From Narcine bancroftii (taxonomy: Eukaryota): a stretch of 64,000 nt of DNA. Location: assembly GCF_036971445.1 (NCBI RefSeq), contig NC_091475.1:189906001-189970000 (forward strand), read 5' to 3'. The translations under genes and the position numbers were made by a program. This document shows positions 1 to 64,000 of the stretch, piece after piece (within the stretch, counting starts at the first letter, position 1; every line of letters begins with the position of its first letter). The notes under the pieces are model-generated. The model saw nothing but the letters and a program-made list of their open reading frames with translations. It did not search any database and had not been told where the DNA came from.

Positions 1-9529: not shown

Positions 9530-11953
9530 AGTGAAACATGAAAGTCTGCAGACACTGTGAACTGCTGGAGGAACTCGGCCGGTCTTTTCACCATCTATAG
9601 GAGACAAAGATATATTGCTGATGTTTTGGCCTGAGCCCTTCTTCGAGGAATAAGCAGAATAAGATGGAAGCAGGAAATCTCAGAAAATCTCAGAATTCAG
9701 ACAATGCTGGTTGGGGGAGGAATGCAGACCAACAAAAAGTGTTAATTGGTTATGAGAAGGGACGAGGTAAGAATTTATGATGTTTATGCGAAAGGAGATG
9801 GAATAGTGAGCCAGACTTAGGGAAAGCAATAGGGGAAGAAGGGAGTGAGGGTTAACAAAAGCCAGAGAAGTTGATATTAACACCATCCAATTGGAGGGTG
9901 CCCAGTCAGAAGATGAAGAGTTGTTCCTCCATTTTAAGGGTGGTCTCAGTCCATGGACAGATATGTCAGTAAGAGAATGGGTCGGAGAATTGAAATTGGT
10001 GGTCTCTGGGAAATCCACAGTATTGTGGTGGACAGAGCCGAGGTGCTCATCGAAGTGATCTCCCAGTCTGTGTCCAGTCTCTCTGATGTAGAGGAGACCA
10101 TAATAGGAGCACCAGATGCAGTAGATGACCCCTGCAGATTCATAAGTGAAATGCTGCTTCACTTGGAAGGACTGTTTGGGTCCCTGAATGGTGTTGAGGG
10201 AGGAGATGTGGGCGCAACTGGACATCTCCTGAGTTCACAGGGGTAGGTCCCAAGGGGACGATTGGTGAGGAGTGGACAAGGGAGTCACAGAGGAAGTGAT
10301 CCCTGTGGAAGGCAAAGAGAGGAGGAGAGGGGAATATGTATCTAGTGGTGGGATCACGTACATCTGATACAATTCACACGCATTCCATCACTTCAAAAAC
10401 CTGAACTTGATCGCCTCATGTTTATCATGGATATCCAATACCAACACACCTCCATTTCCCCATACTGAAGGACTCAAAGCCCTTTATTTCTTTCTGGACA
10501 ATAGACCCAACTATTCCCCCTCCTCCACCACCCTCTTCTGGTGGCATAACTTGACCTCACCCTCAATAATTTCTCCTTTGACTCATCCCACTTTCTCCAG
10601 GTTAAAGGGGTAGCCATGGGTATCTGCATGGGTCCCAGCTATGCCTGCCTTTTTGTTGGCTACATGGAGTAATCCATGCTACAAGCCAACAGAGGCAAGG
10701 CCCCTCAACTCTTCTTCCACTACATCAGTGACTACTTTGGTCCTTCCTCATGTACTCATGATGAACTTATTGACTTCATCAACTTTTCTGCCAACTTCCA
10801 CCCCGACCTCAAATTCACTTGGTCCATCTCTAGCAACACTCTCTCTTTCCTAGATCTCTTTGTTTCCATCTCAGGAGACAAACTCTCAACAGACATCTTC
10901 TACAAACCCACCAAACACCCACAGCTACCTGACTACACCTCTTCCCACCCTGTCTCCTGTAAGGATTCCATTCCATTCTCTCAATTCCTCCATCTCTATC
11001 GCATCAGCACCCAGGATGAGGACTTCAATGCCAGATCATCAGGTATGTCCTCCTTCTTCAAACAACGTGGCTTTCCCTCTACCATCATCAACTCATTCAG
11101 CATTCACCTGCATATCCTCCATTACCTACATATCTGCCCTGGCTCCCTCAGCCCCTATGTGCAACAAGGGCAGGATTCCTCTTTCCTGACCTACCACCCC
11201 ATCAGCCTCTGCATTCAGCACATTCTCCTCCACCATTTCCACCACCTACTGTGTGATCCCACCACTAGACCCTCTCCATATTCCTCAGGGGCTGCTCCCC
11301 CATGATTCCCTTGTCCACTCCTCCCTCCCCACCAATTGTCCCCTTGGGACCTACCACTGTGACCACAGGAGATGCTCCACTTGCGCCCATACCTCCTCCC
11401 TCGACACTATTCTGGGCTCCAAACAGAAGAAGCTGAACGCCGACTGGGAGATCACTTTGTTGAGCACCTTGGCTCTGTCTGCCACAATAGCATGGATCTC
11501 CCAGTGGCTGCCCATTTCAATTCTCCATCCCATTCCCTTGCTGACATGCCTGTCCATGGTCTCATGCACTGCCAGACTGATATCACCTGGAAATTGGAGG
11601 AACAACTCCTCATCTTCTGACTAGGCACTCTCCAAATGGACTTCACTTGCTTTCATAAAACCCTCTCCCCCCCCACCCCCCTCCATCATCTTCCCCTTGC
11701 TCTGACTCTCTATTTGCACAAACATGCTAAATTCTTACCTCATATCTTATCGTATCCGATTAACGCCTTTTGTTGGTCTGGATCCCTCCCCCAGCCAGCA
11801 TTGTGTGAATTCTGAGATTTCCTGCTTCCATCATATTCTGCTTATTCCTTGAAGAAGGGCTCAGTCCAGAAACATCAGCAATATATCTTTACCTCTATAA
11901 ATGCTGAAAAGACCGGCTGAGTTCCTCCAGCTTTTCGGTGTGTTTTTTAACAC
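9530..11953 (+). mobile_element. Penelope-like element with inverted 5' arm (minus-strand GIY-YIG and tail 9530-10360; plus-strand RT, GIY-YIG and tail 10390-11953)
   Basis: RT motifs FIMDIQ, QVKGVAMGICMGPSYACLFVGYME, FFHYISD, LSFLDL, DIFYKPT; GIY-YIG VIYCIWC..LLYIRETGHRLGDHFDEH; two tails in inverted orientation; candidate TSD TAATCTT at 9523-9529 and 11954-11960. Confidence 0.9.
11845..11882 (+). ncRNA. Minimal type I hammerhead-ribozyme-like motif in Penelope tail (core variant)
   Basis: cTTGAAGAagggctcagtccaGAAACatc versus CUGANGA-stem II-GAAAC consensus; one core substitution; inverted copy near 9618-9650. Confidence 0.55.
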
Positions 11954-12245
11954 TAATCTTGTCCAGCTCCATCTTTTTAGCATGTTTACGGCATCAGTTG
12001 TGCTCGGAGTTTATTGCAACGTTCAACCCTGGATGAGTATCAGTTTCTTTTGGGTATATAAAAGCCATCATCTTTAGCCCCTTCATAAACTCAATATCCT
12101 TGTGCTGATTCCATCTCCTTCCAAGCCAGAACATCAAAGATTATTCACAAGCTTGGTGTTCTATTTCATTCTGACCTGAACTTCTGACCTCACATCATCA
12201 AAAAAGGGACTTCTTTCGATGTTTATAACATCATGAGTTTTGCAT

Positions 12246-12345
12246 ATTCTACACCATAACAATAACTGCATTCAGAGGTAATTCATTGGTTGTAAAGATT
12301 TTATAACTCCTGAGTTAATAAAAGGCATGTTATTATTGCAAGCTC
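12246..12345 (+). mobile_element. DeuSINE (SacSINE1/AmnSINE1-like) 3' relic
   Basis: gtaattcattggttgtaaag..tcctgag..aaaggc..tgcaag resembles the recalled DeuSINE 3' end. Confidence 0.55.
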
Positions 12346-14059
12346 TAATTATTATAATTGATATTGTATACAAACATATAAATTCAAGAACTTTCTATTA
12401 TGGTCACTTTAATAAAAATATTTGAATAAAAGAGCCTTATTACCACACTGAATTAGTTTATTTTTCCTTGTTTTTGTGAAGCCTTCATTGATCGACACAT
12501 TGATCAACAGTTTAATATAGGACTAAAGAAGCAAACGTTGCAGGAGATAATTGGAAGTTAACTTTCAGTTACTTGGGGCTTAACGAAAGAATGAGGGTTT
12601 GCAATTAAATGAGACAACAATGAAAGCAGCAGTTGGAATTAATTTTCTGCTCTTTGCAAAGGCTCCGTTTGATATTATTGGACTAGATGAGCAATGTGAA
12701 ACAAGGTTGAATCGTTGAAGTAGATTTTGAGGAGAGATTAAAATATAAAGCTCTATTTGAAAACCTGCACAGAATGGGAACATTCATCAGCGATGTCTCA
12801 GCTTTAGTCAATCCCTGGGGAACGTCATGTCTGTTCTATTCTTCTCAAGTTAATCAAAGCCGCAAAATATCAATGCACTATCCTTTTCTCCATCTTTCAA
12901 TTATTTCCATAGCGGAATTCCCTCCAGATCACATCACCTCCCAAGCATTGTTGCATCGTGTTTCCTTACCCATTCTTACTCACAGAAACTCAAATTTCAT
13001 TCTTTATCCAATCTCCAAGAACTGTGTTTTATAAAAATATTCAATATAATCTTGACTCCTTTTGCTGGGAGTGTCAACTGGGAAGAAGGGGTGGAGGGAA
13101 GAAACAACAGAAATTAAATGTAATAAAATGGATGGAACAGGAATGGAATAAGAGGAAAATATAACCAGAAGAAAGAAGAGACGTGTCTGCATTTAAATCG
13201 AGCTTCATAATCACGATGTTGAGGAATCATATTGATGGCCATTGAGAATCCCATTGTGATGCCTTTGCTGGGCTATTGGTTGTAACATATTCTACATTAA
13301 CTTAATTTCCATGTAGGCGTACCATTATGTTTTCACTATCAGTGCTTTAATGTCATTACTCAACACATAAAAGCACTAAGCTCCCTTGCTACACAATGCA
13401 CTATACTCACAGCTACAAGACAAACTGCTGAACACTCTAAATGAGATTGACCAAGGATTATTTTTCTTTCAATTTTTAAAAATAAAATATGTGATATAGC
13501 AGAACCCTATCCTTTTTACAATACCTGATTTTGATGGGAAAACAGAGACATTGTCATGCAGCAAATCCCCTGTGTCAACACTTCTTTGAACACATGGAAA
13601 CATCCAAGGAGTCAAAAAGATAGATGTGATTGTCCTCTTACCTAACGAAGGAGCTTTGTGTCAATTACAACAAATGTTTGGTTCTGCTTTATGTCAATCA
13701 ACACAACAGCCTGTGGAAAAATTTCTCTCACAGAATAAGCTCATCCGCAAGAAACTAGTTGTTCTCATGTAAGGAAGTATTGCTTGGAACGGACACAAAT
13801 TCAATGTAAAGAGAGCAACAACTAACAATTGCCCTTCTTGGATTTGCCATTGATCTCAATAAACCAATTAACTGAATTGACTTGTTTCCTCTAAAGCACT
13901 CTGGCATCCGTCAAAAGCTGTTGCAGATAGTTGGGCTACTATATTACAACTCAAACAGATTAGTCTTTGAGAGTGACCACCCCACAGTAATCCCAAATTA
14001 CATAAATGGCGTCCTTCAGGAAGATCCTTTGCCCCCATTCATTGGCTGATTATATCATA

Positions 14060-15045
14060 TCAGAATCAGGATTTATTGTCGTGAACAAGTCATGAAATTC
14101 AGTGTTTTGCCACAGCATCAGAGTGCAAACCTTCCTATTATAGCCATCTTACGACATTACTCTTAAAAATAAATAAAATAATAGTGCACAAAAGTAAGGC
14201 AGAGTCTTTGCTTCACTGATTATTCAGGAATCTGATGGTAGCCGGGAAGAAGCTGTCCTTGTGCCGCTAAGTGTTCGTCTTTAGGCTACCTTTTCCCCAA
14301 TGGTAGCAGAGTGAAGAGGGTCAGGCCTGGGTGGTGGGGGTCTTTTGAGGATAGAGGCTGCTTTTTTAAGACTCCACCTCTTGTAGATGACCTTGATGGA
14401 GTGAAGTCTGGTGTCTGTGATGTCACAGGCTGAGTTAACATCCCTCTGGAGTTTATTCTTGTCCTGAGAGTTAGCACCTCCATACCAGGCAGTGATGCAA
14501 CCAGTCAGAATGATCTCCACAATACACCTGTAGAAGTTTACTAGAGTCTTTGGTGACGTACTGAATATCTTCAGACACCTCACAAAGTATAGCCGCTGGT
14601 GAGCCTTCTTCGAGATTGCATCAGCGTGGAGGCCCCAGGACAGATCCTCGGAGATGTTGACACCCAAGAATTTGAAGTTCTTGACCCTTTCTACTACTGA
14701 GCTCTCGATGAGACTCGGTCACATTCCCCGACTTCCTCCTGAAGTCCACAATCATCTCCTTGGTTTTGCTGACATTTAGCGCAAGGCTGTTGTTGTTTCA
14801 TCATTCAACGAGCTGATCAATCTCCCTCCTGTACACTTCCTCATTGCCATCTGTGATTCTGCCAACAACTGTGGTGTCATCGGCAAACCTGTTGATGGCA
14901 TTGAAATTGTGGCTGGCCACACAGTCGTGGGTGTTTAACGAATAAAGCAGTAGGCTAAGCCCACATCCTTGGGGTGCACCTGTGTTGATGATCAGCGAGG
15001 AGGGGACATTGTTTCCAATTCATACTGACTGTGATCTTCCAATAT
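14060..15045 (-). mobile_element. Rex1/Babar-clade LINE, 5'-truncated
   Basis: RT motifs TGAPQGCGLS and FADDTTVVG; ORF 14281-14667 (GVNISEDLSW..KKAHQRLYF..LTGCITAWYG); tail AATAAATCCTGATTCTGA. Confidence 0.9.
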
Positions 15046-15335
15046 ATAATTACAGATCTTCCAATATATAATTTAGACTTCAACACTGACTTTACTTCAA
15101 CATGTGGATATAGAAAAATAACATATTCAGCAAACAATGCCCTTTAGAATTAATTTAAATCTATATTTACCAGGAAGTGAAATTTCAGTATAACCAGAAG
15201 GTGTGGAAAAAAGTCTTTAAGAATTTCAAATGCAAGATTCCTTCACGTTCATGTTTTGTTAAAATTACCAATTTATATACAGTAATCAAATATGTATCGA
15301 CATAACAACACTGTCACTTCCCAATATTGCACTGT

Positions 15336-15452
15336 CTTCTTTGGCTTGGCTTCGCGGACGAAGATTTATAAAGGGGGTAAATGTCCACGTCAGCTGCAGG
15401 CTCGTTTGTGGCTGACAAGTCTGATGCGGGACAGGCAGACACGGTTGCAGCG
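15336..15452 (-). mobile_element. RTE-clade LINE 3' end
   Basis: CNRVCLSRIRLVSHKRACS* and 3'UTR nearly identical to copies at 29650-29776 and 52680-52794. Confidence 0.9.
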
Positions 15453-15824
15453 GTGACAAGTATTATGTCTGTAGCAGTTCAGTCTCTCCCTAATGTCGAG
15501 ATTGTAGTCAGATGGAAATGTTGCAGTTATTTCATAAATTATTGAATGCAATAATTTTCGACCCGTTGCAAATGGCACTTGGTTCAAATGACCATTTGCT
15601 TCCAATAATCTTAAAATGTGAGTCAACAGGCCACCCCAAGCTATAGATTCTTTTTTTTTTTTGATGCAGCGTGCTTGAAATGCTCAACTGAAGAATCTTG
15701 TCTGTTTTTGGTTAGCTCCTACTTGTCCACTGTTTTATAAGAGTGACAAAACATCTCCACCAAAATGGCCGTTGTTATTGTCGTGAGGAATCAACAGTAA
15801 AAGTAACCCAGGCATCATTGCTGT

Positions 15825-15955
15825 CAGAATCAGAATTTATTGTCATGTCACGAAATTCATTGTTTTTTGCAGCAACATCAGAAGTGCCAATATTGCTAAA
15901 AATTAAATTAGATCAAAAGAATAGAAATTGAGGCAGTGTCGATGGTTCATTGACC
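15825..15955 (-). mobile_element. Rex1/Babar LINE 3'UTR fragment
   Basis: cagaatcagaatttattgtcatg..gaaattca similar to 14060-14230. Confidence 0.6.
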
Positions 15956-16095
15956 ATCTATAAAATCTCATTGACGTGATGATTAGCCCAAGGAGTAAAT
16001 GTTTGAAAGTTAGAGTTTTTTCTGTTTCTTTCATAATTCTTTAGCAATATGATGTTAAAATAAAACTCTGCTTTTGGACATGACAGTATCAATTT

Positions 16096-16341
16096 ATTCT
16101 TTGGATGTACTCCTGTGAATCCATTTTGATCGTTGCTCCATGCATTCAACATGCTTTAAAATGATAACAGTTGGGTGTGAAGGGTAAGGGGTGAGATAGC
16201 GTGGAGGACTGTGGGGGAGCAAGTGGTTCCCAAATAGTTTGGCTGTTAACTTGTTCTGCAGGCAACATCTGTTTCTTGCTTCTGAGTCCTTGCCAATGGA
16301 TTCTAGCTGTGATTATTAACGTAAAGCAGCCATGAAGTATT
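16096..16341 (+). repeat. 246-bp segment duplicated at 18701-18946
   Basis: Ungapped direct repeat; 6 substitutions counted by eye. Confidence 0.97.
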
Positions 16342-16907
16342 TTCGGCTTTGCGCAAGACAGCAGATGTTTGTATAATCTAATACATGCAGGAAGAATTAG
16401 GCACCAACATATTGCAAATCAGCTTTGTCAGGATTGCTTGGACTCAGCAAGCTTCAGTCACGGGTTTCTTCTGTTCCACAGCACAAGTCTCCAGATATAA
16501 TTCCTTGCAAACCGTTCAGTGAATTGGCAGAACCAGCCCAGTATGTTCAAGTCCAGCCCACTAGATTCTTGCAGAAACTGCTATCAGGTTAGGAAACATG
16601 TATGGACTCATTGAAATAATATTTAACCTATAGGCAGACAGACCAAAATATAAAAGGACCCTATAGGAACTATAATGGATTTGGACAGCTAAAAATAACT
16701 TAATCTTGTCTGATTTACATTTCTCCAAGATGGATGCCTTTTAGTACAACTTAAATTATATTTTAATTTGCAACAGCATGTAACTTGCAATCAGAAAATG
16801 ACTTCTGACAAGGAAACAACCCTCTGTTGATCAATTAGTTCAGCTAAGCTCTATTTCTTTGCATGGGTGGCTATGCTTCAATCTATATCCTGTTGACTCA
16901 CCAGTAA

Positions 16908-17785
16908 CTCTACACCCATGACTGTGTGGCCAGGCACAATTCATATGCTCTCTACAAATTTGCCAATGACACCACAATTGTCGGCAGAACCACAGATGGC
17001 AATGAAGAAGTGTACAGGAAGGAGAGAGATCAGCTCGTCGACTGGTATCACAACAATAACCTTGCACTCAACATTAGCAAAACTAAGGAACTGATTATGG
17101 ACTTCAGAAAGGGGAAACCAGGAGAACACAAACCAGTCCTCATCGAGGGGGTCAACAGTGATGAGGATAAGAAGCTTCACATTCCTGGGTGTCAGCATCT
17201 CTGAAGATCTATCCTGGAGCCATCACGTCGATGCAATCATGAAAAAGGCCAGCTAGTTGTTATATGTTGTTAAGAGTTTGAGGAGATTTGGTATATCACC
17301 AAAAAATCTTGCAAATTTCTACAGGTGGACCATGACAAGTTGCATCATTGTCTTGTATGGAGATTTCAATGCACAGGTCAGGAAAAGGCGACAGAGGGTT
17401 GTAAATAGGCATTAGTCGTCATAGGCATTAGTCTTCACTCCATTAAAGACAATAGACAATGTCTCAAGAAAGCAGCCTCTATCATCAAGGATCCTCACCA
17501 CCCAGGCCATGCCATCTTCATGCTGCTACCATTAGGGAGGAGGTACAGGAGCGTGAAGACAAACACCCAATGTTACAAAAACAACTTCTTCCCCTCTGCC
17601 ATCAGATTTTTGAACAGACAATGAATCACAATGCTACCTTTTGCACTAATTATTGAATTTTAAATAATATATTGACAGAAATTAATTCATAGCATTTTTT
17701 GCACCTGTAATGAACAGGAATGCTGTCGCAAAACAACAAATTTCATGGCATGTGTTCATGTCAATAAACCTAATTCTGATTCTGA
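16908..17785 (+). mobile_element. Rex1/Babar-clade LINE, 5'-truncated
   Basis: YTHDCVARH..YKFANDTTIVG..LNISKTKELIMDFRK; tail AATAAACCTAATTCTGATTCTGA. Confidence 0.9.
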
Positions 17786-18512
17786 GAATTGTTCAGCGTT
17801 TGGGTCTTGCTGATTGTACAGCAAATATTACTCTTCCCTAATTAGCTTTGAGAAGGTTTTGGTAAATCATACTTTTAGGAAGGAAGTTTCAAGTTTAGAT
17901 ACACTGACCATGAAAGACCGTGTGTTACTTGGAAGGGAACCTCTAGATAGTTATCTTCCCAAATGCTCACTCTCTTGGTCTTTCTTGATGGTAGCATTCA
18001 TGGGTAGGCATGTACTGTTGGAAAACCCTGGATGAATAATTGATCTGCTTATTATACTGTGCATCTGGTGGAAGGAATGCATGTTTAGGGTAGTGGATGG
18101 AAAGGTTAAAAATTATAACAATTTTATGCCCCATATGCTAAAATATCTTACAAAGTACTTTGTAAACATAATTTTTTGCATTACAATTGGTGAGGGAGAT
18201 GACATCATTTCAGTTAGCATGTCTGGCAGTTTTATTGTTGCCAAATAAATGATAGGAAATCAAAAACACTCCAACATGCTCAACATTTTGTAGCAAATTA
18301 AACTTCATAACCAGGAGAAAAGTTATTTACAATAGAGAGTAATAAAAGCAAGATATTGAAACCAATCCAAAAAATCTAGTCTGAAATCTGTTCTGAATAA
18401 ATTAACCTAGCTAACCAACGGGAAGAGAATGAGAGGAAAACTTTGGGAAAGTTGAGATAGGGCAGATGCTTCTTAGGGAGATAATAACTTGATTCCTGAG
18501 CAAACTGATGGG

Positions 18513-20104
18513 TAGAATATAGAACTCAGAACAGTACAGGCCAAGCCCTTCGTCCTGTGATATTGTGCCAACCTATTGTGTTGGGAGGGGTTGTGGCTGT
18601 CATGTGACAGCATTGCCCCCTACCTAGTCAGAAGACACACCAGCTGCCAATCAAGGTTTGGTTCCGTCCACCCATTAGTGCACATCTTGCTGTTGGCTCC
18701 ATTCTTTGGATGTACTCCTGTGAATCCATTTTGATAGTTGCTCCATGCATTCAACATGTTTTAAAATGATAACAGTTGGGTGTGAAGGGTAAGGGGTGAG
18801 ATAGCATGGAGGACTGTGGGGGAGTAAGTGGTTCCCAAATAGTTTGGCTGTTAACTTGTTCTGCAGGCAACTTCTGTTTCTTGCTTCTGAGTCCTTGCCA
18901 ATGGATTCTAGCTGTGATTATTAATGTAAAGCAGCCATGAAGTATTACCTAGACTGCACTCTCCAGCCTGCCTGTACTTGGCCTTGGGACATTGGCTGTT
19001 GTAATTAGATTAACCCTCCTGTCACTGAGCTATTGGCCCCCAGTAAATGATATGGGCTGGACCAGCACTATAAAGGTGCCATGTTCTCTTTGTTCTCTCT
19101 CTTTGCCAGCTTGGGACCACCTTGCTTCACTCCAGGCCTAGAACTGTGGAAGGGTGCTGCAGAAAATGTTGGTAAGATGTGCACTGTTTATAAGGGTTGG
19201 GAGCATTTAATTAGTGTCCCTTGTAGCATAGCGCTGGGCCTGCATTGAGTCAAAGGGTGGTGGGCCATTGTGAATTTTCCCTGATCATTGTATGTACCAG
19301 TTCATTGTGTGCACGCACTCTGCATCAGTTGCCATTTTTCCACACTTGCCTTCTGTAAATAAAATCCTTCCCTACATCAAAACTGTGTTCAGAGTCCTTG
19401 CCTTTGAGACCTACCAACCCTGTTTCCTCAATCACAACAGCTAATATTATCCCACTAAACTCTTCCTATCTCATAACCCTTTGTTTTTCTTTTATCCAAG
19501 TGCCTGGCAGGGAGTCGCTTAAATGCCCCTAACATTTCAGCCTCCTCCACCACCCCTGGCAAGGCATTCCAGGCACACACAACTCTGTGTAAAAGACTTA
19601 CCCCTGATATCTCCCCTAAACTTTCCTCCCTTCATTTTGCACATATAACCTCTAATGTTTGTTAATCCTGCCCTGGGGATGAGAAGCACCTTATCTATGC
19701 CTCTTAGAATCTTGTAGGCCTCTATTAAGTCACCTCTCATTCTTCTTCGCTCCAAAGAGAAAAAGTCCTAGCTCTGCTAACCTTGCCTCATAAGACTTAT
19801 TTTCCAATCCAGGCAACAACCTGGTAAATCTCCTCTGCACCCTCTCCATAGCTTCCACATCCTTCCTTTTATGAGGTAACCAGAACTGAACACAATATTC
19901 TAAAGTGTAGTCTCACCAGAGATTTGTAGAGTTAAAACATGACCACTCGACTCTTGAACTCAATCCTCTATTAATGAATCCCAGCATCCTATAGGCCTTC
20001 TTAACTATCTGATCTATCTGCGTGGCAACCTTGGGAGATGTATGGATTTGGAGCACAAAATCTGTCTTTTCCTCCACACTGTTAAGTATCGACCATTAAC
20101 CCAT
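18513..20104 (-). mobile_element. CR1/HER1 LINE 3' part, interrupted by a solo LTR
   Basis: ORF 19537-19755 ([22 protein letters not shown]); tail split between 18513-18576 and 19440 onward. Confidence 0.88.
18579..19439 (+). mobile_element. Solo LTR containing the 246-bp duplicated segment
   Basis: TGTTG..CAACA termini, TATAAA 19069-19074, AATAAA 19358-19363; interrupts a CR1 tail; no clear TSD. Confidence 0.72.
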
Positions 20105-22420
20105 GCAACTTTTCAGGGTCTTGAGGTTATGGGGGAGTGGGCCACATACACTCAATGACTCCATCCTCCACCTTGCACCCTAGTATAGTCAGACGTGAAG
20201 TGGAGAACATGCATTTCCTCTGGTTATATGAGAGATTTAGGGTTTTAGATGTTTGGAGGAACTTTTGGAGGTCTTGCAAGTTATGACCATGGATGGTCAC
20301 ATTGTCCAGGTAGGGAGAACATGGCTTTCAGTTGGTGGTTATCCACCATTCAGTCCATCTTCCTCTGGAAGACCAAAACTCCATTTGTGATTCCAAAGGG
20401 GACCTTGAGGTAATGGTAGAGACAGTCATCCAACTCAAACGTCGTGTATGGGCTGTCTTCCAGGTGGATCGAGACCTGGTGATAGGTCGACTTGAGGTTG
20501 ATGGTGGAGAAAAATCTGGTACTGGGCAAACTCATTCATCATGTCGGCTATGCAGGGGAAGGGTAAGTGCCCAAGAGGATGAACGGTTGATGTCTGGCTG
20601 TAGTCTATGACCATCCTGTGCTTCTCTCTGCTCTTCGGCACCACTACCTGCACTCTCCAAGGGCTAGTGCTGAGATCTATGATGCCCTCTGCCATGAGTC
20701 TCTTTACCTCAGCCTTGATAAAAGCTGTATTGCCTGCTCTTAGTTGCTACAGGCTTACAGTCAGGAGTGAGATTTATGTACAAGGAGGTGGTGGGACCTA
20801 GTGGGGTGGACAGACCAAAGATCGTGAGCAGTGGGCGGTGTTCGGGTCACTGATTGGCTGTGTTCAGGGAGATGGGCAGGTGGTTTAAAGATTGGTTATC
20901 ATGGACTGTGGGTGTGGGGTGAGGCCCATCATATTCCATCAAAACACTTTTAAGTTGGCACTGCAAGTCCAGCCCCAGGATGACCAGTGCACAGAGTTGT
21001 GGCATTGCAAGTAATTTAAAATTCTTGTACTTGGTGCCACCCATGGTTAGGGTGACTGTGATTTCAATCGAATGGGACTTGGAGACCAATGAGATTTTAC
21101 ACTGGACTGGGGCAATGTGAGGGAGCAGTGCTGTAACGGGCCCTGGTGTATGAAGCTTTCAGTGCTTCCCGTTTTGAACAAGCAGGTCATAGTGCAGGGA
21201 TATACCTCAATGTCCATGGTGGACCTTGCTAATTGATGAGGGCTGCTCTGTGCCAGTATCAGTTCATTGTCTGACTTGCTGCCACTGTATGGGTTCATCG
21301 GCGATCTCCAAGATATCCCACCCAAAAATGGCTGCCCCCATGGTTCTCACACAGTCGCTGCCGGAAGAGAAGCTGGAAGTGACTCTGACCCTGGTCCTCG
21401 TGCCTGGGTCCCCGCCGTGCTGTTCTCCGCGACCGGAAGTGGAGATGGAATTAACACAGTCCCCAATGGCAACAGCTACTTTTTCCATATGATGCTGCAA
21501 GGGGAAGGTCTGGGCCTACATACCCTTTCATAGTTGGAGCAGGTCGTGCTTCTGGCAGGACAGTTCTTCCGTGGGTGCTTTGTCTGGCCACAGTAATGGT
21601 ATTTTGGGTGCTCAGCGATAGCGGCTGCTGTTTGCGACCCCGCGTCCTCACGTGGTGGCTGGATTGCTGGTGGAGTAAGTCTCTGTTGGGCCATCTCTAG
21701 TGCCTTGGCACAATCGACCACATCCTGCAGGGTCCAATTGCCCTTCTCTAAGAGTCTTTGCCTGATATGATCAGACCTGAGACTGGCCACACAGGTGTCG
21801 CTGATCAGCTCCTCCTGGTAGATGGCTGCGGTAATGTCGGTGCAGCCACAGGTCCAAATGTATTCATCAGAGGACTCACCAGGTGCTCGTTGATGGCTGC
21901 CCAGGAGATATTTTGCATAGATTACATTCTTCGGGGCCTGGTAGCTCTTGCAGGAGCCCCATGGTGACAGATTAAGTGTCACAGTCCCTGATCATCTGGA
22001 AAATGCAGTGGCCAACCTGTGCAAACAGCAGGTCTTTCTTATCAACCTCTTCGTGAATATCGTGCCACCTCATAAAGGCATTAAGGATGTGCAGCCTCTG
22101 GTTGAAATTTACGGAGGCCTCTGGATCTCTAGGGTCAGTGTCCAGCTTCTCCACTCAAATAGTCTTATCCATGGCATGTAGGTATAGCGATTAATTTGTA
22201 GCGTTATCAGTTAGACCTGACAAACTAGATCAAGATTAATAGGCTTTAATCATTATAAACTTACAGGCATATCTTACATGATGTTGGCCCAATTCTAAGG
22301 CAGTACTGAGGGAGGGGATGGGGCAGTATTGCCTTTATTAGGAATCCTGGAGGGGGAGGAGTTACAGTATCAGAGGCGGACCAACCTGTCACAATGGCTG
22401 TAATACAATGATCCACCAGA
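20105..22420 (-). mobile_element. Ty3/Gypsy LTR retrotransposon, 3'-truncated (5' LTR about 22197-22420, gag, protease, RT)
   Basis: gag ORFs 21972-22154 and 21476-21982 (IRQRLLE; knuckle YHYCGQTKHPRKNC); protease CLFKTGSTESFI; RT STSPWRVQVVV, RMVIDYSQ, STYHQV, VPFGITNG, YLDNV. Confidence 0.92.
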
Positions 22421-22777
22421 GCAAGAAAGAAATCTCTTCTTATAGATGTGCTCCCTTGAACTTCCATCCATTTTTTAAGACACTTGACTGCATTATGTTC
22501 AGATTCGTATCTCAGTATGTAATAGTTCATGTAGATTTATGTCACAATCTGTCTTTGTAGAGTTCAAGAGAGCAATTGAGTAATTCTGTGTCTAACGATG
22601 CTGTATGGAAAATTGTTCCACTTTGGTTCTTATTTTTTAAAGGAATGTAATTTAATAGTTGCACAACATACACTAGTTTGTTATTAAATTCATTTAATGT
22701 TCATTTTTTTTCTGGAACACAATTAATCTGCATACTTCTGGTTTTCCTCTGAGTTTCTGTCCTGCTCTGACAGTTAT

Positions 22778-22960
22778 CACAAGATATAGGAGCAGAGGTA
22801 GGCCAAGCAGCCCATCGCATCTGCTCCACCATTCTAATCATGAGCTGATCCATCCGCCCCTCAGACCCAGTCCTGGCTCTCTACCAGCAACCTTGGATGC
22901 CCTGTCTAATCACCTACCTGTCAATCTTTGCCTTAAATGCACCCAGCGACCTCGGTTCCA
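22778..22960 (-). mobile_element. CR1/HER1 LINE 3' tail
   Basis: gatataggagcagaggtaggcc..tctgctccaccatt..catgagctgatc is the reverse complement of the CR1 tail at 33180-33270. Confidence 0.75.
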
Positions 22961-24454
22961 CAGGATTATCCATCATGTATGTGCGTGATGGTTCTCTGGG
23001 ACATTTGTCAGTTAACCTATGAAAACAATAACTTGTTGCAAATTTGCTTGAAACATAAGATATTTATTCAAGGCAGCTATAGGTCAACCACACTGAAAGG
23101 TATCATTGTGAATTGTCCTCTGATTCGGAATTGCAAAGTGTGTGAAGTGAGTAATCTTGACCTTTTTAATCCATCAGTTTTCATGTAGCTAAGCACTGTG
23201 TAAGCTCGGAATGAGCCTTTTTACAATGTTGAGAGACAGAGGGAGTGACTCAAGATTTTTAAAAAAATCTACATATCTTTGTCCTCATAATTTTACATCA
23301 TGTGTTTCCTTTGCAAGCAACACTAAAGAATTAAGATGGACAAGAAATGGTTAGATTGAGTCAGTAAAGTACTACTAAACAGCTGCAGATAACTGCAGGA
23401 GCACCAGAAACAGTTGTAAGAATGCAATTTAAATCCAGATGGGGCCGATGAGGCAGTGGCAACTCCAAATAAATAAAATTGCAATAATTCTTTGGGAGGG
23501 TTAGTTTGGTAACACATCTGCTTCCCCTCATTTTCTTACCATAGCAACATTTTCCTCTGAAATCTGTTTACCTTTTGTTGTGTTATTGTTTTCTTTTGGA
23601 TCAACTTTGGTTTGCTTCAGTCTTTGAATTGTCTGCAGAGTTTGTAGTCAAGAACACGTGACCTTTGCACTTGGCAACCAATTTAATCAACTGATGTATA
23701 TTGGAGTAGTCAACATAGGCAAAGCATAAATCTATTACTCTTCAAATTGATTAGTTCTAACTCTGTGGGCTGGCCTGTGTGAGCAATCCCCTGTCATGAC
23801 TCTTGTCTGCTGGGGCAAGGCACTGCTGAGATCATCGGCTATTCAGGGCAGAAGATATTTAAAGACGTAACATTGCTTTGCCTAGTTCCAATACGGTCAC
23901 CGGTCTAAGCTGACTCAGTACGGAACCTGCAGCAGGCATTCAGTAGCTTCTGCAAGATTCACACCACCTGGATCAATAGAACAAGCACCCCAAGCTATCA
24001 GCTTCTGGAAGGCTAGACCATACATGTGTGCTGCTGGTCAAACGCAGAGCTGCAAAAGGCAAGTTCATCAATTCCAAAGGAAAATCCACAATGAATCAAT
24101 AAAAACACTCGCTATAGATAGGTGAAGTATAGAAGCATAAGAAAATTACAGAACAAAATATAATTAAGCCATCTCTTCCACATTAATGATTAAAATAACA
24201 AGGATTATATTCAATTTGGTAGCAAACTACCAGAATTATCTTACCATCTAAAATAATTTTTTGCAAATATAGCAATAGTGTTTCAAGGCAAAGTATATCA
24301 CTTTTATAGATTCCTGTCATGGAGAGAGAGTGAGAGAGATTTGTGATGTCATCAACTGCTGCCTTTGGCATTTTATCCCCAAGTTGAGCATTTTACTCTT
24401 TGTAATTGTACTGGACACAAATGTAAGTAAACAGAGCAGAAGGGACAGCATCCT

Positions 24455-24550
24455 GTCTCGAGGTGCTGAAAAGACCGGCTGAGTTTCTCCAGCATTTTGG
24501 TTTGTTTTTACTATAATCACAGCATCTGCAGACATTGGTGTTTCGCGCTG
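24455..24550 (+). mobile_element. Penelope tail fragment
   Basis: tgctgaaaagaccggctgagtttctccagc nearly identical to 11902-11931. Confidence 0.75.
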
Positions 24551-25254
24551 GATTCCATGTTCACTCTGAACAAATGACTGCGGTACTCATCACGGTGCAG
24601 CTTATATCATTTGTTGTCTGCACTTTATAGCATAGAATGGTGCAGCACAGAAGGAGATTATTTGATTAACTGCACTTGCTCCTGAGAGAATAATCTACTT
24701 TGTCCAATTCCCTGCTCTTCCTTTCCATATTTGAACAAAACATTATTTTTCAAATGTATTCATGTTCCTTTTAAAATCTATTATGTGGTTTGCACTTGCA
24801 TCTGTTTCTGGGGGAAAATCTACTTGTCTGCATCCCTCTGAACAATAAAATTATCACCTTTCAATTTCACCTCAAATCCTTATTGGTTAATTTTCACAAT
24901 TTACCAAATGAAAACTTCATAATTTTGAGCAAATCTATCAAATAACTTTCATGTTCCTGTGATCAGAACCCAGTTTTCTCTTATCTCCTCAGAAACAAAG
25001 TTTAGTGCATTTACAGACAAATTAAGATTCTATCACCCTTTGTGATTTTTTTGTGCCACACAGTCTTCTTCACCTTTAATTCATCCTGTGTTCCAGCTGC
25101 AACATCACCAGCCCGATGAATGAAATGGTCTTGTGTTTATGATGTGGCTTTCACAACTGTAGGGGACTTTGGAACCAGTGAAATCTTTTAGAGGTAGACT
25201 CATGGAAGCAACATCAGTAACGCAACAACTAATTTGATCTGACAAAAGGAGCCA

Positions 25255-25480
25255 AGTTCAAGGTTCAAGGTTTATTATCATGTATACAAAAAAAAATTCC
25301 TTTGTTTGCCCTACAAAGGCAAACAAAGATTCCTGTGCCATTATTAAAACAAGAAAGAGAAGCAAAAGAGAGAGTCCCTGCAGAATGGCAGTGGATATGA
25401 CTTGCTCTCAGTGTTGTCATTGGCTTGTCTGCCTTCCGCACACCAACACCAATCCCCCCCCACACACACCATAACATCCA
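25255..25480 (-). mobile_element. LINE 3'UTR fragment (Rex1-like tail)
   Basis: Sense AATAAACCTTGAACCTTGAAC short-repeat tail. Confidence 0.5.
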
Positions 25481-25504
25481 CAGCTATATGGCTTGTTGTG
25501 CAGG

Positions 25505-25610
25505 AGTAAAACATGAAAGTCTGCAGACACCATGATTAAAGTAAAAACACAATGCTGGAGAAACTCAGCAGGTCAAATAGTGTTGGACTTGTGACCTTCA
25601 TCAAAGTATG
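25505..25610 (-). mobile_element. Penelope tail fragment
   Basis: aaacatgaaagtctgcagacac..gctggagaaactcagcagg matches 9534-9580. Confidence 0.72.
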
Positions 25611-25834
25611 GCTTGTTGTTCAGCTGTGATGTATCTAAATCATACCTCCTTGACTCTCAGTTCTGAATTACCCATGTGTTAGGAAGCTTTGGGTGGCCGA
25701 GGCTTTTCAGGAGGCCTGCTTACTATCACACATTCCTGGTTCCAGTGTGAGGCCTTTGATCACTGAGCCCAATCTAGAGCATTTAGTTCCACAAAGTTAC
25801 CCGGTGGGACTGACAAGCCTCCTGGATATATTCC

Positions 25835-26665
25835 ACAAGGCACAAGGGCAGAAATAGGTTATTCAGCCCATCCAGTCTGCCCTGTCATTCAACCATGAGC
25901 TGATCCATTTTCATACTCAGCCCCACTGCCCTACCTTCTCCTCAGAACCTTTGATGCCCTGCCTAATCAAGAACCTATTGATCTCTGCCCTAAATAGACC
26001 CAACCACATGTGGAAATCTATTCCACAAATTTACCACTCTCTGGCTAAAGACATTCCCCTGCATCTCTGTTTTAAGTGGAGGTAATTCAATCCTGAATTT
26101 GTGCCCTCTTGTCCTAGATTCTCGACCATGGAGAATAACTTTTCCTAATTTCCCTCTTCATGCCTTTCAACATTTAAAATATTTCAATAAGATTCCCCCC
26201 CTTCTTTCTCCTAAATGCCAATGAGTACAGGCCAAGAGCAGTCAAATGCTCCTCATATAATAACCCTTTCATTCCCAGAATCATCCTTGTGAACCTCCTC
26301 TCAACCCTCTCCAACATCAGCACATCCCTTCTTAAATGGGGAGCTCAAAACTGCTCACAATACTCTTCGTGAGGTCTCATCAGTGCCTTGTAGAGCCTCA
26401 ACATCACATCCCTGGCCTTACATTCTACTCCTCTTGAAACAGGTTTCAGCTTTGCATATGGCTTCTTAATTTCTGACTCAACCTGCAAGTTTATCTTCAG
26501 GCTATCCTGTACAAAGACTCCCAGATTCCTTTTCAATTTTCTCCCTATTTAGAAAATAGTGTGCTGGTTTAATTTTTTCTACCAAAGTGCATGTCTGTAC
26601 ACTTTCCAACATTGTATTTAATTTGCCTCTTCTCTACCCATTCTCCTCATCTGTCTAAGTCCTTG
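25835..26665 (-). mobile_element. CR1/HER1 LINE 3' part
   Basis: ORF 26345-26536 (RNLGVFVQDSLK..SRGVECKARDVMLRLYKALMRPH) and CR1 tail. Confidence 0.88.
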
Positions 26666-27008
26666 TCCATTGCTGTGGGTTTCCTTTTCTGTTGTGTTCC
26701 ATTCATAGCTCCTCCTTCCAGGCAGGGAGATGCACTCCCATTCCAAAAGCCCGCTCCGATCTGCTATTTTCTCTGTCCCAGCAGTTCTCAATGTCTGGCT
26801 GCTGAACATGTGCACTTACACCTTGAATATGAACCTCAGAGAATCTCTGATGTGAAAGCCCCATTCTCCAGGCATTCAAACCTGAACTGAATCCTACTTA
26901 GGACCCTGCAGATTAGCTCTGAAAGGCCATGGCATCATTTCTCCCATGTTATAGGAGGAGCAGCAGCACTGCCAAGTGTAACTCCAGATACAGCCAGTCA
27001 GCTGAAAC

Positions 27009-27160
27009 AGGGATAAATACTAGCTAAAGATCCATTTGGTTTCTTTAAATAGTGTCATGAATCTCTTTACATCTCGGAGGGTGCATTATATGATGTCTGA
27101 TTGTGCACAGAAGTGTCAGCCTAGGTTTCTGTTCTCGAGTCACTGGCGTAGAGTTTTAAC
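27009..27160 (-). mobile_element. DeuSINE (SacSINE1/AmnSINE1-like) central-domain relic
   Basis: gggataaatactagc..aaatagtgtcatgaatctctttacatc..aagtgtcagcctagg resembles the recalled Deu-domain reverse complement. Confidence 0.6.
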
Positions 27161-27900
27161 ATGTGTTCTCTCAAATTAGCTCCAGATGATTTATCACTTA
27201 ATTAGTTTGAAAATCAACACCTCACTTTACTTTTTTATGCCCTCCTACAAAATGCGAGTCTGCCAAAGTTGCTCTTTGGATTTGGTTGCAACAACAATTT
27301 TGACAAATGATCTGTTTGTTTTCCATTTTCCATTGTGTTTACCTGATATTCTAAAATTACACTGCCTTGTAAACTGAATTCCCTCTTTAATAACCCTCAT
27401 GAATAACCCCCTTTAATATTTAACAATGAATATTGATCCTCATTTTATTTAATCATGTGGTGAATATCCAGAATGATAAAGGATTCTGGGCTCGTGGTTT
27501 GAACAAAACCTGGGTCATTGCAAAAATAAAGATTGTTGCACTTTTTCCATGACACTGGACTATTGTTGCATTAACAAGACTGCTAACTATTCCAACAACG
27601 GCTTGCACCTTTTACACATTTATTAGGAAATTTTGAGATCAAGAAAGATGTGGTGTAGGGTCTTTTGAGGTGTATTAAGGTGAATAAATCTCCTAGGCTT
27701 GAAGGAACATATCCTGGGTTATTGAATGAAGCGATTGCTGAGGCCTAGACAAAGATCTTTGCATAATCACTTGTGACAGGAGAGGTCCCAGAGATTTGGA
27801 GAGTAGCTAATGATGTACCTTTGTTCAAGAAGGGAGAAAACGAATAATCCAGGAAATTATAGGCCAATGAGCCTGATCCACAGAGGAGAAATTTGGAAAG

Positions 27901-28131
27901 TGTAGAGCGCGTCAAAAGAATTAAAAGCTTGTTGATCCAAACCAAGGCCTTTATTGACTAGAAGACTGGAGCGTATCACATGTAGGTCGACCAGTCCAGA
28001 ATGACCTGGTCTGGCTAGGAGCAACCCTTTAAGACCTGCCAGTAGGTGTGGCTACACTCTCAGCCAATTACAGTCATCCTACACTACAATCTGTACATAT
28101 ACACATTGGTAATAGAATTTGTACTATCACA
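27901..28131 (-). mobile_element. Solo LTR (231 bp) with 5-bp TSD
   Basis: TG..CA termini; TSD GAAAG at 27896-27900 and 28132-28136; AATAAA on minus strand near 27950. Confidence 0.9.
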
Positions 28132-28953
28132 GAAAGGATACTTCATGTTAGGATTTATGCACATTTGGAAAGTCATGGTCAGATTAAGGACAGTCAACAT
28201 GGCTTTATGAGAGGTTGGTCATCTATTAGCAGTTGGTGGAGTTGTGGACAATGTACTGGGTTAGCAAAGAATACAATAGGACATTTACCAGTTACCTATA
28301 TGGGCAGAGAAATGGCAGATGGAGTTTAATCTAGACGTGTGAAGTGTTGCACTTTGGGAAGCCAATTTTTTAATGGGAAAGTATATAGTGAATGACAAGC
28401 AAGAGGCATAGAAGGGTTCAGGTCCAGAGTTCATTGAAAGCAGCCATGCAAGTAGATAATGTTGTAAAGAAGATGTACGGTATGCTTGGCTTCATTGGGT
28501 GAGTCACTGAGTATAAAAGTAAGGAGGTCACATGGCAGCCACATTAAACATTGGTTAGGCCGCACTTACGTGTGCAATTCTGGTCATCACATTACAGGAA
28601 ACATCTGGAGGCTTTAGAAAGGTTACAGAAGAAGTTAACCAGTGTGTTGCCTGGTTTAGAGGGTATGATTAATAGAGAAAGTTTGGACAAACTTGTGCTG
28701 TTTTCTCAAGAGCAAAAGAGGCCAAGGGAAGACCTGATAGAGGTTTATAAAATCTTGAGGGCATTGATATGGTAGAAAATCAGAATCTTTATCGCAGAGT
28801 TAAAGCATCACACACAAGAGGACATGCATTTAAGTTGAAGGGAGGGAGAAGTTTAAAGGAGATATTTTACACAGAAAATAGTAGGTGCACAGACAGACTG
28901 CTGGGATAATGGTGCAAGCAGATAGTGGCATTTAAGCAGCTTCAAGATAGACA

Positions 28954-29776
28954 AAACTCAAAACTCAAAACGGTCAACCAGTTTACCTATCTCGGCTGCA
29001 CCATTTCATTGGATGCAAGGATCGACAAAGAGATAGACAACAGACTCGCCAAGGCAAATAGCGCCTTTGGAAGACTACACAAAAGAGTCTGGAAAAACAA
29101 CCAACTGAAAAACCTCACAAAGATTAGCGTATACAGAGCTGTTGTCATACCCACACTCCTGTTTGGCTCTGAATCATGGGTCCTTTACCGGCATCACCTA
29201 CGGCTCCTAGAACACTTCCACCAGCGTTGTCTCCGCTCCATCCTCAACATTCATTGGAGCGACTTCATCTCCAACGTCGAAGTACTCGAGATGTCAGAGG
29301 CCGACAGCATCAAATCCACGCTGCTGAAGATCCAACTGCGCTGGGTAGGTCACGTCTCCAGAATGGAGGACCATTGCCTTCCCAAGATCGTGTTCTATGG
29401 CGAGCTCTCCTCTGGCCACCGAGACAGAGGTGCATCAAAGTAGAGGTACAAGGACTGCCTAAAGAAAGCTCTTGGTCCCTGCCACATTGACCACCGCCAG
29501 TGGGCTGATCTCACCTCAAACCGTGCATCTTGGCGCCTCACAGTTCGGCGGGCAGCAACCTCCTTTGAAGAAGATCTCAGAGCCCACCTCACTGTCAAAA
29601 GACAAAGGAGGAAAAACCCAACACCCAACCCCAACCAACCAATTTTCCCTTGCAACCGCTGCAACCGTGTCTGCCTGTCCCGCATTGGACTTGTCAGCCA
29701 CAAACAAGCCTGCAGCTGATGTGAACATTACCCCTCCATAAATCTTTGTCCGCGAAGCCAAGCCAAAGAAGAAGAA
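28954..29776 (+). mobile_element. RTE-clade LINE, 5'-truncated, young
   Basis: ORF 28925-29443 (FTYLGCTIS..RLAKANSAFGRL..LLFGSESW..QLRWVGHVSRM); C-terminal C2H2 finger; (GAA)n tail; TSD AAGATAGACA at 28944-28953 and 29777-29786. Confidence 0.95.
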
Positions 29777-30974
29777 AAGATAGACACATATATATAAAGG
29801 GAATGAAGGGACATGGATCAAGGGCAAGTATTTGAATTTAGTTTGATTTAGACATCATGGTTGGTACAGACATGTGGGCCAAAGGGCCTGTTCTTCTGCT
29901 GTACTATTCTACTTCATACCTAAAATAACTATAATCTTTAACATATTTAAGACATTAACAATGGAACCAATACATCCAAGGGTCTTTGTTCGATGTACAA
30001 AGTTTGCTTTACAGCAACAGTTTTCTCTTTTGACTCTCAATTGGGTTTGCTTGATTGCTTATTTGAAACGAATGCTCCTTCCATTCTCTTGACACAAAAA
30101 AAACTGCAAAAAAAAAGAACCATGTCCAACAAATTGCCTCAATTTGCTTTTTGTGACCATTTGATTTTGAAGATTTAAAACATGATGCTGCTCCTGCTAC
30201 TATTTTCTGGAGGGGCAAAGGTAACCGTTTTGTTTACCACTGTTCTCTTGATCCTATTGTACATGGAAAATGTATACATCACGCTTGAGCTATTTTTGAT
30301 TAATACTCAATGCAGAGAAATCTGTTATCTGTTGAATTGTGGAAACAGGAACAATTCAAAAAAGACAAATTAAGAACATACATTCAGAGTGCAATAACTC
30401 ATAGTGACTGAAGAATGCCACCAGATTTGTTTTCATTTACAAGAAAGCTCTTCACACACAATACCCTAGCAACACCCAAAAGACTCCAAAATGCTTCTAC
30501 AATAAATGCACGACAGGACTATTGTAACTGACCTTGTACACAAAATAGCCTGGGAAAAACACATCTCTGTCAAAGTAACATTTTAAAACAATTTAAACGA
30601 GTGCATTTCCCTCAGAGCTGTGACAAGCATCAAAGTTACTTTTTAAAAAAAAAATTAGCAGACTGGTTTTCTGGCAAGATTCATTTAAACATTTCACCCC
30701 AAAAGGTTTTATTCTTCCTTTGGCTGGCTGAATTTGGTGTCTCTTTTGGTGGGATAGAAGAGAAACAGGCTGCTCTCCTTGTGCAGAATAGAAGCAGGAA
30801 GGAAGTTTACATGTTCAGTCTTCCCTTGCCTGATGGACAATAATGAATGGAATTAATTGCAGTTGAATGGAAGCTTGTTGTCAAGACTGTTCAGTCCCCC
30901 TCAAGGAAGATTCAAGCGAGCAAGTATTCTGGAAGCCAGACATTGTGCAGAAGAAAGAAAATGTATAACCTAAT

Positions 30975-31265
30975 GACACAGTGATGCAACAAGCCTCCGA
31001 TCACCGGAGGCTTGGGTTTGATCCTGACCTCCGGTGCTTTCTCTGGAATTTGCTCCTTTTCCCTGTGACAATCACATTGATTTCTTCCTGAAGCTCTGGT
31101 TTCCTCCTACAACCCAACAACATTTGGGCTGGTAGGTGATGTGAGTTGGAGAGTCTGGGGGAGTTGGTGAGAATGAGGGATAATTTAAAAAAAAAAAGGA
31201 TTGATATAATATGGCTGCCATGAACAGTAGTAAGCCAAAGGGCCTGTTTCCATGCTGTATCTCCC
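30975..31265 (+). mobile_element. V-SINE (HE1-like), degenerate
   Basis: B-box-like gggtttgatcc, core ggtttcctcc, tail gggcctgtttccatgctgtatctc. Confidence 0.7.
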
Positions 31266-31429
31266 TATATTCCTTTGATTCTGTTTCATTTTCTTGTTCA
31301 GTCAAATAATCTGATAAAATAAGACCTTGTTTAGCCTTCTACTAAATACTCAGAATGTTGTGGGATGGGATAGATACATTGATCAGCCCATTTTAACTTG
31401 GAACATTACAGGACAGTACAAGGCCTTCA

Positions 31430-31913
31430 TTTCCCAAGATGTTCACAAATTATATGACCTGATGAGCTCTATTGCCAATTAGACATCCTTCGCCCTTTTG
31501 TCTGTCAGTCAGGGCCTTCATGACCTTAATCACAAGCTCTCTGCTGTCAGGACAGTGGCTTTACAGAATCGTATGGCCCTGGATTTTCTTTTAGCAAAAC
31601 AGGGTGGCACATGTGCTGTTGTCGATTCTGAATATTGCTCGTATGTTCCCGATGTATCCACTAATGTATCTGATATTGTTCAGCATGTTTCAAAATCTGT
31701 TTGTGAGCTTCAGCGTCTGGGTTTGTGGCCCACAAGGATAGTTTGAGCCTTGGTTGGAATCCTTTTTCATGGTTAACTGGTACATTTGGGGGATTGGGCC
31801 ACAATATTCTCCGTTGGTTGATCGCATTATCGCTTATTTTTGTGATTATCATAGTTTTAGTTTCTCTTTTTCGCTCCTTCTGTTCTCAAATGCTTGTAAG
31901 GTCTCGTAAGTGA
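31430..31913 (+). pseudogene. env: Retroviral env TM subunit fragment (gamma-type), frameshifted
   Basis: Immunosuppressive domain LQNRMALDFLLAKQGG, CX6CC-like CAVVDSEYC, then membrane anchor ILRWLIALSLIFVIIIVLVSLF in the next frame. Confidence 0.92.
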
Positions 31914-31925
31914 CAGGCTGCGACC

Positions 31926-31936
31926 AAGGGGTGGAA
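31926..31936 (+). promoter_or_regulatory. Polypurine tract of the ERV
   Basis: AAGGGGTGGAA immediately before LTR start TGTAATGG; typical of the ERV-L/S group. Confidence 0.85.
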
Positions 31937-33821
31937 TGTAATGGAGGATTTAGACCAGCTTATGCAAGAAGGGATGGAGTTGCATCAGAAGACATACAGC
32001 CTTCGGGTGCGGTTTAAACTAATTTGGCAGGGGGGTGGGAACCCGTATGATAGGGCAAAGGACAGAAAAGGTAAAACAGGAAAAGTTAGGTTAGGCAGCA
32101 AAAGTAAAAAATCAGAAAGAGCAAGGAGGGTGAAAAAAGCAAATCTGAAGGCTTTATATCTTAATGCAAGAAGCATTCGGAACAAGGTAGATGAATTAGC
32201 TGTGGAAATTGAGATAAATATGATTTGATTGGGATTACAGAAACATGGCTGCAGGGTGGTCAAGCCTGGGAACTTAACATGTTCACAATTTACATTAATG
32301 ATCTAGATGAGGGATTGGATGTAATATCTCCAAATTTGCAGATGACACTAAGCTAGGAGGGGTTGTGTGCACGGAAGAGGGGGTCAGGAAGCTCCAGTGT
32401 GATTTGGATAAATTGAGGGACTGGGCAGATACATGGCAAATGCACTACAATGTGGATAAATGTGAGGTTATCCACTTTGGTAATGCAAACCGGAGGGCAG
32501 ATTACTATCTGAATGGCAATAGATTAAGAGATGGGGAAGTGCAGAGAGACCTAGGGGTATTTGTACATCAGTCTCTGAAGGCGAGCATGCAGGTACAGGA
32601 GGCGGTTAAAAAGGCAAATGGTATGCTGGCCTTCATATCAAGAGGGTTTGAGTATAGGAACAAGGATACCTTACTGCAGCTGTACAGGGCCTTGGTGAGA
32701 CCCCACCTGGAGTATTGTGTGCAGTTTTGGTCACCTTATCTAAGGAAGGACGTTCTTTCAATGGAGGGAGTGCAGAGGCGATTCACCAGGCTGATACCTG
32801 GAATGGCAGGAATGACTTAGGAGGAAAGATTGCGCAAATTGGGATTGTACTCACTGGAGTTTAGAAGATTGAGAGGGGATCTCATAGAGACCTATAAAAT
32901 TCTGGCAGGACTGGACAGAATGGATGCAGATGGGATGTTTCCAAGGATGGGAAAATCCAGAACCCGGGGCCATGGTTTGAGGATAATAGGCAAACCATTT
33001 AGGACCGAGATGAGGAGGGATTTCTTGACCCAGAGAGTGGTGAATCTGTGGAATTCATTGCCACAGAGGCAGTAGAGGCAGGTTCATTAAATATATTTAA
33101 GAGGGAATTAGATATATTTCTTCAGTATAAGGGTATTAAAGGTTACGGAGAGAAGGCGGGGACGGGGTACTGAACTTTAAGATCAGCCATGATCTCGTTG
33201 AATGGCGGAGCAGGCTCGAAGGGTCGAATGGCCTACTGCTGCTCCTATCTTATATGTTTCTATGTTTCTATCTAATTTCCACCATGAGGCCCAGGATGCA
33301 TATGAATCAGTAGAAATTATCTAATTTCCACCATGAGGCCCAGAGATGCAGTTGTCTTTTGTTGGTCGCAGACTGTCAGGAGACCTTGAAGATAATTAAA
33401 TCATTTATTCAAAGAGATAACCTATGAGTAAACAATTTTTTGGGTAATATAAGCCATGGTCCCACTGCTTAAGTTTGAGACTCTCCAAGAGGTGGCAACA
33501 TCTCTCAGAAAGAAGAAGAAATTTTAGACTCCAACCAATGTCCCGGTCAGGGGAGGTGGAGAAGCTGCTACCGGCGCCCAGACAACCTACTACAAGTGTG
33601 CAATCGTTGCCTCGCTTCGGTAGTTGGGTCCAGTCCAGGCATTGATAAGTATAATTGGAAAGGGCTTGCATATTATAGTTTGAATTCTGCTTTAGATTTA
33701 GTTATAAAGATTTGTATAAACTGAAGTGCTCTCAGTGTGAGTGTCTGTTTTCTTTCGGTAGCTCAAACACTGTGACCAATCTAAAACGAACAAAATGAGA
33801 GGTACAAGTTTACCCAGGACA
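31937..33821 (+). repeat. ERV 3' LTR, split by a CR1 insertion (31937-31995 and about 33268-33821)
   Basis: TGTAATGGAGG..CCCAGGACA; reverse complement of 36015-36576; has an extra ~47-bp internal duplication near 33270-33350. Confidence 0.92.
31996..33271 (+). mobile_element. Young CR1/HER1 LINE with a large internal deletion
   Basis: APE start LYLNARSIRNK..GITETWL joined at about 32281 to RT FTIYINDLDEG..SKFADDTKL; ORFs 32365-32820 and 32830-33075; tail (TATGTTTC)n. Confidence 0.93.
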
Positions 33822-34200
33822 ATTCTGACCCACCACTAGTCCTTTTGTAATAGTCCGAATTCCAAATGCAAATCCCCCTTGGCTAGTATTAAGGGCCGTA
33901 CTGGCCAACATATTGATACCTAGGATACACTCGTCAGTGGCAGCCAGCAGGGCATGTAACCATACATGGGAAGGGCCATCACCCACCGTGGCGCGGACTT
34001 TTATTTCCTTAGCCAGGGTGATCGCTCCTCCCATCCCCTCTATTCGAAATGTTGGTCCAGTCCAGAGGTCGGGGTTACCATGAATCACCGAGTGCTCTGC
34101 ACCAGTATCAACCAAGGCTAAATATTGGTGGTCATTACCCCAACCCCAATGGATTGTTAACGGTGTGTAGGGCCGCGGGTCTCCGTATATCCGCCGTATC
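33822..34200 (-). pseudogene. pro: ERV aspartic protease, ending at the inversion junction
   Basis: DPRPYTPLTIHWGWGNDHQYLALVDTGAEHSVIHGNP..CILGINML. Confidence 0.92.
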
Positions 34201-35984
34201 CCGCCTGCACCCTCATGCCTTAGTAGGGTTCGGGGGCTTCCAGGACCACATGCTACTATTATCCATAAGAGCCTTTTTAACCAATTGTTGTATCTCATCA
34301 CGGGTAACTGGAGCAAGAGAAGCTAGCTCGATAGGAGCAGCAGTGGAAGCAGAAGGCACAGTTGGGCCAGGAAGACTCAACAGCTGGGGATGATGTTCCC
34401 CTGCTTATAAAGGGCATAAAGGATCGTGGTAGGTTTCCCATCAATATCACTTTTAGGTACGCCTAACTTTAAAAAGGTTAGAAAAAGGTCCTTTCTTGTC
34501 GGTCCGTTATTAGCAGCAGGCCCTCTCTTTTCATCTTGCTTGTCTGATTTAACCTGGGTTGTACGTGAGTGGATTTTACCTCCCAACTCTAATTCTCTAA
34601 GCCCAGATAAGGCATGCACCGCCTCAGACACAGGGTGCCCAATTAACGGACTAGTTACGGACAGAACCAGTCCCCGTACAGTGGGTTGGGCGGAACGAAC
34701 CAATCGGGTATGCATTCCGGCCGTGAATATCTCTTCGTCAGGGCTCCCCCCATGTACCCACAGCCTCAAACGCCCTGCATACAAGGCAGAGGCCAGGGCC
34801 AGTTGACGAATTACTGCTATGCCCTCCTCTGGGGTGCCCCAATTGTTCTGCAAATGTAAATCCCAATCTACTGGTGATGGGTATACTCATAACAGAGCAT
34901 CCCCTAGAGTGGCAAGTAAGTAATCCACCCCTCTCCTTCTACCATGTAGCTCAGCAGTGACCCGGATATCAGTAGTCAATGTTCCTAATCCCAACGATTC
35001 CTCAGGGGTTAAATATATATTACTCTCTCCTTGTTCCCAAACACGCAGGAGCCAGGCCGCCAGAGTTTCTCCCGTCTTTTGCCTAAATCGATCTCCAATG
35101 GTGGCCAGCTCTTTTATAGAGAAGTCACGTATCGTTGACTGCTCCCAACCCCTTCCCACTTTGGGCCACAGGGTCCTCTGCCCAGTGGACAGGAGGATGC
35201 CCAAGCCATCCCTTAGATGGGGGGGCATTGAGAACAAGCAGGGGTTCGGGTACCTTCCCCTGAATCCGCTTGGGAGGCCAGGACATCATCTATCCCTTCA
35301 TTCTCTCCATTTACATCATCCCCCCTTCTATCTTTGTTTGTTTGGAAAGTCCACTACCTTACGGGGCAGGTGTGAACAGCGGGTGGAGAGGGGAGTATGT
35401 CAGGCACATGCTGAGGAGTATCTGCATTATTACCATGGTCATCATTCCAGATATTCCCATCCCATTCATCAATTACATCAGGATCGTCGCCATTCCTTAT
35501 CATGGCACGAATACGATGTGGGTCGGGTTCTACCCCTTGCTTTTCCTTACCTGCACAGAGCTGCTGCCGGAGTTTAATATTACGGCAAATTGTTTGGACA
35601 TGCTTATCCTCCCATTCTTTGGCTCGGTCCTGACTGGTGCCAACATTCTCGCTCATCATGGAACAGTGTTGTCACGTGGCTTCTATCTCCTCCTCTAGTT
35701 GCTCTCTCTTGTGCTGGGATTCTACTTCTCGCTGTACAGATTCTGCTTCACGCTGAACAGCGCGGCGTAAGGCTGTGGCCAGCAGCCAAAAACCATCCGT
35801 CAGCGTCCCCATTTTAACAGGAAATTTACTTTCTCGAAGGAGAGTGGCAACCTGCTCTCCCAGAAGTGCACTTGATGGATCTAACCTTTCATCCCAACTA
35901 ATGGGTGGTCAACATGCCAAACCCATCGTCTTTAGAAGTCCATCCGGGAATCAAGAACTGCGCAGGGCTCACCTCAAGAAACAT
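34200..35984 (-). pseudogene. gag: ERV class III gag (MuERV-L/Fv1-like), disrupted
   Basis: RIRAMI..EWDGNIWNDD; FSIKEL..FRQKTGETLAAWLLRVWEQG; WGTPEEGIAVIRQL; SPDEEIFTAGMHTRLVRSA align by eye to recalled ERV-L gag blocks. Confidence 0.88.
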
Positions 35985-35994
35985 CTTGAGACCA

Positions 35995-36012
35995 ATCCTG
36001 CCAACTATACCA
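35995..36012 (-). promoter_or_regulatory. Primer binding site, tRNA-Ser
   Basis: TGGTATAGTTGGCAGGAT 2 nt after the LTR; matches tRNA-Ser PBS TGGCGTAGTCGGCAGGAT apart from CpG transitions. Confidence 0.87.
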
Positions 36013-36014
36013 AT

Positions 36015-36576
36015 TGTCCTGGGTAAACTTGTACCTCTCACTTTGTTCATTTTAGATTCATCACAGTGTTTGAGCTACCGAAAGAAAACAGACATACACA
36101 CCAAGAGCACCTCAGTTTATACAAATCTTTATAACTAAATCTAAAGCTGAATTCAAACTACAATATGCAAACCCTTCCCAATTATACTCATCAACGCCTA
36201 GACTGGTCCCAACTGCCAAAGCGAGGCAATGACCACACACTTGTAGTAGGTTGTCTGGGTGCCGGTAGCAGCTTCTCCACCTCCCCCAACCGGGACGTTG
36301 GTTGGAGTCTAGAAGTTCTTCTTCTTTCTGAGAGATGTTGCCACCTCTTGGAGAGTCTCAAAATTCAGCAGTGGGACCATGGCTTATATTACCCAAAAAT
36401 TGTTTACTCATAGCTTATCTCTTTGAATAAATGATTTAATTATCTTCAAGGTCTCCTGACAGTCTGCGACCAACAAAAGACAACTGCATCTCTGGGCCTC
36501 ATGGTGGAAATTAGATAATGTCTACTGATGCAACTGCATCCCTTCTTGCATAAGCTGGTCTAAATCCTCCATTACA
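36015..36576 (-). repeat. ERV 5' LTR (562 bp)
   Basis: TG..CA termini on minus strand, followed by PBS and gag. Confidence 0.93.
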
Positions 36577-36602
36577 GATAGACACATTGATCAGCCCATT
36601 TT

Positions 36603-36970
36603 AACATGGAACATTACAGGACAGTACAGGGCCTTCAGCCCATGATGTTGTGCTGACCAATGTAAACCAATTCAAAAAATGAAACTTCCTCTACCCCATA
36701 ACTTTCTATTTTTCTTTCATCCATGTGCCTATCTAGGAGTTTTTTTTTAAATGTCCCTTTTATACCAACCTCCACCACCACCCTTGGAAAGACACTCCTG
36801 CCACCCACTACTCTCTGACTACTCTCTGTGGGGGGGAAAAAAAACTTACCCCTGACTTCTCCCCTAAACTTTCCTCACCTCACCTTGCACAGATGTCCTC
36901 TCGTGTTCACTACTCTCACCCTGGGAAGAAGGTGTGGGCTGTCCCCTCTATCTATGCCTCTCATAATCCT
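36603..36970 (-). mobile_element. CR1/HER1 LINE 3' fragment
   Basis: Tail acatggaacattacaggacagtacagggcc; ORF2 end (cccctaaactttcctc, tatctatgcctctcataat). Confidence 0.8.
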
Positions 36971-37070
36971 ACATCTGAACTACTGTGGGTTAAAACAAGC
37001 AGTACCTGCCACCCCCTTCCACAAAGTACAGGTGCAGTTCACAGACTAAAGAACCTATCTAGCTACAGAT

Positions 37071-37300
37071 TGGGGGTGGCATGGTGAGTGTAGCAATTAG
37101 CACAATGCTTTTACAGTGCCAGCGACCCAGGTTCAAATCTGGTGCTGTCTGTAAGGAGTTTGCGCATTCTCCCTGTGTCTCCATCAGTTTTCTCCCCACC
37201 CTCCAAAAAACATGTGCAGTTTGTAGGTTAATTGGTGTATTTGGGCAGCAGAGAGGCTATGGGCTGGAAGGCCTGTTATCGCACTGCATGTCTAAATTTT
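37071..37300 (+). mobile_element. V-SINE (HE1-like)
   Basis: Head gggtggcatggtgagtgtagc, B box caggttcaaatc, tail ggcctgttatcgcactgcatgtct. Confidence 0.82.
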
Positions 37301-38104
37301 AAAATTATTTTGTTTTTAACATACAAGTTAAACAGGGTGAACCACAATGATTCACTCAGGTATGTCACAGACCGACTCCCCCTACCCATTATGTACACAC
37401 TTCACAAAAGGTTCCCCAACACAGCCAGAAATGGGTTCAGGATAATGAGACAAGTAAATTAGCACACAAGGCGAGAGACTGGCTTAGGTATTAACTAAAA
37501 GTGAGGGGGATGACCATTTTCAAGATGACTTAGTTTGAGGTATTATATCACATCTTTAAAGCAGAAGATGACCAATTGGGACGGGGTGGAGGGGGAGGGA
37601 GTTGTAAGCAGGGGTAGTCTATAGGGAGGTTTGATGTTGATTGACAAGAAGTCACCTACAACCTTTCAGACCAGGGAGGTAATGCACCATGTTACAGAGT
37701 TCTATGCAAAGAACCATTTTCATTTCAAGAACTTATCCACTGGAGAGTATTGACAACAACTGGATCTCAACCCAAGCATCCCTATGGTATTAAAGTCAAC
37801 CATGATTTTTGTCATTTTCTACTTCGAGAAAAATGGATTTAACAGATCAGGCTGCCTACCTTTGGAACAAAACACAAATTTATGAACAATTCCAAATAGG
37901 TCATTCAACTTAGCAACAAATTGTCAAGGAAAATGTGAGAATCTTTTTTTTGTTAAATGACTGAGTGCTTTGAACATCATTTTATGCATCTATAACAATC
38001 ATGTTATTTAAGTGAATCATCCATTAATTTCTGACCAGGTTTAAACCAATATATCTTTGACCGCCAACATGATATGAATGAGCTCATTTCTTCCCTCCCA
38101 ATAG

Positions 38105-38714
38105 GATTGGACAATGAAGATTTTGCTACCTGAACACTTTTGGGTATGCTTTATGGATTTTGGGCTACTGATCATGAAAATCACCTTAAAGTTTCCTATC
38201 ACATACCGTTGTTTCAATACAACCTATTTTTGTGATTTCTTGTCATATTTTAAGTCTACTTTAAGCGTACAAAACCATGACCACGAACATACAAAACAAA
38301 AAAGGTGTCACTGAAAATTCATTTTCTGCATTCGCACTTGGACTTCTTCCCTGCTGATCTTGGTGCAGTCAGTGAAGAAAATGGTGAAAGGTTTCACCAG
38401 GACATTGTGACCATGGAAAAGCAGTATCAGGGCGACTGGAATCCATCGATGCTGGTCGACTATTGTGGGACACTGACACAAGAGGCATCAGAGTATAAAT
38501 TAAAATCAGCTGCAAAACATTTTAGGTCAGTTGAACTAGCGCAATGTGTCAGCGTCATTGTGCAATTGAACATGCTAAATTCAATACAAGTTAATTTAAT
38601 GATGGTCCAACTTTCTATGTGATACAGCAAATCTGAAAATATCTTTGCGTTCACTTGAAGCTGTCTATCATAATCTCCAATTTTTTTTTCAGGAAAAAAA
38701 ATTGTTGTCCAGTG
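38105..38714 (+). mobile_element. Chapaev3-like (CMC) DNA transposon, deletion derivative
   Basis: Transposase C-terminus MSLKIHFLHSHLDFFPADLGAVSEENGERFHQDI..MEKQYQG..MLVDYC; right end GTTGTCCAGTG, left end gattggacaa (cf. CACTGGACAAC at 53368); flanks TAG/TAA. Confidence 0.8.
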
Positions 38715-39123
38715 TAATCAATTCCATTGAAGTCAATGCAATTGCTTATCAGGAAGGTAGTTCAATGGGCATACAGAGCTATAGAACTCAGAACACATTT
38801 GTGGAGCAGTAGAGGGACAGATAACAGTGAAGGAAAGTACCATTGGAAGGACACGGAGCTGTGGTAGCGTTGTATGGGTGAGAATGTGGTCCGAGAGCAG
38901 GAGCGCAGTGGAGGTCAGAGAGGGGGAGCAGTGAGAGAATTTCTCACAGAACTCCCTTGGGACAACATGGCAGCAATGACAATTACCAAAGAAGCAGCAT
39001 GTGGGATATCAAGGTCGGAGACAAAAACAACAAGATGTGGAGCAGGTTCTTATCATGACGGGAGATTTGAGATACATTTAAATAATTCTAAAATGCAGGG
39101 AATTTCAAATGCTTCTTCTAGAG

Positions 39124-40051
39124 CAGGGGTGTCAAACTCAAATTCACGGAGGTCCAAAATTAAAAACTTGGACTAAGTCGAGGGCCGAACTAAATATTTA
39201 TTGAAAATTTTCAACAACATCTGCATGTTTTCTCTTCTTTCAACATATGCAATGTTAAACTTTTTCTTATTAAAATAAATGTTTAATAATAGTTTTGGAT
39301 AAACTCTTTCCAGAAGCATTAACAAATGAGAAATAAAATATTCAATAAATAATATTTCTCTATAGAGGATTTGTCAAATGTTGCTAGTGTGCTGTCAAAT
39401 AGTAAAATCTGAGGGCTATTGAGAATGTGGGAGAATAACATGATTCCTGAAACAATCAAATGGGTGACTGATTGTGGGCATGAACTCTAGCAGGGTTATT
39501 TGCCATGCCCTTTTTCCATTGGTACAGATATCCTTTGATTTACACACTTTTCAAGTTTTATGCCTAATGAACTTGTATCCAGGTGCAGGACCATTTTTAA
39601 CCAGGAATATATTTATCACTGTGACATGAAACTATTGGAAGATCATTTTATCCTGAGATTAAAGTTCATAATCCTTACTCAGGCCTGTGTGCGAGAGGGC
39701 GGGATTTGCGGGCGATCGGGTTGGACAACGACAATGCGGGGGCATCGGCTCTCGCAGCAGGGCGGCATCTCGGCGGATCAGCGGCCCCGTCACCGTGAGT
39801 CGCGGATCGGCCTGTGGCAGGGAGGGGGAGTGGGCAACGGTCCTGGCGAGGTCAGGCCCGAGGCCTCTGGTTCCGGGCGCTGGGAAGCGGCCTTGGCTTC
39901 CCCTGACACCGGCCAGGCCCCAAAACCAGAGTCCACGGTGAGACCCTGCAACGTAAACAGAGGAGGTGGGGGCGATTAGCAGGCTGACGCCAATGCATTC
40001 TGGGATTTGTTGTATTAAATTTGGCCTGCGGGCCAGAGTTTGACATGTGTG
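39124..40051. mobile_element. Non-autonomous hAT element; inverted sister of 7700-8695
   Basis: CAGGGGTGTCAAACTC..GAGTTTGACATGTGTG; perfect 8-bp TSD TTCTAGAG at 39116-39123 and 40052-40059. Confidence 0.95.
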
Positions 40052-40644
40052 TTCTAGAGATTTTAGGTGTCCTCAGAATATTCATGTTAGTGCAAAAACC
40101 CCACGGAATAGCATGCCTTTAATTTCCTTTCATCAGCCTGCCATGATGTAAAGCACAATATAAGAATAGAGTCGATTTCAACAATACTCAAGCAGTCCCA
40201 GAAGGCCAACAATCCTGCAGGTATCTTCTAAATGCCTCATTAGTTCTGTCCTTGGCTTTTTGACAAGGTGCCTGCCTGTGGCGCAACAGTGCACTGCAGT
40301 CTTTTAAACAAATGGCAGTGCAGCTCAGAGGTCTGCTGGGGGCAGGGCATAAATGTGAAGATGTCTGAGACTTTCACCTGCAATTATTGTCGTTCATAGC
40401 CACTCAAGGAGTACAAAAACTGCCCTATGACCTGCGAGATCACCGCTCTTTCTCTAACACAGCAGATTATGTTTAATCTCCATTGGTTTTATTGACTTTT
40501 CTCTTCTGTGTGGATCGAGTCACACAGTATAGAAACAGACTCCTTGAGGCATCATAATTGTTTATTTGGGAATTCTTCAACCTCACCTTTGGACCTTCCC
40601 TTCCTCATTAAACTCCAATTTTAATCAGTTTTAAACTTGTCCAG

Positions 40645-41192
40645 TAGATGTATGCATAATTTGAGAGATTGAATCGTCAGGGACTGTACTCACTGGAATT
40701 TAGAAAAAGGAGAGAGGATCTTATAGAAACATATAAAATTATGAAAGGCATAGATAAGATAGAGTATGCAAGTTGTTTCCATTGGTGGGGGAGAATAGAA
40801 CTAGGGGAAATAGTCTCAAGATTCAGGGTAGTCGATTTAGGATGGAGATGAGGAGGAACTGCTTTTCCCAGAGGGTGGTGGAGCTGTGGAATTTGCTGTC
40901 CATTGAAGCAGTGGAGGCTACGTCAGTAAATATATTTACAGCCACAAACGAGCCTGCAGCTGACGTGGACTTTTACCCCCTCCTTAAATCTTCGTCCGCG
41001 AAGCCAAGCCAAAGAAGAAATATATTTAAGACAAGGTTGATAGATTTTCACATAGTAGGGGAATTAAGGGATATGGGCAAAAAACACAGATAGGTGGAGA
41101 TGAACCTATTATCAGATCAGTTATGATCTCATTGAGTGGCAGAGCAGGCTTGATGGGCTGGATGGCCTACTCCTGCTCTATTTCTTTATGTC
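40645..41192 (+). mobile_element. CR1/HER1 LINE 3' end with nested RTE fragment
   Basis: GLYSLEFRKRREDLIETYKIMKG..FSQRVVELWN and CR1 tail. Confidence 0.9.
40939..41017 (+). mobile_element. 79-bp 5'-truncated RTE insertion
   Basis: RTE 3' end with 11-bp TSD AAATATATTTA at 40928-40938 and 41018-41028. Confidence 0.93.
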
Positions 41193-42357
41193 CTTATCCC
41201 CAATAAAGACAGACTTGCTTAAAATCACCAGGCCAAAAAGGGGACATCTGGTGGAAATTTACTTCAGTGCAATTGAGAGGGTAACTTTTGTGCGTAGCTT
41301 TGTGCCCAACATTGCACTTGTAAAAATTCTGAATTACCAGTCTTTTGCATTGTTACACACTTCAAATGTCTGTATTTCTTTTTTACAAGATGAGCGTAAA
41401 CAAGATATGTGCCATGTGTCAATGTGTTGGGGGATAGAGCTCACATTGCGTGAAATGTGGAGGTAAAATGGTCTGGGAAGTCCAAGGCCAGACATGGGGG
41501 TGTTGACCCCTCTCCCACCTCTCCAAAAATTGGACCGGGGGTTTCATTAGGCAGAGGTAAAAATTGCAGTGCTTGGGGCTTCTCCACCAAAAAGGCAAAT
41601 GGAAGCACTCACCTGAACCCATTCATATCCTACATTTCTGAGAAGGCAAATTTTATTTCTTTAAGGAGACCTAAGAGATCCTGTGATTTTTTTTTTCTTT
41701 CAATTAGAGCTTATTCTCCTGTTGATGGCCCCTTCATTGTGCATGCACGGTCCCATTTTATAGCAGTATCATCAAATCTATATTGACATACTGTTGCAAG
41801 TTCACCATCGTTGTGTATGGTGGTGCCAGGCACAGACGGACGGACAATTGTGTTATGAGCTGAGCCGAGCACAAAGCCCTGATTTAATACAGCGATTAAT
41901 TGTGCACCTCAATTGCATCCTGCTAAGCATAAAAGCCACACAGGCGAATAAATTAAAATAATGTAAAACTTTGACCTTCACAATCAGTGGACTTGGATGA
42001 ATGCTCCCACGTTAAGGACATTTTTTCAAGTTGTATCATCTTGTATAATGTACAAATTCTATGAAATAAATATGGATATTAAAACGTACAGATTGTAACG
42101 TAAAGTGACGGTCCACTTAGCCACTAATTGAACACAGCAAGAGTCAATGTATCAAGAGAAATGAATGATCACTGAGGAGCAAAGTTCGTTAAAGGGTCCA
42201 GAAAAAAGGGGCTGGGGGGGGTGGGGGGGATCTCATTCAAATGTTTTTGAAAATATGTCAACCTTCAGTTCTGAACACCCATTACCACCGTTGCTTATCA
42301 TGTCCTGGTGAAGACTCCATGTACTACTCATGATAATGTAGTGCTATCATAATAATG

Positions 42358-42690
42358 AGAGTGGAGCAAATTACAACCTGCTGGAGGAGCATCAGAGGGA
42401 AACATCTAGGTTTTGGGCTGGAATCCTTCATCGGGACAGGGAATGCAGAGTGGGAGGGATCGGACAGGGGTTGGGGGGGGGGCGGGGGGTGGAATTCATG
42501 AAGCAGGTAGATGAAGCAGAAGATTACCCCACCTGCCTCCCCTCTGCACTTTCAGTCTTGAGGATGGGTTCCAGGCCGAAACATTGACAATTCATTTCCT
42601 CCCACTGATGTTTCTTGACCTGCTGGGTTCCTTTGGCAGATTGTGATTTGTTCCAGATTCCACCATCTGCAGTCTCCTGTGTGTCTCCAG
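42358..42690. mobile_element. Short non-autonomous Penelope derivative with inverted tails
   Basis: Minus tail with hammerhead-like motif at 42405-42437; plus tail ttgaggatgggttccaggccgaaac..acctgctgggttcc..catctgcagtc. Confidence 0.75.
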
Positions 42691-43109
42691 TGATAGAGCA
42701 AATGTGTGAGTAACTTGAACTCCGTGAACTAGCTGTGCTTGGATAAGGTGGGATGTGAAATCTCAAACCTCAACCAGGCTTGGTCATAATAATGCTCAAG
42801 TTTCTAATTATATCCACAAGTATAATGTACACATGCATCAAATTTGTATTTGTTGTGCCAAACAGGTATTGATATTTTTTTTAAAAAAATTACAATAGTT
42901 TACATTTCATTGCCCCAGTACACAAAGAGATAATAAATTTGAAATATAGATCATAAATATTCATAGCTACAGTTAGTGCAAGAAAAAGCAGCTCAGGAAA
43001 TGAAATAATTGCAAAAATGCAGATAGGACTTTTTGTGACATGAACTTTCTCAGAAATTCTGAGATACTGGGACAATTTTACTCCTTGTGAGAGAATCCAG
43101 GACAAGGTC

Positions 43110-44110
43110 TAGAGTAAAGAACAAGACAGAAGAGCTGGAGGTCAGTAGGTCTAACAGCATCCATGGAAAGCATCAGGCAGCGGATTTGGGCCCGAGCCCT
43201 TCTTCAGGGATGCCAACTTTGGACAAATGCCTGAATAAGGTGGGGGAGGGAGGGAAGGAGCACAGGTGCATAGATGGAAGAAAGGAAATGAGTTAGGATG
43301 TGATATAGGGAGAGGGCTGAGAGAGGTGATCTCTGAAAGGAGGAAAGAAGGGAAGAGGAGCTGGAGGGAGGAAGGTGTAGGAGACAGACAAAGGAAAGAG
43401 AAGGAATTAAATGGAGTCAGATTCTATATCTCATTTCCATATTGGAATGTCCATAGCCTTATATAAATTGGAGGATAACTCCTTATATTCCATCTTGGCA
43501 GTCTCCAACAAGACACTATCTATACTGACCTCCAAACCCACCCTCCACTTTCTCTTTTTTACTTCCCCCTCACTTTCTGTAATCCCTCTCCTTCCCTTTC
43601 CCCTGCTCATCACTTACCTTTTCCTTCCTTCTAACACAGAGCACCATTCTCAGCCTGTTGACCCCCTCCCCATCACCTCCCAGCTCCTTTGCTTTGTTCC
43701 CCTCCTTCCAGCATACACCTATCACCTCTAGACCAGCACTCCTTTCCTTCCTTCCCCCAGCTTCTTATTCAGGCATCAGGCCAATCTTTGTATCCCCGAG
43801 GAAGGGCTCAGGCCTGAAACATTGAGTACATATTTTGCTTTCTATGGTAGCTGTGTGACCTGCTGGGTTTATCTTGTACTGACAATAACCACACCAGCAG
43901 TGCGAGTATAATGTAATAAACTAATATGTACACTAAGAGGTCTTGTCTCTCTGCAAGACGAACCCGGAAGGCTAGACTGTAGATCTGGACGGCTTTATAG
44001 ACAAGGTCACCGGGAGGACCCCTGGTGACCTAGTGGTGTGATTACATATCACCACATATCCAGCATCTTTTTTTGTATTGTCCTAGTTCACCAGCATCTG
44101 CAGACTTTGT
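43110..44110. mobile_element. Penelope element remnant with inverted tails, hosting a solo LTR
   Basis: Minus hammerhead-like motif 43176-43210; GIY-YIG C-terminal remnant KLEDNSL; plus motif 43795-43825; tail cagcatctgcagactt. Confidence 0.78.
43875..44056. mobile_element. Solo LTR (182 bp)
   Basis: TGT..ACA termini; near-TSD TATCT/TATCC; interrupts the Penelope tail motif acctgctgggttt|..cagcatc. Confidence 0.75.
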
Positions 44111-45214
44111 TTATTCATTTAAGATGGTGACAAGGAGGAATTTACTCTCTTAAATGATTATGAATCTTTAACTCCAGATTTAAAGGCCAATACAGGTTGA
44201 TTTTTTTGAGCAAAAATAGGAATATGAAGAAGATAGAGTAGAACAGAGTTGAGAGCAGGCTTCACCATATTAAAGGCAGAGTGAGCGTCAGGATGCATCT
44301 CTTATGCCTGGTCCTGACTCGTCTGTTCTTAGCCCGTCAGCTTCTGGTTCCAGCAGAGACTGGCCAGATGGGCACTTGCAAGTAGTGGAGGCAGCGAGCT
44401 CAACGAACTACTTTAATGACGCTGCATAAGCCAGATGCTATCTCTCTTTCTGCCTGACCTTTAGTAACCCAGTGCCGAAAGGGAGAGTTATTTCTGTGGA
44501 GTGCAGGTGGGGAGCAGGCTTGCATCTTCTAAGCTGCTTTGCTGCCCCAACCCACAATTACTAACATTCCTCTCACAGACCAGTGAACTTATCCTCTCAC
44601 CCTTTCAGACAACTCCCAGCATATTCAACCTTCAACACACTAGGCTGATCACTTCAGGGCTGAGAATTATAGGGTTCCCACAAGCAGCCTAGCCTCTCCA
44701 TCAAGCTGATGACTAGAAAGAGAAGCCACTATTAATTAAACCCACAACACACAATGGGTAGTTAAATTTTCATAATGCTTGGTGAGCTGTGGCTATCCTA
44801 ACAAAAATTCCTCCTAACCCATTAAATATCAGATCATTATCTCCCACACCATATAAAATATTAGCCTGCTGCTTAGGTTGGACTGTATTGGTGTTTTAAG
44901 AAGCTTATATTTCCTTAGGACATAACTTCTTACACAATACATTCCACAAAGTATGACTGAGATCACACATAGCTGTAGTTACATCAAGTTTCTTTAGAAA
45001 ATCTTCAAATATTGCATTTCCTAACTTTTACATCTCATTGCAGGGTGCTCATTGAATCTTTTTCTTCTCAGCTGAATCTTTTAGCAGTTGATCAGGATTC
45101 ACAAAATCCTGCTCGTATTTGGAGCGGAATGTGTTATTACTCCGAAGTTTAGAGAGCTGCAGTGCCTACATTTTTATTGCCGTTACTCCACCTCTAATAA
45201 AAAATAAAGTACTA

Positions 45215-45575
45215 AACACATGGTTGAAGCAAACAGTTAGAAGCTGGAAGTCCTCAGTGGTCAACACCGCTAGGTAGAAATGGCAGTCAATGTTTCGGGT
45301 TGTGACCCTTTATTGAGACTCGAAAGGGTCACGACCCGAAACACATTAACTCTCTCCTTGGATGTTGCCTCATTTGCTGAATCTTTCCAGCCTCTTTCAA
45401 TGTTTCGGCCCCAAACTTTGACAATTCTTTTTCACCAACAGTTGCTGCTTGACCTGCTCAGTTCCTCCAGCAGATTGTGCGTTGCTCCAGATTCCAACAT
45501 TTGCTGTCTCTCGTGTGTCATTCCCCAGGTTCTCATCGTTTACTCGAGCTTCCAGCATCTTCAGGTTTTGTACTT
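45215..45575. mobile_element. Penelope tail cluster (palindromic junction plus tandem partial tails)
   Basis: tgtttcgggttgtgacccttt..aaagggtcacgacccgaaaca palindrome; acctgctcagttcctccagca. Confidence 0.72.
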
Positions 45576-45644
45576 CTCATGCTTATTGCAGTTTGGCTAA
45601 TTACTGTTGGAGCTGGAGACTTGGTCATATGATTTTTGGAAATC

Positions 45645-45895
45645 TGGTTGGCACCATTGGCAGTTAGCGCAATGCCTTTACAGTGCCAGCGATTAGGACC
45701 GGGTTCGAATCTCACGCTGTCTGTAAGGAGCTTGTACGTTCTTCCTGTGTCTCCATGGGTTTTCCCTGAAAGGCTTTGGTTTCCTCCCACTGTTCAAAGC
45801 ATACTGGCAGTGTATGTTAATTGGGTGTAAATTGGGCAGCAAGGACTCGTGGGCCAAAATGGCCTGTAATCGTGCTGTATGTCTAAATTTAAAAA
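45645..45895 (+). mobile_element. V-SINE (HE1-like)
   Basis: B box GGGTTCGAATCT, core GGTTTCCTCCCAC, tail ggcctgtaatcgtgctgtatgtct. Confidence 0.88.
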
Positions 45896-46927
45896 AAATT
45901 AAAACATTTAAAAATTTAATGTTGTTAAGGTGGTGAGAAGAGATGTTAGTTTTTAAGGCTTGCTCATTCCCACTTGATGAACTTATGAAAGTAAATTACA
46001 TCCTGGTCTTTCTGCTTCCAGGATTCAGTTGTGGGGTGTGATTAATGCATTCTCCTTAAGGCTTTAGATTCCAAATACTACCAAATAACATTTTGTAACA
46101 ACAATGTATGATTTAGACATTCTTTGATAATCCTATCAGTTTAAGTGAATCATAACCTTTACTTCAGCATGTCTTCGAGTTTGCAATTTTTGTGATCTTC
46201 TAATTGGATTTTGGTAATGTGTTTATACTATCCTTGAATGGGGAAAGTGATGGACATCTCTTGATACTATGTTTCTGAATAAAATGTTATTTACTCTGGA
46301 AACTGAAGACTGAATGGAATATATTCTGTTACGTTCAAATTCTTTCACAATATATGCCAACAACAACTCATCATTCTTTAATTGCTTGGTGTAGCCCCAA
46401 GTTCTTGTGATTGATGTAAGATGAGGCCCAAATCCCCATGAACACCAGCACCCCTCCGTCACTCACTGTTTAAAAATACACATCTGACATCTTCCTATAT
46501 CTTTATTCCTCACTTCATGTTCGGGGCATTTTATGAGTTCTCAATCAAGCACCAGGCCTTCTCATTTGTCATACTACTTGTATTTTTCTAATTTCTCTTT
46601 GCATTACCCCTTCACCCGCAATTCCACCTCTCCCAGATTACTCACAATTTGCCAAGGATAGGATGATCTAACTTCCTCATGAATTGAACTTTCTTTCATG
46701 TGCCCCTGACTTTCTACTGCTAGCCTGGGCAATTATTCTGTTATTTACCCTTCGCCATCCTTCTATGAGGTTGAGGACAATCAGGTGACCACATATTGTG
46801 AAGGGGAACTTGAATAACATCCTATCACTTTCTTCCAGAGCAACTTAAAGCCCATGGGGTGAATGCTAAATTTTCCAACTCCAGGTAACCGGCACCCTTG
46901 ACCTATGTCCTTTATCTGTTCCCAACA

Positions 46928-47151
46928 TGTGGCTACTGATCAGCCACATTAGACCAAGAGTTGTGATTAATTGGCTTTAATCATTTTAAGACATCATCAC
47001 ATCTCACATTTTGCTGCCCCGGTTCCAAGGCAGGTACTGAGGGAGGAGTTTGGGTGTAACTGTCTTTATAGGGATTTTCAGGAGGGAGGGGTTACAGGTT
47101 CAGGTAGCGGGCTAGCTCATACAATACATACAATACAGTGGTTGCTCCACA
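46928..47151 (-). mobile_element. Solo LTR related to the Gypsy LTR at 22197-22420
   Basis: TGTGG..CCACA termini; shares gattaatwggctttaatcatt, gtactgagggagg and gttacag blocks; minus-strand TATAAA; no clear TSD. Confidence 0.8.
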
Positions 47152-47282
47152 CATATCCCCACCCCCTCCAGGGTGGTTTCCTTTCCTAACTGTCTCACCC
47201 CTCCACATCTCTCACCTTCATTTGTCCAATATCCTATGATCTCTTGGCCCCCTTTGCAGCCTTCCCTTTTCCTTTATTGTTA

Positions 47283-47512
47283 ATTTGAAATTTGACATAC
47301 AGCACAGGCCCACGAGCCTGTGCTGCCAAATAACACAGAATTGACCTACAATCCCAGTGCTTTTTGAAGGGTAGGAGGAGCACCCGGAGGAAACTCACGC
47401 CGACACGGGGAGAACGCATAAACTCATTACAGACAGTGCAGGATCCGAACTCCTGTCCTGATTGCTGGCACTGTAACAGAGTTGCATAAATTGCTACACT
47501 AACTGTGCTGCC
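47283..47512 (-). mobile_element. V-SINE (HE1-like), inside a decayed Penelope 3' region (about 46740-47650)
   Basis: Same structure as 6316-6560; sense B box GAGTTCGGATCC. Confidence 0.85.
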
Positions 47513-48059
47513 CCACGGTTTTACATTTGCTATTTGCCCTTTCCACTTTCGTCTCAAAAGGGGAGTCTCTACCTGACGCAGTGACTGTCCCTGGATGCTG
47601 CTGACCTTCAGCTTCTCTTTGTGTGATCAAGATTCCAGCATTTGCACTTATATTTTTCTCTGAACATTACACTGCTGCATCTGTCATTGATATCCCCCCT
47701 CCCCACCTCCCCACCTCCCCCCCCCATTGATAGCAACACTAGAATTTCAATTGTACTGTGCTGCAGCGTTTAGTCACATCACAAGAGGAGTTACATTTCA
47801 ACAATAATTTGTTGGATGTTGGTTCCTTTGACTTTATGATACTTTTGCAGAACTGCCACAAAGCAAGGATTTAATATAAGGCTATTTTTCACATTAAAAA
47901 TGCTTAGAGATCTTTACCACATGTTTTTGACATTCTCACCAGCGGGTGATAAATCTAGTTCCCATCTTTGACAAATCCACTGCTCTTGGTGAACATGTAA
48001 TATAATAGTTTGCATGGCATTGCTTCTCATTTTCCATTGCACTGATTATGGGAATAGAT

Positions 48060-50190
48060 GGAATCAATGGATTATGGGTTGAATTATGTGTGATGGCTTG
48101 AGCCACATTTACAACCCTCTGCAACTTCCTGTGGTCTTGGGCTGAGCAACTCCCGTACCACGCAATGATGCACCCGGATTGGATGCTTTCAATGCTACAC
48201 ATGTAGAAGTTGTTAAAGAACATAATGAGATGTCAAATTTCCTCATGCTTCTTCAGAAGTAGGAGCGCTGATGTACTTACTTGATCAGCAAACTCCAAGC
48301 CCTGAACCTCAATATCCCACTGGGTAATTGGATCCTGGATTCCTTCACCTCCAGACCACAATCAATGAGGATTGGTAAGAACATCTCCTCCACAATCTCC
48401 ATCAGTACTGGATCACTAGATGGCTGCATTCTTAGCCCTCTGCTCTTCTCACTTTATACCTATGACTGTGTGGCTTGATACGTCAATAATAACCTCTAGA
48501 GATAGTCCTCGATTGAGTGATAGGTTGTTTTTCTGGTATCAAGCACTAGTCTCTCCTTCACTTTTCTGTATTTCACCTCATGGCTGTTAGAGCTCCAGTC
48601 CATGATGATGGTGTCATCTACAACTTTATAGATGAAGTTGGAGAGGTGTTTGGCCACGCAGTCATGGGCATAATATAGATGGCTGAGTATACAGCCTTGT
48701 GATGCCTTGATGTTGAAGGCGATCACAGAGGAGGTGCTGACACCAATCGTGATTGATTGCATCTGTGGGGTAGAGGAGCAAGAATCCAATTGTAGGAAGT
48801 GATGCAGGGCCAGGGTCACGTAGTTCGGGGATGAGTTTGGGTTCTACTTTGTTGCAAGTGGAGCTACTGTCAATTATGTTTTCAGAATAACAGAAAACTT
48901 ACAATCTGTGCAGATGAAGGGTATTTGGGTTCAACTGTGATAGCAGCATTTTTCTGTTGGTAGTGGGTAGGCAGTTCTGTTGGTCAGCAGACCGGCTACA
49001 TCATGATCTGGTATGGGAACACCAATGTCCCTGAGCATAAAGCTCTGCAAAAGGTAGTGGACAAAGCCCAGGACATTACAGCCAGAACCCTCCCCACTAT
49101 GGAGAGCATCTATGAAGAATGCTGCCATCAGAGGGAAGCAGCAATCATCAAGGATCCATACCACAAGCAAACTTCTGTTCCTACTGCAGCCATCAAGAAA
49201 AAGGTACCAGTGCCACAAGACTTCCACCACCAAGTTCAAGAACAGCTGCTCCCCCTCCACCATCAGACTCCTCAACAACAAACTCAATCAGGGAACTCAT
49301 TTACTTTTGTACTTTATTGCTTTTTTTTTAACCTCTGTATTGCACAGTCAGTTTGTTTACATTTCTTGATTTGTTTACATGTGTAACTTGTGTACAGTCT
49401 TTTTTTGCACTGCCAATAAGTGATCATTCTGCCTCCCCCGCAGGAAACAGAATTTCAGGGTTTTATGTGCTGAGAGCCAGATTGCAGGCATTTAAGTCTG
49501 GAATCCAGATCAGTACAGCAGGAGCAGGTATGACCAGTGTGAAGCTATTTCCCGGTCAAAGCGCAGATCCTGGAAACTGAAAACAATGAGAGACACCCGA
49601 CAGCGGTTACAAATTTGGTGACGTAGCAGAAGGCAAAGCTTCTCTCCCAGAGGAACTTAATGCCTTCGACGCCTGATTTGATGACAGTGACATTGAAGAA
49701 TGACCCCTCCACACCCCCACGTCCCTTGATGATCCTATCCTGTTTGTATCTGAGGACGACGTGCGTGCTGCCTTCAGGAGAGTGAATCCAAGGAAAGCAT
49801 CGAGCCAGGACAGAGTATCTGGCCGAGTGTTAAAGGTATGTGGTGACCAACTTACCAAGGTATTCACGGATATCTTCAATATCTCACTCCAGCATGGCAT
49901 GGCACCCATCTGTTTCAAACAGACATCAATCATACCAGTGCCTAAGAAGAGTGCAGTAACCTGCCCAAATGACAATCAGCCAGTAGCACTTTCATCAATA
50001 GTGATGAAGTGTTTTGAAAGGCTGGCGTTGAAGCAGATCAGCTCCTGTCTGAGCAGTGACTTGGATCCATTCCAGTTCGCCTATCGCAGTAACTGTTCTA
50101 CGGTGGATGCCATCACATTGGCTCTACTCGAAGCCATGGAGTATCTGGACAGCAAAGATGCATACATCAGGATGCTCTTAATCAACTGTA
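48060..50190. mobile_element. Mosaic of Rex1/Babar LINE fragments in alternating orientation and scrambled order
   Basis: Minus 48060-48280 (SGCIIAWYG); plus 48281-48495 (NWILD..GCILSPLLFSLYTYDC); minus 48500-48870 (KVVDDT); plus 3' end 48995-49470; plus mid-ORF 49470-50190 (IIPVPKK..PVALSSIVMKCFERL..FQFAYR). Confidence 0.85.
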
Positions 50191-50781
50191 CCTTTTTTTA
50201 TTACTAAATAGCTGCTCATATAAAAGATCAATGCAAACAAATATTGATTGTTTATGTAGTAGGAAGCTGAGATATAGCAGGGTGATCTTACCAAATGGAA
50301 AAATTAGGAAAATACCATATACACACAAGTTGCATAGATTTCTTTTGTAACTCTAAAAATGGCCCTTTGGCACGGGGATCACATTTCCCTTCAAGCGAGT
50401 CTTTGTGAAGTAAAACATTGCAGCCCACTGGACAAATAAATCAAGTCACATCAGCTCTCAATTTAAATTTGGAACATTTTCATGAAATTTGGATAACTAC
50501 TGTCATTTCTTTCACTGATACTGCTCAAATATTTTCTTGGGGCATTTTTTAATTTTGTACAGCTTCATCGCCTCAGATAAATCTTTGATAAAGCCAACTT
50601 CAATCATTTTAGACAATACACTATGGATTTTGCATTAAAGTAACTACTCTACCAGTTATTTAGTTCTCTTTTTGATTAGAGTTGTACGTTAGTGATGCAA
50701 ACATTCACATGATGGTGTCAGTGAAGGTTGAAGTTTTGTGTCCACAAGATCTTAGCCTAGTATCAGCTTTTAATAGTCATT

Positions 50782-50837
50782 TCTCATTGGAGATATATGT
50801 CCAATTCCATCTCATTGGAGATATATGTCCAATTCCA
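50782..50837. repeat. Perfect 28-bp tandem duplication
   Basis: (TCTCATTGGAGATATATGTCCAATTCCA)2. Confidence 0.95.
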
Positions 50838-51459
50838 TCCCACGAAAAAAGAAACAAGAAATTTTCAGCAGGTTAATGACCTCATCGTGCCAGCCACTCA
50901 TTATACCCGATTGAGTGATTTGAAGGAGTGATTATCTTTCAGAATGTTCTTAATCTGAGAATGAAATTATAATCAAACAATATCTTAGATTCTGTTTCTT
51001 TTCCTGATAATCAAAACTAATTTTCAACAAGTATCCCATTTTTAACCTTTTACGTTCTACCAAAAGGTATTCCCTCACATAAATCTCGTTACCTCCTCAA
51101 TACTTATGGACAAATGAAGGTCTACTCAATCCCTTCTGAGTGTTGTTCCTGTACATCAGAGTAAAAATAAATTCTATTGGCTGAACTTTCAGAAGAAAAT
51201 ATGAGATCACGGCAAGAGTTTAGAAGAGATTCACCAGGATATTAATTGTGAGGAATGGCTTTAGTTATGACATCTGGGGGGCCTTTCCACCAGTGCTCTT
51301 TACTTGCCTGGATGAGTGTAGCTCCAACAGTGCTGAAGCAACTAGATACCAGCAAGGACAAAGCAAACTATTCTATCTTAAATGTTCACTCCCTCTACTG
51401 CTGATGTATTGTGGCTACAATTAAAAAATGCAATGCAGTTGCTAACAAAGGACTATGTT

Positions 51460-52920
51460 CATGAAGGCACATAAGGGCCATATCAAACTTTGGTTGAGCT
51501 GCACTTGGAATATTGGGCGCAATGCTGATTGCCCTGTTACAGGAAGGATGCAGAGGCTTTGGAAAGCTTACATAAGAGGTTTACCAGGATGTTGATTGTT
51601 TAGCGTGTATGTTATGGGGAGAGATTGGACAAATTTACATTGTTTTCTCTGCACCATAGGAGGCTCGGAAAGACCTTATAGAGATGTGTATAGTCATTAA
51701 AGATTTTAATAAAGTGGACAGTTAGAATCTTTTTCCAAGGCCAAAGTGTCACACATCGGAGGACATGCATTTAAGGAGAGAGAGCCTAGAACAAGCTGCC
51801 AGGAGCAGTGGTAGAAGAGATGCAGTAGTAGCATTTAAGATGCTTCAGCACTTGACGTCCTGTTTTGCGGAAACTGCCAAAATGTTTGGCCTGGAAGTCA
51901 CCCTGAAGAAAACGGAGGTCCTCCATCAGCCAGCTCCCCACCATGACAACCAGCCCCCCCCCCCCACATCTCCATCGGGCACACAAAACTCAAAACGGTC
52001 AACCAGTTTACCTATCTCGGCTGCACCATTTCATCCGATGCAAGGATCGACAACGAGATAGACAACAGACTCGCCAAGACAAATAGCGCCTTTGGAAGAC
52101 TACACAAAAGAGTCTGGAAAAACAACCAACTGAAAAACCTCACAAAGATTAGCGTATACAGAGCCGTTGCATTACCCACACTCCTGTTCGGCTCCGAATC
52201 ATGGGTCCTCTACCGGCATCACCTACGGCTCCTAGAACGCTTCCACCAGCGTTGTCTCCGCTCCATCCTCAAAATTCATTGGAGCGACTTCATCCCTAAC
52301 ATCGAAGTACTCAAGATGGCAGAGGCCGACAGCATCGAGTCCACGCTGCTGAAGATCCAGCTGCGCTGGGTGGGTCACGTCTCCAGAATGGAGGACCATC
52401 GCCTTCCCAAGATCGTGTTATTTGGCGAGCTCTCCACTGGCCACCATGACAGAGGTGCACCAAAGAAGAGGTACAAGGACTGCCTAAAGAAATCTCTTGG
52501 TGCCTGCCACATTGACCACCGCCAGTGGGCTGATATCGCCTCAAACCGTGCATCTTGGCGCCTCACAGTTCGGCGGGCAGCAACCTCCTTTGAAGAAGAC
52601 CGCAGAGCCCACCTCACTGACAAAAGACAAAGGAGGAAAAACCCAACACCCAACCCCAACCAACCAATTTTCCCCTGCAACCGCTGCAACCGTATCTGCC
52701 TGTCCCGCATCGGACTTGTCAGCCACAATCGTGCCTGCAGCTGACGTGGACTTTTACCCCCTCCATAAATCTTCGTCCGCGAAGCCAAGCCAAAGATACA
52801 CACATGAAAGTGAAGGGGTTGGAGGGATTTGCAAAGAGAAGAGTTTTAGTTATTTGGGACATCATGTTTGGCATGGGCAAATGGGATGAATGGCTTGTTC
52901 CAGTGCTGCACTGTTCTGTA
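51460..52920 (+). mobile_element. Degenerate CR1/HER1 3' end split by an RTE insertion
   Basis: cacttggaatattgg, aagaggtttaccaggatg, gaccttatagag, gcatttaag; tail resumes at 52795. Confidence 0.8.
51842..52794 (+). mobile_element. RTE-clade LINE, 5'-truncated, young
   Basis: LQHLTSCFAETAKMFGLEVTLKKTEVL; ORF 52316-52744 ending CNRCNRICLSRIGLVSHNRACS; highly similar to 28954-29776. Confidence 0.95.
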
Positions 52921-53367
52921 TTATCCAGTTAGAACCTCCTGAGTCCGCAACGTCCATCATAATGTTTACTATCACAATCTAGAGGTCCTTCACCAACTTG
53001 GAAATACTTTCATGTCTGAGGTGAAACTCCGGAATTGCTCACCCATTCACGCTGTGGGAATATATTACAGAAGGTCTGCAATGATCGATGTAAATTGCTA
53101 TCTGATTAGGAAATAAATAATGACGGCAACACCAATATACGTATAATGAAAATAGATATGCAAAGATGTGGGAAGCGGTGAGAGGTTTTGAAAAGTTAAT
53201 TGGGAACAGTGATCCATGAGGGATGACTTCATATTAATTACCAAGAGAGTGCAGGAAAGACTTGGGATTAAATTGATGGAGAGCTCTCTTATAGCATATT
53301 AACCCCTATCCACAATACCATCCAAGAATAATATCTGAAGCTCCTGGTCATGTAAATAGTTTGATTA

Positions 53368-53890
53368 CACTGGACAACAAAAATTTTGCTTCCTGAATAT
53401 TTTTGGGTGTATCTTATAGATTTTGGGCTGCTGATCACAAAAATCATCTCAAAGTTTTCCCCACACATTTTGTTTTTTAGATATAACCTTTTTTTAATAA
53501 TTTCCATCATCTTTTATGACTACTAGTGTAATACTCACAAAGCAAGCTGAATGTGTCATTGAAAATTCATTTATTGCATTCGCACTTGGTCGGTGAAGAA
53601 CATGGTGAAAGGTTTCACCAGGACATTGCAACCATGGAAAAGCAGTATCAGGGCAACTGGAACCTATCAGTGCTGGCTGAACTCTATTGTTGAACACTGG
53701 CTCAAGGGGCATCAGATGCTAAGGACAGATGAAAATCAATGGCAAACATTTTTAGGTCAGTTGAACTAACACAATTTGTCAGCATTATTATGCAACATGC
53801 TAAATTCAATAAAAGTTAACTTAATATTTTTCCAACTTCCTATGTGAAGCGTGAACTTCCTACAGAACATCTAAAATTACCTTTGTGTCT
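53368..53890 (+). mobile_element. Chapaev3-like remnant, second copy
   Basis: TTA|CACTGGACAAC left end; catggtgaaaggtttcaccaggacattg..gaaaagcagtatcagggc homologous to 38380-38435. Confidence 0.8.
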
Positions 53891-53967
53891 ATAACCATAT
53901 ACAACACAGAAACAGGCCAGTTTGGCCCTACTAACCCATGCCGAACATCTTCTCCTACTATTTATCA

Positions 53968-55532
53968 CAGGGCTTCCAAAACCTTTTAGCTCACGGAACC
54001 CTTTTGGAGGGCGCTTGGGAATCACGGAACCCCAATCGTCAATTACAGTTTAAAAGACCTGGTATATACACAAGCTTTTCTCTTTTAAATATTTTTTATT
54101 GAGATTAAAATATAAACTTACATACACAATTTTAAGAAAAAACACGTAACAAGTGATCTCATTTTGATACAAGTATAGTACACAATAAAAAGATGGAACT
54201 ACATTAAACAGTTCATTAATTCACATGCGAAACAAGTTATGAATTAATCTATGATAACCATGTTAAACCCATGTTTACCAAATTAATTCAAATAAAAAAA
54301 TTAACCATGTCTGTTCATTGCTTGGTTTGGTTTTTCACATGAGCCAGATATACCTCTGACTGCAACTCAGGAGAAAGTGTTAGCCTTTACCATGCTGATA
54401 GCCAAATGAGCAATTTTTTTGAAATGGAAAGATGACTCTTCATCTACCCATACACAATGGTTATGTGATGTAATGTCCTATTTAAGCTTGGAGAAAATTA
54501 GATTCAACATTAAAGATGGTACATTTCAATTTGTAAAGATGTGGGGCCCATTCATACCACACCATCATGATGGGAAGATTCAAAAATCTTGAACGTTTTG
54601 GAGATCCTCTGTCCAATATATGGAGGTGGTTATCCATACCATAAGTTCCCTTTTCTTTTACAAGGCTACCTTGATTAGAGGGAGGGGGTAAATTAGATTT
54701 AGTTTTTAGGATTTATACACAAGCATAGCAAGAAAGTAAATAAACTCATCAGTAGCAGATTGATTCCCACCCGGGCCCTAGGCTGAGCTTTAGTAAGGTC
54801 CCCCTGACCTTGCCCCACCACAGGCCCAAGCTACCCTTGGTGCCCCTCATTCCCCGCAACAGGCCCGGGCTACTCCAAATGCCTCTTTCTCCCTGCCACA
54901 GGTCTGGCCACACCCACCACCCCTTGCTCCTCACCGAGGCCCACTCTCCCTGTCTTGGTCCAGGATGCCCCCGCTGCCCCTCTCTCCCTGCCGTGGTCTG
55001 GGCTGCCCCAACTGCCCCTTGCTCCCCATCATGGGCCCAGGATACCCCTAGTGCCCCTCGCTCCCCACCGTAGACTCGGCTACCACAGCAAACCCCTTGC
55101 TCCCCACTTCAGCTTGACCGCCCCTGCCATCCCTTGCTCTCCACTGAAGCCCTGGCCAGCCCCACTGCCCATTGCTCCCCACTGTGGTCCAGGCCCCCCT
55201 AACCACCCCTCATTCCCACTGCAGTCCGGGCCACACCCCCGCCCCCCCCCCCAGCATCAGACACCTCCAGCTGCACACCCCTCCCATTGTTCACTTACCT
55301 CAGGTGACAGGCTGGACACCAGTATTTCAGACCCCGATCCTCACTCATGCCACAAATCGCCATGCCGCCGCTGCTAGCTCCCAGAAACTATTGCGTTCAT
55401 CACCTCGGCAATGGTGCAGTTCCGACTCTGGCCCAACGTCACCGGCTTCACCCATGCAGATTGCTATTACTCCCTGTGATTTCTTCTACGGAATCCTTTG
55501 CCTTTCCACAGAACCCAGTTTGGGAAACGTTG
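53968..55532. mobile_element. Old non-autonomous hAT-like element with C-rich internal repeats
   Basis: Termini CAGGGCTTCCAAAAC and GTTTGGGAAACGTTG; subterminal acggaaccc motifs at both ends; 8-bp flanks ATTTATCA/GTCTATCG differ only by transitions. Confidence 0.6.
54765..55290. repeat. Degenerate C-rich tandem repeat (core CCCTTGCTCCCCAC, ~35-40 bp period)
   Basis: Recurring cccttgctccccac/cccctcgctccccac motifs; G-rich minus strand. Confidence 0.75.
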
Positions 55533-56814
55533 GTCTATCGTAATCTCCAATTTGCTTTTAAGGAAGCAAACCTTTTGAAGAATATCGTTATCTTGTATAA
55601 TATGACTTTTGAAATATGATTTCAGATTTATTGCCTGAGTACATACATGACATCACATTCAACCTTAGATTCCTTTTCCTGCTTATTGGCGGTGTAAAAA
55701 AAATCAGGCTCAATGTCACAAGTAAACCAATAAAGAAATGTCACCAAACTGACTGTGCAATTTCAACATGTTAAACTCATTTATGCTGCACAGGTGCCAT
55801 CTGATATCTCTAGCATTAAATATATTTCTTTAAACTGAAGTGAAAATAATAGTAAAACTACATCTTTATGAATTGTATGAAATGCATACCGACCATGTAT
55901 TTTCAAAGAATTTAAACCAAACCTCTGTGTTTTGCAGTCTGATGTGAGGGAGCACGTTTGATGTTACAGCTGTGTTGTGTGATATTTCACTGCTGAGTTT
56001 TATTATACTGAATTTATTAAAATTTTCTATGAGGACTGCATAAACTGAAAACTGCAGACCTGTCCTTGACAAGAGTTTCTTCTGCGTGACATGTTGATAG
56101 ATACTTGTTTCCTTTGGTTGCATTGTGATATTACTTTTTGAATCATGTGTTATTGACCAGAACCCAGACTGAAAAATGTGCTGTTGGCACTTTTAGGAGA
56201 ATCCAACGTTTTAATGCCCTTTTGATTCACAGCATCAAAGAAAACGTTCTTTAAACCAGAACCTATACTTTGTGGAATGTAAGGTATGAAGGCTGAATCA
56301 TCAGGAATCAATAATACTCCAATGTAATTAGTGAGCTTTCAGACATAGGACATTGATATTATGAATTTCTTTGGACTTATTTTTTTATTATTTTATTACT
56401 TTACGAGTTAACTCCTTCAATGTACAAGGACTTGTAATGTAGCTGCGTTCCTAATATAGCAACTGGCTTCACTTCTGTATTTTGTATATACCTGCTTTCC
56501 TATATGTGACTTAATGCTAACATAGTTGGTGAGGTTTTACACCATTGCACCTGAAGCAAAAGAATATAAAGTCTGTTGCCAACACCTCTTAAAATGCAGC
56601 CACTTGTCTTAAAGCTGTATTGATGGTGTGTGGTAGAAACAGCTGTGATAAGCTAAGAATCACGAAAAGGCAGAGTGGGGTGCCTTTTGTCGGGAGAAAA
56701 TGGGTAGAAGTTTGGTCCTTTTTCTCTCAGAATTGAAGACGATTTATTTCTGAAATGTAGCACAAAAGAAAGTCTAAATGAAGACAAGGCTAATCCAGGT
56801 CTTGGGAATAAAGC

Positions 56815-57348
56815 ATACAACAGCATAGCACAGTACAGTGCAGGCCCTTTGGCCCATAATGTTGTGTTGACCTTTAGACCCTGCCTTCCACTTTAAATTC
56901 CTCCATATGGTTGAAATTCATCAATGTACCTGCCTCCATCACTGACCCATACACCAACCACCCTCTGAGTTAAAAAAAAACCCTTCCTCTAATATCTCTC
57001 TTGAACTTTCCACCATTAGCTTAAAGCCATGCCCTCTTGTATTGAACAGTGGTGCCCTGGGAAGGAGGCACTGGCATCAACTCTATCTATTCGTTGTATA
57101 TCTCTACAGAGGTATATCTTGTATACCTCTATTATGTCTCCTCTCATCCTCCTTCTCTCCAAAGAGTAAAGCCCTAGCTCCCTTAATCTCTGCTCATAAT
57201 TCATACTCTCTAAACCAGCTATCATCCTGGTAAATCTCTGTACCCTTTCCAAAGCTTCCAAGTCTTTCCTATAATGAGGCGATCAGAACTGGACATAGTA
57301 CTCCAAGTGTGGTCTAACCAGAGTTTTGAAGACCTGCATCATTACTTC
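56815..57348 (-). mobile_element. CR1/HER1 LINE 3' part
   Basis: ORF 57016-57261 ([36 protein letters not shown]). Confidence 0.9.
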
Positions 57349-57899
57349 TAGAGGGGCAAATTTGCCACTTTCTGAAATTTTGTCAAGTTAGCTGATGTTG
57401 CCAGGTAGCTTGATTTGACTATTACCTTACAATGAACCTTAACTATGCTGATGGTTTAGGTACAGCACCTCAGATGAAGCTCACCCTCACCAACATTCTA
57501 AATCCATGGGCTTAGCCACTTTTGGCACTATGTTGTGGCAACTCAGCCACAAGTGAAAGGTGACCAGGGATAAATCCCTTGTACACACATGTCCACTGTT
57601 AATGTACTCAAGTAAAACAATGGAAATTGGAAACTGAATTGTAACAAATTGGAAACCCGATCCCCAACAGTATCTTCAGTGAGAAAGAAGACAACATTCC
57701 TTGGAGCAGAAAATTAAGAGAAGGAGAAAAACTTTGGTAAATATTTGGTCAGGAAAGCATGAAACAAAATAAATACATATGGCAATAAAGAAAATTAAAA
57801 ACTGTAGATGCTGGGTATTTTAATTAAAAAAAAAAGATTGACTTACAGCATGGTAACAGGCCCCTTTCCTCAAACTTGTGCTGGGTATCTTGTAACAGG

Positions 57900-58110
57900 C
57901 CAGGAAGCCACAGATTGGCAGGTCTGACTGGGAGAGGGGTAGAGGTTTAAAGTGGTGAGAAGGTCAAGGTGAACCCTGCAGACCAAATGCAGGTGCTCCA
58001 CAAAGCAAACACACAAGCTGTGTTTGGTTATTCCTATGTAGAGGAGATGATTATAGTGGTAATTTAACAGCATGGATAAAGGTGAGGGTGAGGGATTAAA
58101 ACTGGCAGGA
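57900..58110 (-). mobile_element. Penelope GIY-YIG relic
   Basis: LLYIGITKHSLCVCFVEHL in ORF 57870-58073. Confidence 0.6.
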
Positions 58111-59589
58111 ATATGAGCACATTAGGGGCTTAATCTGTCACTTCCACACTTCCACAGAAGCAGGATCATGTTAATATATGCCCAGCACTGAATTAAAGAT
58201 ATATTTCAACATGCATTTGCAAGCTTCCCATTCTTCCTGATACTAGCTTGTACAACTGAAGCAGTTGTGGGGGTTGAGTAAAGCTCAGTGAAATACATTC
58301 TTAAATATTCAGAATTGTTTTGCCCAATTCCTCCATGTTTCATGACTGCACATTAGGTGTGCAAATGCTTAAATACTCACAGCTGTTTCCTTATCACGGT
58401 ATTTTTGTTGCTGATTACCTTCGACACGTTAAAATCTATTAAAATCAAATTATGATGGATGATCCAGGTCTTGTTTCAGATTGACCTTGGATGAGGACTA
58501 ATATAGAAAGTATGAAACCTGAAAGTCAGCAGACACTGTGGTTTCAGTCTTTCAGTGGCCATATATCTTTGTCTTTTATGGATGCTGAAAGACTGACTGA
58601 GTTCCTGCAGCATTTTGCTGTGCTTTTACTAATATCAAAAGCGTTAGCTCCAAAGAGAAGGAGCTGAGGCAGAGGGAGCAACAGAAGGAGGAGTTGAGAG
58701 GGAGGGAACAAAGAGAGTAGCTGAGAGATGGAGCAGAGAACTGATTCAATTTGCAAGAAGAATTACCTACAGCACAGTGCCATACAAGCCAGGTTTCCTT
58801 GATAAGGTGGAACTGCCTGGTGGCCCAGATGGTGCTCGACACCTGCATCCACCTGGGAGGTTTGCTTCTCACCGAGGCTGGTGGCTCAGTTTCATCAAAA
58901 AGACAACTGCCCTCAAATTCTGAATTTTTCTGGACAAGACAGGTTGTCTGCTGGACCCTACTGATGGTCCCTTTCTGAAACTGATGGGTGATGCTTGCTG
59001 TCCTTGACCAGGGAAACAACTGCATCCAGCACACTTCCAGAAAACTAGAGTATATGTAACCTGCAAGGGTTTCCTGTTCATCTTCTGCCTCACTCAAATT
59101 CGGAATGATCCATGGAAAATATAAACTGTGCTCCCAATTCCTCTTGCAGTTCCAAGTCTCGTGACTGCACATTAGGTGTGCAAATGCTTCATGTTTACTG
59201 TGTCAACGTGTGATAATTACATAGGAGCAGTAATGATCATTTAACCTGCAGCAGTCCATACTCTCAATGCATTTGGATGTTTAAGCCTAAATGAAGGATG
59301 CCTTCTTGAAAAGAAATGGTATTGATATAAAATTTAAGTATCCCCATCAATGATGATCATTTTTTGACCAAAGTACCAGATTTTGAAGCCCATTAGAGGA
59401 GAGGTGAATGTGTAAGTGTGTTACTTTTCCTGAATTGGTTAATGCATTAGAGAATTTCTGCTGTCAATCCATAAGCATGTGAACTGCTGGGCCTCTAGGC
59501 ACATTTTTTTTAATGAGTCCTGCTGCTGATGGGGCAGCGAATCTTTCTCTAGCTCCTCACTTATCCTATTTAGACATCGAAGGATCATT

Positions 59590-59770
59590 AACCTGGGTTC
59601 AAATCTGCTGTTGTCTGTAGGGTGTTTATACGTTCTCTCCGTGTCTGCGTGGGTTTCCTCTGGGAGCTCCGGTTTCCTCCCACATTAAGACATATTGGGT
59701 TAGTAGATTAACTGGTCACATGGGTGTATTTGGCCAGAAAGGCCTGATACTGTACAGTATCTCTAAATTT
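59590..59770 (+). mobile_element. V-SINE (HE1-like), 5'-truncated
   Basis: GGGTTCAAATC B box, CCGGTTTCCTCCCACA core, tail. Confidence 0.85.
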
Positions 59771-60401
59771 AAAAAAAAATTCTTGAACCAAACTTCCTTT
59801 TTATTCTGCTTCCATTCCGCAATGCCTTCAAGCATCATGACTAGATTACTTAAACTACAGAGTTGAGATAGCATTCCTACTGCCATTCATTTGTTGCCAC
59901 ATCCAGAAGTAGAATGATATTGAAAGATGGGGGTGGTACCTGGGGTGGGAAGTGGGGGTGTGTGTTAAAGTACTACAAACAGATGTGTAGAAATTTCTTT
60001 CAAATTTCCCAGGGAATATCATACTGCTCCTACTACAAATGTACCTCTAATGCATTACATTATTAGAGTGAATGAACAGAACATCCTGATCAGATTAAAG
60101 GAGCCATTGGTCCAGAATTTCTCAGGAAGGAAGCATATTATTCCATTTCATATCATTTCCATTCTAATTCTCCTGCATGTTTTCCACTGTGAATAACTTG
60201 CAATGCAAGTGGGCAAAGCCACAGGGTATCTGAGACATGAGTGACTGACAGGGCCAGCAGTTCTTGACCAGTGACATTTTAAAATGAGGAAAGCAGCATA
60301 CAAAGAGTAGAAAATGGTCATGAAGAAGAGACGTCGGGGACAGAAAAAGATAGAATAAATCAGAAAAGAAGAAAGTTAAAGTTTTCTCGTGAGGTATTCA
60401 T

Positions 60402-60700
60402 GACCATATAACCATTTACGGAGCGGAAACAGGCCATGTCGGCCTTTTGAGTCCGCACCGGTTCACTAGAACTCCACTAGCTCAAATCTCCTGCTCACTG
60501 CCAATAACCCTTCAATCCCCTCACCTTAATGTACACATCCAACCTTCTCTTAAATTACAGAAGGGACCCTGACACAACTATCTCATTCGGAACTTCATTC
60601 CATTCTGCCACCACTCGCTGAGTGAAAAAGTCACCTCTAATATTTCTCCTAAAGTGTTGCCCCCTTACCCTTAACTCGTGGTCTCTTGTTCCAACCTCCA
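60402..60700 (-). mobile_element. CR1/HER1 LINE 3' end
   Basis: TRDHELRVRG..FFTQRVVAEWN (ORF 60555-60770) and tail. Confidence 0.85.
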
Positions 60701-62804
60701 TATGAGAATAAGACAATGGTTTAAGTAATTCATTTCCTGAACAAAATGGTTGGCTGGCTTGTATTAACAAAACTAAGATTTAAATTTGTCACTTCACCCA
60801 TGAGTTCTAAAATCTTGCCACAAAGTTCCAAAGTGGCTGTTTTGCGTGAAGCAAATAATGGAGTGGTGAAAATGGATTGGCAAAGTCTGACTTTTTGCTT
60901 GGCACTGCCGACTCATCTTCACCCGAATCTGCCAACAAAGGCACACAGGTCTTTTGAACCACTCCGGATGTGAACAGCCTGAAGGGCGTAGCTGGGAAAA
61001 GGATCAAAAACATGGAAATACTGCAAATTGGTTATGGAATTAAAATGTGACATTTAAAGTTGTTTAAGTCAATATTCATGCAACTGATGTGCATTTCCAA
61101 CTCTGTATACTTTTGGTTCAAACTTATATGAGGTGTCCTGGGTCAGAGCCCTCTTTTCCCATTGGTTGGAAAAGGTCTTTTCCTTCTATTCCACGGCAAG
61201 AATGTACCAGGCAAACTGCATATGAAGTCAGGTCTATCTCCATTTCCTCCGCTCCTCCTCATTATTCTCCAGAACCAGCAGAAATTGAGATATCCCGAGG
61301 TTCTGCTTAAGCAGACCTCACTGATGGGCATTAATATTCACCATCTCTGCTCCAGATGAGCAAACCCCTCTTTAATCCCAACTATTGTTATCAGAATCAG
61401 AATTGTTGTCAGCAATGACCTATTATGAATTATTAATATAAATTCCTTGCCACACAGGAGTTTTCTTAGTAGGATTTGGTCTCAGGAAATGACTATAAAG
61501 AACAACTACCTTTTCTTGATCTCTGTGACAGAATTTAATGAGCTGGAAAGTCTATCCAGCTTGCTCGCCCTCACCTCCACCATCCAATCTATTGATACAC
61601 TAGGAATAATGGAGAAATTGATCTCTACCAGTGGCAAAGATATGGGTGGAAGGAAGTTACTCCAGGGAAGTGAGACGCTGAACTACATGAAAGCAAGTTC
61701 CATTGAGGTGGAATGTGAGGTACCTTACTGCCCTAATAAGTGCCATTAACTGAATGTTTACAGCCTATTTCTGTTAGAGTTCAATTTATAAGAGTGATTG
61801 CAGTCAAGATCACCCATGTTATAGCATTGAGGCAGTGTTATTCTTAAACTGAGGTCTGTTACACTGATTTGTTTTCAGACTGTGGGATATTCTCAAGAAA
61901 ATGACGAGCAAAGGCTTTTCCTTGTTATCTGTGCAAGTGGGGTATCCAGTTGGAAAAATGAAGTTCATAGTTCTGCAAGAATGACAGTGTGACTAATAAA
62001 CTTACTAAAGTATCCTTCCATTCCCAGAAATTGTCTGACACATGACACCTTTTGGACTTTGGCAATGGAGTCACAGTTATTATGTTTCAAGAGATTTGTA
62101 AAAAAAATGACTTGAGGATAAACAAAAGGGCTGATAATCCAATCTCAACTTCATGATATTAGGAGGAGTTTTCATTGGATGATGACTTGCCTATAGGGCA
62201 AGGCCTGGTAATGCATGGCCAGTAAATTTAAAGAAATTCTGTATGCTTTTAATGCTTAGCACATGATGCACAGTGAGTGTATTAAAGAGGGGGCCAGAAA
62301 GGGATATGCTCACTTCAAAAAGTAGCATCAGCAGGAAAATCTTGTACTTTTAAAAAGGTTATACTTCTGTCGACATTTCGTACTTTTTAATCATCATTAA
62401 GAGTTGTCAATATTTGTCAGACTGCATTGAAGACAGAGGCAAAACAGCCTGATTTCAAAACATGATTACCTCTGGGTGAGTAATGGAGTCCTGCAAAATC
62501 TCTGCAGACATTGTGTTGGAATGAGTGGGAGACCCAATCTGAAGATGTAGCGTATCCAATGGAGAGAGAATACTGGTTAAGGAAAGGGTGCAACAACTTC
62601 TGCAACAGGGAATAGAGGTGGATTAAAGAAGTTGTCAAGAAAAAGATCATCCAATTTTCCTCTAAATACCAAGCCTTAATACAACGTTAATGTTTCTCCC
62701 CTGAATTGCATAAATACTCCTAATTCATCAGGCATCATAGTCAGGTTTCAAAAAGGAAATCTCCATATTCACATCTATGCAATAAATTCTCATTATTCAA
62801 ATAC

Positions 62805-62935
62805 ACAAAAGTAAAAATTTGCAGTTTCTGGAAATCTGAAATGAATGCAGGCTTCTTGACAAACTCAGCAGGTCCAGTAATGTCTGCAGAGAGAGTAAAA
62901 CAGGGTTAAATTTTCAGGTTAATGACGCTTCAAGA
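62805..62935 (-). mobile_element. Penelope tail relic
   Basis: tgcagtttctggaaatctgaaa..aaactcagcaggtccag. Confidence 0.55.
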
Positions 62936-63639
62936 GGCTTGCAAAATAAATATAATCACATATGGACATTAAGGATGGTCAGCAGACAGGGAGAGTACAG
63001 CCAACATTGGTGCTTACGGTAGGACAGTGGCATCAGGCAGCTGCGCTCAGTTATTCAGTGGGAAAGGAACTGAAAGGTAAGGCATGCTGTCGATTGCTTC
63101 AGCCATGTGTTGCAGCTGCTCAGTGGATATCACAGCCCTGGCCAACAATGTATTAACGGAAGGTAGGTCTATCCCTCTGTTCCATCTTACCTGCAGGTGT
63201 ACTTGCTCCAGATGGCACCTGGTGCCCTGCTGAAGTCCCAGCGAGATCATGCATATTTCTTTGCCAAGGCCTGCATATGAAAAACTGTGTCTGAAGACCA
63301 CCACTCTCTTAAGGACTGCAGCCGACCAAACCTTTCCTGAAGTAAGTCTTAAAAATTCATATGCCAGTAAGTGAAGAAATAATAAGACTAACAGTGCAAC
63401 TTTTGGAAACAATCAAAACACATTTTTGCCAGTTCAGGAACTCCTCAACCTTCCTTGCTCCTTTCCCAGTAGGACAATGTTGTGACACAATGTGCTGTTT
63501 AAAATATTATCAAGTGAAAACTTGTCCATCAACAAAGCTTGCTAGCACCTGTCCTTTCAACACCATCGGGATAGAGGGAAAGAGACACCTCACACTGTAC
63601 AAAGGTTTGTAGAGATCCGGAACTATTATCATTTACATT

Positions 63640-64000
63640 AGGCCCTGACAAACTGGCATGTAAAATGGGGTCAACTGGACAATTTTCACGGTTAGCGACC
63701 CAGGTACATGGCAATTTGAAGGGGTCCAACTGGGTCAACCAGGCCAGAACCCAACTAGATCTCTGACCTACCTCACAGGTGGTCAGGGAACCCTTACCCA
63801 GGCATCCTGGTCCAGCGTTTAGAAAAGGAAAATGGCCGACCCAGTTACTCAGGTGATGTCAGCGATTGTGTGAGTGCGTCACAGGGAAACTGCTGGCTGA
63901 AATGCCACTGCTGTGATCAGAGGGGAGAGAAGTCACTGCCGCAATTGAGGGGAGAGAGGTCACTGCCACGATCGGTGGGAGATTGATCACTGCCACATTC
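63640..64000. mobile_element. Possible non-autonomous DNA transposon left arm with ~27-bp degenerate tandem repeats; runs off window
   Basis: TTA|GGCCCTGACAAACTGG start; repeated (g)tcactgcc..ggggagaga units at 63905-64000; other end not visible. Confidence 0.3.

Follow-up and report, generated by a model that had tools for sequence, protein, structure and literature searches.

In the 64-kb window of Narcine bancroftii DNA analysed in this study (the window being the whole stretch of 64,000 nucleotides), the segment at 31369..36637 is likely, from its sequence, a single defective endogenous retrovirus whose interior is inverted and partly deleted and which is flanked by a duplication of 61 host bp. 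On the plus strand, the left copy of the duplication (31369..31429), which differs from the right copy at three positions and marks the aberrant, likely host-made end, is followed by a 3' fragment of env comprising the transmembrane part and the 3' untranslated region (31430..31925; Pfam TLV_coat, E 2.8e-8), with 92-95% identity to 39 other places in the genome. The polypurine tract (PPT) and an AA spacer come next ahead of U3 (31926..31936), at the same position as in sister copies, and lead into a 3' LTR running from TG to CA (31937..33821), as delimited by comparison with the other LTR and with L082, a full-length sister copy. This plus-strand LTR has two features on which the first-pass annotation was silent: it is split by a high-copy, LINE-like 3' fragment of 1.27 kb inserted later in U3 (31996..33268, plus strand; no Pfam match, very high summed Logan contig depth), which we take to be CR1-like, and it carries one extra U3 repeat unit of 49 bp (33269..33317), missing from the 5' LTR. 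LTR length varies inside normal proviral pairs of the family too, for example 614/544. Beyond the inversion junction, at which the bases ATT are found (33822..33824, plus strand), the minus strand carries the leader, gag and pro (33825..35994, by sister-copy mapping), broken by stops and frameshifts and cut at the end of pro, whose Pfam RVP match is weak and below the cut-off (E 0.0014). On the same strand lie a primer-binding site (PBS; 35995..36012), recognised from its sequence and presumably tRNA-Ser-like, and a 5' LTR of 562 bp (36015..36576), delimited by LTR comparison, whose U3 end forms the clean, likely integrase-made junction. The right copy of the duplication (36577..36637, plus strand), located by direct-repeat comparison, runs on into the right host flank. 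Six long ORFs elsewhere in the 64-kb window gave no Pfam match.

The first-pass annotation had described an env-PPT-LTR half on the plus strand and an LTR-PBS-gag-pro half on the minus strand, with pol and most of env missing and with a 61-bp direct repeat on both sides, and our analysis confirmed each of these with the LTR arms inverted. Relative to L082, the insert runs from env 7891 to the 3' LTR on the plus strand and from pro 3598 to the 5' LTR on the minus strand, so that about 4.3 kb is absent. The left-hand 180 bp, of which the 61-mer is part, match three places in the genome, and just two of these hold the full 61-mer, both at this element. The family as a whole qualifies as an endogenous retrovirus, displaying the order LTR-PBS-gag-pro-pol-env-PPT-LTR together with reverse transcriptase (RT), RNase H, integrase and env; in the sister copy L081, RVT_1 and rve were above the cut-off and RNase H was weak. 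For a placement in class III (spuma/ERV-L/S-like), a 160-aa RT piece gave equal scores with MLV RT (31.9 bits) and foamy RT (31.4 bits), and the gag motif and PBS type are what we take to be the grounds for that class. The family is large, with at least 2,459 exact U5-end matches in a host genome of 3.3 Gb.

Both outer junctions were found to be as first described. The U3 end of the 5' LTR joins the right 61-mer exactly at its terminal TG (36576/36577), which is the integrase-type end expected of a one-ended integration. The other junction lies inside env, where env abuts the left 61-mer through a 2-bp CA overlap (31428..31429) common to the end of the host 61-mer and to native env, with the L082 alignment beginning at 31428; among 24 sister copies, env reads CA in 16, TA in seven and CG in one at this point. 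A truncated and rearranged end, a long duplication (61 bp) adjoining the good end and a short homology (2-bp CA) are thus all present, as in one-ended integration. Target site duplications (TSDs) of 5 bp were observed in four of six normal LTR pairs and in 66 of the 76 solo LTRs that do not belong to the class ending in ATT. The family TSD is therefore 5 bp, and the element in the window, having inverted LTRs and 61 bp in place of this short duplication, lacks the direct LTRs and the 5-bp TSD of a normal provirus.

At the inner junction, the earlier claim that the U5 end (CA, 33820-33821) joins directly to pro proved to be wrong, as ATT stands between them. In 19 other copies, pro at the corresponding place reads GCTAAG (17), GCTAAA (1) or ACTAAG (1) and never AAT, so the alignment of sister copies at 33822, which had been proposed as a means of finding the native pro sequence, revealed that ATT is foreign to pro in 19/19. 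Its resemblance to the spacer between LTR and PBS, also remarked on earlier, is borne out by 24 of 25 other 5' LTRs, which read CA-ATTGG, with AT preceding the PBS. We read the three bases as the unprocessed U5 dinucleotide AT plus one base of the PBS. The RNase H of HIV spares the last ribonucleotide of the tRNA, which stays on the U5 end, according to the available portion of PMC5618025, and by analogy the same ribonucleotide may be left at the U5 end in the Narcine family. The better reading of the two is the template switch in the LTR-PBS spacer that had been offered as the alternative to autointegration; it recurs in sister elements, though the join in the window has no microhomology, unlike the joins of L112, L206 and L303.

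Several observations suggest that both halves come from one element, which we consider likelier than two on sequence grounds. The two LTRs differ at 34/562 positions overall and at 32/504 on a contiguous stretch, besides the one U3 unit, which falls inside the 3.4-6.2% range of six normal pairs. Two rare alleles are common to both, one of them confined to these 2 of 116 rows, and sharing of at least two rare alleles was seen in 70 of 6670 row pairs (about 1%). The best matches of pro and of env both include the same two full-length copies (C9 226.6 Mb and C24 73.86 Mb). In an LTR tree of 63 of the 116 rows, which is star-like, the two LTRs were sisters in 20% of bootstrap trees and fell in one unsettled set; several normal pairs also fail as sisters there, and each of the two LTRs is closer in identity to other LTRs. 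The comparison of LTR and 61-mer divergence that had been recommended at first pass, once run, revealed no difference (3/61 against 34/562, Fisher p=1.0), at low power, as three mismatches in 61 bp date poorly (95% interval 1-14%).

Four further insertions of the family carry host duplications of 101-511 bp beside CA-ATT, and we regard these, by their sequence, as direct analogues of the 61-mer. Three are solo LTRs (L096, 103 bp; L166, 101 bp; L179, 139/128 bp), in which the duplication ends exactly at the TG of U3, and the fourth, L380, is a provirus with a 511-bp duplication; since the latter duplication itself starts with ATT, the U5 end of L380 may be processed. To place them in the family, U5 ends were sorted by the bases after CA, starting from locus L066, and 297 pattern loci were read out of more than 2,459 family LTR ends. 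The 113 ATT loci comprised ten that were not LTRs, 27 5' LTRs with a PBS and 76 others, and 5/76 of these last, the window included, run into inverted viral DNA, as do 2/48 ends with AT not followed by T and 0/77 non-AT ends, one nested LTR (L288) being set aside. With the window left out, inverted joins alone number 4/75 for ATT against 0/76 for non-AT ends (p=0.058), and inverted joins or long duplications 7/75 against 0/76 (p=0.006). The patterns used for ATT captured nearly all of that set, and the non-AT controls, 77 of about 1,900, were taken from the first positions of a single contig, so inverted joins at a precise CA could exist unseen. Among solo LTRs, a 5-bp TSD was lacking in 17/35 with a CA-ATT end, L096, L166 and L179 being three of the 17, against 10/76 of the others (p=1e-4), in a test that required both ends to be found and omitted 15 ATT and 58 other ends for which no U3 start was located. 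When 16 ATT-ended 3' LTRs were traced 10 kb upstream, four had a 5-bp TSD, one had the 511-bp duplication and the remaining 11 had no matching TSD or no 5' LTR.

The survey also disclosed nine loci whose LTRs are inverted, each U3 pointing to the outside, and which are flanked by a 5-bp TSD that is perfect in seven (L112, L203, L204, L206, L207, L208 and L303/L388) and has one mismatch in L079 and L302. In seven of the nine, CA-AT, CA-ATT or CA-ATTG is fused to inverted viral DNA, the partner of the unprocessed U5 being gag in L079 and L302, pol in L203, U3 in L204, a point just beyond the PBS in L303 and the PPT/U3 boundary in L112 and L206, with an overlap of three to four bases in these last three. 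The interiors and breakpoints differ, so the elements represent separate events. A TSD of normal size flanking a pair of U3 termini implies an inverted join that was already in place when integrase acted. It is therefore likely, from these elements, that the inverted join predates integration in this family, and they suggest that a pair of U3 ends is acceptable to integrase in vivo, with fold-back joins arising before integration. The nearest relative of the element in the window is L204, a near-complete provirus in which env-PPT-LTR-ATT, with its unprocessed U5 end, is fused to an inverted U3 piece between the copies of a perfect 5-bp TSD. A different inner join is displayed by L208, in which CA meets the native ATT of gag with contiguous breakpoints (2381/2382) and which also bears a full 5S rRNA copy at its PPT, and in L325 CA is followed by forward gag. 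At the PPT, strand displacement by the growing plus strand has to begin. The breakpoints at the PPT, together with the 5S rRNA copy at that of L208, suggest reverse transcription as the probable origin. No tandem U5-U3 junction, as in 2-LTR circles, occurred among the family loci collected. A pattern for PPT joined to inverted U5 had 41 matches, and among the 30 loci read only L238 (the same locus as L112) was real, 28 being host flanks and one not an LTR; L206 belongs to the remaining 11 matches, outside those 30. Other candidates for inverted joins were rejected, namely L091 (two tail-to-tail LTRs 319 bp apart), L288 (one LTR lying within another and flanked by its own TSD), L209 (a plain deletion) and L115/L116 (separate LTRs).

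Taking the sequence evidence together, we consider it probable, at roughly three chances in four, that the locus is a germ-line fossil of one-ended integration, in which integrase inserted the U3 end only and the U5 end was left untrimmed. The earlier idea of a one-ended integration with a long duplication made by the host is supported by the clean U3 junction, the 2-bp microhomology in env and the four sister duplications of 101-511 bp. In the proposed course of events, a plus strand ending in pro would have switched to, or been end-joined with, a blunt unprocessed U5 end, and this head-to-head join of U5 and pro would have inverted env-PPT-LTR, removed pol and left one usable att end. Integrase would then have inserted the single remaining U3 end, after which host polymerase may have copied host DNA adjacent to the site onto the env end, with recombination completing the join and 61 bp being duplicated; the LINE would have entered the 3' LTR later. 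As to timing, the two-U3-end sisters make formation of the inverted join before integration, as in those elements, the most likely course, which we adopt tentatively and at slightly under even odds, and its formation during host repair of the env end is a possible but less probable course.

Autointegration, in which integrase would have driven the U5 end onto the opposite strand of its own genome in pro while the U3 end attacked the host, had been favoured for the inner join. The topology is compatible with such an attack, and the joins of L208 and L325 indicate that integrase-like internal joins may occur in the family. However, autointegration joins the processed CA, as stated in the available text of PMC2644782, and this defining join is lacking in the window, where three bases absent from pro and matching the unprocessed U5 end are retained; such an end is likewise kept in seven sister joins. 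Autointegration is therefore not supported, and this reading, largely refuted, is very improbable. A provirus that integrated normally, 5-bp TSD included, and was rearranged afterwards by multi-step template switching of the host, bringing inversion, deletion and the 61-bp duplication, is improbable as well, if less so. A jump between the two copies of a 5-bp TSD would make the duplication start precisely where the LTR stops, and pseudo-TSDs from subsequent recombination are discussed in the part of PMC5488345 available to us. Nevertheless, a normal 3' LTR would precede its TSD and not ATT, which would call for an extra LTR-to-LTR switch, and U5 is no more alike than U3 between the LTRs (0, 3, 10, 10 and 9 mismatches per 100 columns); nor can later rearrangement account for nine sister elements that have U3 at either end and a 5-bp TSD.

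L204, with its perfect TSD, lends some plausibility to a longer molecule of the same two-U3-end form (the full genome plus an inverted 5' part) that integrated normally and later lost its left arm, the 61-bp copy arising in that repair, and long inverted arms are generally known to be unstable. Such a history is nonetheless highly improbable, as it requires a second event, the 61-mer seems as old as the LTRs, and the long duplications in L096, L166, L179 and L380, which occur without inversion, point to the integration step itself. Least probable of all, to the extent of being barely credible, is a misassembly of two copies from a family with so many LTR ends. The Logan contigs of four runs over 30900-37200 were swamped by the repeat family, and neither a piece spanning the junctions nor an empty-site joint was present among the matches listed. 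Against misassembly, contigs with zero differences cover both unique flanks, the 61-bp duplication lies in these flanks and has diverged, and the junctions fall at biologically meaningful bases; the rare alleles common to both LTRs and the 13 sister cases are also unlike assembly errors.

One-ended integration, our preferred reading, has counterparts in known systems. In aberrant integrations of HIV-1 and ASLV, one end is made normally by integrase and the other is truncated and joined to viral DNA in either orientation, the aberrant end meeting the host with a long duplication and a short homology (Varadarajan et al. 2016, PMC5041404, as far as its available text goes), and the geometry in the window matches this model. 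Unlike those cases, the Narcine element is natural and inherited, with no drug or engineered end involved, its bad end is directly readable as unprocessed U5, and the phenomenon recurs across one ERV family. In HERV-K (HML-2), the available text of Kahyo et al. 2017 (PMC5488345) reports ERVs and solo LTRs with duplications of 13-450 bp, one of 61 bp, and one long-TSD insertion with two extra bases between the LTR and the duplication, and as seen in part, its main text offers no integrase mechanism; in the Narcine family, by comparison, the long duplications accompany a retained CA-ATT and always adjoin U3. Inverted LTR parts in HERV-K124 (PMC3625200) and an inverted LTR in a foamy-like ERV of the guppy (PMC5210030) are single cases, their mechanism unresolved or unstated in the available portions of these papers, whereas in Narcine nine elements end in U3 on both sides and have normal TSDs, seven of them with the same kind of inner junction. 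The inversion circles of autointegration, with an LTR end joined to internal viral DNA of the opposite strand (PMC2644782 and PMC7197481, available in part), are joined after the processed CA and are dead ends, in contrast to the join in the window, which keeps the unprocessed end and whose product was integrated. Our literature search, a weak one with older primary papers outside its reach, returned no paper that describes two-U3-end elements as a recurrent class or names unprocessed U5 as the cause of long ERV TSDs.

We regard the locus as a natural instance of the known aberrant one-ended integration, the new elements being the family-wide link to unprocessed U5 and the two-U3-end class. 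More broadly, and with even odds in our estimation, the family may have a recurrent side path of reverse transcription, in which a plus strand with unprocessed U5 (CA-AT, CA-ATT or CA-ATTG) folds back onto the 3' end of a second plus strand, in many cases one stalled at the PPT, and so forms a linear molecule that bears a U3 att end on either side and is inserted by integrase in the normal way; the products of this path would be inherited proviruses with convergent LTR promoters, ready sources of antisense and double-stranded viral RNA, and the same failure of U5 processing would explain long target duplications of ERVs generally, those of HERV-K included. One-ended integration is known from drug-treated or mutant HIV and from ASLV in culture, and here it would be legible in inherited DNA with its cause visible at the junction. 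This provides a direct sequence test for the long HERV-K TSDs, through the retained terminal bases and the side that the duplication adjoins. Elements with two U3 ends escape LTR finders that demand direct repeats, and the inward-facing promoters of the inverted elements could, hypothetically, feed small-RNA silencing of the family.

In the host DNA beside the window provirus, it was observed that the 61-mer, the direct repeat flanking this element, has as its second half the tail of a minus-strand common repeat (window 31400-31429 and 36608-36660), so the provirus landed next to the end of an older repeat. We take this to be a LINE/SINE tail, and a search with the left-flank sequence gave one further match in the genome.

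Among the family copies elsewhere in the genome, L208 (G000:C17:84.68 Mb), a two-U3-end element with a perfect TSD, harbors a complete 5S rRNA copy at 6204-6322 (Rfam RF00001, 110.6 bits), flanked by one forward and one inverted PPT, which suggests RT capture of a host RNA. The same element carries the native gag ATT directly after the U5 CA, with contiguous breakpoints (2381/2382), and is possibly a case of true autointegration. Internal deletions that stop at an LTR terminus were noticed in L325, where forward gag directly follows the CA, and in L209, where the last U5 bases are joined to pol and the TSD is normal. At L112 5884-5888, gag and env are joined at a spot with about 7 bases common to both, likely a copy-choice deletion by RT. 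About ten R-U5-PBS-leader fragments of 100-250 bp each, minus-strand ones first and then plus-strand ones, are clustered at L114 2816-4717 (G000:C1:31.07 Mb), and the arrangement resembles short reverse transcripts joined into a concatemer.

Recurring LTR flanks, found at several places in L172-L175 (G000:C8:316.8-318.7 Mb) and common to L266-L267 and likewise to L070-L071, reflect provirus-carrying segmental duplications. Identical deletions in env, at reference positions 6232-6798 and about 7048-8127, are present in many copies (L206, L208, L378-L383 and L113), pointing to a deleted subfamily that went on spreading.
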